Part shown: piece by piece, positions 1-64,000 of the stretch
Layout of the letters: the number at the start of each line of letters is the position of its first letter
Position numbering within the stretch: the first letter of the stretch is position 1
Source of the DNA: Auanema rhodensis
Taxonomy: Eukaryota > Animalia > Nematoda
Length of the DNA stretch: 64,000 nt
Direction: 5' to 3'
NCBI GenBank assembly: GCA_964057225.1
Contig: OZ059900.1
Span: 6,510,001 to 6,574,000 of the forward strand
Notes under the pieces: model-generated
The model's input: the letters and a program-made list of their open reading frames with translations, nothing else
Told to the model about the DNA's origin: nothing
Databases searched by the model: none
Program-made: the position numbers and the translations under genes

Positions 1-1831
1 ATGAAGTCTCCTCATGATGAATAAAATAAAAATGAGCTGTTGGTTTATTGCGTTTCAGCTATGAGTAATAAGGTTCGTAGATTACTCTATAAACGACGAG
101 ACTGCATAGATTTGTGATTATATTATGAATTTTTTTCTCAGAAAGGGGAAGAGCGATATTTTTTTCGAAATCGAACAAACAACTGAGTATTTGCCTTTGC
201 TTTCTTTTTTTTAAAAGAAATTCGAAAATTGTAATTCAATAGTCCATAGGTACAAATATAAACTTGACTAAAACATATTTTCAAAACGGATAAATCAAGT
301 TGCTTTACTTGAAAGTAACCGGCTTTCTTATGAGTTCTTCTTTATTTTCAAAAACTTTACGATGCAATGTAAGAGTGAGATTGTTGTTTTGGCAAGCTTG
401 AACCGCTTAATTTTTGCATATAGGTTAAAAAAACTGCTTATTTTGTGTTTTGTGAAGAAAATCCAAGGCATGACTAAAAAAGCAATACTAGCGTTATATG
501 AGGTGAAAACTTTGAAACAATAAGCATATATTTGAAAATGTGATTGAATTGTGTGAAAAATGCATTTTAACTGGAGAAATACAACACGAACGATTAATTC
601 TTGTACTGCATTACGCAAATAAACATGACTGTACCTAAGACAGTGAATTAGAACAAAAGTAATGAAGCACAAGAATTGGGAAAGCAAGTGAAATCGACAC
701 ATCTTTACGTGAATTGGAGACTGATAGAGAGCTTCAAAGATATACATATATAATAGTGAAGTGTCACAATATATATTTATAAATATCTATCAATAATAAT
801 TTTGTGGTAGTAACCAGATAAGCCAACTTAAGCCGGCTATTGCTGGCCAAAGATTATTATTAGAAGTGAACAAGCAGTGAGAAATATGGATATGTAATTA
901 TACGGCTGAAATGAGTATTTGTGATTCTCTGATATAGCGAACAATAAAAAACAAAAACTATGATATGGAAGTCTTATTGTGAATTGGATAAGCAAATATT
1001 TCTGTTTTTCTGTCAAACAGTTACTCGAAACTTCTATTTTTTAGTTATAACGAATATTCTTCAGAATTTGAAATACAGAATTAAATGTTTCGACTTTTGA
1101 TATTTCCAACCAAAAGTTGGTTATATAAATTATTTTGCCCACAATACATACAAGTTGAAACAGTGGCTTTGGGAATTCAAAAGCATTGAAGTGAATATAA
1201 AGCCAGTTCTCATTAAATTGACTCAGAATTCATAAAGTTAGTGTTAAGTGAAATACGTACAAGCAGAAGAAATATGATAAATGTGCAAAGAAGTAGGTTA
1301 TGATAATTGAGAAAAAACAATAAAGTGATCGAAAAAGTTATATGGTGCAAGCTTAGAAGGAAGAGACCGCATCTGCAAATGTATATGTATGTGTATGCCA
1401 ACACATTATTCTTTTCCTCTTCCATCTCTCCACCCTGTGCTCTATCTCACTTTCTTTCCTATTACTCGTTTTCCTCTATCTCTGCTAATGTTTCTCTTAT
1501 GCGCTCCCAGCGCTGTTGCCACTGCTAGTGAGGTTGATTGTTAAAAGCGGAAACACTGCGACGAAATAACGGAGAAGACGAAGCAATGAGCTAGAAATGA
1601 ATAAGAATAGACAAGAATGTGCAACATTCCAACATGAGCAAAAATGAACAGCTATCTAAATTGTTAACTGCTCTTTGGCCCCGCTACCCAATAAAAGAAA
1701 GAAAATTATTGAGGCTGGAGCGCCATTTCAAAACCTCGCAAAGCCATGAAACACACGAAAAGATGCCTAGAAGAGGATACACACTTTCCAGAAGGCTTAG
1801 CCCCACTGCTGGGCATCGATCGTCAAATGCG

Positions 1832-1892
1832 TGTTATTGGTTGTTGGTCGGTTGGTTGCTTTTTCGGCCAGCCGACTTCAATAAGCCAAACA
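1832..1892 (+). ncRNA. Candidate hairpin RNA (pre-miRNA-like), in the presumed long PI4K2 intron
   Basis: TTGGTTGTTGGTCGGTTGGTTG-CTTTTT-CGGCCAGCCGACTTCAATAAGCCAA gives ~22-25 bp of stem with several G-U pairs that form only on the + strand. No known miRNA recognised. Confidence 0.3.
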
Positions 1893-3631
1893 GGGTAAAC
1901 GAGGGCTATGGATATTATGAAGCTTTGCGGGCTTGACATGCTAATGACGCTACGTCTTCGACGGCCATTCTCTGCTTCTCTGTCTTTGTTGTATCTTTCT
2001 CTTCTGGTCTCTAGTCTCTAGTCTTGACAATTCATTTTGGGTTTGCTTGGTTTGAAACCATTCAAATTAAGCAGATTTTGTGGCTCTTGCATTTGAAAGA
2101 ACTGAAGTTGAGGAATTATTCACTTACCTTTCCGTCTAACCAGGAATTGTCTTCGTAATTCTGATCTGCTATTTGATACCGTGTTTCGAAACTTGACACA
2201 CATATACCCTATTCTTTTGTAATGACAATCGCGCAACTAACAGTTAAAGTAGAACTTTGGCAGCTGCGTTAATATGCTCGTTTTGAAATGTGAGATGAGA
2301 AAGCTGTGAAGTTTGAAGAAGACTGCACAAACTGAATAACCTATTTAGAATATAGTTTTGAATTTTAGCATTTTTATTGTGTTTGGAGACTTTTCAAAAA
2401 TAAGAGGAAAGTAGAAGAACACAAATTATTCAAAATATGCTATTAGTTAACAGCTGTGCATTACTCAAAAATGCAAAATTAATTACTTAATCCGTGAATC
2501 CCAACAGATTAAAAAGTAGTATAAATATCGATTCATGTTACTTATAATCTTTGGAATTAAACTAATAATCGGAAATACGTCCAAATAACTGAAACACAAT
2601 TGCAACGTCCGGTTTGATTAGATCGGATACACTGGATTTATGTGATATGTGATTTCAAATAGTTATTTGGGATTTTTGATTGGTACTATTTAAATGAACA
2701 GTGTGCTTCTTTTGGGAATAGAATGGAAATTTGAATACAAAGTGGTGATAGATAAAATGGTCATTTATTTTCTCACAATTGAAAGATGAGAAAGAAAATT
2801 ACGTGTGTTTTGTGTATGAATATTAGGAGCACATGGTCAGATTGAGGCTAATTTTGAATGCATTTTTGAAAAATATTTGTTTGTGAATTGAAATTACTTT
2901 TATTTTTCTAACAATATCGAAGCTGGCTAACGTAATGAGTTTTTGCAACCTTATAACTGCTGCCTACGACTAAAAATAGGTGAAATATGAGATAGAGGTG
3001 CATTTTTATATATGTTTTCTCAAAACCGCCCATTCAAATGCAACAAATACTGAGCTGGTTCAAAAGCATGGAGCTGTCAAGTAATCTTCTAATAGGATAA
3101 TAAAACATTATTTGAAACTAATTTGCCAAATATTTTTTGTCCTCTCAAATGAAAATTGTCAGTATTATACGTGCACAATGCATGAGATATCAAAGAAACT
3201 GGCTAGAAACTACAATATAGATGATTCTAACACAGTAAGTATTTTATTTTTGAGTTAAGCTGTAATTTGGAAACAATTTCCCTCAGAAATAATTAATGTT
3301 GGAAATGCTGCCTCTCTGTTAAAACCAAAAAAAGTAGAAAAGTCGATAACGGCTCGTTTCGGGCTTAATTAGAAATGCTTCTTCGTTAAAATTTCTTCTC
3401 TAAAAGCATCATTGTGCAGAATAAAATGCAAAGGGTTTTTGAAAAAAGTTTTGCAGCGTTATTGATAAATATGGTTAAATAAGCAAAGCAAAAAATGTCA
3501 TTCACACTAGTGACAAAATTGAAATGAGCCTAAATCGGACGACAAGATGCAGCTAGATATGCATGCAATTGATTGCTTGAAGATGTGCTTAATCGCGCAT
3601 CACATCATTCAGATCAGCTATCGTACTGACC

Positions 3632-3772
3632 AGATGTCCTCTGGGACCAGACCTCATGTCACGTTCTGAATATGACAGATGGGTCATGAAGGCCCTTCGA
3701 TAATCCTATTAAGTATTCGAACATGAGGTACCATCCGGCTGTCATGATATCTCGATTGTGCGGTCTCATGCA
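3632..3772 (-). ncRNA. Candidate H/ACA-like two-hairpin RNA
   Basis: GC-enriched island. On the minus strand: hairpin 3770-3722 (CATGAG...CTCATG), hinge with ANANNA (ATAGGA, 3709-3704), hairpin 3695-3643 (GGGCC/GACCC/TGTCA stems), then ACA at 3637-3635; ~140 nt. Confidence 0.35.
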
Positions 3773-3929
3773 AGTGACGATTTTTCTTGCTCATTGAAAG
3801 AAGATGAGAAGAGAATTTTTAATGTAGAACAAACATCAGTTGTAACATGATTACATTGAAGTGGAATGGTTTAAGGAAACGAAATTGCTAAATAATTGTT
3901 GAGAATTAGAAAGATTGTGACTAGCTGAT

Positions 3930-3949
3930 TGACTGACTGACTGACTGAC
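3930..3949. repeat. (TGAC)n microsatellite
   Basis: tgactgactgactgactgac. Confidence 0.8.
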
Positions 3950-6398
3950 CATCTGCTGTATATGATATGTGTGTACATGACAAAAATTGCTTGATGGCAG
4001 TTTATACAATTAACTGAGCGATTAATGCTGAAAATGCGGGAAAACATAAAGTAATCTTAACCAATACATGTCCTAGAATTATAAGCCGTAGCGCTTCAGG
4101 ACAAGAAGCTTTTTCTAAAACTATAGAGAAAGCAAAGTTTAACATTCAATATAGCGTTAGCTATTCGTCGCAGAGAAGTAAAAATAAACTAGAGGCAGAA
4201 ATCCAAAATTGATTCAGTTAGGGTGAATAGAAATAGGTTTTAGATTGAGAATAAATCAGTCTTGTCAGGAATTGAACGAATAAGCATGTCTGTTTTAGGC
4301 TTTGTTTCAGCACGTGAGTGAAAACAAATTAAAATGTTATAACCTGCCTTTTACGTGAGACAGTTAGAGTAATAGTTCGAATGGAATTGAAGGACGGCTA
4401 AGTGTCTGTGTATGTGAGTATATGAAGTCTGTTTGTGAAAATACACGAATATTGTGTACTCACAAATTTTTGTTTTGAACACTATGACATGGGAAAGTCA
4501 ATGAATATAAAAAGAGCCTAACGTAGTAACATACCTACTTTTCCTTTTTATTAAAAAATAATAAATAAATAAAAAAGAAGTTTTGGTTCTTGCTCACGTT
4601 ATAAATTCGAAAAAAATGAATATTACCAACGGATTTTAAAACTTTTTCACCAATAATGTGCACAACAATCATTATTTCATAGTGTTATGAGAAAACACAT
4701 ACATGTGTCAGTGTTGGTTGTGAATTTTCTTTTTCTTTCGTAATCAAGAAACAAGAGAGAAAACCGGTCAGGAATATTATGAAGAGATACTTTCTATACT
4801 TGTCAATGTCATCCTGTTTTAACTAAAATCTTGTATTCACAACTTTTGTGAAAAATCAGGAAAACCTTAGTTTGAGAGACATGAATTTTAAAATAAAAGT
4901 TCATTCATAATATTTATATTTAGTAAATATGAAAAAGGAGACTAATGGACATTATAGTATCTAACTCTTTTGAATTAATTCAGTAAGTTAATTGCCAGAG
5001 ATATATACTATATATTATAAGAATCAAATACAATATAATAGGTATGATGATATATTCTGCCTAAGAAATGTTTGCATGAAATTATGTGCTGAGAATTTGC
5101 AAAGATCGAATGAAATGAATTTATGCATTTCTATTCACCTTGCCTATTCGGTCACGTTTTTCTCTCACTCTCTTCCTAGTTATCCATGAACCTCAATATG
5201 TTTCACGTTGCTTATGTCTCTTCTCTTTAATGTTCTACTAGTTTTTACGTATTACATAGTCATCTTCATTCATTTTATACATCGTATATGCCGATTGGCA
5301 ACTTTCAATTATTTATGCCGACCTCATTGTCATCCGTTAATAATTGCGTAGCATAGTCAGGCATAGTCAACTATTGCGGTTACTGAGAAATTGTGAACTA
5401 CATTTTTGCGAAATACTAACACAGCAAAGAATTTGGCAAGGTCGCACCCTAGCATGAGGATAGTATTTGAGTTGTTTCAGAAAAATTTTAAGTCATTCAT
5501 GCTCTTCATCTATGATTCTCTCACTGTTCTTACACTCTTTTTTTCTCATAACAATATTCTCGATGAGTCTGTATACAAAAAAATTGGACGAGGTTTCAAA
5601 AGAAAAGGAAAGCAATTCACTAAAAACACATAAATGTTTTGTAAAAACATGATATAAAACGAATACCGGAACAAAAAAAAACAAAGTTTATATTTGGCTG
5701 GTTTGTATTCAAACAATAAAAAGCATGAAGAGTTAGAGCAAATAAAATTCATTATTATTTATATGGAATGCATGGAAAAGTTATATAATATTTGAGTTAT
5801 AATTGAATAAAAGAGAGGCTTGCTCATAAGTCGAAAAATATGAATTAATAGTGAACATGTTACTAGGGAAGAAGCATTGAATCACATTTTTCTAAATTTA
5901 TCGTCAAGAGAAAATATCATTAAGTTGAAAATATGCTTTTTTGCCAACAATACACTTAATAAACTATCCACATATGGCAAAATGAAGAAGCATAAAATTC
6001 AAAAAAATTAAATTATAGCGTTAAACTAGAGCAAAAGTCAAAATGTGAATTATGTCTGGTAATTACATGGTCAGCATAATTAAGTGAAGAAGCATCAAAA
6101 ATGAGACGATGGTCTATTACCAAGTTATTCAATGAGGATGCAATGATGATTGTTGGCCTAACAGTATGATGAAGCGCTAGATAGAACATGCTTTCGCATA
6201 AGGACTTCGATTACTTGTTCCTAGCTGGGTAAAATATCAAGAAAACACAGAGAAATAGAAATAATGAAGTTAACATGAGAAAAAGGCTGGACTAATGCTG
6301 AATAGAATTAAATGCATTCAATACAGCTGACATGAAACTATAAGATAATCGATTAAATTCTGGACACGAATCTAGCATAAATACAAAATATAAAATAA

Positions 6399-8436
<2,038 letters not shown>

Positions 8437-10967
8437 CTGCTATGTCTGTACATACATTGAAAATGTATCACATATTCCGTTGCTGTTTTGCTTATAACTA
8501 TATTTCTCATGTGTTGATTCCGAATATTTATTAGGATTTTCTATTTCACTTCTTCCTATATTCCTTCTTTCTGTCATTTTCTGTTTTTTTGATTGCCCTT
8601 GTTTTGCATATTTGCATGATTCAGCTTTCTTGTAGATGTCACTAATTCGCCTTGAAGCTATATCCCTGTGATTTTACATTATTCTCCCAGTTTAAGAGCA
8701 ATAGGTATCAACGTTTTTCTTTCAAAACAACAACAAACTATCATCGACCGATACTGATCTTTCAAATATATTTATTTATTCGCTTTGAGTCAGCAAGATT
8801 CCGTTTTTCTACATTCTCTTAGATTGTTCTTGTCGAATCCAAACTTACCTGTTCAATTCAGCAATTAATAGGTGTGAAACAGCTCAGTTTTCTTATTCAG
8901 TTCCCTCTAGGTGTTTTTTCTCTCATATAGCTAATTAGATTAACTCCCTAAAGAGGTGAAGAATTATTTCAGTGAGGCTTGACTCAGTTCAAGTATAAAC
9001 ATACTGACACAATCTCATCTCGATTTCAAATTATAACTGAATTTATCGTTATCTTATGCTCTATATTCCCGGTTACAATCGTTGTCCGAATTGTGTCAGT
9101 TATATAATTCTATCATACTTCATTCAGACTTTATTTCATTGTTTAAGCCTTATTTCAGCTGTGTAAATTTAATTTTTATTCTTTCACTCAAGGTTTCAAA
9201 ATGTATCAATAAGTCTAAGTGTTGTTGATAATGATTTCCTTTTTCCAGCCTGGTTCCAACATTATATTTCCTTCTCTCCTCATTCTGTCTTCTCTACTTT
9301 TTCTTCTTTCGTTTAGATTAAAAACATTTTTTCGCTTTCTTATCTTGTTCTATCGAATACAGTTTGAATAACATTCTTTGTATTTTTCTCATCTATATTT
9401 CATAAAGAAAGTTATTTGAATGAATAAAATTAAAAAATATATATATGCATATACGAATATCACCTATTATATTGATAACAATGTATAACAATAACAACTG
9501 TTTCCGTTTTTTGATACCAAATACTTTCCATTTGTTTCGAATGTTCAGCAATTTTTGTATCAGGTGAGTCACATTCGTTTTCAATTCAATCCTCATTTAT
9601 CGCTTTACTATTCAAACGCTGGTTTTGATAATTTGAAAGCATCCAGCATTATTCATAATACGAAAATTTTTTAAACTTCTCACCCTATATAATATTTTTT
9701 TGTTTTCAAAATACTCATTCTCTATGTGATTTAATAACCTACATAACCCAGTTGACTTTCCGGTTTAATCGAGTTCTATTATTATTATCCAATTGTCATA
9801 ATGCCTGTATATTGTCCGGTTGAAGGCCATATTGAGAAACACAACCAGAATAACGCTTGCACATTGTTTTTCATAATCCTCTATCACTCTTTCCTAATGC
9901 TAATCCGGCTATTTTCGCATTCATTTCTTTTTATCTGAACATCTCTTACCCTATAACTTATTTTAATCAGCCTAACTTGTCACTTCCAGATTCGGATACC
10001 ACACCAAAAAAATCCGCTTTCAGTTTTTTACTCTAATTATGTCGAATATATCACATAGATCTATACTATTAATTAACACTTGTTCTTTGTTGCTTCTGAA
10101 GAGAATCTCCACTCTTCTTCATTCTCAACATTTTCTGAAACTCAACTGCGCGGAACTAATTTAATTAATGATTTTCTTGCCGTGTTACAGATCTATTCAT
10201 CACGAATATCTAACGCAAGTTATAAAAAGGAAATAGATATACTTTTGAAATTTCTAGAAAGTTCAATACAGATTTTTTTTTCCAAATGTATGCTTTCCCT
10301 CGATATACGGACTAAGCTGACGTTGATTAAACTTTTTACTTTTCAACAAAAACAATTTTTTCTAATTAAATTTCATACATCAAGTATACAAACATTCTTA
10401 TCAACTTTGGAATCTACTTACTGTTCTTATAGAAATATCTAAAAAAAAACACAAACTATGACCAAGACAGTTTCAGTTCCCTAAAGTGTTTTTTTTCTTG
10501 AAAATTTCTCTCGAAAAAGTGTGAATTTGGAGTTTCCAATGTGAAATAGGCAATCTTTGATTGTTTTTTGGAAATTGTGAGAAGTTCGAAAAAATTTATG
10601 AGAAGTTGAAATAACATTTAACTCAATGACGTGAATAAGGTAAACAGAAACGAAGTTAATTTTTTAGGTAGTTGTTATAGTTACTTTAGGAGATTTCTTA
10701 TAGAAACCATAGAAATTTCTCAACCAACTAATAATATAGGAGCAATTTAGTTTAGTATTTGCAAAACTTGAAAACTCTTAAACGCTTTTTCTTCATTCCT
10801 AATATTGATCCATTCGTAGTTCTTATTTAACTTCCTCATTCGTTGCTCATTATTGATTTTTCTCAATATTTATGTTCATTCCTCAATCGTTTTTTAACCG
10901 ATTTTGTTCATATTTCTCACACTTTCTGTAGTTTGCCGCGCAACTACTTATTTCATCCATAACAGCT

Positions 10968-13099
10968 GGGTCAGGTCATGGCCTTTTCAGCACAATAACA
11001 ACACTTATTCTTATGGCCTAATATTCATATGTTTTTTTTTACTTTTTTCGGTCCAGTATGATGACCTTGTTGTTTTATTTTATTTCTTCCGTTGTTTCCT
11101 GAACATATTTATGTGATTCTCACACCTGTTATCCAAAAATAGGGTATTACCTTAGTTGAAAACAGTGCAAGCTATCGTTCAGATAAGCTATGCCGATTTC
11201 TGGTCATTCGTAATATGAATACTCAAGAAATTGTTTAAAACAATGATTAAAGATTGAAACACTTATACATACATCATCTTCCATTGTTTTTTCGCGTTTG
11301 TTCCAGAATTTGCTTAGACTGTCCTAATTTAGTTGAAAAGTGGATGAAGCAAAAAAAAAGAAATTTCAAAATTTTAAAACGAAAATAAGAAAAAGATGAA
11401 ATATGCTTAGTAAGTAGTGTACTATTCGAAGCTTACGTTTTGTCTTGTCGTATACTTTTTCATTTTTTTTGCTTTTAAGCACTCTTTTTTGAAAGTAGAA
11501 GCTGTCAGCTGGTTATGAAATATTTTAGCAATTTCAAAACTTTGTAGTTAGTGTTTTACTATATTTCCTTCAAGTTGCCCTATAATGACACGTGGCAGAA
11601 GGCCGGGTGTCTACTCGACCTCTTCCTATTCTTCTCAGAACGTATCTATTTCTTAAGTCTCTCAACGATATTTTAGTCCATTTATCATTCTAGTTCTCCA
11701 CATTCTTTATGCTATTTTACATCTGTATAGAGATATATGCATTAAATAGAAATAATGTATATATCTTTTTTCACGAGCAGATCAGCAGACGGTGAAACAC
11801 TGTTGCAGCCATAGTATATTTGTCATTTTGACAGGAAAACGAAATGATGAGAGTATACATAAAGTTAGGATACTCAGAAATATAGAGAAGAGAGAAGAGT
11901 AGTGAGAGGGATAGTCAGATCGTTAGAACGTGGTGGATTTTTAGACAATATAACAGATGAAATGAACAGAGGAAACGAGAGATTACAGTGTATTGAGAAG
12001 GGTCAATAGTTTTTTAACGTAAAAAGATTGAGAGATGAGTATTTGGTGAGCTAGAATCAGAGAGAGGGAGAGAGAAACCTAGACCTGAGAGTGTAAAGAG
12101 TTGTTTGCTTCTGATATGACCCGATTTCTCTCAATTGTCACTCCTCATCGCCCTTCTTTTTTTCTCCTTCTCATCCATTTTATGTCGTAGTCTTTCTCCG
12201 TTCTGGCCAGTTTTTTTCCTGCGCCCTGTCTTTCTATCTGCCTCTCTCTATATCTACCATCTGTTCCCTCTCATTCTTCTTCCATATCTTCTACTTTATT
12301 TTGTCTTGGTTCTCGTTTTCTATCGTTTTCTAGATAGTTCTACGTCTCTTAAATCTGCATTTCGTCAAGTCAGGTTCCTCCCCATTTCTATCAAACTGTC
12401 GTATTAAAAGGGTTCAGTGTTCTGAGACATTTGGTTACTAATCCATTTTCAGCCGCATTAATTGTAAGTACGCTAACTATGAAATAAGTGTATATAAGCT
12501 CTTTTTACTTTATTGAATACCATTATTTGTTTGCAATATGCTTCTTATTTTTTCACAGAATAACTGTATTTTCAATTTCTTATCATGGTTGTATCAGTTG
12601 TTTGCTGATAAGAAATACTCAAAAAACAAACCCATTATTTTCAAATTTATAAGATAAGAAAGAGTTGTTTCACATAAAATTTGTGTGTTGCTATAATTTG
12701 TGTTGTAGACATTGTTAATAGTTCCCGTAGTACTTTTAGTGTTCGATTTCAGCAACAATATTTTTTTGTTTCCGAAATATTTTTGCATCCAAGGACTGGC
12801 AGATGCTCTGACCTTTTTGTCTATAAAAAGATTTGCTTGTGCCTCGCCTTTGTTTATATACAAATCTAAACTTTAATTCATCCAATCTTATTGACTCATC
12901 CTAGCGATGTTTCAAATCATCTTTCTCTCTATTCTTCTCTTATCCCTGCATTTTATTTTTTTGATCACGGCAACTGTATTCGTTAAAAAGATCAAAACGA
13001 TTGACCTGCCTGAGAAGGGGTGGAGTCTTATTGACCAGTAGAGATCTTACGCTGCTGCTGTCTTGGCCTAGTAAAGGCCACATAGCCGCTTGTGGGTCA
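10968..13099. promoter_or_regulatory. Cluster of RGGTCA nuclear-receptor half-sites upstream of calu-1 (NHR-23/ROR-type candidate)
   Basis: RGGTCA or its complement at 10968, 10973, 11062, 12000, 12117, 13002 and 13094. Confidence 0.4.
11586..11597. promoter_or_regulatory. CREB3/XBP1-type element TGACACGTGGCA upstream of calu-1
   Basis: The complement reads TGCCACGTGTCA. A second core, CCACGTGTC, is at 13686-13694. The downstream gene is an ER-lumen protein. Confidence 0.4.
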
Positions 13100-13941
13100 C
13101 AAGGCAATCCGTTCTTGTCTTGGTCATTGTCTCTCGACCTCTTAGTAGTTTTGCCAATTCCTCGCTAATTAAGCGGTTTTTCTTATTTTTGATCTCAAAA
13201 AAATATTTGCCAGATTTATTTGAATGTTATCAATATCGTTCGATTAAGTACAACTATTTTTTATAATAGTTGCACAAATATTTTTTTGGAAAATTTAGTA
13301 TTGGATTGTTCTAAGTTTTTCCGAGTTCTGTTTCAAAACAGTTGCCCTCAGATATGCTCAAGATACTTCTAATATTGGATAGCTTAGTAAAGATAAGACG
13401 TTTAGGTCTTTATCTGTCCGATTTAGTTATTTGTTGTCTGCGAAAGGTGTCAGTCAAAGTCGAACTGCACGTCAATTCGCCCTTGCTCTCTGTCTGCCGC
13501 GCAGCTGATGACTTGTCTCTGCTATGCTATCAAACGTATACAGTTCGCAGTTCGACACTTGCAGTACTGCTGTCCATCAAAACTCATTGTCTCCATATTC
13601 TCAATACGCATTATATTATCTTTTTCATTCTCAATGTCTTCATTTCATCTACTACCGGTCTGTTCGTTGTTGATTATCAAATGATCCACGTGTCGAGAGG
13701 CACGTCTGTTGAGCAGCAGTGCATTAAATTCCTATGCTTTAAGCTTGTTTTCATAATTGTTTATAGAAAAGCATAAATTACAGCTTACTTCTCTGAAATC
13801 ACGTGAAATTTCATTAACGCGTTTATTGAGAGATTAAATTTGTTTTCTCATCTTTTATTTTTCTTGTTATTATTGCAAACTTTACACGATTTTATAGAAC
13901 TTTATTAATCTCTACGTTGCTTTTCAGAGAACGAAGGTAGC

Positions 13942-15117
13942 ATGAAGTGCCTTTTTGTCTTAGGACTGATTGTAGTTGCAGTTGCTGCTCACTCCAGCAC
14001 TGACCCAGAGAAGGACTCTGAGCATCTTAAGGTATATACAGGCTTAAATTATTCTCTGTAATATACGATTCTTAGGGAAAAGAACATGGTGTAAAGTATG
14101 ATCATGAGCAGTTCTTGGGAAAAGATGTTGCCTCTGAATTCGACGAACTCACCCCAGAGAAATCTAAAGAAAGACTTGGGTTTATATTTCTTAGCAAATG
14201 TTTTATATAATTTTTTAATTTTCTAGAAAGCTTGTTCCAAAGATGGATTCTGACAGCGACGGATTCATTGAAGAGAAAGAGTTGAAGGAACACATCAACT
14301 TCATGCAAAAGAGATACGTTAACAACGATGTTGAGAGAACATGGAAGAACTACAAAGATGAGAAGATCGTTGATGGACGTATCAAGTGGGAAGATTACAG
14401 GTAAATATGAACAATCTTTATTAAAACTAACTACTATTACATTTACAGAGAGATGGTCTACGGATCTGCTAATGGAGAAGGACAAGAGCTTGCTCCAGAA
14501 TACAAGAAAATGATTGCTCGTGACGAGAAGAGATGGGCTGTTGCTGATTATGACTCCAACTCCGCTCTTGACAGAACTGAGTATGGATGTTTCATGCACC
14601 CAGAAGATTGCGAACACATGAGAGATGTTGTTGTTGCTGTAAGTCAAATAGTCAATGCTTCACTGAATCAAATGTGAGCGTTTTTCAGGAAACCATCGAA
14701 GACATTGATAAGAACAAGGATGGAGCTGTTGATCTCGAAGAATACATTGGAGATATGTACAGACCAGAAGATTACCCAGAATTGAACGGAAAAGAACCAG
14801 ACTGGGTACAATCTGAGCGCGAAATGTTCAAGGAGCACCGTGATAAGGATGGAGATGGAAAACTCAACGAGGTTTCATTAACATCTCATATCATTATCCA
14901 ATGTATCAATATTTAGGAAGAGATGAGAGACTGGATCATGCCAGTTGGATTCGACCACGCTGAAGCCGAAGCTCGTCACTTGGTTGCTATTGCTGACGAT
15001 AACAAAGACGGCAAGCTTTCAAATGATGAAATTCTTGCTCACTATGACACATTTGTTGGATCTCAAGCCACTGACTACGGAGAGCAGCTTCAGAAGCACG
15101 ATCCTGCTGAGCTCTAA
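13942..15117 (+). CDS. calu-1: Calumenin (CREC-family multi-EF-hand ER Ca2+-binding protein)
   Basis: Exons 13942-14031, 14076-14179, 14227-14400, 14449-14638, 14689-14871, 14917-15117. Signal peptide [16 protein letters not shown], then [10 protein letters not shown]-hands ([48 protein letters not shown]), [10 protein letters not shown] and C-terminal HDPAEL. A TTTTCAG trans-splice-like acceptor at 13921-13927 lies just before the ATG. Confidence 0.96.
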
Positions 15118-18100
15118 ATTATTTTATATTTATTATGTTTCACTAGATGTATTTCGAAAACAAATCATTACCATGTGTAATTTATTTTTGAATTACATCG
15201 CTTGTTTAATACCTAATAACGTTTTACTGCTAATACTGTTGTAAGTGCCTTTAATGCGCTGTTTTAAATAGTTATTGGCTTCAAATTCATAAAGCCAAGC
15301 TGAATTCTTATTGTCTTAACTACGTTTGTGGATAAGTATTCTTATTTTAAACTATTATCGTTGATATTAATATCTATTTTGTTGTCTGGAAACAATAAAA
15401 ACATAAAAATCCAATTGATTTGTTAGACAAGGCTCTTTTCAATATACCGACAGTTTTTTCTACAATATTACGCTAACATTTTAAGAATCACCACAACCAT
15501 TAGCGTTATCATCAACACTCATCAACAGCCCTATTCTTACTAGCAGCAGATATGATTCAGGAATAAATGAAAGATCCTTCGTTTGACAATCTTAGCAATA
15601 TGAGGACTATAAGCAAAAAGCCACAGCATATTGAACAGTAAGATATGTGGTCTATCATTATCTTAACATGTCATCTACATCTACTTTTCTGTCTTTTCAC
15701 TACATAGCTAAATGCCATTGACCCATTCTAAAGATTGAAATATTACAGCACACAATCAATCTACCGATAAAGAGAGGCGATTAGACAAAAATGATTTATT
15801 CAACAGTGTATATACAATAATGCGATGAAGGATAAAGAAACGATGAGAAAGAAGCGAGATCATCTCATCTCAAATACTACATTGTTTATTACTGATATAA
15901 ACATAGAATAAAGAGTGTTATTGATTATATATTATATACAATATGTGAGATTTATATTTCTCAACTTGGTTTATATTAAAAGCAAGTCTATTGCATTATC
16001 CTATATGTGAATATAATAAGTTGTGTAAGCAAATGACAGTGAAAATTTGTTCCTTTTCAATATAAAATCCTAGTAGTTGAAAAGCCAAAGGTTAATCAAG
16101 TGAATAGTATATATCTTCTTTTATTAACAAACACTTATGTTCCGTTTTTGAGAATATGACTAATAATTCGGAGAACTAACAGTGTGCATTAGAAATTCTA
16201 TTTTCATTATTTGCATAACCTGAATGAACACTATCCAATTTTGGTTATATAATTCTCGAATACAAACCAATAAAGCTATGGTTTTCATTTCACAACTATA
16301 TCTGCAAAGCATGACAACAGCTTGAACCTACATAGCTCAATGCTCTTCATTTTGAACTTTAAGTCTCTTATTTAGTAATAAAAACAGTTTTGTAAATGTG
16401 TGTATAAATGTGCTAGAAAAATAAAAAATGAAACCAAATTATCCGAATATGAATTCGAAAATATGAATCAGTTTTTGTGACTATTTGACTTCACATTTGA
16501 TGAGTTTGTCAGTTGACTCATCAGAAATACGTTTATTATTTCATTGTTTTCCATCCGAAAGCTTAATCTAATTGAAAAAAGTTGTATTCCTATTATTCTG
16601 AAATGAACAAGATTCAAAGAATATGAATAGGAATATAAGAATGATTTCCATATGTCATTCTCCTGCTTATTTCATATTTCCAACAAAAAAAATACCGCGA
16701 CATCCTTATGTCAATGCATTATAAATTATGAAGATATGATTTGAATGCAAAACAATATTTTTGTTATTGTTAAATATATTATTCTTATTATTGTATTGGC
16801 ATTAATAGCTGTTGAATTTCATCTATGTATATATTGATATTGATATATGTATTTATATATATTCTTATCCTTATGACCTCAATTTCCATTTCTCATTTTG
16901 ATATTTGCATTTGAAAAATAGGAAACTAATTATAAATTTTAAAAAAACATAGTTTGTTGTTTCTTCAATTTATGAATGTCTGAGCAATGAAGCAAACGTA
17001 ATTAAAACTTGAGATTTCAAGAATCAAAATAACATTTTTTCTCAAAAAGAAGAATGTTCAGTTCTATTTATTTTATTTCCAATTAACTAATTTGTTTTCA
17101 TTATTTTGCTTATTTGGCAAATTTCCTATCTGACGTTATTATGCAATTTAATAGTTTGAGATTTAACTGGCTTTTGAAATTTCTAATACATAAGGAGGAA
17201 AATGATTTTGATAAATTATATGAATTTATAATTTGTTTTTTATTTTTACATCTAGTTAATTCTAGTTAATCTATACATATACATATACATATACTAATTT
17301 TCACATTAACAAATACATATACATATTAATATACAGTGGCCTTAGTTTTTAAAATAAATTTTACATTTGCATAGTCGTAGAAAAGATGTTGTCATCAATT
17401 ATTTTCAATTAGAAATTTGAATGTTGTAGTAATGCAGCAAATTTTGTCACTTCTCATTAAGTTTACAGAGCTTGCGGACAGCACAATAAAGTTGGCAATT
17501 CAAGTATACTTTCAAGAGTTTTGCACTTGAGACAACAATTTGTAATTTCTCAAACTTGGTTTTCTCTTTTTTTTAAACATTTTCACGCTTCTTTTTCGGA
17601 GTGACTTTCAGTTCTAGCTGACCAATGTTGTAGTTGACTTATATATTTTACCACAATGATGAGAAATCTCAAAAATTTTATCATACTTTGTTCATAATTT
17701 CAAACACTTATCGATTTTTCATATTAATTTTTTTGGCGATGAGCCAGATATATTAAGAAGCGCTGTCATCACATTTACTTGTTTATATCCCGCTCACTTT
17801 CTGAAAGATATAAAAATACTTTTTTACTCACATTTTTACATCTTTTATTATGAACGCTTTATAGGTAGTTTGCTTTTTTTACTATGTATCTTCATATAAT
17901 AATAGTATTTGTAATCCATGCTATTCTCTGTAGTTATTTTGCTATTTTACAATATATTCTTCTTATAATATTATATATATTTACTCAGTCTTTCCATTTG
18001 TTCTGATATTATAATCCAAATGAGCATTCATACAATTGCGCCACTTGATCTTCGTGCTCATTTATGAACCTTGAAGAAAAAAAATCCGTCTACAAATTTA

Positions 18101-21100
18101 TAATTTGCGTGAGACGAGTAGAGAAATGATCGCTAGCGAGTGTCATCGAACAATTGACACCTGATACCTTCCTTGTCTTAACTACACTCGTTGGCTAACC
18201 CACGCTTTTCTTCATATTTCCTTACAAGGCGTCTTCGTTTTCGCTTTTTTGTCTTGCTTTCGGAAATTTATTTCCAACCATTTTTAAGAGAAGAAAAATT
18301 TAAAATTTTTTGTTTTTTTTCTTAGAAGATTAACTTTATTTGTGTTGTTTTTTTCTTTGATCTTTCCACATTAATAACATGTTCTCTTTCATCTTTCTTC
18401 TCCACAAACCTTTGATCATTTTTGAACAATTAGCTCAGCTTGCATTGAAGAAAGAAAAATGTTATTTATAAGCTAGCTGGTCATTTATGCATATAAATAA
18501 AAATGACAAATTCTCGGATTAATCCGTTAAGTATGCACATTTGGCTTCATAGAAGTAGTTTCGCTTGGATGTTTATCGAAACTAAGAACTAATATTTAGT
18601 TGCAAATTAACGACAAATGCGTTATAGCATTGGTAGTAAACGAAGGATTAAGTTAAATGGAAAAGATTTAGTGTGGAATTGTTCTTGGTGTAGAAGAGTA
18701 AACCTAATTGATTACTAACGCTTACTCTGGCAGTTTCAGAGAATTTGACACCAAACGTTTATATTTTGAACTCAATATGTAATGATGCATGTAATGTTGC
18801 ATTTATTACCTGTTGTCCGTAGAGAGGCTATTTTACTTCAAAAGTACCTCATATGCTCTGAATATTGGAACAATCAAAGTTCAGCCTGAATATTTTCGCC
18901 AATGGTTTGTTTTAGATTAAAAAACAGAGCACATAGTCTCAATTGAATGAAGGCAAATATACAATCAGTATATTTCTCTAAATTGTTTTATTTATGGTTA
19001 TTAAGCTTCATAAATAAAAGTAATTATGCTTTCGTTGTTTGAATGCTTTTTTCTATTTGTTACACAATCTCATCTTTGTATATTCACTCATACTTTGAGT
19101 TTGAAAGTGATGTGTAAGTATGCTTATGTGTTTTCTGTTTTTTGTTTGTTTTTGGGTCTTCTGCTCTCGAATCTTAATGAAAATGAAAAAAATGGCTGAA
19201 AATTGAGAAAAATGCCGTTAGCCTCAGATATTATTGTTTTAATGTGAAACGTCTACAATTCACAATTTTATCTTCGTCATTCACATTTGTGCTTTCACGT
19301 CAATCTGAAAAAAGCTTTAATAGATTTTTTTCATATTTTCATTTTGCTCTTAGTTCCTACAACTTCAATGACTCTGATTTTTTGCTTGCTCCGTATACCA
19401 AATTGCGTTTCATCAATCTAATAGATCAACTCACAAAATTGCTTTTTTAAATTCTTCCGGCTTTAACGAAACATTGAAAACATGCCTCAATGCCTACTTG
19501 CTGTCATTAAAGTCATAAACTCAGCATGGCTCATAAATCGAAAATGTTCAGATTTTTGAGCTATATTTCTAGACAAATAATCAGAAAAAAAAACATGAAA
19601 CCAACCGCTGTTTTTTCATCTAGATATAGTCAGAGAGGAAAATAAAAAATAGGCTTAATATCTATAGCTGTTTTGGTTTTTTCGCTTGATCAGAGTATGA
19701 TGAAGCCTGAAATAAGACGATTACATGCTGGTTTAGGGAAACTATTTGAGATTTATTTTAATAAATATCATTTTATTAAAAATTATATAAGTAGAATGAG
19801 TTATTCAATGAGCATTCTCAAACTCTTATAGTCAATATGAATCCTTTCAGCGAGAATTATTGTCTTTTTTCTCATCCTAAACGTATTTACACATTGGATA
19901 AATAATATGAAATAGTAGTGATGCGGTTGGCACTTGGATAACCACTATCTTTCTCTTTTAGCACTTCTTTCTTTCTTCCACTTCAAGGACACTACTGCTG
20001 AAACAGCCTGTGTGAGGGCTTTTGTTGAATAGTGACAGCTACATTGGCTATCTTAAGCTATTTTTCACAATCATTGCTGTGGCTGAAAAAAATGCGTTTT
20101 TTGATGTTCTAATCTCACCACTTACTCTGCCTCACGTTTTATTTTCACTGCACTGAAGACATTGTGGTCACATATCTCTTTGCATCTCAAATTTTTTTCT
20201 TTTGACATCTATTACGGAATTATCTGGGACGTGCTTAGATTGTACTTTGGTTTTGTTCAAGATTATCAATGCGATGCTTTACTTTAAAGTTGTGTAGCAT
20301 AACTTTGTTGTACAAATTTTAAAAAAACCTCAAAGCTCATCACTTCATCAACTTATTTTCTCCTTGTTTCTGAAATTCTAACTTAAAAATTATTTCTCTA
20401 TTTGCTATAGAAAGAATGCATTGAAAAAAAATTAAATTGACTGAATGCTCGTATTTTCGGCTTCTTTTTATTTCTCTCATTGTAATTTCCTTTTTTTGAA
20501 TGCTTTTTTATCTCAGTCAATTTCTGTTGTTCTCATCGTTTTTGGTCATTTGCAATTCAATCATCATAGCCTGTCTGCTTCTAAGAGCTGGTGCTAAATA
20601 GATATTGGAAACCAAATGTTATAAAAGAACACAAGCTTTTACGCTCTTTTCTAGTTTATATATCAAATTTGACATGTTTGTTTATATGTACTAGAATATC
20701 GGTTATTATTAATTTTTCTCAAACAGTTTATGTACTATATTTGCCACTTTCTTATTTTCTTTATCTGTATTGTTAGTTTTTCTTCTCATTTGACAAATTT
20801 ATTGAAATAATTTAATATTTATTGAACCCATCTGCTATATAATATCATTTTCGTGAGGACGAAAATCAGTGCAGAAGCAGAAAACTGATTAGTCAATGTG
20901 TAAGTTCAACATAAACTGCCGAAACTGATGATGTTGATATTTAATTCTTTTTGTTTCTACGTTGTACTCTTTGAAATTTTTGAAACATTGATCTGATATT
21001 GTTGTTTATCAATGTTATTTTTCTTATTTCAACGCAGAGTAAACAAAAACTTTAGAATTGGTTCGTAATCTTGAATAAGTTAATATCTTAAACTAACGAT

Positions 21101-24100
21101 ATAGATAGATATGTTATGTAACTAAAATACTAAGTGTAGCCACATTTACATGCATAATTTGCGGTAAATTACGTAAATCTTAAAGTACAATTTCGGTCAT
21201 AAAACAAATAAGCTCACTATGAGCTTCAAAATAAATTTGAATCTTTTTTTTGTTCATTTGCTTGTCTTAATAGTTTTATAGTCGTTCAGATGAAATAGAA
21301 TTATTTTGCTATAGCTCTTGATTTTGCGAGGGAAATTGAGATTTTCGGTGTTGTACATTCTTTGTCACTTCAGCTAGAACAAATTAAAAAGAAGTTGAAT
21401 TGAAAAAGCTGGAAAATGGATAATGAAGAAAACGTCGTTCATACAAAGTTCCTTTTTCATTATTGGTTCCTTGTTTTCTCTCAGTTGCAGCACCCGTAGT
21501 AGTTCTATTCAATATTTTCAAAAAAATTATTTAAGTGATTTCGCGAATGTTTCACCCAAATTCTGAATCTAAATACAGAACAAATTATACTTAGGTCTAT
21601 TCATCCTATTGTGTTAATGGGCATGCCTCCATATGGGTGCTTAAACGCCAATATGAAGTAAGCTACATATCTTTTGGAACAATCGGCTTTGCTTTTCAGT
21701 TTCACGTAGTTGGTGAAAGTGCATTCATTCACAGAGCTGTCTGTTCTATATAGTGTAGTATTCTCAAACTTTCCAACTCAAGTGAAAATAACAATTAAAC
21801 ACATATACATGGGTACATATCCTGCAACATTCTGTTCTTTGGATTACATTTCGCTTCTCCAATTAAAATTTTACTATGCATATTCGTCTATTTGCGCATC
21901 GCCGACACAATTGCTGATTATAGCTAGTGAGATAGATAAAAGGATGGAGTAGTTCATTTTCGCTCTTTTTACTTCTATGTAAACCTTTTTTTGGCAACTC
22001 TACGTTTTTTTCTCGTATTTAATTATTCGTTTACATTTTATGCTCTAGATATATGTTTCTTTCAAGCTGCAATTTCTCCATTATGCAACATACAAGGCAT
22101 TTCTTATAAAGCCTCCTCTCGTTTTTTAATCACAACCCAGCATGTAATATATCAATGAAACATTTTGAATTCGCATCTTTGATTTATTTTTTGACGACAA
22201 AAAATCCCCACAAATGATTGTCAAAAGCTTTCAATAGCATTACAAATGTATTTTTCAAGCAAAAGTTTCAAAACTGATCGCAAACCAATCTTACTAGTTA
22301 TTACTTTTCAAAATTTGTAGTTCTCTCAATTTTTTCTGCGAAACGTTCATTGATTATACTCTTTGATTATTATTTTTTCTTCATTTAACTACATTTTGGA
22401 ACATATCGAATTAGAATATAATTAGTATTCGAAATATTATATTACGCGATGTAGATATATGATTGTTCATTTCAATATCGCATTTACTCCATTTAGTTAC
22501 GTGATATGCACATGATCTTGATTATCAAAGTCAATTAAGCAACTATGAGAGTGAGATTTTCAGCGTATAGCAAGCATATATACATATAGTATGTTGCAGT
22601 TTCTCTAATGTTCTTTTTGAAACACTTTGATGCTTTCTATGTCACATGGTTTTCACCTTTTACAAGTTCACTCATCAAATATTAGTTTAAATGTTATGAC
22701 ACAACAAACTTAAAATTTTCTCACACTTTTTGAATTTAGAGTTTAAATACTTTATGTTATTGCACTCATTTTTAGTCATTTTCGTGGAAATTCTTACTGT
22801 TCGTAATTTTGAACAGCTCCATGATCATTTCAAGGACTTGAGTTGCTTGTTTTTGCCAGACTAATCCTTTATTCACAGAATACTTTATGTTTTTTGATTG
22901 TTGTTCATTGAGACATTTTCCAAATATGAAATGATATAAGTAAGCCAATCAACTGCTTCTCTCTCAGCAACCAAAAAAAAAGATTAAAAAGAGGGAAACC
23001 CAGTATAAATTCGGATTTATTCATGTCATAGTGATTGATCCGTGAGAATCCGATCTGTTGTTTTATAATCAAAATGAAACAATTGTCAATAGCATTCTTG
23101 TTCAAAAACATATTTTTATATTTCAAATGGAAATATTTGCTCTGAGTTTGGCACATTACGCTTATATTCTTTATTTCCGTGTCTTCCCTTAAACTTCGTT
23201 CATTTTCCTGTCATTCACGTTGTCTTCTTCTTCTTCTTTATGCGCTAATAGCTCACATTATCGCAACATATGGCCGAGATCTCACATGTCGTTCGCGTAT
23301 GCTTCAACTACAAAGTAATTTCTATTGCCAATGGTCAAGATCTTATTCACATAATGTCTCTTTAATGTTTCCTGTTTCCTTTTCGTGCCCTTCTCATCCA
23401 TGCTACCCTCTTCATCCCACTCACAGAGCTGTCTAAGTACTTCCCTCCATTCATGTATTTCAAATGAACTTGGTGATTTCTTTAGAGATTTAGCGGAGGA
23501 AACTGAACTTCCAGCCGTTCACAATCTGTCACCAACAAAATGTTTCATGTTTTAGCGAAATATTTCATTTTCTAATACAATTTACTATCCATTAACCCTT
23601 TGAGCTTTTTGAAGCTATGAAGTTTTGTTCTCAAGGCATTTCGATCTTTTATGTTTCATATCTTCAATGTTCTTTGATTCTGCATAAATCTAATATCTCA
23701 TTACTCATGAGTGAAATAATGAAAAACGAAATCAAAAGGAATATAAATGAAGCAAAAGTACTTGGCACATTCGCTTTCGTTTCATCTATCTTTTAATTTT
23801 TATATTTTTTGTTGTGGATATTCTAAAGACATTAATACTTCAATTCCTACTTCCAATCAGCCACTTTATAAAGAATGAAAAGAAATATGAAATGAATTGC
23901 ATTTCAAGAAATAGAACATTATTTCATTTAAATACTTTATGTGCTCATTCCAACTTATGTTATATAAGTTATGGTTTTTGATATTTTATCGTTGTTAATA
24001 AGCCAGTAGTTATTGCTTTTCTCATCTTATTCAGCTCAGACATATATCAAAATATATATTTATTATATAGAAAGAATATGAGCATAACGATAAAGAAGAA

Positions 24101-27100
24101 TAAAATATGATTGAACTTTAAACGAGCTTCTTGCATATTTGTCTTTCTGTGTTATTCTTACTATACTCTCATAAAGTACCTACTTTATATATTTTTTTAT
24201 ACTCTAGAATTCTCACATAAGCTTTTTTCGTGAAATAAAATGAGAATATATGAGGCTCTCTAAGCTTTTTTCCCCATTAAGATAAAAGTATTAGAATGGT
24301 TGATGCTCTTTTTTGTAAATTCTTTGTAGAGTCTTATAACGGTTATCTTCCTTATTCCCTGATCTTATGTAATCCGTTTGGCCCATTTTAATTCAAAAAA
24401 AAATGCGAAAGCCATAACCCTCACGTTTTTTAACTCTATACAACGTGCTTTCGTTCTAATTCATTCTTTTTTCTATTATGCTTTAGCTTTTCTTTTATTT
24501 TTTTTGTTAAAGTGTAGTTATTCTTTTTTCTCTCTTATCTATCCAGTTTTCATCATTCAATTCAAAAATGCTTTCTCTATTTCTATTTCATTCTTTTTCC
24601 AAGAATATAAGCTCTTAAACAGCTCACAAAACTGGCCGTTGTTCTTGCTTTGGCAGTGGCAAGCCATTTAGTACTGCTTGTCATCTTGTGACATCCTCCT
24701 CTCTCAATCTTTCATTTTCTCGTTCAATTTCCTTTTTTATTCTCTTTTATTCCTATCAATCTAGCACAGCGCTTATCTCATATCTGCAATTTTATTCAGC
24801 TTATCTTTCCGCTGGGATATTATTATTTTGCACCTTACTTTTGCATAAGCATTGTTTCATTTGTAATCATGCCATTGTCCTTTTTAAATTTTCGTTGTTT
24901 TGACAATCAGATATTATTATTCTACTTTATAGAGATATCGTGCACTTGCTTTTACTTTTGATACATCTCTCATGTCAAAACTTTCATCTGTTCCATTGAA
25001 AGAGAAACATATTCTCATAGTGAGACATGCTATCCTAATCAGACAGCTAATTAGCCTTCAAAATATTCTTTGCATTCACTTCATTTCGTGCTTTAAAAAC
25101 TCTTATTCACCCATTTGGCAACATTCATATATTTCAATTTCTCAGAAGAAACTGCAAAAACAACAGAGTTGTGCTGTATAGTTTTATCTTTTCACATGCA
25201 ACTAGAGTCTTTATTTTTTCAGAATAATGTTTATATGATAATGATAATAACTAAAGTATTAGTGAATATATTTGGCAAGTACTTTATGTCTTGAACCCAA
25301 TTTTGATTTTTTTAAATTTTAATTATACTTTCTCACTGAATGTCATAAAAAATGGGTATATGTTGCTGGTATTAGCAAGTATTCGCTCTTTTCACCCTTT
25401 TATCTGTTTTTACGTAGAGTGCAATAAGAGTGCATTACGATATAAATTTAGATTAACTTCATTGCCCTTTATGTAATGAGCTTTATTTTAATTTTTCATT
25501 CATCATTTCGTTCTGATAGCTATGTGAGCTGTTTTGCGAGATCTTAAAAAACTTTTACCATTTGAAATCCTTTCCGCAAATCATCCTTGTAAAATAAAAA
25601 GATGTTTTACTTAAATGATTAGAATATGCCCTGTCATGCATGCACTGATGTATTTAACATCAATGTACTTCTCAGATGCAGAAACATTTTGTCTCTTAGT
25701 CATGTGTCTAGAAATGAAAAAAAATGGCTACACATGAAATATTTCAATTATATGAACATTTTAAAGTGTAGCTTAAACGTGTACTATTAGGCTATGTTTT
25801 CAGTTTCTTAAAAAAAGAGAATATCTGGTAGATTTGATGAAAAAATCTGGCTTCAACAAGCAGAAACATCGGATCCAAAAAATAAACAAACGTTTCTCCC
25901 TCTATTCACTAAGCTCATTCATTTCAATTTCTTTGAAATATTTGGTAGATCAGATTGCATCTCTTTTTTTTTTGATTTTTCGACTTGTTCCACTCTTTTT
26001 ACTCCCTCACCGCTTACTCACTGAAGCACATATACTAACATGTGTAACACAGCTACTTGCCAGCCGTTTTTTCATCTCTTGCTTATTCGGATGTGCCTAA
26101 AAAATACATTTTGATTCGGTTACAGAGAAGTAGGAAGTAGAAAGAATATACAAATTAACTTAAACTTTTCTTGTTATTGTTGACATTTGACTGAGGTTTT
26201 CTCGTATAAACAGGCAATTGTGCATCTGCGAAAATTCGTGGTTTTATATCTGTGTGAATTCTTCAATGAAAATTTAGAAATGAATTGAAAGAGTTTTTTC
26301 TTCTTCTTTTTCACATTTTGGATAGTATATATAAAATTCTACTTTATTCTTCAACTATTTCCAACTCGTGTTGTTTCACTTGATGATGTAGTCTCGTTAC
26401 TTCCTCAGACTTCCGAAATCTGAAAACGTAATTTACGTTTCTTTCCGATTGGGTAATGGACCACACATAATTACGTGGCATTCGATCTGATTTGCTCGAA
26501 AATTTGATAAAATTCAGCACAAATCAATCAGTCTGTCAAACTGCTGTAGTGATTTTTCCACTTTTTCATGAAGTTGTCTTCGACATTAAGATCTCAGCGT
26601 CATTTATTTCATAATATATATTTCCTCTGGAAATCCAGCGATTCCAAGAAAAAAGGGAAGAAAATTTTCTCCACTTCCTCATAGTCTTAATGGGCTCGTT
26701 GGTATTGGATAAGGAAATTCAAGCCTTCTAAATCAGTTTTCTGATTTCTTTCGTCAAATACACTGAAAATTAATGCTATTTTCTGTCATCTCTGATAGTT
26801 AAATGAATTGTGAATTGGACAAACAACTGAAAAGGCTTCAAGAATCATAAATAAGATACTGATGGTTTATATAGTATGACTAGAACATAACAAGAAACGA
26901 TAGTCGTCAAATCAGCTTTTTCTACTTTTAAATATTTTTGAAACATACTAAAGCTTGAAACTTAAGAAAAAACTCTCAACACTTTCTGCTTCGGTTTCCA
27001 AAGGAGTTGTCTAATATTTGTTTTATTATGAGATCGTCGATGATCCTATCGAATAATCATGTAAATGCATAATATATCTAATATTATAGTATATGAAACC

Positions 27101-30100
27101 TTTACTTTAAAAATAATATATTTCTTCCTGTTTTTAAGTTCAATCTTATAAAATGCAATGAGGTTGTGCAAAAGATTGACTGAGAATGTTTTCAAATTTA
27201 TTATCATAGTTTGCTTATGGCTTAAGCTAAGGTAGTTTTCATTAAATACTTTATCCCGTATCAAGATGTGAAGTTATTTGTTTTTTTTATAAGAAAATTA
27301 TAACAAAAGTTCTATTCTGAAAACTGATTAATAATCTGAACAATACCTTTGAAATAAACATTGCGCTCATAATAATTTTTCACCTTTATTGCGTATTCAT
27401 TGTTAGAAAGTGAAAAAAGAGTTATCTGTGCTTTTATACAAAGTATTGAGAAATAGTTTTTAAGAATAACAACCTGAACGCGTGCTTACTCTAGGCATGT
27501 TACACCTGGGCGCAAATTCCAAACAAATGGCATACATAATGCAAATGGCAGATTAGAAAGTCATATGAATGGTGCAATATAGTATTGCATATAGTTTATG
27601 CAAGGTACTTGAATTGACTCACGCAAATGATTTCTTGGTTTTTCGTGTTTTTCGTGTTTTTCCAGGTTATTTTTTGGTTGACTTCGTTTTCTATCTTGCT
27701 TTTCTATTTTTAATTTCTGTAGATACTTCATATTTTCTGATGCTCTTGCATCCTCTTATTCTTTTTTCTTTCTGCATTTTCTTTAGTAATTTTAGATTTA
27801 CAAACATACGCACACTTAAGACATTACACACTTAGCCCATTTAATATCTAATTTTATTTTCTCCATTTCTAACATAAATAAACATTTTGTATGATATCTT
27901 CTTCTAATATCTACTTCTGTTCACATTAAACGATTAGTTTCTTTTACTTAAGTTATTTTTCGTTGATTCCATGCAAGTACAGCTGTTTGAAAATGACCTT
28001 TTCTTCTGTAATGTATCTCATCTGTTATAATTTAATCTGCTCTTGATATTTATTCAAAACAGATATTTTGAATTATGCCCTTATGATATATGACTATGTC
28101 GTTTTCAATTAACGATGTAAAAATATATTGATGTCAGAGTTTTACAAGCAATGTTTTGATTTCAAAAAATTTCACTTGACATCTGATCACCAATTTTTTT
28201 TTAGAAATAATCCATGAAAGAGTTTGGAAACTTGCTTTAAACTAGTGGGATATACTTCTCTACTCGGATGACATCACATTATTGATAGTCATAGATTTAA
28301 TCTTCATTTCATCATTGTTTATTGCTCATGTTCATGTTGTGCTACAGGGCAACAACATAACAAACAATATGATACATGTATGTATATCTAGCTAAGTGAA
28401 ATTTAGTTCAATTCTTCGCTTCTTCGTGTTTGACTTTTGTTCCTTTTTTATGTTGTTGTCAGATTTGGTCATGATAGGGAAGAAAAAAATGTTGCTTAAA
28501 CAGATAAAGCATTTCAAAAATTTGAGGAAAAGATAATCTACTCATTTAGAATACAAATCTTTTTTCGCTTCCGCATCAGAAGCATAGCAGCTTGTTAGAA
28601 AGTTAGCGATTTCATTGCGTTTTCTTCTAAATATTTCTGTTCATATTTCTTTTATGAATGTTATTTATGGTGTTATTCTTAATTAGAGTATAATCTGTTA
28701 TTTCTGTTTCGCAAAATGCAGCTTCTTTAGAAGAGCTTAGTATCATTAATCTATGCAAGTATAACATATGCAGAAACAAAAGACACTTTGCCCATCTTTA
28801 TATTCAGTTCATATCTATTTCTACGTCATAACTTACAGACGCTTCTTGACTTATGAATACAATATTTGTTTTGTTTTTGCAACTGTCTTTGAATTATTTT
28901 TCTAAGGATTGCTGCAAATGATGTGAATTCAAAAATTCACCAAAACATTTGGAAATTATTAGAATTTTGTGCTGTTATTCTTATAAACGTCGAAAAGAGT
29001 AATATGAGATTTTTCATTCTGAAATATACTCTGCTCAAATTAAAATAATCTAATTTTTTTCACAAATTATAAAATATCTTGAGAAATATATATATACTTA
29101 GCTAATTATAATCGAATTGCTCTCCGTGCCAAACTTTACCTGTATCTTGACTCTACCACATAATTAAGCAATACGATGTTAACTTAATTTTCTTTTCTAA
29201 TAATTTTTTTATTTAATTATAACATTTGCTCATTGACTACGTTAGTACATGTAGAAAATCAGTCTTTTTCCTCATAATTTCTTCATTTCGTCTTTGTTTT
29301 TTGTTTAAAATACAAAAGCTCCCTCATATATCATGATATACTGGTAAGTTCTGCATGTTTTGATTACATTGTAACTATATTGACTAAGCAGATGCTATTT
29401 TAATATAAAATGAATATAATTCCACTCATCTTTTGATATCCAAAGCGAAATACTGCTGTTTTCACTATAATGACTATTTTCTCAGACAATACAATATATT
29501 TATACATATATGTCAAACAATTTCTCAGTCCCACGTAATTGTGTGCATCATGCCCTAATTTCTCGAGAAATGAAGAAATTTATGTATTCATCATGCTACA
29601 ATTTATGCATGCCAGTTGGTTGAATTTACAATTAAAAATCGGGAAAACGAAAATTTTGAAATATATATTAATTTTGCAAACAATGCTATGAATATGCTTC
29701 ACCGGATATTTCGTAATGATGTCATGAAAAGTTATTGTTCATATTCAATTATAATGCATGATGCTTTGTTTATATTTAGATTATCACTGAACCACAATTA
29801 TTGAACTATGATTTCTAATTTACAAAGAATAATTGTAAACGCATATGTAGCTTTGACATTTTTTTTCTGAACCAATAGAAATCTGGGTTAATAAATATGT
29901 GAGAAAAGCCATGAGGCTATAAGCAATTAAAGTGAAAAATTGTAGTCGTTGGTCTCTTGGCCTATAATTTTCAATTGTAAATATGAGTTTCTATGTATGG
30001 ATTTTGGGAATCTTGTACGCGTCTGCAGGCTGAAAGCCACTGATTTAAACCTGCTATTGGTAATCATGTGAGAGATTGTATTTTCAACGAAAAAACAATA

Positions 30101-32053
30101 CTGCGATAGATTTCTTTTTCATTGTTGACAATGGATGGTCTTTGAATAGATTTGAGACAAACGAAGCATGTGGCCCCCTTATGAGAAAGGAATGTTTGAT
30201 CATGTAGAATAGTTTGACGAAGATGAAGTTAGCAAGTAGTAAAAGGATGAAAACAGGGTGAAAAAAAAGAAAAGTGAGGAAATTGATAAATAGAGAGAAA
30301 ACGGAAATGAAAGAGTAAATATATAAAGCTACAGGGAGAAAAAGGATAATAAAATTAGCTTTCTAAAAATCTTTTTTGCGTATAACCCAATGGATTCCCG
30401 GTCAGTCAGGCCATAATTTTTAAAAAGCTCCTTCATTTATCTTCTAAGTAATAAATTCGCTAAGTGAGTATAATATGATTTTTCTTTATTTAATTCTGCT
30501 TGTCTACTTTGATTGCCGCACATGCTCAACTCATTTATTCTCTGAGGCGTTTTTAGTGTCCATAGATAATAAAGAAAAAAAGTTTAGACGATTTATGAGC
30601 CATCATTTGAGATGCTTTAATCATGATGCTGCTATTAGCAACCAGTTAAACTAAGTTGCCTTAATGAGTTCATGCTGTCAGCTGTTTATATGCTTTTGAT
30701 CTCTTTTGGGAGGAATTCACCACATCCGTGAATATAAAATTTTGTTGAATAACAAAGCGAAAAGTATGATGATGAAAGCTGAATCTGTACAGAATGAAGA
30801 TTAAGCGTTTGCTAGAAAAATCCATACATTTGAAATTTATGCTGTTCTCATATGAGATCTAGTCAATAGTATGGGTAGATTCTGTAGATAATTCTTGCTT
30901 CGAGAAATACGCAGAGATATCGTAAGTTCACACACTGCAATTGTTAGTCATGTACATATTCATGTGTTGAGAATCACGTTTTACTTCAACTTAGATATGC
31001 ATGAAATGAAAATAAAAAATGAATGCACAAGCATGAAAATCTTTATATGATATTTTTGAAAAATTTGAAATTTCAATAAGTACATGGCCTAGCATTGAAC
31101 AAAAATATTGGTATTCAACCTGTATGTTTTCTTAGTTGAAAAATTTTTTTCCATGTTCAAGTATGAATTAAAATTCTTTTAACAACAGAGATAAGAGCAT
31201 TGCAGCACTTTGCTGTTTTCTGATTTACAAATAACCTATGCAACGCTTTCGGATGTGTTGAAATACGTGCTCGTTTTGTTTTCCACCTTTCCGGGTGGCT
31301 GTTTAATAGATATTGAACAATTAGTTCAAAATCAACAATGAATGTTATTCGAATTTTAAAAATAGTATTTCTTAATTACGAATATTGACTTTTGTTTTTA
31401 CTATATGAAATGTTCTTTACGTGAAAATCTTGTCAGTTTTTTTTGCAAATACTTTCATATTCCGTGCAGGCAGTGATGTTTTTACCTCAACATCTTCTGT
31501 CTTCTTGAAGAACTCTTGAATATCTTGAACTCTCTTATATATTTCATCCTGTTTCACATGCAGACACTGATTCCTTTCTCAATACATTGTTCTGTCTCTT
31601 TCAATTTCCGTTGGCGCCTTCGTCGAGTCTCATGCACTTAATCCAAATCTCTTTCGATTCTGCCTCTTCATTGCTTCTACTCTTTTTCTGAGAGCAAGCA
31701 GAACGCGTTTCACGCATGTGAAAGACGAGCAAGACTAACAAGGGTGACATCGTCTTCTGACTGCTATTCGGTTTAACAGCTTGAAAGGCAACCAGATTCA
31801 CGTCTGGCCGTTCAGCCCTCCCATATTCCAGCTGTCTACTGGTTGGTCGTTTAGTCATTTTTGGTCGTTTTTCTTGGATTTCAACAAACCAAGAAAACCT
31901 ATTGGCTATCCCATCTTCTCAAACATCAACCCCCTCGTTTCTCAGCTCCTCCTTCTTTCACTACCAATTCACTTGATCCCAAGACCAAGCCTGAGCACTC
32001 ATCTTCTGTCGTGAAGAATATTTTTGTCAACTACCTAAGACAATCTAGTAAAC

Positions 32054-33882
32054 ATGATCCCAACTCCATCTACAACACTTCGTGTTGATTTCTCTATGTC
32101 GTCATTTTTCTCATCAGCAATTATGCCAATATTTAGCCGTACACCTGACGGTCATAAAGAACAACAGCTTCATAATCATCTTCTTCAACAACTTCAATTT
32201 CGTCATAAGTCCTACCAACCTCACCGTCTTCCACTAGGCCCAACTCGTCGAATGGAGCACTATGTGGATGCATATGGTGCAGATCCCTATGCGGATATGC
32301 CGATTCATATCAAGCCTGATTTAGCAGGAGTAAGTTTACTTGAGATTTTAATATTGTTGTTGTACTTTGGGTCTTGTGAAATATGTTAGTACATGCTAGT
32401 GTGTCAACTGCTTCATCCATCATCGATTGTGTGCGATAATTGTGGTTTGCACGATGTGATTTGTGACAAAATTTAAAAAATACCGTATTATAACATATTT
32501 CATGCATCATCTGCCAATCTGTGTCGTGATATGTGTATATAATATAAACAAACATTACGGTAATGTTAAATCATACTTCTGACTGGCATCTGAAAATTAC
32601 TAGGTTAAGCAAGCTATCAAGCATATGCCTGGAAAAGCTTTACATGATTTTATTTTTTTTTATATATTTTATAATATCATTTTTCGAGAAAAGACTAGAA
32701 TTACCAGAGAAGCCTCTAATCACAAAGGTTTTTTCGCGTGATGTTTCATTGTCTGGTTTTAAAAATTGTAAAGCATTTCAAAGCATTTTGCACACAATCC
32801 TTGTCATTTTTTTTGTAAATCAAATATAATACTATAGAATTAAATATATACTTCACTAGATATAATAAATATAGTTTAGATAGTATAATGTTAGTACACC
32901 TTTCCTATCGGCATGCTCTTCCAACCACAAATTATAACACTTCACCCCAAAACTATATCACCTTGTTATTTGAATCTCTATTATTTTATATGTACCGGCA
33001 TCTAATGTTTATAAATTTTCATGTGCCAACCTGGGCAATCTGGCTCTTCGCTCTATGTACGGTCATCATAGCTGCTGTTCTTCTTCTTGATTATTGCGTC
33101 ATTCGTCGTAACGCTCTAGGAAACACCTGCTGTGCACGTGCTCGCCAAAAACGTCCGGCTCCAACACATCAGAAGCGATCTACGAATATGTTGTTGAATG
33201 TATGAGTCATACTTCTTCTACTTCTTCTTCCACTTTTTCTATATCAAACTATAAGTATCTAATATGCTATACACCTATTCTATACCAACTTCTTCAACTA
33301 TCACTTCCTTTTCGTTTTTCCAATCTATTTTATTACATTTTCACCTATTTAAACAAGAGCAGTTTTAGTTATCATAAAATATATCATTAAGAAAATTGGC
33401 TTCATATCATTGTAATTATTCATTTTTAGCCAACTAGTTGCCAATTTTCTTCAATTTACTCTTTTAAAGACTGAATGCATAGTTTCTGTTCAAGTAAATC
33501 AATAACTGAATAGTTATTTCAAATTTTAAAGCATGAAAAGACATTATTTATACTATACTACAGTAATATCAACTTCAAAAAATAATTACTAATTTGAAAA
33601 ATTACATAATCATAAAGAATAATTAGAAAACATGCAATATTAGTCAAATCTAAAATGAACGATGTATGATTTAATTTTTACTTCATTTAAAAAAAAAGTC
33701 TTCTTCTGTTTTGAAATTAACAGAAAATGGAAAAGAAAACTAAGTCATATTACTATATTTCTGCTTCTTTTTTCTGTCTATCATCTAATAGCACGTTTGA
33801 CAGTAGTGTTTAGTTAAGCTTTTTTTCATTCCAGAAACTGAATCGGCAGCCGGTAACGGTCCACTCAGATGCAGACGTATAG
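32054..33882 (+). CDS. Putative small two-exon protein of unknown function
   Basis: Coding-like ORF 32054-32329 (...MEHYVDAYGADPYADMPIHIKPDLAG) ends at a perfect GTAAGT donor. The acceptor ttttttcattccag at 33834 gives in-frame KLNRQPVTVHSDADV* (33835-33882). Start codon uncertain, with several in-frame ATGs. Confidence 0.45.
32990..33205 (+). CDS. Putative small single-pass membrane protein (~66-71 aa)
   Basis: MYRHLMFINFHVPTWAIWLFALCTVIIAAVLLLDYCVIRRNALGNTCCARARQKRPAPTHQKRSTNMLLNV: one hydrophobic helix, then a Cys cluster and a basic tail. GC is elevated relative to the flanks. Confidence 0.55.
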   Translation: MYRHLMFINFHVPTWAIWLFALCTVIIAAVLLLDYCVIRRNALGNTCCARARQKRPAPTHQKRSTNMLLNV

Positions 33883-34922
33883 CGTGAATAGTTTTAGACA
33901 GCTTGTAGTAAAGTACTCTATTTCTTGATATCTGGCTGTTCTCCTCTTGTTTTTTCTAACTCTCTTCTTTTTAATAACATTCAGTCAATTAATATGCTTC
34001 ATGTTCTTCAACGAAACTAATTTTAGCAAGAATAAACTTAGTTAAAATGTCTTGTATCCCAATTTCCACTTCCCTTACCTAAAATGTTTTAAATTCAAAG
34101 TTTGCATCCATAGTTGAAATTCATGTCTGCAACAGTCCCGGCTGTTCTACAAATGCACTTATCTTAAAGAAATTTCGAACACAACTTATTTATTTGCATC
34201 AGAGTACACTTGACTTTAAAAACAAAATTTAAAGCAGAACAGCTACGGGACTGTCCAGACGATAACTTCTTGATGGTCGTATGAAATGAAATGGTTAACT
34301 CGATTTTTAATTTTTTTTTTGCTTTTACTAAAGCATCATGGTCATTTGAATTGAATTCATAACAACACCGCTATGTTACTATTTTTAACTATCATTCATT
34401 ATTGTATTATATATAAACTCTTTTTTTCTGCTTATTATCAAGCTGAAATTCACAAAAAAGTCTTTCTCCACCAAGTTTAGAAACAGGTGATGTAAAATAA
34501 AATACCGACACTCACCTTGAAATGATGTAGTGCAGAGCTTCTTTATTTTCTTTTCACTGCATCCATTTTCCGACTACCGAAAGGTAGAACTTTTTTCTGT
34601 TTTTATCTATTGTTTATCACTTATTCATTGTATTTTGTGGTTTGTTGAGTTAACCAAATAAATTAATATACATATATATTGTTAATTTCATTTATTGTTA
34701 TTTTACAAGCGGTAGATATTTGAATATGACATGATAAATTGTGCATTGTGTCATCACTGTTCGTGAACCAAATAATTTATTGTGTTACAAAGTACAGGCT
34801 TTGAGAATGATTGGTATACACGGTGCGAGGAAACGTTGTAACGACAGCGAAAGTTTTTATGAGAAAGGAAAATATACTTATTCTTCCTCCTTTCATGAGT
34901 GCAGTCAAGGAACCAGTTTTTT

Positions 34923-34924
<2 letters not shown>

Positions 34925-34978
<54 letters not shown>
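34925..34978. repeat. (GA)n microsatellite
   Basis: ~26 GA units with one interruption. Confidence 0.95.
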
Positions 34979-37042
34979 TTTTTCACATAAAAGGTGGAGC
35001 AGTTCGAATTGGAAATGCCCTTGGAGGGATAACAGATATTGTGAACAAAGAATGGGAAGATGTTCCAAAAATAGTGATTGTGATGCCGCGCTGAAGGCAA
35101 AGGCAGTTAGGAATTGGCTGCTTGTTAAGAACTTGAATACGAGAATTTATCGGATAGTTACGAAAATGCAAAAAGAGATGTAGAACATGAAGCTCGAGTT
35201 TTGCAAATGTGCTTTGAAATTGGGTAATTTGGTTGTGTTATGGATACAACCATGTTCTTGATTCTTTACAGCTATTTCTATGCTGATATTTTATACTCTC
35301 AGTTAAAATCTGGAAAATACAAGTACTAAATGTGTTGTTCTTGGTTTGCATACTTAGTCAGAAACTCTCTTTTTCATGAAGAATCAGAAATAGGCCAGTT
35401 CACTAAATTAAACAGGTGACTAAGGTTGTATTTTACACAATATTTCTTCATATTTTGCTATATATTATAGCTTTTATCACATTTCTTCTGATTAAATTTT
35501 TGCTTAGGATATTTTTTTCTCTAAAACAGGCTTATACAAAGTAAGGAACTTCTATCTCTATTGTAAGGGGCTTCTTTTGTATATTTTTTTCTATACTGCA
35601 ATAGTACACCGAAAACGTTGCATTTATAGTTTATATATTTTATTTTTACTCATTTGGGTGAGAAAATAAATGAAAATGTGACGGTTATAGATTGTGGGGA
35701 AAAAACCGCTCCTTTTGCCTCGAATTTGACCGTTCCTTCAAGGACGTACCTCATCGGATTCAAAAATGACTGTTTCTGAAGAAACAATTGTTAATCTAAG
35801 CAGGAAAATATGTTATGATGTAAGAAATTATAAAGAGAAGCGGCTCCTCAGAGACTCATTATACAGTATCTTTGTATTGAAATCATGTTATATTTTGAAT
35901 ATGTATGTCTCTTTATATCATGTGCGTCTGGTGGCAATTCTAGTTCTTGAACTTTAAATGATTCATGCAACGAAAAAACGATGATTAAAGGGCGCGTGGC
36001 ATATTGAAGATCAGTTTCTTTACTATAAGTTTTTTTTCGTTCTTGATTGTTTCAATCATTATTAACACAAAAAATGGTTTTGCGCTTTGTAAGTGCGATA
36101 AGCAAGATGTTATCATCAAAACTGAAACAACATAAACTAAAAGCAACACATTTGTTTTATGAAGATGAAGATATTGAGATTTTATTATTTTCGCGAAAAC
36201 CTACAAGAACCTTCTACATATGATTTGCAGGAGTCTATATACATTTAAAATTTCAAAATATGTTCATGTTGTTCAAAAAAACTATTGTATATAATCTCTT
36301 CACTGAATAAAACATTTTGACCCCTGAATATTATATTTATTCAGCTAAATGTCAGAAATAACAAGAACGTCTTATATTAGTAATCAAATCTATATTGAGA
36401 TAATAAGGAAACTAAAAGACAAGGCATTTCTAGTGAGGAAATGCTTTCATATTTTTATAGTGAGCTTCAGCATTTAACTATATTATAGCAAGAATGAATA
36501 CTACAAATGAGATACAAGTCTCACATTTGACTATAAACATATTTTTATAAAATTAATTCGATTAAAAGAGAATTTGTTAATGATAATATCGGTGCAGTTT
36601 TGTGACGAAATGAGGTTTTGGATAAGCAACAGTGACATCAAAAATTTCCAAATTGAGCTTAGTATCCTTAAAAGTTATCGTTCTAATAGTTTACTTCTAA
36701 AAGCTACAATAATAACAAAGTTATTTTGAATTCATTGTAGCCGGCAACAAAAAAAGGAAACTGACGTACACATCTGATTTTATCTACAAAAAAACATTGA
36801 AGTGGTCACAATGGCATATAGAAATTGTCCAGCTGCGTATCTCGTGTACATTATTCCATGCTATTAGAGTCTTTCTTATCCAATATATTTTTTTTGTGTG
36901 GCTAAGTATTGTTCAGCTTTGCGTTTCAAAGAATTTCAGAGAAAAAAATCAGAAAAAATTTTTTATGTGAAGCGCTATACGCAAAATAACGCCATTCAAT
37001 AATAACCTTTCGTTATGAAGAAAAAAAAAGCAAGGTTATGTT

Positions 37043-37137
37043 GCGTGGCGGGTCGAATCGCGCTCTACCGAGAAAATATTGACCCACTTTATGTGGCGTC
37101 ACTGCAAGAATACGCGCCATTCTAAAAAAATCGGCGT
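37043..37137. promoter_or_regulatory. CpG-rich promoter patch of the RING1-like gene (E2F-like GGCGGG/CGCGCCA, CGCGCTCTAC)
   Basis: CpG cluster 250-350 bp upstream of the ATG at 37390, in otherwise very AT-rich DNA. Confidence 0.35.
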
Positions 37138-37389
37138 AATGATGCTTATTTATGTTTTGAAAAACAGTGAGAAATACGATAATATTATTTCGTACTTTCT
37201 ATTTTGTAATCTATTTCGTATAAGCTAATATAGTGAAGTTTCTCTTTCTATATTCATACTTATTTTCGTATTTTATTCTTTTTTGCCTTATTGCTGAAAT
37301 TAATAATCGCATGTTTTAAGCATAATACTATTGATTTTGAAATTTATTGTAGGTATTTAATATTTCGTGTTATAATTATAGAACTTGTG

Positions 37390-40300
37390 ATGGAAAGAGA
37401 TGGTGGGATTTTGCCACCGTTACCCTTTACCAATGTGGACGTGACAGATGTTGATTTAAATGAATATGATCGGGTAATCAGCTTTTTTAAAGTTTTTTTC
37501 GTAATTTAAAAATTTGTTAAACATTATTTTGCTATCATCAAATTAGCCATATCAATGATGTCACATCAAAGATAACAGTTAACTATATAATTCTTTAATT
37601 CTTTGTTCATTTTATATCTGTATTTTTTATTCTCAGGTTCGGATCCCACATAAGGTTCGGCCCGAAATGTCCACAAATGCTATTGGACCTAGGACGTTTA
37701 CAACTGAACTGAGTTGTCCAATTTGTCTTGATTTACTTACGCAGACATGGACGGCAAAGGTACATTATTTATTTTATATTTTGGTTTTTTGCCGTTCACT
37801 GGTTCTCCGGGTTAGTCATTGTATGACTCATGTGCGGTAGCTAATGCTAGCATAGTGACCACCCATCATTACTCATGTTTGATTAGAGATTTGCCCTTTT
37901 TTGCCACATTGACCTTTTATATATGTAGGACTGTCTGCATCGCTTCTGTTCCGAATGCATTACAATGGCTCTTCAACGCGGTAATAAAGAGTGTCCAACA
38001 TGCAGAAAAAAATTAGTGTCTAAGAGATCTCTCCGTCCTGATCCAAAATTTGATCTACTCATACAAAGGGTTTGGTTTAAAGATTTTTGTTAAAATTAAT
38101 TATGTTATATCTCAGCTCTGGCCAAACCGCAAAATGTATGAACGGATGCAAGCTACCGAAGTAACGACGTTAACCAAACAATCCTCGAGCCAATCTTTGA
38201 TGAGGTCTATCAATGCTGGCATACGAAGTCAGGACACGATTAGAAGAAAACGTGTGCAATCGTTTTTCGAAGAAAGTACGTTAGCATTCTTCTTTGTCTC
38301 TTTTTTTCTAGTTTCATTTCTCAATTGATTAGCTTTAATATTTTTTTCAAGGATTCTCGCGCTTATTAATGGAAGGACCGGATCGTGAGTTGACTGTCTG
38401 AAAGCCTTGAATTTTTTTAATTTGCAGAGACTGTGCAAAACGATGAATTTGATGATTATTTACGTGCTGCTGCTGGAATGGATATCACTCTTTTTCGAGT
38501 TCGTACATCAAGTGGTAAAACGGGAGTGGAAATTTGTGCTAATTCAAATAATCGCAGATTCTGATAGTACTGATCCAGCTAACGGTGGTGGTGAAGCAGA
38601 AGAAGGAGAAATTGAGGAAGAAGACGATGTAAGAAATAATTTTAATAGTTTTTTTAAATGAATGTTTAGGATTCTACTGTTTCTTACCGAAATGATCGAG
38701 AAGCAAACGAAGATATGCAAGAATTTGAAGATGAAGATCCCTACGATTTTATTGACGAAGAAGCCTTTGATGGAGCTCCAGAACTTACAGTATATTGTTG
38801 GCTTGAATATTTAACATTTAATATACTGTTTAAAGGAAGAATTATGTGCTGATTTGGATGAAATGGAGGCTTTAGAAGAGGAGGATGATGAGGAACTAGA
38901 AGAGATTGATGAATATGCAGATGAGCCGATTACAATTGATGAAAAGGATTTCGAAAATGATAGTGAAAGTGAAATTCATGATAGCTACAACGAAGGAGAA
39001 AGTGGAGAAAGTGATGCTTCGGAGAGTACACTTAAAGCATCTGAACCCGATGACTCTTATCCTTCTTCATCAAAAGATAAAGGTTCGTCTTATAAAATGG
39101 TTAAAAGCGATGTTAACCACCCTTTTTTCCATTTCTCTTCTAAAGGGTGTGGAGAAGGTTAGTTCATTTAGTGAACGTAATAATCTCACGATCTGTTCAG
39201 ACACTACTGACGAAAGCTCTTCGGATGTGAAAAGCTCCTCGGATGTGAAAAGCTCTTCTTCCTCCAACCCATTTGCTCAACCCCCTTATGGCGTCAGTTT
39301 GAATTCCGGCAATTCTTCCTTGAACTCTGCTGATTCAAAGTTGAAGTTCAAATTCATGCAATCAGAAACAAAAACTAGTATTTCTCCTGATGAGGAAAGA
39401 AAAGATTCTACCAAATTTGATGGTTAGATTTGCGTAACTTTTGTTGTAATCTTTCTTTATCTGCTTCAGATGCTTCCACAGATTCTTTACATGGCGATAT
39501 AGATGAAGACATAGATTTAGACTCTCCTCCTCTTCAAGTTGTTGAGGAGGAAGATGAAAACAATGATCCAGGGCCGGGACCCTCTCGTGTCACCACTGAA
39601 GCCAGCGTTCCAACGTCGTTACAGCTGAGTATAAAAATAAATGAACGTTATGATGATAGTTCACCTGAATCTTTACCATCAACTCCACCGTATTGCCAAG
39701 ACGGTGCTCCCGAAGAAGTGGATATGGGTTCTCCAGACGATCCTAATAATTTGTCTCATCGAATGACAGAAGTTGATCCTTCCGATCTTGTACAAAATCC
39801 AAACGAAGAAGCTGCTTCTCAAAATGCAGACCTTGCTTATGTGGAAGACGATGAAAACGAGTTATCCGATGATGATTACAGTAAGTTATTTTGTTTGTTT
39901 CTTAATATTTTCATATTTTTCAGGTGATTCCTCTTCTTCAACGTACAGCTCATCGGGAGCTACAACATCGTTATCTAGTAGCTCAACAGATATTTCATTA
40001 TCATCTGATGATGCACAAGATGATCAAGAATATGAAGTACCAATAGTTAGTAAACCTTCTTCTTGTTTCTATTATTCAAATTATTTTTAAGGAAAATATT
40101 CAGCAATTGCCTCAGCCACTTCCTCAACAATTGTCAGATCAGCCACCCGAAGGAACTTTTTCTTTATCCTATCTCACTAAAGATCTTGCAGGAATGTCTG
40201 ACATCAAATCATTAGCTCCTATCACTCTGGTACAGTGTTTATTACTTTTCAAAAGTAAAACTTTTTTTAGAATGAAGGAGAAGTGGCGGAACCTGCTCAA

Positions 40301-41015
40301 CCACTCGATCGGCTTGCGCATTGGCTCGATAACTCTCCATCTTCTCCCGATGAATGTGAAGATTATGAATCTTTAGAAAGAACTGTAATTTTTGAAATGA
40401 ATCATATATCAAAGAATTGGGATATTACAGTCGTTCAAAGATGATGAGATGGACCAACCGGCTTTTTTTGAAGATATTGAAGCTGAAATTCTTCCCGCAG
40501 CTTCGTTGACTAGACGGGGCTGCCCTGAAGAATTACTTGCTCCACGATATATCAAAACCAAGCATGATACAACATGTAAGTTTCAAATGAAAAATATGTT
40601 TAATACAGCATTTTAGTGGATCATATTGGTGAATATTTGTACCAACGTACTGTCGAAGAGATTCAAGCAAATCAGACAGATTTTGATGCTGATCCACAGC
40701 CATTTGTCCCAAGACCAACTCACTTCTATGTATTTGTGAGTAAACTACCACATCAGTTGAAGATATAAAATATTGTTTTAGAATAGGGTTGGTGGTCATC
40801 ATGTGACCAAAATCTTTCCGCAAGAAAACATTGCAACTGCTGCTCTTGCTGGAACAAGAGAAGAACATTTGGTATGTTATCTATTAAGATTTTAGTAATT
40901 CATGAACTTCTTTCAGACCATTTTCTTTGATATTGCTGATATAGATCTGAAGGGGCCAGAAAGTTTGCTCCCTATCGTTGTACCCCAACAGTATTTGGAT
41001 CTAGACAGCGTTTAA
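37390..41015 (+). CDS. spat-3: RING1/RNF2-type PRC1 E3 ubiquitin ligase (SPAT-3-like): N-terminal RING, long acidic linker, C-terminal RAWUL-like domain
   Basis: Exons 37390-37473, 37637-37759, 37929-38069, 38116-38275 and onward give [63 protein letters not shown], the RING1/RNF2 signature. Many D/E/S-rich exons follow (38.5-40.4 kb), then [20 protein letters not shown] (RAWUL-like), with the stop at 41013-41015. Confidence 0.88.
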
Positions 41016-41691
41016 TCGCTTCATTCTAATCACTTGATACCCTAGCCACAATTCTTTTGCCTTTCTAGATAAACTTGAAATTGATTTTGAGAATCTTTCA
41101 TTTTTGTCATTATTGATATCACAACAGACGTTATCGAACTTTATATATTATGTAATGTTTTTTCTGGTTATCTGTATAATTTTATTATAATTTTGCCTTG
41201 TGCCTCTATATCTACTTTTGCTATTATATAGCACTGTTTGTTTCGTACCAAATCTTCAAAACATACCTCATTTATCAGTCAGTAACATTTGTTGTGTTTG
41301 TTATATTTTTTATTTCTTGAACTTTTCATCTCTTGTTTTCAATCAAAAAAATTTGATTTTGACCTCCTTTTTCCAAAAAGTGATGATCTTGCAATATGCA
41401 CTACGGTAGTGTCTCAAATTGTTGTTAGTCCATTATCTCCTTCTGTACCCCTTTTGATCTTGTACCTCAACAGTTCATATGATTAGTAATTGGCTAATCA
41501 ATTTTTATCTCAATTTCTCTAGTTTTGAAAACAGTTTGTTCATTCCAATTTTGTTCTCTCCTTATTCTTTCAGCCGCGAAACTTATGCTATTGCCTGAAC
41601 TAGTCTGAATACCCTTTCGTGCGTTACCCTGTTCAATGAATAAAATGGAATATTTCATATAACGTTTTCATTTTCATATGCAAAATTTTAT

Positions 41692-43364
41692 TTATTTGGT
41701 TGAGCCATTCTTCTCTGTACTTTCTGTTTTTTTACCTATTTTATATACTTTTATTCGATTGTCGTCATAGCATGCGATTGCCAATATATTTCCTCGTCCA
41801 TTTAAGTATTGTGCTCCATATATCATGCTATTAGGAAATACATCGGAATAGCGATGTTCCACCTGGATAAATCAAGAATTATGAATAGTTAAAGAATGAT
41901 TTAGAAAAAATAAAACCTGATAAGGAGCAGGCTTTCTTGTATGTAGTTTAAAAACGTTCAAATAGCCTCCCTCATCTGCTGCGAGAAAATAAGCCGATTC
42001 TGGTGCAGTATGTATGCAAGTAATAGGTCGTTTAAACATATCAACCTATAATATTTTTATTTCTTGCTATCAGAATCCCTATATTTTGTACCTGTGCCCG
42101 AATTTGACCTGTAGTTATATGGTAAAAAAACATAAGCCCGCTGACTGTTCCAACAATTGCATGTTTGCGTAAAATATCTACAACAGTTGGTGTTTCTCTG
42201 AAAAAAAACATTACTATTGTGATTTTTTTCTACTTTTTTTCACAATAGTTTTATTCGATTATGATAGCTTTTCATATTTTTCGCCCAAATTATCAGTTCG
42301 CAGTTTCCATCAATTGAAGCTGATATTTTATCATAGCGACAAGTCGCCATATCTAATATAGGTCCCGTATGCTCCTGAAGAAGCGATGGTTGATTATGAT
42401 AATAAAAAAAATATAGTTACATGTATGGGTTTTTTCACGGAAACACTTGTTTCCGAAGAGCAGTAGAATGGTAAAATTTGGCCGTGGTGGTTTCCAATAT
42501 ATATAGTAGTATCAACACATGTAATACCTCTATAAAATTGATACCAGTCACTTCTAGTTGATCCAAATTTGGATTCTTTCTGTAAAGAGATTTGCATGCT
42601 TGCTCATTTACTTATATGTGAGATACCACATCACTAGAAGCCAATTTTGGCATTTTGTCTCTTGGAAGTACAGCTACTACACTTAATTTGAAATTTCCAA
42701 TGAAAATCAGATCAAAGATTTGAATTCCATTAGTTGTAGTAGCAACTAAATATGGCCAGATACGTGTAGAAGGGCGTACAATTCCAATCTAAATATTGGT
42801 TACGTTTAATTTTGTTTCATTCAGTTTGTTGTGCTTATCAAGGGCGTGCGAATTTTGGAGTAGAATAGCTAATATATGCCTGAGATATTTCTCACGTGAT
42901 TGGTGCATGCTTGTGTGTATAAGATACCACTCTAATGAATGGATAAAGCCAATATTTATAGTAATTATAACTATATTGAAGCATATAGAGTATCAATTTG
43001 AGTCCAGACTTGAAATTGTGTATAGAATTCAATAAGGATTAATGCTCATTAGCTGAGATTATGAAAGGACCATGCTCATAAATGTTTGAGAACGTTTGTA
43101 TACCTGCGTTATGCGAGCAGTCTCATCTTCAGGATCTACCATTATAGTTTCCATTGCTAATGTTAACAGACTACAATCTGTTACGAAAACATGAATCTAA
43201 AGTAGAACAGCATTATAATTTGGACGAGAATTCACCTTATCTTGGACTGCAACAGCGATGAATGTATTATCTTTGAAATCCAAATGAAAAGATGCCAAGT
43301 TCTTATTGATGGGAGAAGGACTGCCAAAGTCCCAGATTGTTAAATCAGCACCTTTTTCATACAT
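41692..43364 (-). CDS. WDR54: WD40-repeat protein, WDR54-like (8 exons)
   Basis: Spliced translation MYEKGADLTIWDFGSPSPINKNLA...FYRGITCVDTTIYIGNHHGQI...EHTGPILDMATC...RPITCIHTAPESAYFLAADEGGYLNVFKL...VEHRYSDVFPNSMIYGAQYLNGRGNILAIACYD resembles WDR54, especially at the C-terminus. All introns are GT-AG. Confidence 0.75.
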
Positions 43365-44807
43365 TATGCACTACTAAAAATACTTCAATAATTAAAAATT
43401 TTTCAAAATTAAATATCTAATGCTGTATACCCCTTTTTCAAAAAATAACCTTTTTTATATCACATTTTTCATTTACATGCTCTGCTCTGAAATTTTCTAA
43501 ATGTTCATTGATATGTGACGCGGTCCAAAATTCTTTAAACAATTAGAATAACTTTCTTGCACAAACTATTGTCCAAATCATTAGAATGCAATTCGATTTT
43601 CTAACAGAATTCCTAATCAAACTAATCGAACTATGTCGTTGTTTTTATGACTTCTAGTATTTGTAAATTCTTAATTGGGTTCTGCTAAATCTTGCGTTCA
43701 ACAATTGTCGGATTTCCTGGAGCTTTCGGAAAAAAATCAAAGTGTTCTTACCAATAAAAAATGCACGTTTGAAAGGAATATTATATTACAAGTTGTGTTC
43801 AAGATTGTTAATTATCTTAGATATTCTTTGTTTCTGATGTCATTTTGGTCGAAAATCTAATGCTAGCTCACATCCGTTTGAGTTTATATTTCTCCCTGCC
43901 TTTTGCGAGACCATGAATTATGTGTAAGTCTAGCTTAATTAAAACTTTACAAGAAACGGCTAGAAACTCTTGTCTCGCATTTCTTTTCATATATAAACAA
44001 GCCTAATAGAATGAAATTACACGAAGAAAACTGATCTCGTTCTATATTGGATTTGTTTTCTTGAAAAGCGCCGAATAATTTTTCGGCATGATTTATGAAC
44101 TTAAAGAAAATTAAGAAACAAAACTCACGAATTAGCTGACCACCCACAAGAAAATAAATACAAATACGAGCCACTTTTTGAATCCAGAAACTTATACAGC
44201 CAACTGCTATGCTTTCGAATAAACAGAGAAGAATGAGAGTCAATAGTTCTAGATGTGTAACTATGACAAAACGTTAATATTTATATATTGCAAGTGAATT
44301 TCACTATATTGTGATATAGAAATTCGAAATGTAAAAACGAAGAGAATTGATTGTTGAGAAGGAAACAGATTAGTCTATGCAGGCTGCAGGTGAATGCCAA
44401 AATAGACGGTTGATATGCAGAATGCAAAAGTGTGCAAGAGACCCAGGGTATAACAGACGAGTAGATAAGTAATTATAATGGTAAGGTGTATGAAAGACTA
44501 ATAGATGGTTAATTATAATATAGGTCTGTTGTTATATCAAATATATATATATCTGATATAACAAGTATATACGTATATATATATATATATTTATATAACA
44601 AAACTAAAGAGTTTATTTATCTAACGATGTTTAAATAAATTGGTTAAGCGCTGACACAATGTCAAGTCATGCTTATTAACAGCGCATTAGTAAACATTTC
44701 TTGTTTCGAAATCTGCATACTTCAAGATCATTCTATTCGTTGTAAAAAAGCCATTCTAATTGTAATTTTCAAAGTAATCCAATAACGTATGAAAGCTATG
44801 CGCTCAA

Positions 44808-44821
44808 GTTGCTATGGTGAT
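44808..44821 (-). promoter_or_regulatory. X-box (RFX/DAF-19) motif candidate
   Basis: Minus-strand ATCACCATAGCAAC matches RTHNYYWTRRNRAC. It lies 1.45 kb upstream of the WDR54-like ATG. Confidence 0.3.
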
Positions 44822-45333
44822 AAATGAATGCTGTCAAGAGAATTTCACCTTTTATTAACAAAAAGCGAACATTTCGTGCGATTTTCGTAGAAATGTTAGT
44901 GACTGATATTACCTGTTTATGTGGTTTTGCTATGCAGATATAATTACTATTCATTTTACAAAGTTAATTCAAACTTTATTTTCAAGCAGATTTAAATTAG
45001 TTTACTAGCAGAAAGTTAACTGTCAAGAGATAAAAACAAATTTTTTTTGGCGACTGATGAAAATTAATGCTTTATTGTGCTTTAACAAGTAGTTTTTGAC
45101 GAAAAGAAATCTATTTTTGAATAGTAGATAATAATTAGAGAAAATTATTCTTTTTCGTTTTCTTATTATTTAACTCTCTTTAATTGACAGTTAGTAAGTT
45201 ATACAATAAGATGAAAAAGAAATGAAAAATACTAATAGATATAGAAATATACTGAAAAAGGTGTATATGTGTGTGTGTAGTATATCGAATTCGAATTCGT
45301 ACAGTATTGAGTCTTCAATTAGAGTTCTGGTTT

Positions 45334-46967
45334 TCATGCCGTACCGTTATCCTTCTTGGTTGCTTCAACTTGCTTGCGAACCAAATATCCACGAACTTTT
45401 GCTTGAATCTTTGTTGCAGCTTCATCAACATTAAACTTGCTGTCCGTTTCTTGATCATGCTCTCCGCTGAATTATATAAGGTCAGAATAAAAAATGAATT
45501 AAATTGTCATTAAAATGCAAAACGAAATCGAAAGACATGAGATAAAACTAAAACATTCCGTTCGTCTAAACCGGAAAAATTTGTTTCAATTGAATAGCTG
45601 ATGACCATGAGAATGCTTGAGCATTCCAACTTACCGTTTTGGTTCTACGGCACGTGATCCACCGACGAGCTCGTCTCCATCATTTTCCTGTTGAAGCTAT
45701 AAAAAAGGGAATTGCTCATGAGAATAATGCAATTTAAAAATTCTTCTCATGGATATATTTTATGAGAATCAAACTTTGATTACTACAAATTTGAGATGAG
45801 GAAAAGAAATAAAAGATGAAAACCACCCACACAATCCCCGAGACACAGAATTATTTTATACTATTTTTGCTACAAACCAAATACGTTTTGATTCTGTATT
45901 TCCCTTGTTCGCATATAATTGCTATTACATTCTAAATCTCATGCCACCCGCTTTTGGTCTTCACTAATTGGCACACAATCTTTTCTGTTTTTTTTTCTAA
46001 GAATTTGCATTCTCTATTCTTTGTTCAATTAAATAATGCCGAAAACAGGACAGGACCTCACAAGAGTAGAAAAGAAGTTTAATGCCAGTTTCTGCAGATG
46101 TGAGCATTCCAATTTAAAATAATGGAGCGTCATGTGTCGGATAATTTGAACCCAAGAAAATTTAGATGTGCAATTGCTCTCTGAAGATATTTTCTGACAT
46201 ATCACACTAATATACACATGGTTATAGTATCAAGAACATGTGTTTAAGAAACTATCTATCCTCCTTATTTTTTGCTCTTGATCAAACTAGTATGTTCTTA
46301 TGCCTTGAGGCGCATCAGTCTTTTTATTCACTCTCTTCTTCTGTTTTGCTCTCATTCTTTCCCGCATTCTTTCGTTTTTATCTACATCTGCTTTACTGAT
46401 CTGGTTAGTAGCATTTAGCCCAAATGTATGTGTCGAGTATGAAAAGGCAAAAGGAGCTAGAATCACTTAAGAAAAAGCAAACAACTAAATTTATGATGCT
46501 CGTAAATTACATTTTTATGTGTATATGTGATCTTAATGATCATCCGGCCAAAGATATTTGAGTGCAATTATTTATTTATTTATTTTTTGATTTTTTCTTT
46601 TGAGCAAAAAAAATTACGGCAAACAGCTGTGTGGCTTACTCTGTTATGAAGGTTATCACGGAATGCTTCGTAGATTTCGGGCGATTGAAAGATATCGAAA
46701 TTTTTGTTCCCTGTAATGCAAAATTGAGTGAAAATTATATAAGATAAAAGTAGTATTTAGTTGAAATTTCAAATATAACTTTTTAAATTATTCACAAATG
46801 TATGCAATTAGCGAAAATGTAGTATAACCTTTTGCATGTTTGATCTCTTCCACAAATATTTCAGTAAAGCGAATTATATCTTTCGGTTGTGATCGAATAG
46901 CTTCACGCGCCATAAACTCCAAAAACGTTTGAAGATCTTGAGGAACAGTAAGACGAGAGCGTTCCAT
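45334..46967 (-). CDS. Sp17/SPA17-like protein: PKA RIIa dimerization/docking domain plus IQ motif (134 aa)
   Basis: Exons 46967-46829, 46710-46640, 45696-45635, 45466-45334 are in phase. N-terminal LTVPQDLQTFLEFMAREAIRSQPKDIIRF is the RIIa D/D domain; C-terminal AATKIQAKVRGYLVRKQV is the IQ motif. Confidence 0.85.
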
Positions 46968-49829
46968 TCTTAAAAAGTATGTGAAACGTTTAAATAAACA
47001 TTGAAAAAGCGAGAAATTCACACGGGTATAAAAGAATAAGAAACGGTGGGCTGGTGAGATTGTTTTGTTTCTTCGAATGTGATACATTTTTGTTTTAAAA
47101 TGTATTATACTCATATATAAATATATTTATTTAATTCGATATGAGAGTTTTGAGAAGAATGAGAAAGAGATCACCAATGTTTCAACAAGTGTCTTGGACC
47201 AACAGCTAGATAGAAAAAAAGTTCCCTATCTGATCTGAAACAATGAAGACAAAGATATGAAGCTAGATGTAGCACAAAAGGGGAGGAGTATGTAGAGCAA
47301 AAAATGACGACAACTTTGTTGGTGAAGAAGACGAGAATGAGGAAGAAAAAGAAGACTTCGAAGAAGAAGCAGTAAAAGTAGGAGGAGACAAGATATATCT
47401 TTTTAATAGATAAACGCACGCATCCGGATGACAATTTGTATACGTCTAAGACGGCCAACGGCCACATATTTCGTTAAAGTCATCTAAGTACAATTTCAAA
47501 ATATTACGTTGAATAGCTAATGAACCGAAAGAAACTTACAATCGCTAGAGAGTACGAGAAACAGGAAAGGGCAGAGCCGAAGTGAGAAAATCAATAATTA
47601 GGGAGGGAGGGAGGGCAAGAAAGATTGAGTAGAAATATAAAATAGACGAATGAAAGTAAAATAAAAATAAAATGTTGTAATAGCCATGAACTAAATAATT
47701 TCAATTTTTAAAAAAAAATTAAGAGGTAAGCCCTCGTGAAGTTAGTCTGCAAAAATGTTAATCCCATTTCACATAGTATACATAGTATATAATATTTCAA
47801 TATACCTTGAGACTGCAATTTAGTTAATGCAGCTACAGCGACAAGCCTTCAATATTAACTTTCTGTTTTCTGGGGGCAATAGAAAAAATCAAGTGCACAC
47901 ATATAATTCGACATTTGTCATGTTCCTTATGCCAGGTGGCAGGTGTTGGAAAGCTAAATCGACGAAGAGAAAGCGTTCTTATATACGCAATAGAAACAGC
48001 AGTTGCTCTGAGAGAAATGAAACTATTGTGTATTTACTTATTGTTTATTTTTTATGAGAAGGAAGCCAGTAGTTTGAAAGATGTAAGCCTTGCTGCTGAC
48101 AATGTTGTAACTACCGACTGAACGTGAGGCAATGACAAGCAAGTGTGAGTAAGCTGATATGACACAGCACATTCTTTGGAATGCGATACTATGGACAAAA
48201 ATGAGAGAGATACGAGCAGTGGGAGGATTAAAAAAATTTAAAGCAAAAGAAGGATAAATTCAGTGTTTTGAAAGAAATTTTTGAAAAATTAGTGATGTGT
48301 TTTGTAATGTAAAGAAAGGTAAATATTCTGTATATGAAAAGGCAGAAAAGAATATTCAAAAATTGAAGCGATTGGCATTCAAAAGGCGATAATTCTAAGC
48401 CTAAAAAGACGAAGAACAAATTGAAATCAAAACAACAAGACTCAGTACTTTAATGCTATATTGGAATTTGCTCATGACGCCATTTCCAGCTGAAAACTGC
48501 AATCAAAGCAGTGTGACAGAGGCGTTGAGCAGTTCAATAATCTTTTTTTTCACATTACCATCTCTTAAGCTCTCGCCCTCTTTTTCCTCTGCTGCATATT
48601 CACAATCTCTTTGATTTGTATAATATCTCGTGGGCTCGTTTTCTCTATCCTCGCATTTAGAGTGTTCATCACCTCCGATTCTGTCATGTAGTTGCTACGT
48701 TTGTCTCTCAATGTCTTACTTCTGGTTCAACATTGCACTGATGATGTCACCGAAAGAGATGAAAAATGCCAGGATATTTGAAGATAAAAACAAATATTCA
48801 CGAAATATGACATGAAAGCGAAAGAATAAACTTGATAGCAAAGCAGAATATATTGCGAAACAAGTTTATTAGAAGAAACGAAAATCTTGGTTAACGAAAG
48901 CGAATATTAAAAGAAAACTTCCCTCTTTCTAATAAAGTAGAATTAGGTGGTTTTTGGGCTGTGTGAGAAAAAAAGTTGTTAGAGAGGATTATCTTCATTT
49001 GGTTGTTAATGCATATTTTTCAAAAACAAAGATTTGTTTATTTAGAAAATAAAATTCTACAAACTTTTGGGAAGGAAGAAAATGAAAGTTATAACTTTTT
49101 GTTTTTTGTTGAATTAAGTATAAGCTTTTGTTCCATCAGAATATGAGGTATATTCAACAAATATATAACAGAATGAAATCCTACATATATTGAATAAAAG
49201 CATGTTCATAGAATAATATCATTATAACTATGTTTTATGATCAATTTCATCAGTACAAAATATTTGGTGAAAATAAATTTAATATATTCATATACATATA
49301 TATGTATATGCAAAAAGTGTATAATATAATAATTTTAAATGCAATAGTCTTTTTTTTATTAACTATAGTGCTGCTATAAGATTATAGTTCAGTTTGCCTT
49401 CGGAAAATTAAATTGTATATACATATATCTTTTATATAAATGCACATTTTGTTTGCTGATTGTATAAAAAAGGAAATCGAAAATATAAAAGGCATTTTTA
49501 TCGTTTTCGTATCTTTTTTCTATTATTTTTAATGATAGTTAGTCTGATTTGTAGCAGAATAAGAAAAATAGGTCATACACATGATTTGTAATCTTTTTCC
49601 AAATAGTTTACATAATATTTGTATTAGCTAACTCAAGTAATTGGAGTAATTTGTTTGAAAAAGAAGAATGTATTGGAGAAAAACTTGATAAGTGTAAAAG
49701 GAAACTTAGCAATATAAACGAATAACAAGATATATTTCATGCAAAGTCAGTAAATGAAAAAGGAATATCAATCGTTTAAAATGCCAAAATCCATACAAAC
49801 TGAATAATTGAGACTAAAAAATAATACAT

Positions 49830-51824
49830 TCATTGTGAGAGTTGGTAAATAGTGAAAATTAGTAGGAAGGCGAGATCAAGATAGCAGTATGACACAAAGG
49901 TTAGATCTATTCCTTTGCGACGGAACATGACTTGTTGTCCTTTTTTTCGAATGGCTCGACCAGCTGCATAAGCCGCTGAGTCCATACTAGTTATGGGTTG
50001 ATCTGTCATAATACTCTTAAATCGAACAGCATTCCTTTTGAATTGTTTGTTATCTAAATAGATCATATCATAACTATACTAATTTTGATATCAACGTACT
50101 CATAACGCTCAGCAATGACATCACAAACTGATCAGCTGTGAGCGTTAATTTATCGAGAATTTCAGCAAATCCTGCTGCGCGTATCATTTCAGAGTTATGA
50201 GTTTGTTCCGCAAACACTGGCATGAAGACAACTGGTACTTCACCGCAAATAGCATCTTTTACACTAAATTGTGAATATTAATTTCAGTATTATTTCGGCA
50301 ACATGTAACCTTTTCATTCCACCGTGACTTAAAAATACTTTAGTGCTATTATGTGCTAAAATTTCTTTTTGAGGAGCCCATCGTGTAATTTTGCAATGAT
50401 TGCCAATACCCTGAACCTGTTCCATTTTCCCATTGAAAGAAAATATAATTCTAATTCAAAAATTGAATTAATCAACTGTTTATTCGTTATGACATACCTA
50501 TAATCAGTTAGACGATTGATACCTTCTTTGAATGCTTCAAACACATGAGGAGTAGCATATTCCCATCGTACGTTTGAACCAAAAGCAATCATAATTGTTC
50601 CTTTTGATGCTGGATCTTCAATGAAAGTTTTGTATTCTTCATCCAAACTTTTAATTTTCGGACAATCATATGCAACATGAATGGCATCATTTCCAACTAG
50701 AATACGTTAATTTATCATATAATAACCTACTGAACTAACTAGGATGTGGCCAAACAAGGGTATTCAATGCATCAACAAAAATGTATGTGGATTGTTGAAC
50801 AAAATCTCGGACAACATTAGTGTTATGCATTCCAATTTTGGCTAGATTCTATAAAAAATGTTTTGTTGATGTTTACTTTTATGCACTTTACCGATGAAGC
50901 ACCCAACATTGTATCTATTGTTACACCGAACGATATCCATAATCCATGAAAAGTAGAATGAAACCGGTGCCAAAAGTTCGTAATATCAAATTTTCTTTCG
51001 ATCGGTGTATAAAATGATGGTCGATGTATCAAATTCGATCCATATGACAAATGTGATCGGAATAAATGCATCGTTGCACATGTTCCCATTATTCCGTAAT
51101 GAGTGCCTTTTCTTTTTTGTTTGAGAGCAATTCCGTAGGCCGGAATGGCGAAAAGTTCATCAGCAATCACGAAATCCCAAACATCATCAAAAAATGGCTG
51201 CACCTGGAAAAAGAGCTTTGCTTCAGATCCAGTCATCAAAAGGATTTTTTTTCAGTTCTTGGAAAATGTATTGTAAAAACGAACTTGATGATAATGCTTT
51301 TCAATCATTCCCAACAAGGCTTGATTGCTAGATCTCCACATGAATACAAAGTCATTAGGTCCGTAAACAACTTTCCATATTTTTGAAAAAATACTTTTAT
51401 AAAATTCTGGATCTTCTTTAAATACATTCAATAAAATATATGAAACTTCAAATCACATAAACCTTACCTTCAAATTTAACATATGTGTATGATATTTGAG
51501 GTGGATAGTTAAAAGGTTTAGGATTGCTGTCACTTTGTAAGAAATGAATATAATGATTATCTTTTTCCATTCTCAAGAAGTCATTTATTTCGGTCATGAA
51601 TAATAATAAAAACATTTTTTACCTTACTGCAAGCGGCATCATAGTTATAACATGACTGGTTGATCCATGCATTCCCGCAAACACAATTTTTGATTTTACC
51701 AATGTACTTGTTCCATTCTCTGTTTTGGCAGAAACCAAAACCGAAGTTATGAACAAAACTAGACCAACTTTATCTAAACATGTCTTTTATACAATTGTTA
51801 TAGTGAAATGAGTTTACCTCTCAT
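49830..51824 (-). CDS. ugt: UDP-glucuronosyl/glycosyltransferase (UGT family)
   Basis: 7-nt first exon (ATGAGAG), signal peptide, GSTSHVITMMPLA, WDFVIADELF, KGTIMIAFGS, the UGT signature WAPQKEILAHNSTKVFLSHGGMKSVKDAICGEVPVVFMPVFAEQTHN, and a C-terminal TM segment. Confidence 0.92.
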
Positions 51825-51869
51825 TTGTAGAGTAAAGCAAATAAGAGAAGCAATATTAGAATGATTTAT

Positions 51870-52265
51870 TTATCTTATCTTTTCACTTAAATATTAAGAA
51901 ATTTTTTACATCGTATCTTAGCAAAACAGAAAAAATCTGCTTATCTTTATTTCATGGCAATGATCCATAAAATAAAAAAATTCTCTATGTACATTTCGTA
52001 AAATATTTTTTGTGTTATCAAATATACAGCTCAGTTCTTTCAATTACTCTTATTATAGAAACTTTCGAATTATAATCAAGCAGACAATCTTCCAATCTAT
52101 TACTTTGTTTCTGTCAACGACAAACCGAAAACGTTTTTTTGGCTCGACTATAGTTTGAAAAAATTTTGTACTTAAATCAAGTGATAAGAACAGTAAAACA
52201 TTTCTGCTTCTAGTTGAAACGTTGATTTCTTACTCCACATATCTCTTGAAGCTTTGTTTTGATAA
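51870..52265. promoter_or_regulatory. GATA (TGATAA/AGATAA) site cluster upstream of the UGT; intestinal ELT-2-type promoter candidate
   Basis: TTATC/GATAA sites at ~51870, 51875, 51941, 52015, 52182 and 52260, all within 450 bp of the ATG. Confidence 0.4.
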
Positions 52266-52899
52266 AATCTTTCAGATTGCCTTTTATTCGCTACCTAAGG
52301 GCAAAAATATAAAAGTAATCATATTCTTACCAGTTTTAACAATAAAGCTTCAGAAATAAATGTTTGAAAACAAGAATGATCGGGTAAAATATTGTTTTCG
52401 TAAAAAAATGAAACCAATTGCTTTTTAAAAAAGAAAAAATGTTGTGTGATTTCTACCAAAAATTCTAAACCCCTAACGGGCTTTTCAATTAAAACCATAT
52501 ACCTATAGCAATTAGGCGAGGATACGATACATTTCAAAACAGTTTCGATATTTATCAAAACTTTAACCATCGTTATCGATTAATTTGAATTTACGATACA
52601 TTGTTTTTGACAAAAATTGATAATTTCAATATTCGATAACTATGAATATATCATAAAAAATTCTGAATCCTAAATTTCTTAAATAAAGATTTTTTCGAAA
52701 AAGTAATCCGTTGAATTGTGAATATAACTATAAATGAAAAAAAAATTTAATTCAAAATATTATTCATAATTACAATGATTTTTTTCTATTTACAGTAGAC
52801 AAACTGAAAATACAAATCTGAAACACATGTTTCAACTCTACTTGTTACAAAAGAAAGTTTGGCTTGAAAAGTAATTGATATTAATAGATTGAGTAATAT

Positions 52900-52967
52900 A
52901 ACATCTTGGTGTATTTGATCTGTTCCAGGTCAGTGAAAAACTCTCACTGGTTCAAATCCTCTCTAAG
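52900..52967 (+). pseudogene. Degenerate tRNA-like Pol III module 1 (left arm; mirror copy 55421-55488 on -)
   Basis: A-box-like TGGTGTA(T/G)TTGA and B-box GGTTCAAATCC at tRNA spacing; the cloverleaf is not intact. Confidence 0.45.
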
Positions 52968-53249
52968 AAATTTATAAAAACAAAAAATAACTCTTTCTCT
53001 CTCTCTCTCTCTCTCTCTACCTATCTCTGTAACTCTGTGTGCTTATCTCTTCTACTCGAAATGAAATCTATAACTTCAAAGTTTCTCTATAAACTCGAAT
53101 CATATTGATAAGATCTGCCAGGAAAACCTTAAAATTCGGGACAAAATTTGTCAATATGAAAACTTTCGGACGGTTCTGATATTCAATTTTTAAGTTAAGA
53201 AAAAACATCATTCCTGATTGAACTAGAAGAAGAGATCCTAACTATTCTG

Positions 53250-53322
53250 AGCAGTTTGGCCTAATGGTCTACTGCATGGATTGCAGGATACGCTACAGGG
53301 TTTGATACCTTTCTCTGTTTTT
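53250..53322 (+). pseudogene. Degenerate tRNA-like Pol III module 2 (left arm)
   Basis: A-box TGGCCTAATGG, B-box GGTTTGATACC, followed by TTTTTT; the anticodon stem is unpaired. Confidence 0.5.
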
Positions 53323-55071
53323 TAAGAAATTCAATATCAAATCGAGAATCCAAAAAACGGTCGAATGGATTTGGACTGTGAAAAAACGTTCTTTTTCAAA
53401 GTTTTGAGCTTTGTAGCTCAGTTAGAAATTAATATTTTTCATTTTTGATTAAATGGGCAAATTGTGGGAGATGAACTCTTTCATCTCACCAAATCTTAAT
53501 AGCCTATCTGGTCTACTATAGAAGTTGTAGCCTCCTAAAGAGGAGATATAAAATCAAAAACGTGACTTTGAAACGCTATATCTCCTTAACCGTTGAGTTT
53601 TTGGGAAATATTTTAGCGGATCTGAACTCTACGCAGAAAGATCTTTTAGAAAAGCTGCCTACATTGAAGATTGGAGTAGTTTGAATTTTCGGAAAATAGA
53701 GAATTCGGTCAATTTCCGGTTTGAGAAATAAAAATTTTGAGTTTTTTAAAAATTGAGGGTGCCTTCTGATAGAGCTTGAAATGCTGATTTCAAATATAGA
53801 AAGGAAATTTCTTTATTCTTACTGTGAAAAGAGTTATGAGACTTTTTATGTTTTGATGTTTTGCATTCAGAAGGCCATATCAACCTTCAGACGACATTTG
53901 AGGAATTTTTAGTTAGCAGAATCGTTTTCTACGTGTCTGGTTTACTTGGTCAACTTAGTTTCCAATGATTTTGTTCGAATTTTCAATTTTCGATCAAATG
54001 GTCCAAATCCATGTACTACCCCCTTACCTACTTTTTCATCAAAGTTGACCATCATCACATGAACTTTTAAGATTTTCACAAGTTTTTTGTTGATTTCCAT
54101 TTTGAAACAACTTCTAACTTGAGAGATTTGTAATGAAATCAGTGTTCCACGAGAATCGGAATAATAACAAGTTTTAGGTTAACAAGATTTGTTGAGCATC
54201 TGAATAATTGTTAGATGAGACAATCATTTCTTGAACTTTCAAAGTATATTCATTAATTCTTTTCTAATATCTTTAATTCTTATTTTTATAAAATATAAGT
54301 AAAGAAAAAAACTTGTGAAAATCTTAAAATTTCATGTGATGATGGTCAACTTTGATGAAAAAGTAGGTAAGGGGGTAGTACATGGATTTGGACCATTTGA
54401 TCGAAAATTGAAAATTCGAACAGAATGATTTGAAACTAAGTTGACCAAGTAAACCAGAGACGTAGAAAACGATTCTGCTAACTAAAATTTTCTCAAATGT
54501 CGTCTGAAGGTAGATATGGCCTTCTGAATGCAAAAGATCAAAACATATAAAGTCTCATAACTCTTTTCACAGTAAGAATAAAGAAATTTCCTTTCTATAT
54601 TTGAAATCAGCATTTCAAGCTCTATCAGAAGGCACCCTCAATTTTCAAAAAACTCAAATTTTTTATTTCTCAAACCGGAAATTGGTCGAATTCTCTATTT
54701 TTCAAAATTTCAAACTACTCCAATCTTCAATATAGGAAGCTTTTCTAAGAGATCTTTTCACGTAGAGTTCAGATCCGCTAAAATATTTCCGAAAAACTCA
54801 ACGGTTAAGGAGATATAGCGTTTCAAAGTCAAGGTTTTGACTTTATATCTCCTGTTTAGGAGGCTACAACTTCTATAGTAGACCAGAGAGGCTATTAAGA
54901 TTTGGTGAGATGAAAGAGTTCATCTCCCACAATTTGCCCATTTAATCAAAAATGAAAAATATTAATTTCTAACTGAGCTACAAAGCTCAAAACTTTGAAA
55001 AAGAACGTTTTTTCACAGTCCAAATCCATTCGACCGTTTTTTGGATTCTCGATTTGATATTGATTTTCTTA

Positions 55072-55144
55072 AAAAACAGAGAAAGGTATCGAACCCTGTA
55101 GCGTATCCTGCAATCCATGCAGTAGACCATTAGGCCATACTGCT
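55072..55144 (-). pseudogene. Degenerate tRNA-like Pol III module 2 (right arm)
   Basis: Minus strand AGCAGTATGGCCTAATGG...GGGTTCGATACCTTTCTCTGTTTTT: consensus A and B boxes plus a T-run terminator. Confidence 0.55.
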
Positions 55145-55356
55145 CATAGTAGTCTATATCATATCCTTCAATTTAATAGAGAATAATGTTTGTTATAAAC
55201 TTAAAAAGTTGAATATTTCAGAAATTTTTGGAGAATTTCTTTTTAGTAAACTTCTATCAAGTTTTTGCTGGAATCGAAGTTTTCTGAAGTTGATATCGTA
55301 TTTTAGAATTTATTTTTCAGAGATGTTTCAAGGTTCAAGTAAGGATAGATATTTAT

Positions 55357-55389
<33 letters not shown>

Positions 55390-56799
55390 GAAAGAGAGAG
55401 ATTTTTTGTTTTTATAAATTTCTTAGAGAGGATTTGAACCAACGAAAGTTTTCAACTAACCTGGAACACATCAACTACACCAAGATGTTATACTATTCAA
55501 TCTATTAATATCAGATATGTTTTCTATGTAAACTTCAAATAGACTGGAATGTAGTATGTATGATATCTATAATATATAAAATAATATAATATATTATTCA
55601 GATGAAACAATCAATTTATTGATAATAAACCACAAAAGATTTGGTGTGTATTTTGTTCTGAACTATCAACATATTTCTTTATAATTTAAATTTTTTCTTA
55701 AATTAATATCAATAGTGAGAAGCTTACATTCTAGTTTTAGTTATTGGATACAAGTTTCTGATCAAAGTTGCCCATTATCTCATGAATTTTCGAAAATTTC
55801 TGGAATTTTCTGAAAGAAAACTCATCCTATGATAAGATTTAAATAAAGAAAAAGCCAATATTAAAATGGCCAGTTTGAGAAATCTTTGTGAATATGGGAC
55901 GGAAATTGTTTTTTTAATTTAATCCTCTTAATGGCTCAAGTTATTTTTTCATTTTTTTTAAAATCATAATGTTAAAATTTCTTTCAACGTACCTATTCTG
56001 AATACAGTTTTTGGAGAAAAAACTGAGTGATTATGAAAGAAATTACGATTGTGTTATATAGATTACACTTATTATATACATATACATTTTTAGATACTTT
56101 ATTTCAACTTATTTTTATTTAAAAATATTTATTGTTTTATAAGCTTAAACATGTTTTTATTCCAATCAACATCGATAGACAACTTCAAATTTTTCATTGC
56201 ATTCGCTGCAAGAATATTAACAAACTTGAAATTGCCTTTTGAAACTTGACATTCGATATTGCTTTCCTGGTTCTAAATATTTGGAACTACTTATTCAATT
56301 CTACACAAAGGAGAAAACTAACTTGAATCGAAAAATTGTAGAGAGAGAGAATAGCCAACTTAGAGAAATATAATGTAAAGATTGTAAAAAGATAAATATA
56401 TACTTACTGTATAATACATCTGTCGAATTCTGAAAATCTCTCATTCTAATTGAATTGATTAATACAGCTAAAAATAAAAAAAAGGAATAAAACAAAAATT
56501 GTGAACTAACGCAAATATGAAAAATAAACAAATACTACTATCTCAGAGAATGTATAATCTCAATATAATACGAAAACATAAAGCGGGAAATATTATATAA
56601 AGTTATTACCGATCATAGCTGAATCAACAAACTACAACAAGATGTGAATATAGAAACTATCTTCCACTATAACCAATGATCAAAATTTTGAAAAATTGAC
56701 TAGACAACGATCATGTACCGTAGTTTGCTCGAGTATTATTGAATTTTTGAAACAAGAAATGAATTTAGGAATTATCTACCACTCTAACCAAAAATATAT

Positions 56800-56856
56800 C
56801 TGATATTAATAGATTGAACAGTATGACATCTTGGTGTAGTTGATGTGTTTCAGTTG
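56800..56856 (+). repeat. Third partial copy of the foldback terminus
   Basis: ctgatattaatagattgaacagtatgacatcttggtgtagttgatgtgtttcag matches 52876-52930 and the reverse complement of 55460-55514. Confidence 0.8.
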
Positions 56857-57445
56857 GATAGAAGTGTGTAAACCAAACTTAACATCAAATAACAAATCTA
56901 CCAGAAGACTAAATTGATGAAAAAAATGAAATTTTAAATAGCTTCATAGGAGGCTCTTCTCACATTCAATTTCCAATTAAAATTACCAAAATCGTAATAC
57001 CATAAATGTTAGAAATATGATTGCTTTGTACTTTTGAGACTCTAAAGGCAGAAGCAATGCTAGGTACTCAACATAATTCAATAATGACATTAAAAATTTC
57101 AAAATTATGAGACTTTTAGAAATTCTAGGTTGTTCTTACAACTCAATGTTGATTCTGTTATTGGTTCATTAAGGTTCTCAGTTGGTTCATACCAAGCTAG
57201 AAATTAATCAGATTTTAACAAAATTTATGCTATTTTAGATAAAATAGTAAATCAGAAAAAGAAAAGAAATAGAGATCTGCCTTACATTTTTTGAATATAT
57301 ATATAGGGATTTTTACCTTTTCTCTTCTCAAAATTTACGATCCAATTCCAAACTAAAGTTTTCGACTTTATGTCTTTTTTAAATAGAGAAAGGCAACTAG
57401 TTCATAAAAATTCCATACAATATCAACAAATGAAACAAAAACTTA

Positions 57446-57527
57446 CGCAGCGAGCAGGGTTCGAACCTACGCGGGCAATGCCCATTGGATTTCAAGTCCA
57501 ACTCCTTAACCACTCGGACATCGCTGC
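57446..57527 (-). tRNA. tRNA-Ser(TGA) copy 1
   Basis: GCAGCGA TG TCCGAGTGGTTAAGGA G TTGGA CTTGAAA TCCAA TGGGCATTGCCCGC GTAGG TTCGAAC CCTGC TCGCTGC G: full cloverleaf, long variable arm, G73, and a TTTTT terminator 4 nt downstream. Confidence 0.96.
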
Positions 57528-57613
57528 TTATTTCAAGCAATCTTTTTTTAACAGAGAAAGGCAACTAGTTCATGAAAATTCCATACAATATCAACAAATG
57601 AAACAAAAACTTA

Positions 57614-57695
57614 CGCAGCGAGCAGGGTTCGAACCTACGCGGGCAATGCCCATTGGATTTCAAGTCCAACTCCTTAACCACTCGGACATCGCTGC
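57614..57695 (-). tRNA. tRNA-Ser(TGA) copy 2
   Basis: Identical to copy 1. Confidence 0.95.
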
Positions 57696-57781
57696 TTATT
57701 TCAAGCAATCCTTTTTTAATAGAGAAAGGCAACTAGTTCATGAAAATTCCATACAATATCAACAAAAGAAACAAAAACTTA

Positions 57782-57863
57782 CGCAGCGAGCAGGGTTCGA
57801 ACCTACGCGGGCAATGCCCATTGGATTTCAAGTCCAACTCCTTAACCACTCGGACATCGCTGC
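57782..57863 (-). tRNA. tRNA-Ser(TGA) copy 3
   Basis: Identical to copy 1. Confidence 0.95.
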
Positions 57864-57949
57864 TTATTTCAAGCAATCTTTTTTTAACAGAGAAAGGCAA
57901 CTAGTTCATAAAAATTCCATACAATATCAACAAATGAAACAAAAATTTA

Positions 57950-58031
57950 CGCAGCGAGCAGGGTTCGAACCTACGCGGGCAATGCCCATTGGATTTCAAG
58001 TCCAACTCCTTAACCACTCGGACATCGCTGC
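57950..58031 (-). tRNA. tRNA-Ser(TGA) copy 4
   Basis: Identical to copy 1. Confidence 0.95.
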
Positions 58032-58117
58032 TTATTTCAAGCAATCCGTTTTTAATAGAGAAAGGCAACTAGTTCATAAAAGTTCCATACAATATCAACA
58101 AATGAAACAAAAACTTA

Positions 58118-58199
58118 CGCAGCGAGCAGGGTTCGAACCTACGCGGGCAATGCCCATTGGATTTCAAGTCCAACTCCTTAACCACTCGGACATCGCTGC
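58118..58199 (-). tRNA. tRNA-Ser(TGA) copy 5
   Basis: Identical to copy 1. Confidence 0.95.
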
Positions 58200-58285
58200 T
58201 TATTTCAAGCAATCCTTTTTTAATAGAGAAAGGCAACTAGTTCATGAAAATTCCATACAATATCAACAAAAGAAACAAAAACTTA

Positions 58286-58367
58286 CGCAGCGAGCAGGGT
58301 TCGAACCTACGCGGGCAATGCCCATTGGATTTCAAGTCCAACTCCTTAACCACTCGGACATCGCTGC
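58286..58367 (-). tRNA. tRNA-Ser(TGA) copy 6
   Basis: Identical to copy 1. Confidence 0.95.
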
Positions 58368-58453
58368 TTATTTCAAGCAATCTTTTTTTAACAGAGAAAG
58401 GCAACTAGTTCATAAAAATTCCATACAATATCAACAAATGAAACAAAAATTTA

Positions 58454-58535
58454 CGCAGCGAGCAGGGTTCGAACCTACGCGGGCAATGCCCATTGGATTT
58501 CAAGTCCAACTCCTTAACCACTCGGACATCGCTGC
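58454..58535 (-). tRNA. tRNA-Ser(TGA) copy 7
   Basis: Identical to copy 1. Confidence 0.95.
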
Positions 58536-58621
58536 TTATTTCAAGCAATCTTTTTTTAACAGAGAAAGGCAACTAGTTCATAAAAGTTCCATACAATATC
58601 AACAAATGAAACAAAAACTTA

Positions 58622-58703
58622 CGCAGCGAGCAGGGTTCGAACCTACGCGGGCAATGCCCATTGGATTTCAAGTCCAACTCCTTAACCACTCGGACATCGC
58701 TGC
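58622..58703 (-). tRNA. tRNA-Ser(TGA) copy 8
   Basis: Identical to copy 1. Confidence 0.95.
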
Positions 58704-58789
58704 TTATTTCAAGCAATCCTTTTTTAATAGAGAAAGGCAACTAGTTCATAAAAGTTCCATACAATATCAACAAATGAAACAAAAACTTA

Positions 58790-58871
58790 CGCAGCGAGCA
58801 GGGTTCGAACCTACGCGGGCAATGCCCATTGGATTTCAAGTCCAACTCCTTAACCACTCGGACATCGCTGC
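58790..58871 (-). tRNA. tRNA-Ser(TGA) copy 9
   Basis: Identical to copy 1. Confidence 0.95.
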
Positions 58872-58957
58872 TTATTTCAAGCAATCTTTTTTTAACAGAG
58901 AAAGGCAACTAGTTCATAAAAGTTCCATACAATATCAACAAATGAAACAAAAATTTA

Positions 58958-59039
58958 CGCAGCGAGCAGGGTTCGAACCTACGCGGGCAATGCCCATTGG
59001 ATTTCAAGTCCAACTCCTTAACCACTCGGACATCGCTGC
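58958..59039 (-). tRNA. tRNA-Ser(TGA) copy 10
   Basis: Identical to copy 1. Confidence 0.95.
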
Positions 59040-59125
59040 TTATTTCAAGCAATCTTTTTTTAACAGAGAAAGGCAACTAGTTCATAAAAATTCCATACAA
59101 TATCAACAAATGAAACAAAAATTTA

Positions 59126-59207
59126 CGCAGCGAGCAGGGTTCGAACCTACGCGGGCAATGCCCATTGGATTTCAAGTCCAACTCCTTAACCACTCGGACA
59201 TCGCTGC
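59126..59207 (-). tRNA. tRNA-Ser(TGA) copy 11
   Basis: Identical to copy 1. Confidence 0.95.
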
Positions 59208-59293
59208 TTATTTCAAGCAATCCTTTTTTAATAGAGAAAGGCAACTAGTTCATAAAAATTCCATACAATATCAACAAAAGAAACAAAAACTTA

Positions 59294-59375
59294 CGCAGCG
59301 AGCAGGGTTCGAACCTACGCGGGCAATGCCCATTGGATTTCAAGTCCAACTCCTTAACCACTCGGACATCGCTGC
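59294..59375 (-). tRNA. tRNA-Ser(TGA) copy 12
   Basis: Identical to copy 1. Confidence 0.95.
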
Positions 59376-59461
59376 TTATTTCAAGCAATCCTTTTTTAAT
59401 AGAGAAAGGCAACTAGTTCATAAAAATTCCATACAATATCAACAAATGAAACAAAAACTTA

Positions 59462-59543
59462 CGCAGCGAGCAGGGTTCGAACCTACGCGGGCAATGCCCA
59501 TTGGATTTCAAGTCCAACTCCTTAACCACTCGGACATCGCTGC
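59462..59543 (-). tRNA. tRNA-Ser(TGA) copy 13
   Basis: Identical to copy 1. Confidence 0.95.
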
Positions 59544-59629
59544 TTATTTCAAGCAATCCGTTTTTAATAGAGAAAGGCAACTAGTTCATAAAAGTTCCAT
59601 ACAATATCAACAAATGAAACAAAAACTTA

Positions 59630-59711
59630 CGCAGCGAGCAGGGTTCGAACCTACGCGGGCAATGCCCATTGGATTTCAAGTCCAACTCCTTAACCACTCG
59701 GACATCGCTGC
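59630..59711 (-). tRNA. tRNA-Ser(TGA) copy 14
   Basis: Identical to copy 1. Confidence 0.95.
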
Positions 59712-59797
59712 TTATTTCAAGCAATCTTTTTTTAACAGAGAAAGGCAACTAGTTCATGAAAATTCCATACAATATCAACAAATGAAACAAAAACTTA

Positions 59798-59879
59798 CGC
59801 AGCGAGCAGGGTTCGAACCTACGCGGGCAATGCCCATTGGATTTCAAGTCCAACTCCTTAACCACTCGGACATCGCTGC
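59798..59879 (-). tRNA. tRNA-Ser(TGA) copy 15
   Basis: Identical to copy 1. Confidence 0.95.
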
Positions 59880-59965
59880 TTATTTCAAGCAATCTTTTTT
59901 TAACAGAGAAAGGCAACTAGTTCATGAAAATTCCATACAATATCAACAAATGAAACAAAAACTTA

Positions 59966-60047
59966 CGCAGCGAGCAGGGTTCGAACCTACGCGGGCAATG
60001 CCCATTGGATTTCAAGTCCAACTCCTTAACCACTCGGACATCGCTGC
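59966..60047 (-). tRNA. tRNA-Ser(TGA) copy 16
   Basis: Identical to copy 1. Confidence 0.95.
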
Positions 60048-60133
60048 TTATTTCAAGCAATCTTTTTTTAACAGAGAAAGGCAACTAGTTCATGAAAATT
60101 CCATACAATATCAACAAATGAAACAAAAACTTA

Positions 60134-60215
60134 CGCAGCGAGCAGGGTTCGAACCTACGCGGGCAATGCCCATTGGATTTCAAGTCCAACTCCTTAACCA
60201 CTCGGACATCGCTGC
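60134..60215 (-). tRNA. tRNA-Ser(TGA) copy 17
   Basis: Identical to copy 1. Confidence 0.95.
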
Positions 60216-60301
60216 TTATTTCAAGCAATCTTTTTTTAACAGAGAAAGGCAACTAGTTCATAAAAGTTCCATACAATATCAACAAATGAAACAAAAACTT
60301 A

Positions 60302-60383
60302 CGCAGCGAGCAGGGTTCGAACCTACGCGGGCAATGCCCATTGGATTTCAAGTCCAACTCCTTAACCACTCGGACATCGCTGC
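60302..60383 (-). tRNA. tRNA-Ser(TGA) copy 18
   Basis: Identical to copy 1. Confidence 0.95.
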
Positions 60384-60469
60384 TTATTTCAAGCAATCCT
60401 TTTTTAATAGAGAAAGGCAACTAGTTCATAAAAGTTCCATACAATATCAACAAATGAAACAAAAACTTA

Positions 60470-60551
60470 CGCAGCGAGCAGGGTTCGAACCTACGCGGGC
60501 AATGCCCATTGGATTTCAAGTCCAACTCCTTAACCACTCGGACATCGCTGC
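60470..60551 (-). tRNA. tRNA-Ser(TGA) copy 19
   Basis: Identical to copy 1. Confidence 0.95.
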
Positions 60552-60637
60552 TTATTTCAAGCAATCTTTTTTTAACAGAGAAAGGCAACTAGTTCATAAA
60601 AGTTCCATACAATATCAACAAATGAAACAAAAATTTA

Positions 60638-60719
60638 CGCAGCGAGCAGGGTTCGAACCTACGCGGGCAATGCCCATTGGATTTCAAGTCCAACTCCTTA
60701 ACCACTCGGACATCGCTGC
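60638..60719 (-). tRNA. tRNA-Ser(TGA) copy 20
   Basis: Identical to copy 1. Confidence 0.95.
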
Positions 60720-60805
60720 TTATTTCAAGCAATCTTTTTTTAACAGAGAAAGGCAACTAGTTCATAAAAATTCCATACAATATCAACAAATGAAACAAAA
60801 ATTTA

Positions 60806-60887
60806 CGCAGCGAGCAGGGTTCGAACCTACGCGGGCAATGCCCATTGGATTTCAAGTCCAACTCCTTAACCACTCGGACATCGCTGC
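60806..60887 (-). tRNA. tRNA-Ser(TGA) copy 21
   Basis: Identical to copy 1. Confidence 0.95.
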
Positions 60888-60973
60888 TTATTTCAAGCAA
60901 TCCTTTTTTAATAGAGAAAGGCAACTAGTTCATAAAAATTCCATACAATATCAACAAAAGAAACAAAAACTTA

Positions 60974-61055
60974 CGCAGCGAGCAGGGTTCGAACCTACGC
61001 GGGCAATGCCCATTGGATTTCAAGTCCAACTCCTTAACCACTCGGACATCGCTGC
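60974..61055 (-). tRNA. tRNA-Ser(TGA) copy 22
   Basis: Identical to copy 1. Confidence 0.95.
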
Positions 61056-61141
61056 TTATTTCAAGCAATCCTTTTTTAATAGAGAAAGGCAACTAGTTCA
61101 TAAAAATTCCATACAATATCAACAAATGAAACAAAAACTTA

Positions 61142-61223
61142 CGCAGCGAGCAGGGTTCGAACCTACGCGGGCAATGCCCATTGGATTTCAAGTCCAACTC
61201 CTTAACCACTCGGACATCGCTGC
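61142..61223 (-). tRNA. tRNA-Ser(TGA) copy 23
   Basis: Identical to copy 1. Confidence 0.95.
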
Positions 61224-61309
61224 TTATTTCAAGCAATCCGTTTTTAATAGAGAAAGGCAACTAGTTCATAAAAGTTCCATACAATATCAACAAATGAAAC
61301 AAAAACTTA

Positions 61310-61391
61310 CGCAGCGAGCAGGGTTCGAACCTACGCGGGCAATGCCCATTGGATTTCAAGTCCAACTCCTTAACCACTCGGACATCGCTGC
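61310..61391 (-). tRNA. tRNA-Ser(TGA) copy 24
   Basis: Identical to copy 1. Confidence 0.95.
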
Positions 61392-61477
61392 TTATTTCAA
61401 GCAATCTTTTTTTAACAGAGAAAGGCAACTAGTTCATGAAAATTCCATACAATATCAACAAATGAAACAAAAACTTA

Positions 61478-61559
61478 CGCAGCGAGCAGGGTTCGAACCT
61501 ACGCGGGCAATGCCCATTGGATTTCAAGTCCAACTCCTTAACCACTCGGACATCGCTGC
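61478..61559 (-). tRNA. tRNA-Ser(TGA) copy 25
   Basis: Identical to copy 1. Confidence 0.95.
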
Positions 61560-61645
61560 TTATTTCAAGCAATCTTTTTTTAACAGAGAAAGGCAACTAG
61601 TTCATGAAAATTCCATACAATATCAACAAATGAAACAAAAACTTA

Positions 61646-61727
61646 CGCAGCGAGCAGGGTTCGAACCTACGCGGGCAATGCCCATTGGATTTCAAGTCCA
61701 ACTCCTTAACCACTCGGACATCGCTGC
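61646..61727 (-). tRNA. tRNA-Ser(TGA) copy 26
   Basis: Identical to copy 1. Confidence 0.95.
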
Positions 61728-61813
61728 TTATTTCAAGCAATCTTTTTTTAACAGAGAAAGGCAACTAGTTCATGAAAATTCCATACAATATCAACAAATG
61801 AAACAAAAACTTA

Positions 61814-61895
61814 CGCAGCGAGCAGGGTTCGAACCTACGCGGGCAATGCCCATTGGATTTCAAGTCCAACTCCTTAACCACTCGGACATCGCTGC
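61814..61895 (-). tRNA. tRNA-Ser(TGA) copy 27
   Basis: Identical to copy 1. Confidence 0.95.
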
Positions 61896-61981
61896 TTATT
61901 TCAAGCAATCCTTTTTTAATAGAGAAAGGCAACTAGTTCATAAAAATTCCATACAATATCAACAAATGAAACAAAAACTTA

Positions 61982-62063
61982 CGCAGCGAGCAGGGTTCGA
62001 ACCTACGCGGGCAATGCCCATTGGATTTCAAGTCCAACTCCTTAACCACTCGGACATCGCTGC
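61982..62063 (-). tRNA. tRNA-Ser(TGA) copy 28
   Basis: Identical to copy 1. Confidence 0.95.
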
Positions 62064-62149
62064 TTATTTCAAGCAATCCTTTTTTAATAGAGAAAGGCAA
62101 CTAGTTCATAAAAATTCCATACAATATCAACAAAAGAAACAAAAACTTA

Positions 62150-62231
62150 CGCAGCGAGCAGGGTTCGAACCTACGCGGGCAATGCCCATTGGATTTCAAG
62201 TCCAACTCCTTAACCACTCGGACATCGCTGC
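62150..62231 (-). tRNA. tRNA-Ser(TGA) copy 29
   Basis: Identical to copy 1. Confidence 0.95.
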
Positions 62232-62317
62232 TTATTTCAAGCAATCCTTTTTTAATAGAGAAAGGCAACTAGTTCATAAAAATTCCATACAATATCAACA
62301 AATGAAACAAAAACTTA

Positions 62318-62399
62318 CGCAGCGAGCAGGGTTCGAACCTACGCGGGAAATGCCCATTGGATTTCAAGTCCAACTCCTTAACCACTCGGACATCGCTGC
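62318..62399 (-). tRNA. tRNA-Ser(TGA) copy 30, variable-arm variant
   Basis: As copy 1 except C>A at 62348 (G>T in the tRNA variable arm). Confidence 0.9.
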
Positions 62400-62485
62400 T
62401 TATTTCAAGCAATCCGTTTTTAATAGAGAAAGGCAACTAGTTCATAAAAGTTCCATACAATATCAACAAATGAAACAAAAACTTA

Positions 62486-62567
62486 CGCAGCGAGCAGGGT
62501 TCGAACCTACGCGGGCAATGCCCATTGGATTTCAAGTCCAACTCCTTAACCACTCGGACATCGCTGC
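62486..62567 (-). tRNA. tRNA-Ser(TGA) copy 31
   Basis: Identical to copy 1. Confidence 0.95.
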
Positions 62568-62653
62568 TTATTTCAAGCAATCTTTTTTTAACAGAGAAAG
62601 GCAACTAGTTCATGAAAATTCCATACAATATCAACAAATGAAACAAAAACTTA

Positions 62654-62735
62654 CGCAGCGAGCAGGGTTCGAACCTACGCGGGCAATGCCCATTGGATTT
62701 CAAGTCCAACTCCTTAACCACTCGGACATCGCTGC
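62654..62735 (-). tRNA. tRNA-Ser(TGA) copy 32
   Basis: Identical to copy 1. Confidence 0.95.
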
Positions 62736-62822
62736 TTATTTCAAGCAATCTTTTTTTAGCAGAGAAAGGCAACTAGTTCAATGAAAATTCCATACAATAT
62801 CAACAAATGAAACAAAAACTTA

Positions 62823-62904
62823 CGCAGCGAGCAGGGTTCGAACCTACGCGGGCAATGCCCATTGGATTTCAAGTCCAACTCCTTAACCACTCGGACATCG
62901 CTGC
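62823..62904 (-). tRNA. tRNA-Ser(TGA) copy 33
   Basis: Identical to copy 1. Confidence 0.95.
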
Positions 62905-62990
62905 TTATTTCAAGCAATCCGTTTTTAATAGAGAAAGGCAACTAGTTCATAAAAGTTCCATACAATATCAACAAATGAAACAAAAACTTA

Positions 62991-63072
62991 CGCAGCGAGC
63001 AGGGTTCGAACCTACGCGGGCAATGCCCATTGGATTTCAAGTCCAACTCCTTAACCACTCGGACATCGCTGC
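62991..63072 (-). tRNA. tRNA-Ser(TGA) copy 34
   Basis: Identical to copy 1. Confidence 0.95.
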
Positions 63073-63158
63073 TTATTTCAAGCAATCCGTTTTTAATAGA
63101 GAAAGGCAACTAGTTCATAAAAGTTCCATACAATATCAACAAATGAAACAAAAACTTA

Positions 63159-63240
63159 CGCAGCGAGCAGGGTTCGAACCTACGCGGGCAATGCCCATTG
63201 GATTTCAAGTCCAACTCCTTAACCACTCGGACATCGCTGC
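63159..63240 (-). tRNA. tRNA-Ser(TGA) copy 35
   Basis: Identical to copy 1. Confidence 0.95.
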
Positions 63241-63326
63241 TTATTTCAAGCAATCCTTTTTTAATAGAGAAAGGCAACTAGTTCATGAAAATTCCATACA
63301 ATATCAACAAAAGAAACAAAAACTTA

Positions 63327-63408
63327 CGCAGCGAGCAGGGTTCGAACCTACGCGGGCAATGCCCATTGGATTTCAAGTCCAACTCCTTAACCACTCGGAC
63401 ATCGCTGC
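63327..63408 (-). tRNA. tRNA-Ser(TGA) copy 36
   Basis: Identical to copy 1. Confidence 0.95.
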
Positions 63409-63494
63409 TTATTTCAAGCAATCTTTTTTTAACAGAGAAAGGCAACTAGTTCATAAAAATTCCATACAATATCAACAAATGAAACAAAAATTTA

Positions 63495-63576
63495 CGCAGC
63501 GAGCAGGGTTCGAACCTACGCGGGCAATGCCCATTGGATTTCAAGTCCAACTCCTTAACCACTCGGACATCGCTGC
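63495..63576 (-). tRNA. tRNA-Ser(TGA) copy 37
   Basis: Identical to copy 1. Confidence 0.95.
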
Positions 63577-63662
63577 TTATTTCAAGCAATCTTTTTTTAA
63601 CAGAGAAAGGCAACTAGTTCATAAAAGTTCCATACAATATCAACAAATGAAACAAAAACTTA

Positions 63663-63744
63663 CGCAGCGAGCAGGGTTCGAACCTACGCGGGCAATGCCC
63701 ATTGGATTTCAAGTCCAACTCCTTAACCACTCGGACATCGCTGC
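63663..63744 (-). tRNA. tRNA-Ser(TGA) copy 38
   Basis: Identical to copy 1. Confidence 0.95.
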
Positions 63745-63830
63745 TTATTTCAAGCAATCCTTTTTTAATAGAGAAAGGCAACTAGTTCATAAAAGTTCCA
63801 TACAATATCAACAAATGAAACAAAAACTTA

Positions 63831-63912
63831 CGCAGCGAGCAGGGTTCGAACCTACGCGGGCAATGCCCATTGGATTTCAAGTCCAACTCCTTAACCACTC
63901 GGACATCGCTGC
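63831..63912 (-). tRNA. tRNA-Ser(TGA) copy 39
   Basis: Identical to copy 1. Confidence 0.95.
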
Positions 63913-64000
63913 TTATTTCAAGCAATCTTTTTTTAACAGAGAAAGGCAACTAGTTCATAAAAGTTCCATACAATATCAACAAAAGAAACAAAAACTTACG

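Follow-up and report, generated by a model that had tools for sequence, protein, structure and literature searches.

The X chromosome of the nematode Auanema rhodense carries a long tandem array of tRNA-Ser(TGA) genes: is it a functional multigene family, or a by-product of repeat expansion? The question is raised by the right end of the window (the whole 64,000-nt stretch analysed, positions 6,510,001 to 6,574,000 of contig OZ059900.1). The explanation adopted here as a working one, and considered fairly probable on sequence grounds, is that of an rDNA-like, concertedly evolving multigene family whose transcription is predicted.

Structure of the array

The original prediction had described at least 39 tandem tRNA-Ser(TGA) genes with a 168-bp period, running beyond the window. 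Both parts hold: ARAGORN finds 39 such genes on the minus strand (57446-63912), TRF reports a single tandem array at 57373-64000 (period 168, 39.4 copies, 98% matches), and the whole array in the assembly comprises 238 head-to-tail genes over about 40 kb (C8:6,567,373-6,607,423). The features of the array and its first unit are as follows.

57373-64000, minus strand: left 39.4 units of the 238-gene array, each 168-bp unit consisting of an 82-nt gene and an 86-nt spacer; continues to C8:6,607,423
57446-57527, minus strand: representative tRNA-Ser(TGA) gene
57510-57520, minus strand: A box of the first unit, gene positions 8-18 (from the sequence)
57492-57494, minus strand: anticodon TGA, gene positions 34-36 (ARAGORN)
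57457-57467, minus strand: B box, gene positions 61-71 (from the sequence)
57437-57441, minus strand: T5 Pol III terminator, 4 nt after the gene (from the sequence)
57528-57613, minus strand: 86-nt spacer
62318-62399, minus strand: the only changed tRNA body in the window, with one change at position 52 in the variable arm

Every stem pair of the 82-nt cloverleaf is canonical, the variable arm is long, the discriminator is G, and Rfam RF00005 is matched at 59.5 bits (cut-off 29). Together with the terminator, these results bear out the earlier description of a perfect serine cloverleaf with A and B boxes, G discriminator and T5; what is amplified, in the manner of a satellite, is an entire Pol III gene. 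A T run of at least five follows the gene in 233 of the 238 units. Judged by its full cloverleaf, internal A and B boxes and downstream T-run terminator, the gene would qualify as a functional eukaryotic tRNA-Ser gene, and since each unit carries its own boxes and terminator, each could be transcribed alone by Pol III.

The array is regular and not uniform. One unit in the window measures 169 bp, and ten across the whole array measure 169 or 167 bp. The tRNA body is identical in 38 of 39 copies within the window and in 210 of 238 across the array; stem pairs are unbroken in 221 copies, and 17 copies have a broken pair. In total, 59 distinct unit sequences occur, with regional haplotypes that shift along the array and local block duplications of 5-10 units. 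No fixed higher-order repeat was found anywhere across the array, and the spacers hold no short tandem repeats, 168 bp being the sole TRF period. An 1804-codon open reading frame on the plus strand was dismissed as a by-product of the 56-codon unit, as the ten units with lengths of 169 or 167 bp interrupt it. Because a typical HiFi read is shorter than the 40-kb array, the assembly might have over-expanded a few copies. This is exceedingly unlikely given an assembly built from HiFi and Hi-C data, the 59 distinct units with changing haplotypes, and a longest exact internal duplicate of only 10 units (1.7 kb).

The genome-wide tRNA-Ser(TGA) set

Across the genome, 241 Ser(TGA) genes were found, a total that may omit any array of the variant C7-type gene. 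The X array accounts for 238 of them (about 99%), and the three dispersed genes lie at C5 7.50 Mb, C6 11.80 Mb and C7 12.21 Mb. Those on C5 and C6, both autosomes, are identical to the array gene over all 82 nt and differ from it in their flanks. Consistent with the array, a 23-letter genome pattern search for exact anticodon-arm matches returned 229 of 231 on the minus strand, and among the C8 matches listed, all fall inside the array. Next to the TGA genes stands a Ser(CGA) array; the serine tRNA genes of this X cluster number at least 335.

It had been proposed that the array supplies a very high dosage of one isoacceptor. This idea is not supported by the gene set as a whole, as the 241 genes make up 1.2% of the 19,554 tRNA genes reported for the genome in the accessible text of a preprint (10.64898/2026.08.27.747507); the isoacceptor is thus not singled out. 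In addition, Ser(CGA), Ser(AGA), Ser(GCT) and Leu(TAA) genes are also arrayed, and autosomes carry similar tRNA arrays. In the proposed explanation, the X array is one instance of a move of tRNA genes into arrays throughout the genome.

Position on the X chromosome and somatic retention

The array-bearing contig, C8, is the X chromosome of A. rhodense, a species identity with which FISH probes and a published break-site coordinate agree. The locus lies between protein-coding genes and beside a palindrome, with the following features on its left flank.

50077-50646, minus strand: exons of a UDP-glucuronosyltransferase (UGT) gene (PF00201)
52876-55535, no strand: 2.7-kb non-coding palindrome with arms of about 1.2 kb; in DNA searches with 52548-55900, its family was seen on the X contig alone

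On the far side, the tRNA cluster is flanked by syndapin. An intronic location was considered and rejected, as the SH3 exons of syndapin end about 5.5 kb past the last CGA gene.

Break-motif sites on C8 were located at 5.50, 10.91 and 14.22 Mb by a motif pattern that found fewer than all four X break sites. The array sits between the first two, with the retained XR-1 block (7.6-8.0 Mb) to its right, and thus about 1.07 Mb inside an X segment that appears to be somatically retained. Within the 134 kb around the array, neither a break motif within 2 mismatches nor a telomere repeat was found. A DNA-elimination junction at 52-57 kb was rejected, since no motif is present and genes resume on the far side. 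The GGC-nnn-GCC of every unit, tried as a break motif, is the variable-arm hairpin, devoid of the motif core and flanks.

By these motif positions the array does not lie on the eliminated side of a break motif, and its place inside the putatively retained segment, together with the preprint's description, makes it probably not germline-restricted. The alternative that the array serves germline or oocyte supply of maternal tRNA, being removed or silenced in the soma, draws on the same preprint, which in its accessible text lists tRNA arrays among germline-restricted repeats (10.64898/2026.08.27.747507). It is very unlikely, however, for an array with conserved genes on either side that lies so far inside apparently retained X DNA, with no motif or telomere repeat in the surrounding 134 kb; the provisioning role in the original prediction accordingly finds no positional support. 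Both in the soma and in the germline, the array is probably the principal source of tRNA-Ser(UGA).

Variation in gene and spacer

The TGA and CGA genes differ at 4 of 82 positions, none of which breaks a stem, whereas their spacers, though alignable (51/87), differ at 36 of 87. The spacer alignment nevertheless outscores 20,000 of 20,000 composition-matched genomic 85-mers (p=0.007 for the interior alone), which points to an ancestral unit common to both arrays. In the proposed history, a single tRNA-Ser gene, together with some 86 nt of flanking sequence, would have been tandemly amplified on the X, and the unit would afterwards have split into the TGA and CGA arrays. Short-offset unequal exchange or gene conversion would then make the TGA array grow, shrink and homogenise, and selection would keep damaged tRNA variants from spreading.

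The distribution of variants is in line with this history. Diversity in the TGA array is 0.0032 in the gene against 0.032 in the spacer, and the CGA array shows the same tenfold ratio (0.0075 against 0.074). Rare variants are equally numerous in gene and spacer (23 each), whereas variants present in at least five copies number 0 in the gene and 11 in the spacer (Fisher p=0.0018); no gene variant exceeds 3 copies, and spacer variants reach 91. Such a pattern, with rare variants even and common ones confined to the spacer, is a mark of purifying selection, which we infer to be its cause. Units are about 98% alike within the array, compared with 59% for spacers between the TGA and CGA arrays, and the gene is constrained relative to the spacer, as in a concertedly evolving array. 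A tRNA-derived satellite or SINE, in which the tRNA part would be expected to decay neutrally, is not indicated: no gene variant is common, and the gene is identical to dispersed genes. The earlier label of satellite DNA therefore suits the layout and undersells the array, since its gene part appears to be under selective constraint. In 5S rDNA-type arrays, one short Pol III gene alternates with a spacer, and the gene is conserved while the spacer drifts under concerted evolution. The X array shares this layout, with the difference that its gene is a type 2 (A/B box) tRNA gene.

A less favourable reading is that of a largely silent, satellite-like by-product, neutrally amplified in an expansion-prone genome, of which few copies (or only the dispersed genes) are used and whose gene is kept clean by conversion from active genes. 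Tandem repeats do dominate this genome, and the preprint, in its accessible text, argues that repeat build-up is an epiphenomenon (10.64898/2026.08.27.747507). Furthermore, dispersed Ser(TGA) genes exist, 17 array copies have a broken stem pair, and gene conversion, instead of selection acting on the array copies, could account for the identity with the dispersed genes. Selection on each of the 238 copies is weak, so that many could be silent. However, the preprint's argument covers eliminated DNA, whereas the X array appears to be retained. The dispersed genes on C6 and C7 lie in blocks that seem to be eliminated, which would leave a single autosomal gene in the soma, and the restriction of gene variants to 3 copies also counts against this alternative, which is considered unlikely.

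Palindromes and a structural role

A TFIIIC/condensin function had also been suggested. By analogy with C. elegans, where TFIIIC acts at tRNA genes, the idea is plausible (PMC13142402). Were this the selected role, the array would serve as a platform densely occupied by TFIIIC, loading condensin or cohesin and organising this X region, with tRNA output secondary. At C. elegans tRNA genes, TFIIIC is required for SMC binding and for tRNA-tRNA contacts, independently of Pol III (PMC13142402), and X-restricted palindromes flank the cluster here, a second, inverted copy lying beyond the Ser cluster on the opposite side. Yet such a platform would require no more than the A and B boxes, and common variants are equally absent from the acceptor stem, anticodon arm and variable arm; moreover, autosomes carry similar arrays, and the palindrome and its extension recur at 6.19 Mb, where no tRNA gene is close by. 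As the main explanation, this role is improbable. Given this recurrence at 6.19 Mb, the 4-kb inverted bracket was not accepted as proving that the tRNA locus had been duplicated in mirror image.

A broader conjecture, rated quite improbable, would place nearly all somatic tRNA-Ser(UGA) genes in one X array that also acts as a dense TFIIIC/SMC platform and, together with evenly spaced X-restricted palindromes, shapes X architecture for dosage control or odd segregation. If true, Pol III genes would need sex-specific dosage handling.

Relation to known tRNA arrays

Long tRNA arrays had been regarded as best known from Entamoeba. That comparison stands in part, as animals have them too, including Hydractinia and Nematostella (PMC11067881) and, according to the preprint's accessible text, A. 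rhodense itself (10.64898/2026.08.27.747507). In Entamoeba, uniform head-to-tail arrays of unclear function hold most tRNA genes, with units of up to 5 genes and, in E. histolytica and E. dispar, short tandem repeats in the spacers (Tawari et al., PMC2652664). The X array is likewise uniform and head-to-tail but has one gene per unit and no repeats in its spacers, occupies an interstitial position with protein genes on both sides, and is thus not of the Entamoeba type. Closer in form are the Hydractinia and Nematostella arrays, with tens to hundreds of evenly spaced, near-identical tRNA genes of many isotypes, in a lineage independent of Auanema (PMC11067881). Local tandem amplification is also described, in the accessible parts of the sources, for the Tyr-Tyr-Ser array on Arabidopsis chromosome 1 (27 triplets; PMC2886086) and for the human 1q23.3 tRNA VNTR, for which a boundary role was proposed (Darrow and Chadwick 2014, cited in PMC11067881); both have multi-gene units and fewer of them.

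For A. rhodense, the preprint on the same genome (Gonzalez de la Rosa et al. 2026, 10.64898/2026.08.27.747507) already reported tRNA arrays in outline, describing tandem blocks made up of several tRNA loci. In its accessible text, arrays appear among the germline-restricted repeats and isoacceptors go unnamed, whereas the Ser(TGA) array is X-linked and appears to be somatically retained. This X-linkage and the probable somatic retention are new, and suggest that eliminated DNA is not the only place where this species has tRNA arrays. In addition, the X cluster corrects the 2019 genome paper, in which the X was reported to be without tRNA genes and this was interpreted as exclusion of essential genes (PMC6469403). 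Because a single array holds nearly all genes of one isoacceptor and 26 spacer haplotypes tag its copies, two questions can be put to a direct test: the number of copies in use within a tRNA array, and whether the dosage of X-linked Pol III genes is adjusted between XO and XX animals.

Structure and extent of the array

The predicted 168-bp array of tRNA-Ser(TGA) genes was borne out: ARAGORN located 39 such genes in the window, all on the minus strand, Rfam scored the tRNA at 59.5 bits, and TRF delimited the following repeat.

Window 57373-64000, genes on the minus strand: tandem array, period 168, 98% matches

Each unit comprises an 82-nt gene and an 86-nt spacer. The stems of the gene are canonical, A and B boxes and a discriminator G are present, and a T5 run follows 4 nt downstream; 38 of the 39 tRNA bodies are identical. 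The window corresponds to C8:6,510,001-6,574,000. As anticipated, the array continues past it, reaching 238 genes over 40 kb (C8:6,567,373-6,607,423). It is real and well preserved and probably functional. The presence of 59 distinct units, with a longest exact duplicate of only 1.7 kb, argues against assembly looping, and an assembly artefact is accordingly most improbable. By haplotype, blocks of 5-10 units are duplicated locally (lags of 5-30) and units form regional clusters, but an array-wide higher-order repeat was not found. Short-offset unequal exchange would produce such a pattern.

Sequence variation and probable selection

Identical sequences account for 210 of the 238 genes; in another 11 the changes are confined to loops or wobble pairs, and the remaining 17 carry a broken stem pair. 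Diversity was found to be 0.0032 in the gene versus 0.032 in the spacer, and 0.0075 versus 0.074 in the adjoining Ser(CGA) array. Rare variants, seen in at most three copies, number 23 in the gene and 23 in the spacer, whereas those in five or more copies number 0 and 11, respectively (Fisher p=0.0018); gene changes therefore arise but fail to spread. The array gene is, moreover, identical to dispersed copies on contigs C5 and C6, the flanks of which differ. Purifying selection is the simplest cause, although dispersed genes under selection may instead have kept the gene part clean through conversion. The array does not behave as a decayed satellite, the gene part being without common variants.

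Taken together, we consider it fairly probable that each unit acts as an independent Pol III gene, that turnover resembles that of 5S rDNA, that selection keeps the tRNA intact, and that most tRNA-Ser(UGA) of both soma and germline comes from the array. A mostly silent by-product is a distinctly less likely account. A structural platform for TFIIIC and SMC proteins, a role shown at C. elegans tRNA genes (PMC13142402), appears less likely still, as it would not require conservation of the whole cloverleaf.

Relationship to the adjoining Ser(CGA) cluster

Two features follow the array on its right-hand side.

C8:6,607,446-6,610,323 (L014:3446-6323): gag-only LTR element (PF03732), LTRs of 431 bp, 98.6% alike
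C8:6,611,881-6,630,052 (L014-L016), alternating orientation: Ser(CGA) cluster, 97 genes in four blocks, period 167/168

The LTR element separates the TGA array from a decayed Ser(CGA) gene; it begins upstream of the first TGA gene, at a distance of under 100 bp. The two tRNAs differ at four positions, including the anticodon, with no stem broken. Their spacers align at 51 of 87 positions, better than any of 20,000 matched pieces drawn at random from the genome (p=0.007 for the interior only). By this comparison, a single ancestral unit most likely gave rise to both arrays, the anticodon changing along the way. The Ser(CGA) cluster also contains inverted duplications of recent origin (898 bp at 100%) and, at L014:7094-7750, broken cysteine-rich reading frames, one piece of which had no Pfam match.

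X location and probable somatic retention

Contig C8 is the X, since the X-specific probes XT-1 (0.5-3.5 Mb), XR-1 (7.6-8.0 Mb) and XT-2 (16-25 Mb) were found on it. The AT-1 FISH probe of the 2026 preprint (Gonzalez de la Rosa et al., 10.64898/2026.08.27.747507) had 115,040 genome matches (control 0). A break-motif search pattern was derived from a confirmed break site; the motif placed by the preprint at 16,502,174 of chromosome 5 was found at C6:16,502,171. On C8 the pattern, which recovered fewer than both central X sites, matched at 5,500,715/5,501,282, at 10,913,771 and in a run with 3.5-kb spacing starting at 14.217 Mb; a run of such spacing is likewise described in the preprint text. 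The identical twin motifs at 5,500,715 and 5,501,282 (L032), 567 bp apart, lie at what is likely the left somatic-X boundary, and similar close pairs are present on C1, C4 and C7.

The array, flanked by a UGT gene and a syndapin/PACSIN gene, lies left of the retained XR-1 block, and neither a break motif (up to 2 mismatches) nor a telomere repeat was found in the 134 kb around it. Going by the motifs and the preprint's description, the left somatic X fragment would include the array, at about 1.07 Mb from its boundary, and the array is probably retained. Motif position thus speaks against an eliminated repeat, and also against a role in germline provisioning, which we regard as very unlikely. 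The serine cluster (TGA and CGA arrays together) puts at least 335 tRNA genes on the X, contrary to the statement of a 2019 paper that the A. rhodense X has none (PMC6469403). In the preprint text, tRNA arrays appear only among germline-restricted repeats; X-linkage and probable somatic retention are new relative to the text of both papers.

Share of the isoacceptor and comparison with other arrays

An exact anticodon-arm pattern gave 231 matches genome-wide: two on the plus strand, on C5 (7.50 Mb) and C6 (11.80 Mb), and 229 on the minus strand, all inside the array among the matches listed. A third dispersed gene, on C7 at 12.21 Mb (L001), differs in its anticodon stem by a compensatory base-pair change. 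The array thus holds 238 of the 241 Ser(TGA) genes found, although the search could have overlooked an arrayed C7-type variant. Read against the motif map, the dispersed genes on C6 and C7 would belong to central blocks that are eliminated, so that the soma would keep a single autosomal Ser(TGA) gene.

The suggestion of a very high dosage of one isoacceptor was not sustained, as the 241 genes make up only 1.2% of the 19,554 tRNA genes reported in the preprint text (10.64898/2026.08.27.747507) and other isoacceptors proved to be arrayed too, at periods of 167-248 bp: Ser(CGA), Ser(AGA), Ser(GCT) and Leu(TAA).

L018-L026; C6 11.31/13.87, C3 12.63-12.66 and C5 6.17-6.23 Mb: Ser(AGA), Ser(GCT) and Leu(TAA) arrays
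Periods: Ser(AGA) 179/189 bp; Ser(GCT) 248 bp; Leu(TAA) 221 bp

The whole tRNA set is amplified, and Ser(TGA) is not singled out. According to the motif map, a break site on chromosome 5 separates the two Ser(AGA) arrays, so that one would be eliminated and the other kept.

Tandem tRNA arrays are known in Entamoeba (PMC2652664), Hydractinia and Nematostella (PMC11067881) and, as reported, Arabidopsis (PMC2886086), and those of A. rhodense are described in outline in the preprint text (10.64898/2026.08.27.747507). By analogy, the Ser(TGA) array would work like these; it differs from the Entamoeba type in its single-gene unit and in spacers without repeats.

Palindromes and other local features

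Window 52876-55535: non-coding palindrome, 2.7 kb, one of two copies that bracket the serine cluster

A roughly 4-kb inverted repeat (91-98%) likewise brackets the cluster (window 52548-56836 versus C8:6,631,068-6,635,270), and this sequence also occurs at C8 6.185-6.190 Mb, there without tRNA genes. Scoring 40 of 260 palindrome candidates yielded about 30 copies, all on the X (5.65-7.12 and 9.14-10.33 Mb), and a 27-nt core had 18 matches, all on C8 (control 0). Among these scored candidates, spacing in 9.14-10.32 Mb is even (mean 84 kb, CV 0.25), and none of 100,000 random placements gave a CV as low; tandem duplication of large segments could also produce such regularity. Arms within one copy are up to 99% alike, and copies differ from one another by 10-30%. 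The family, not found by keyword in the preprint's text, may be an architectural element specific to the X, a foldback element that spreads locally, or a marker of large segmental repeats. Elsewhere in the window, an EF-hand exon of a calumenin-like gene lies at 14587-14916.
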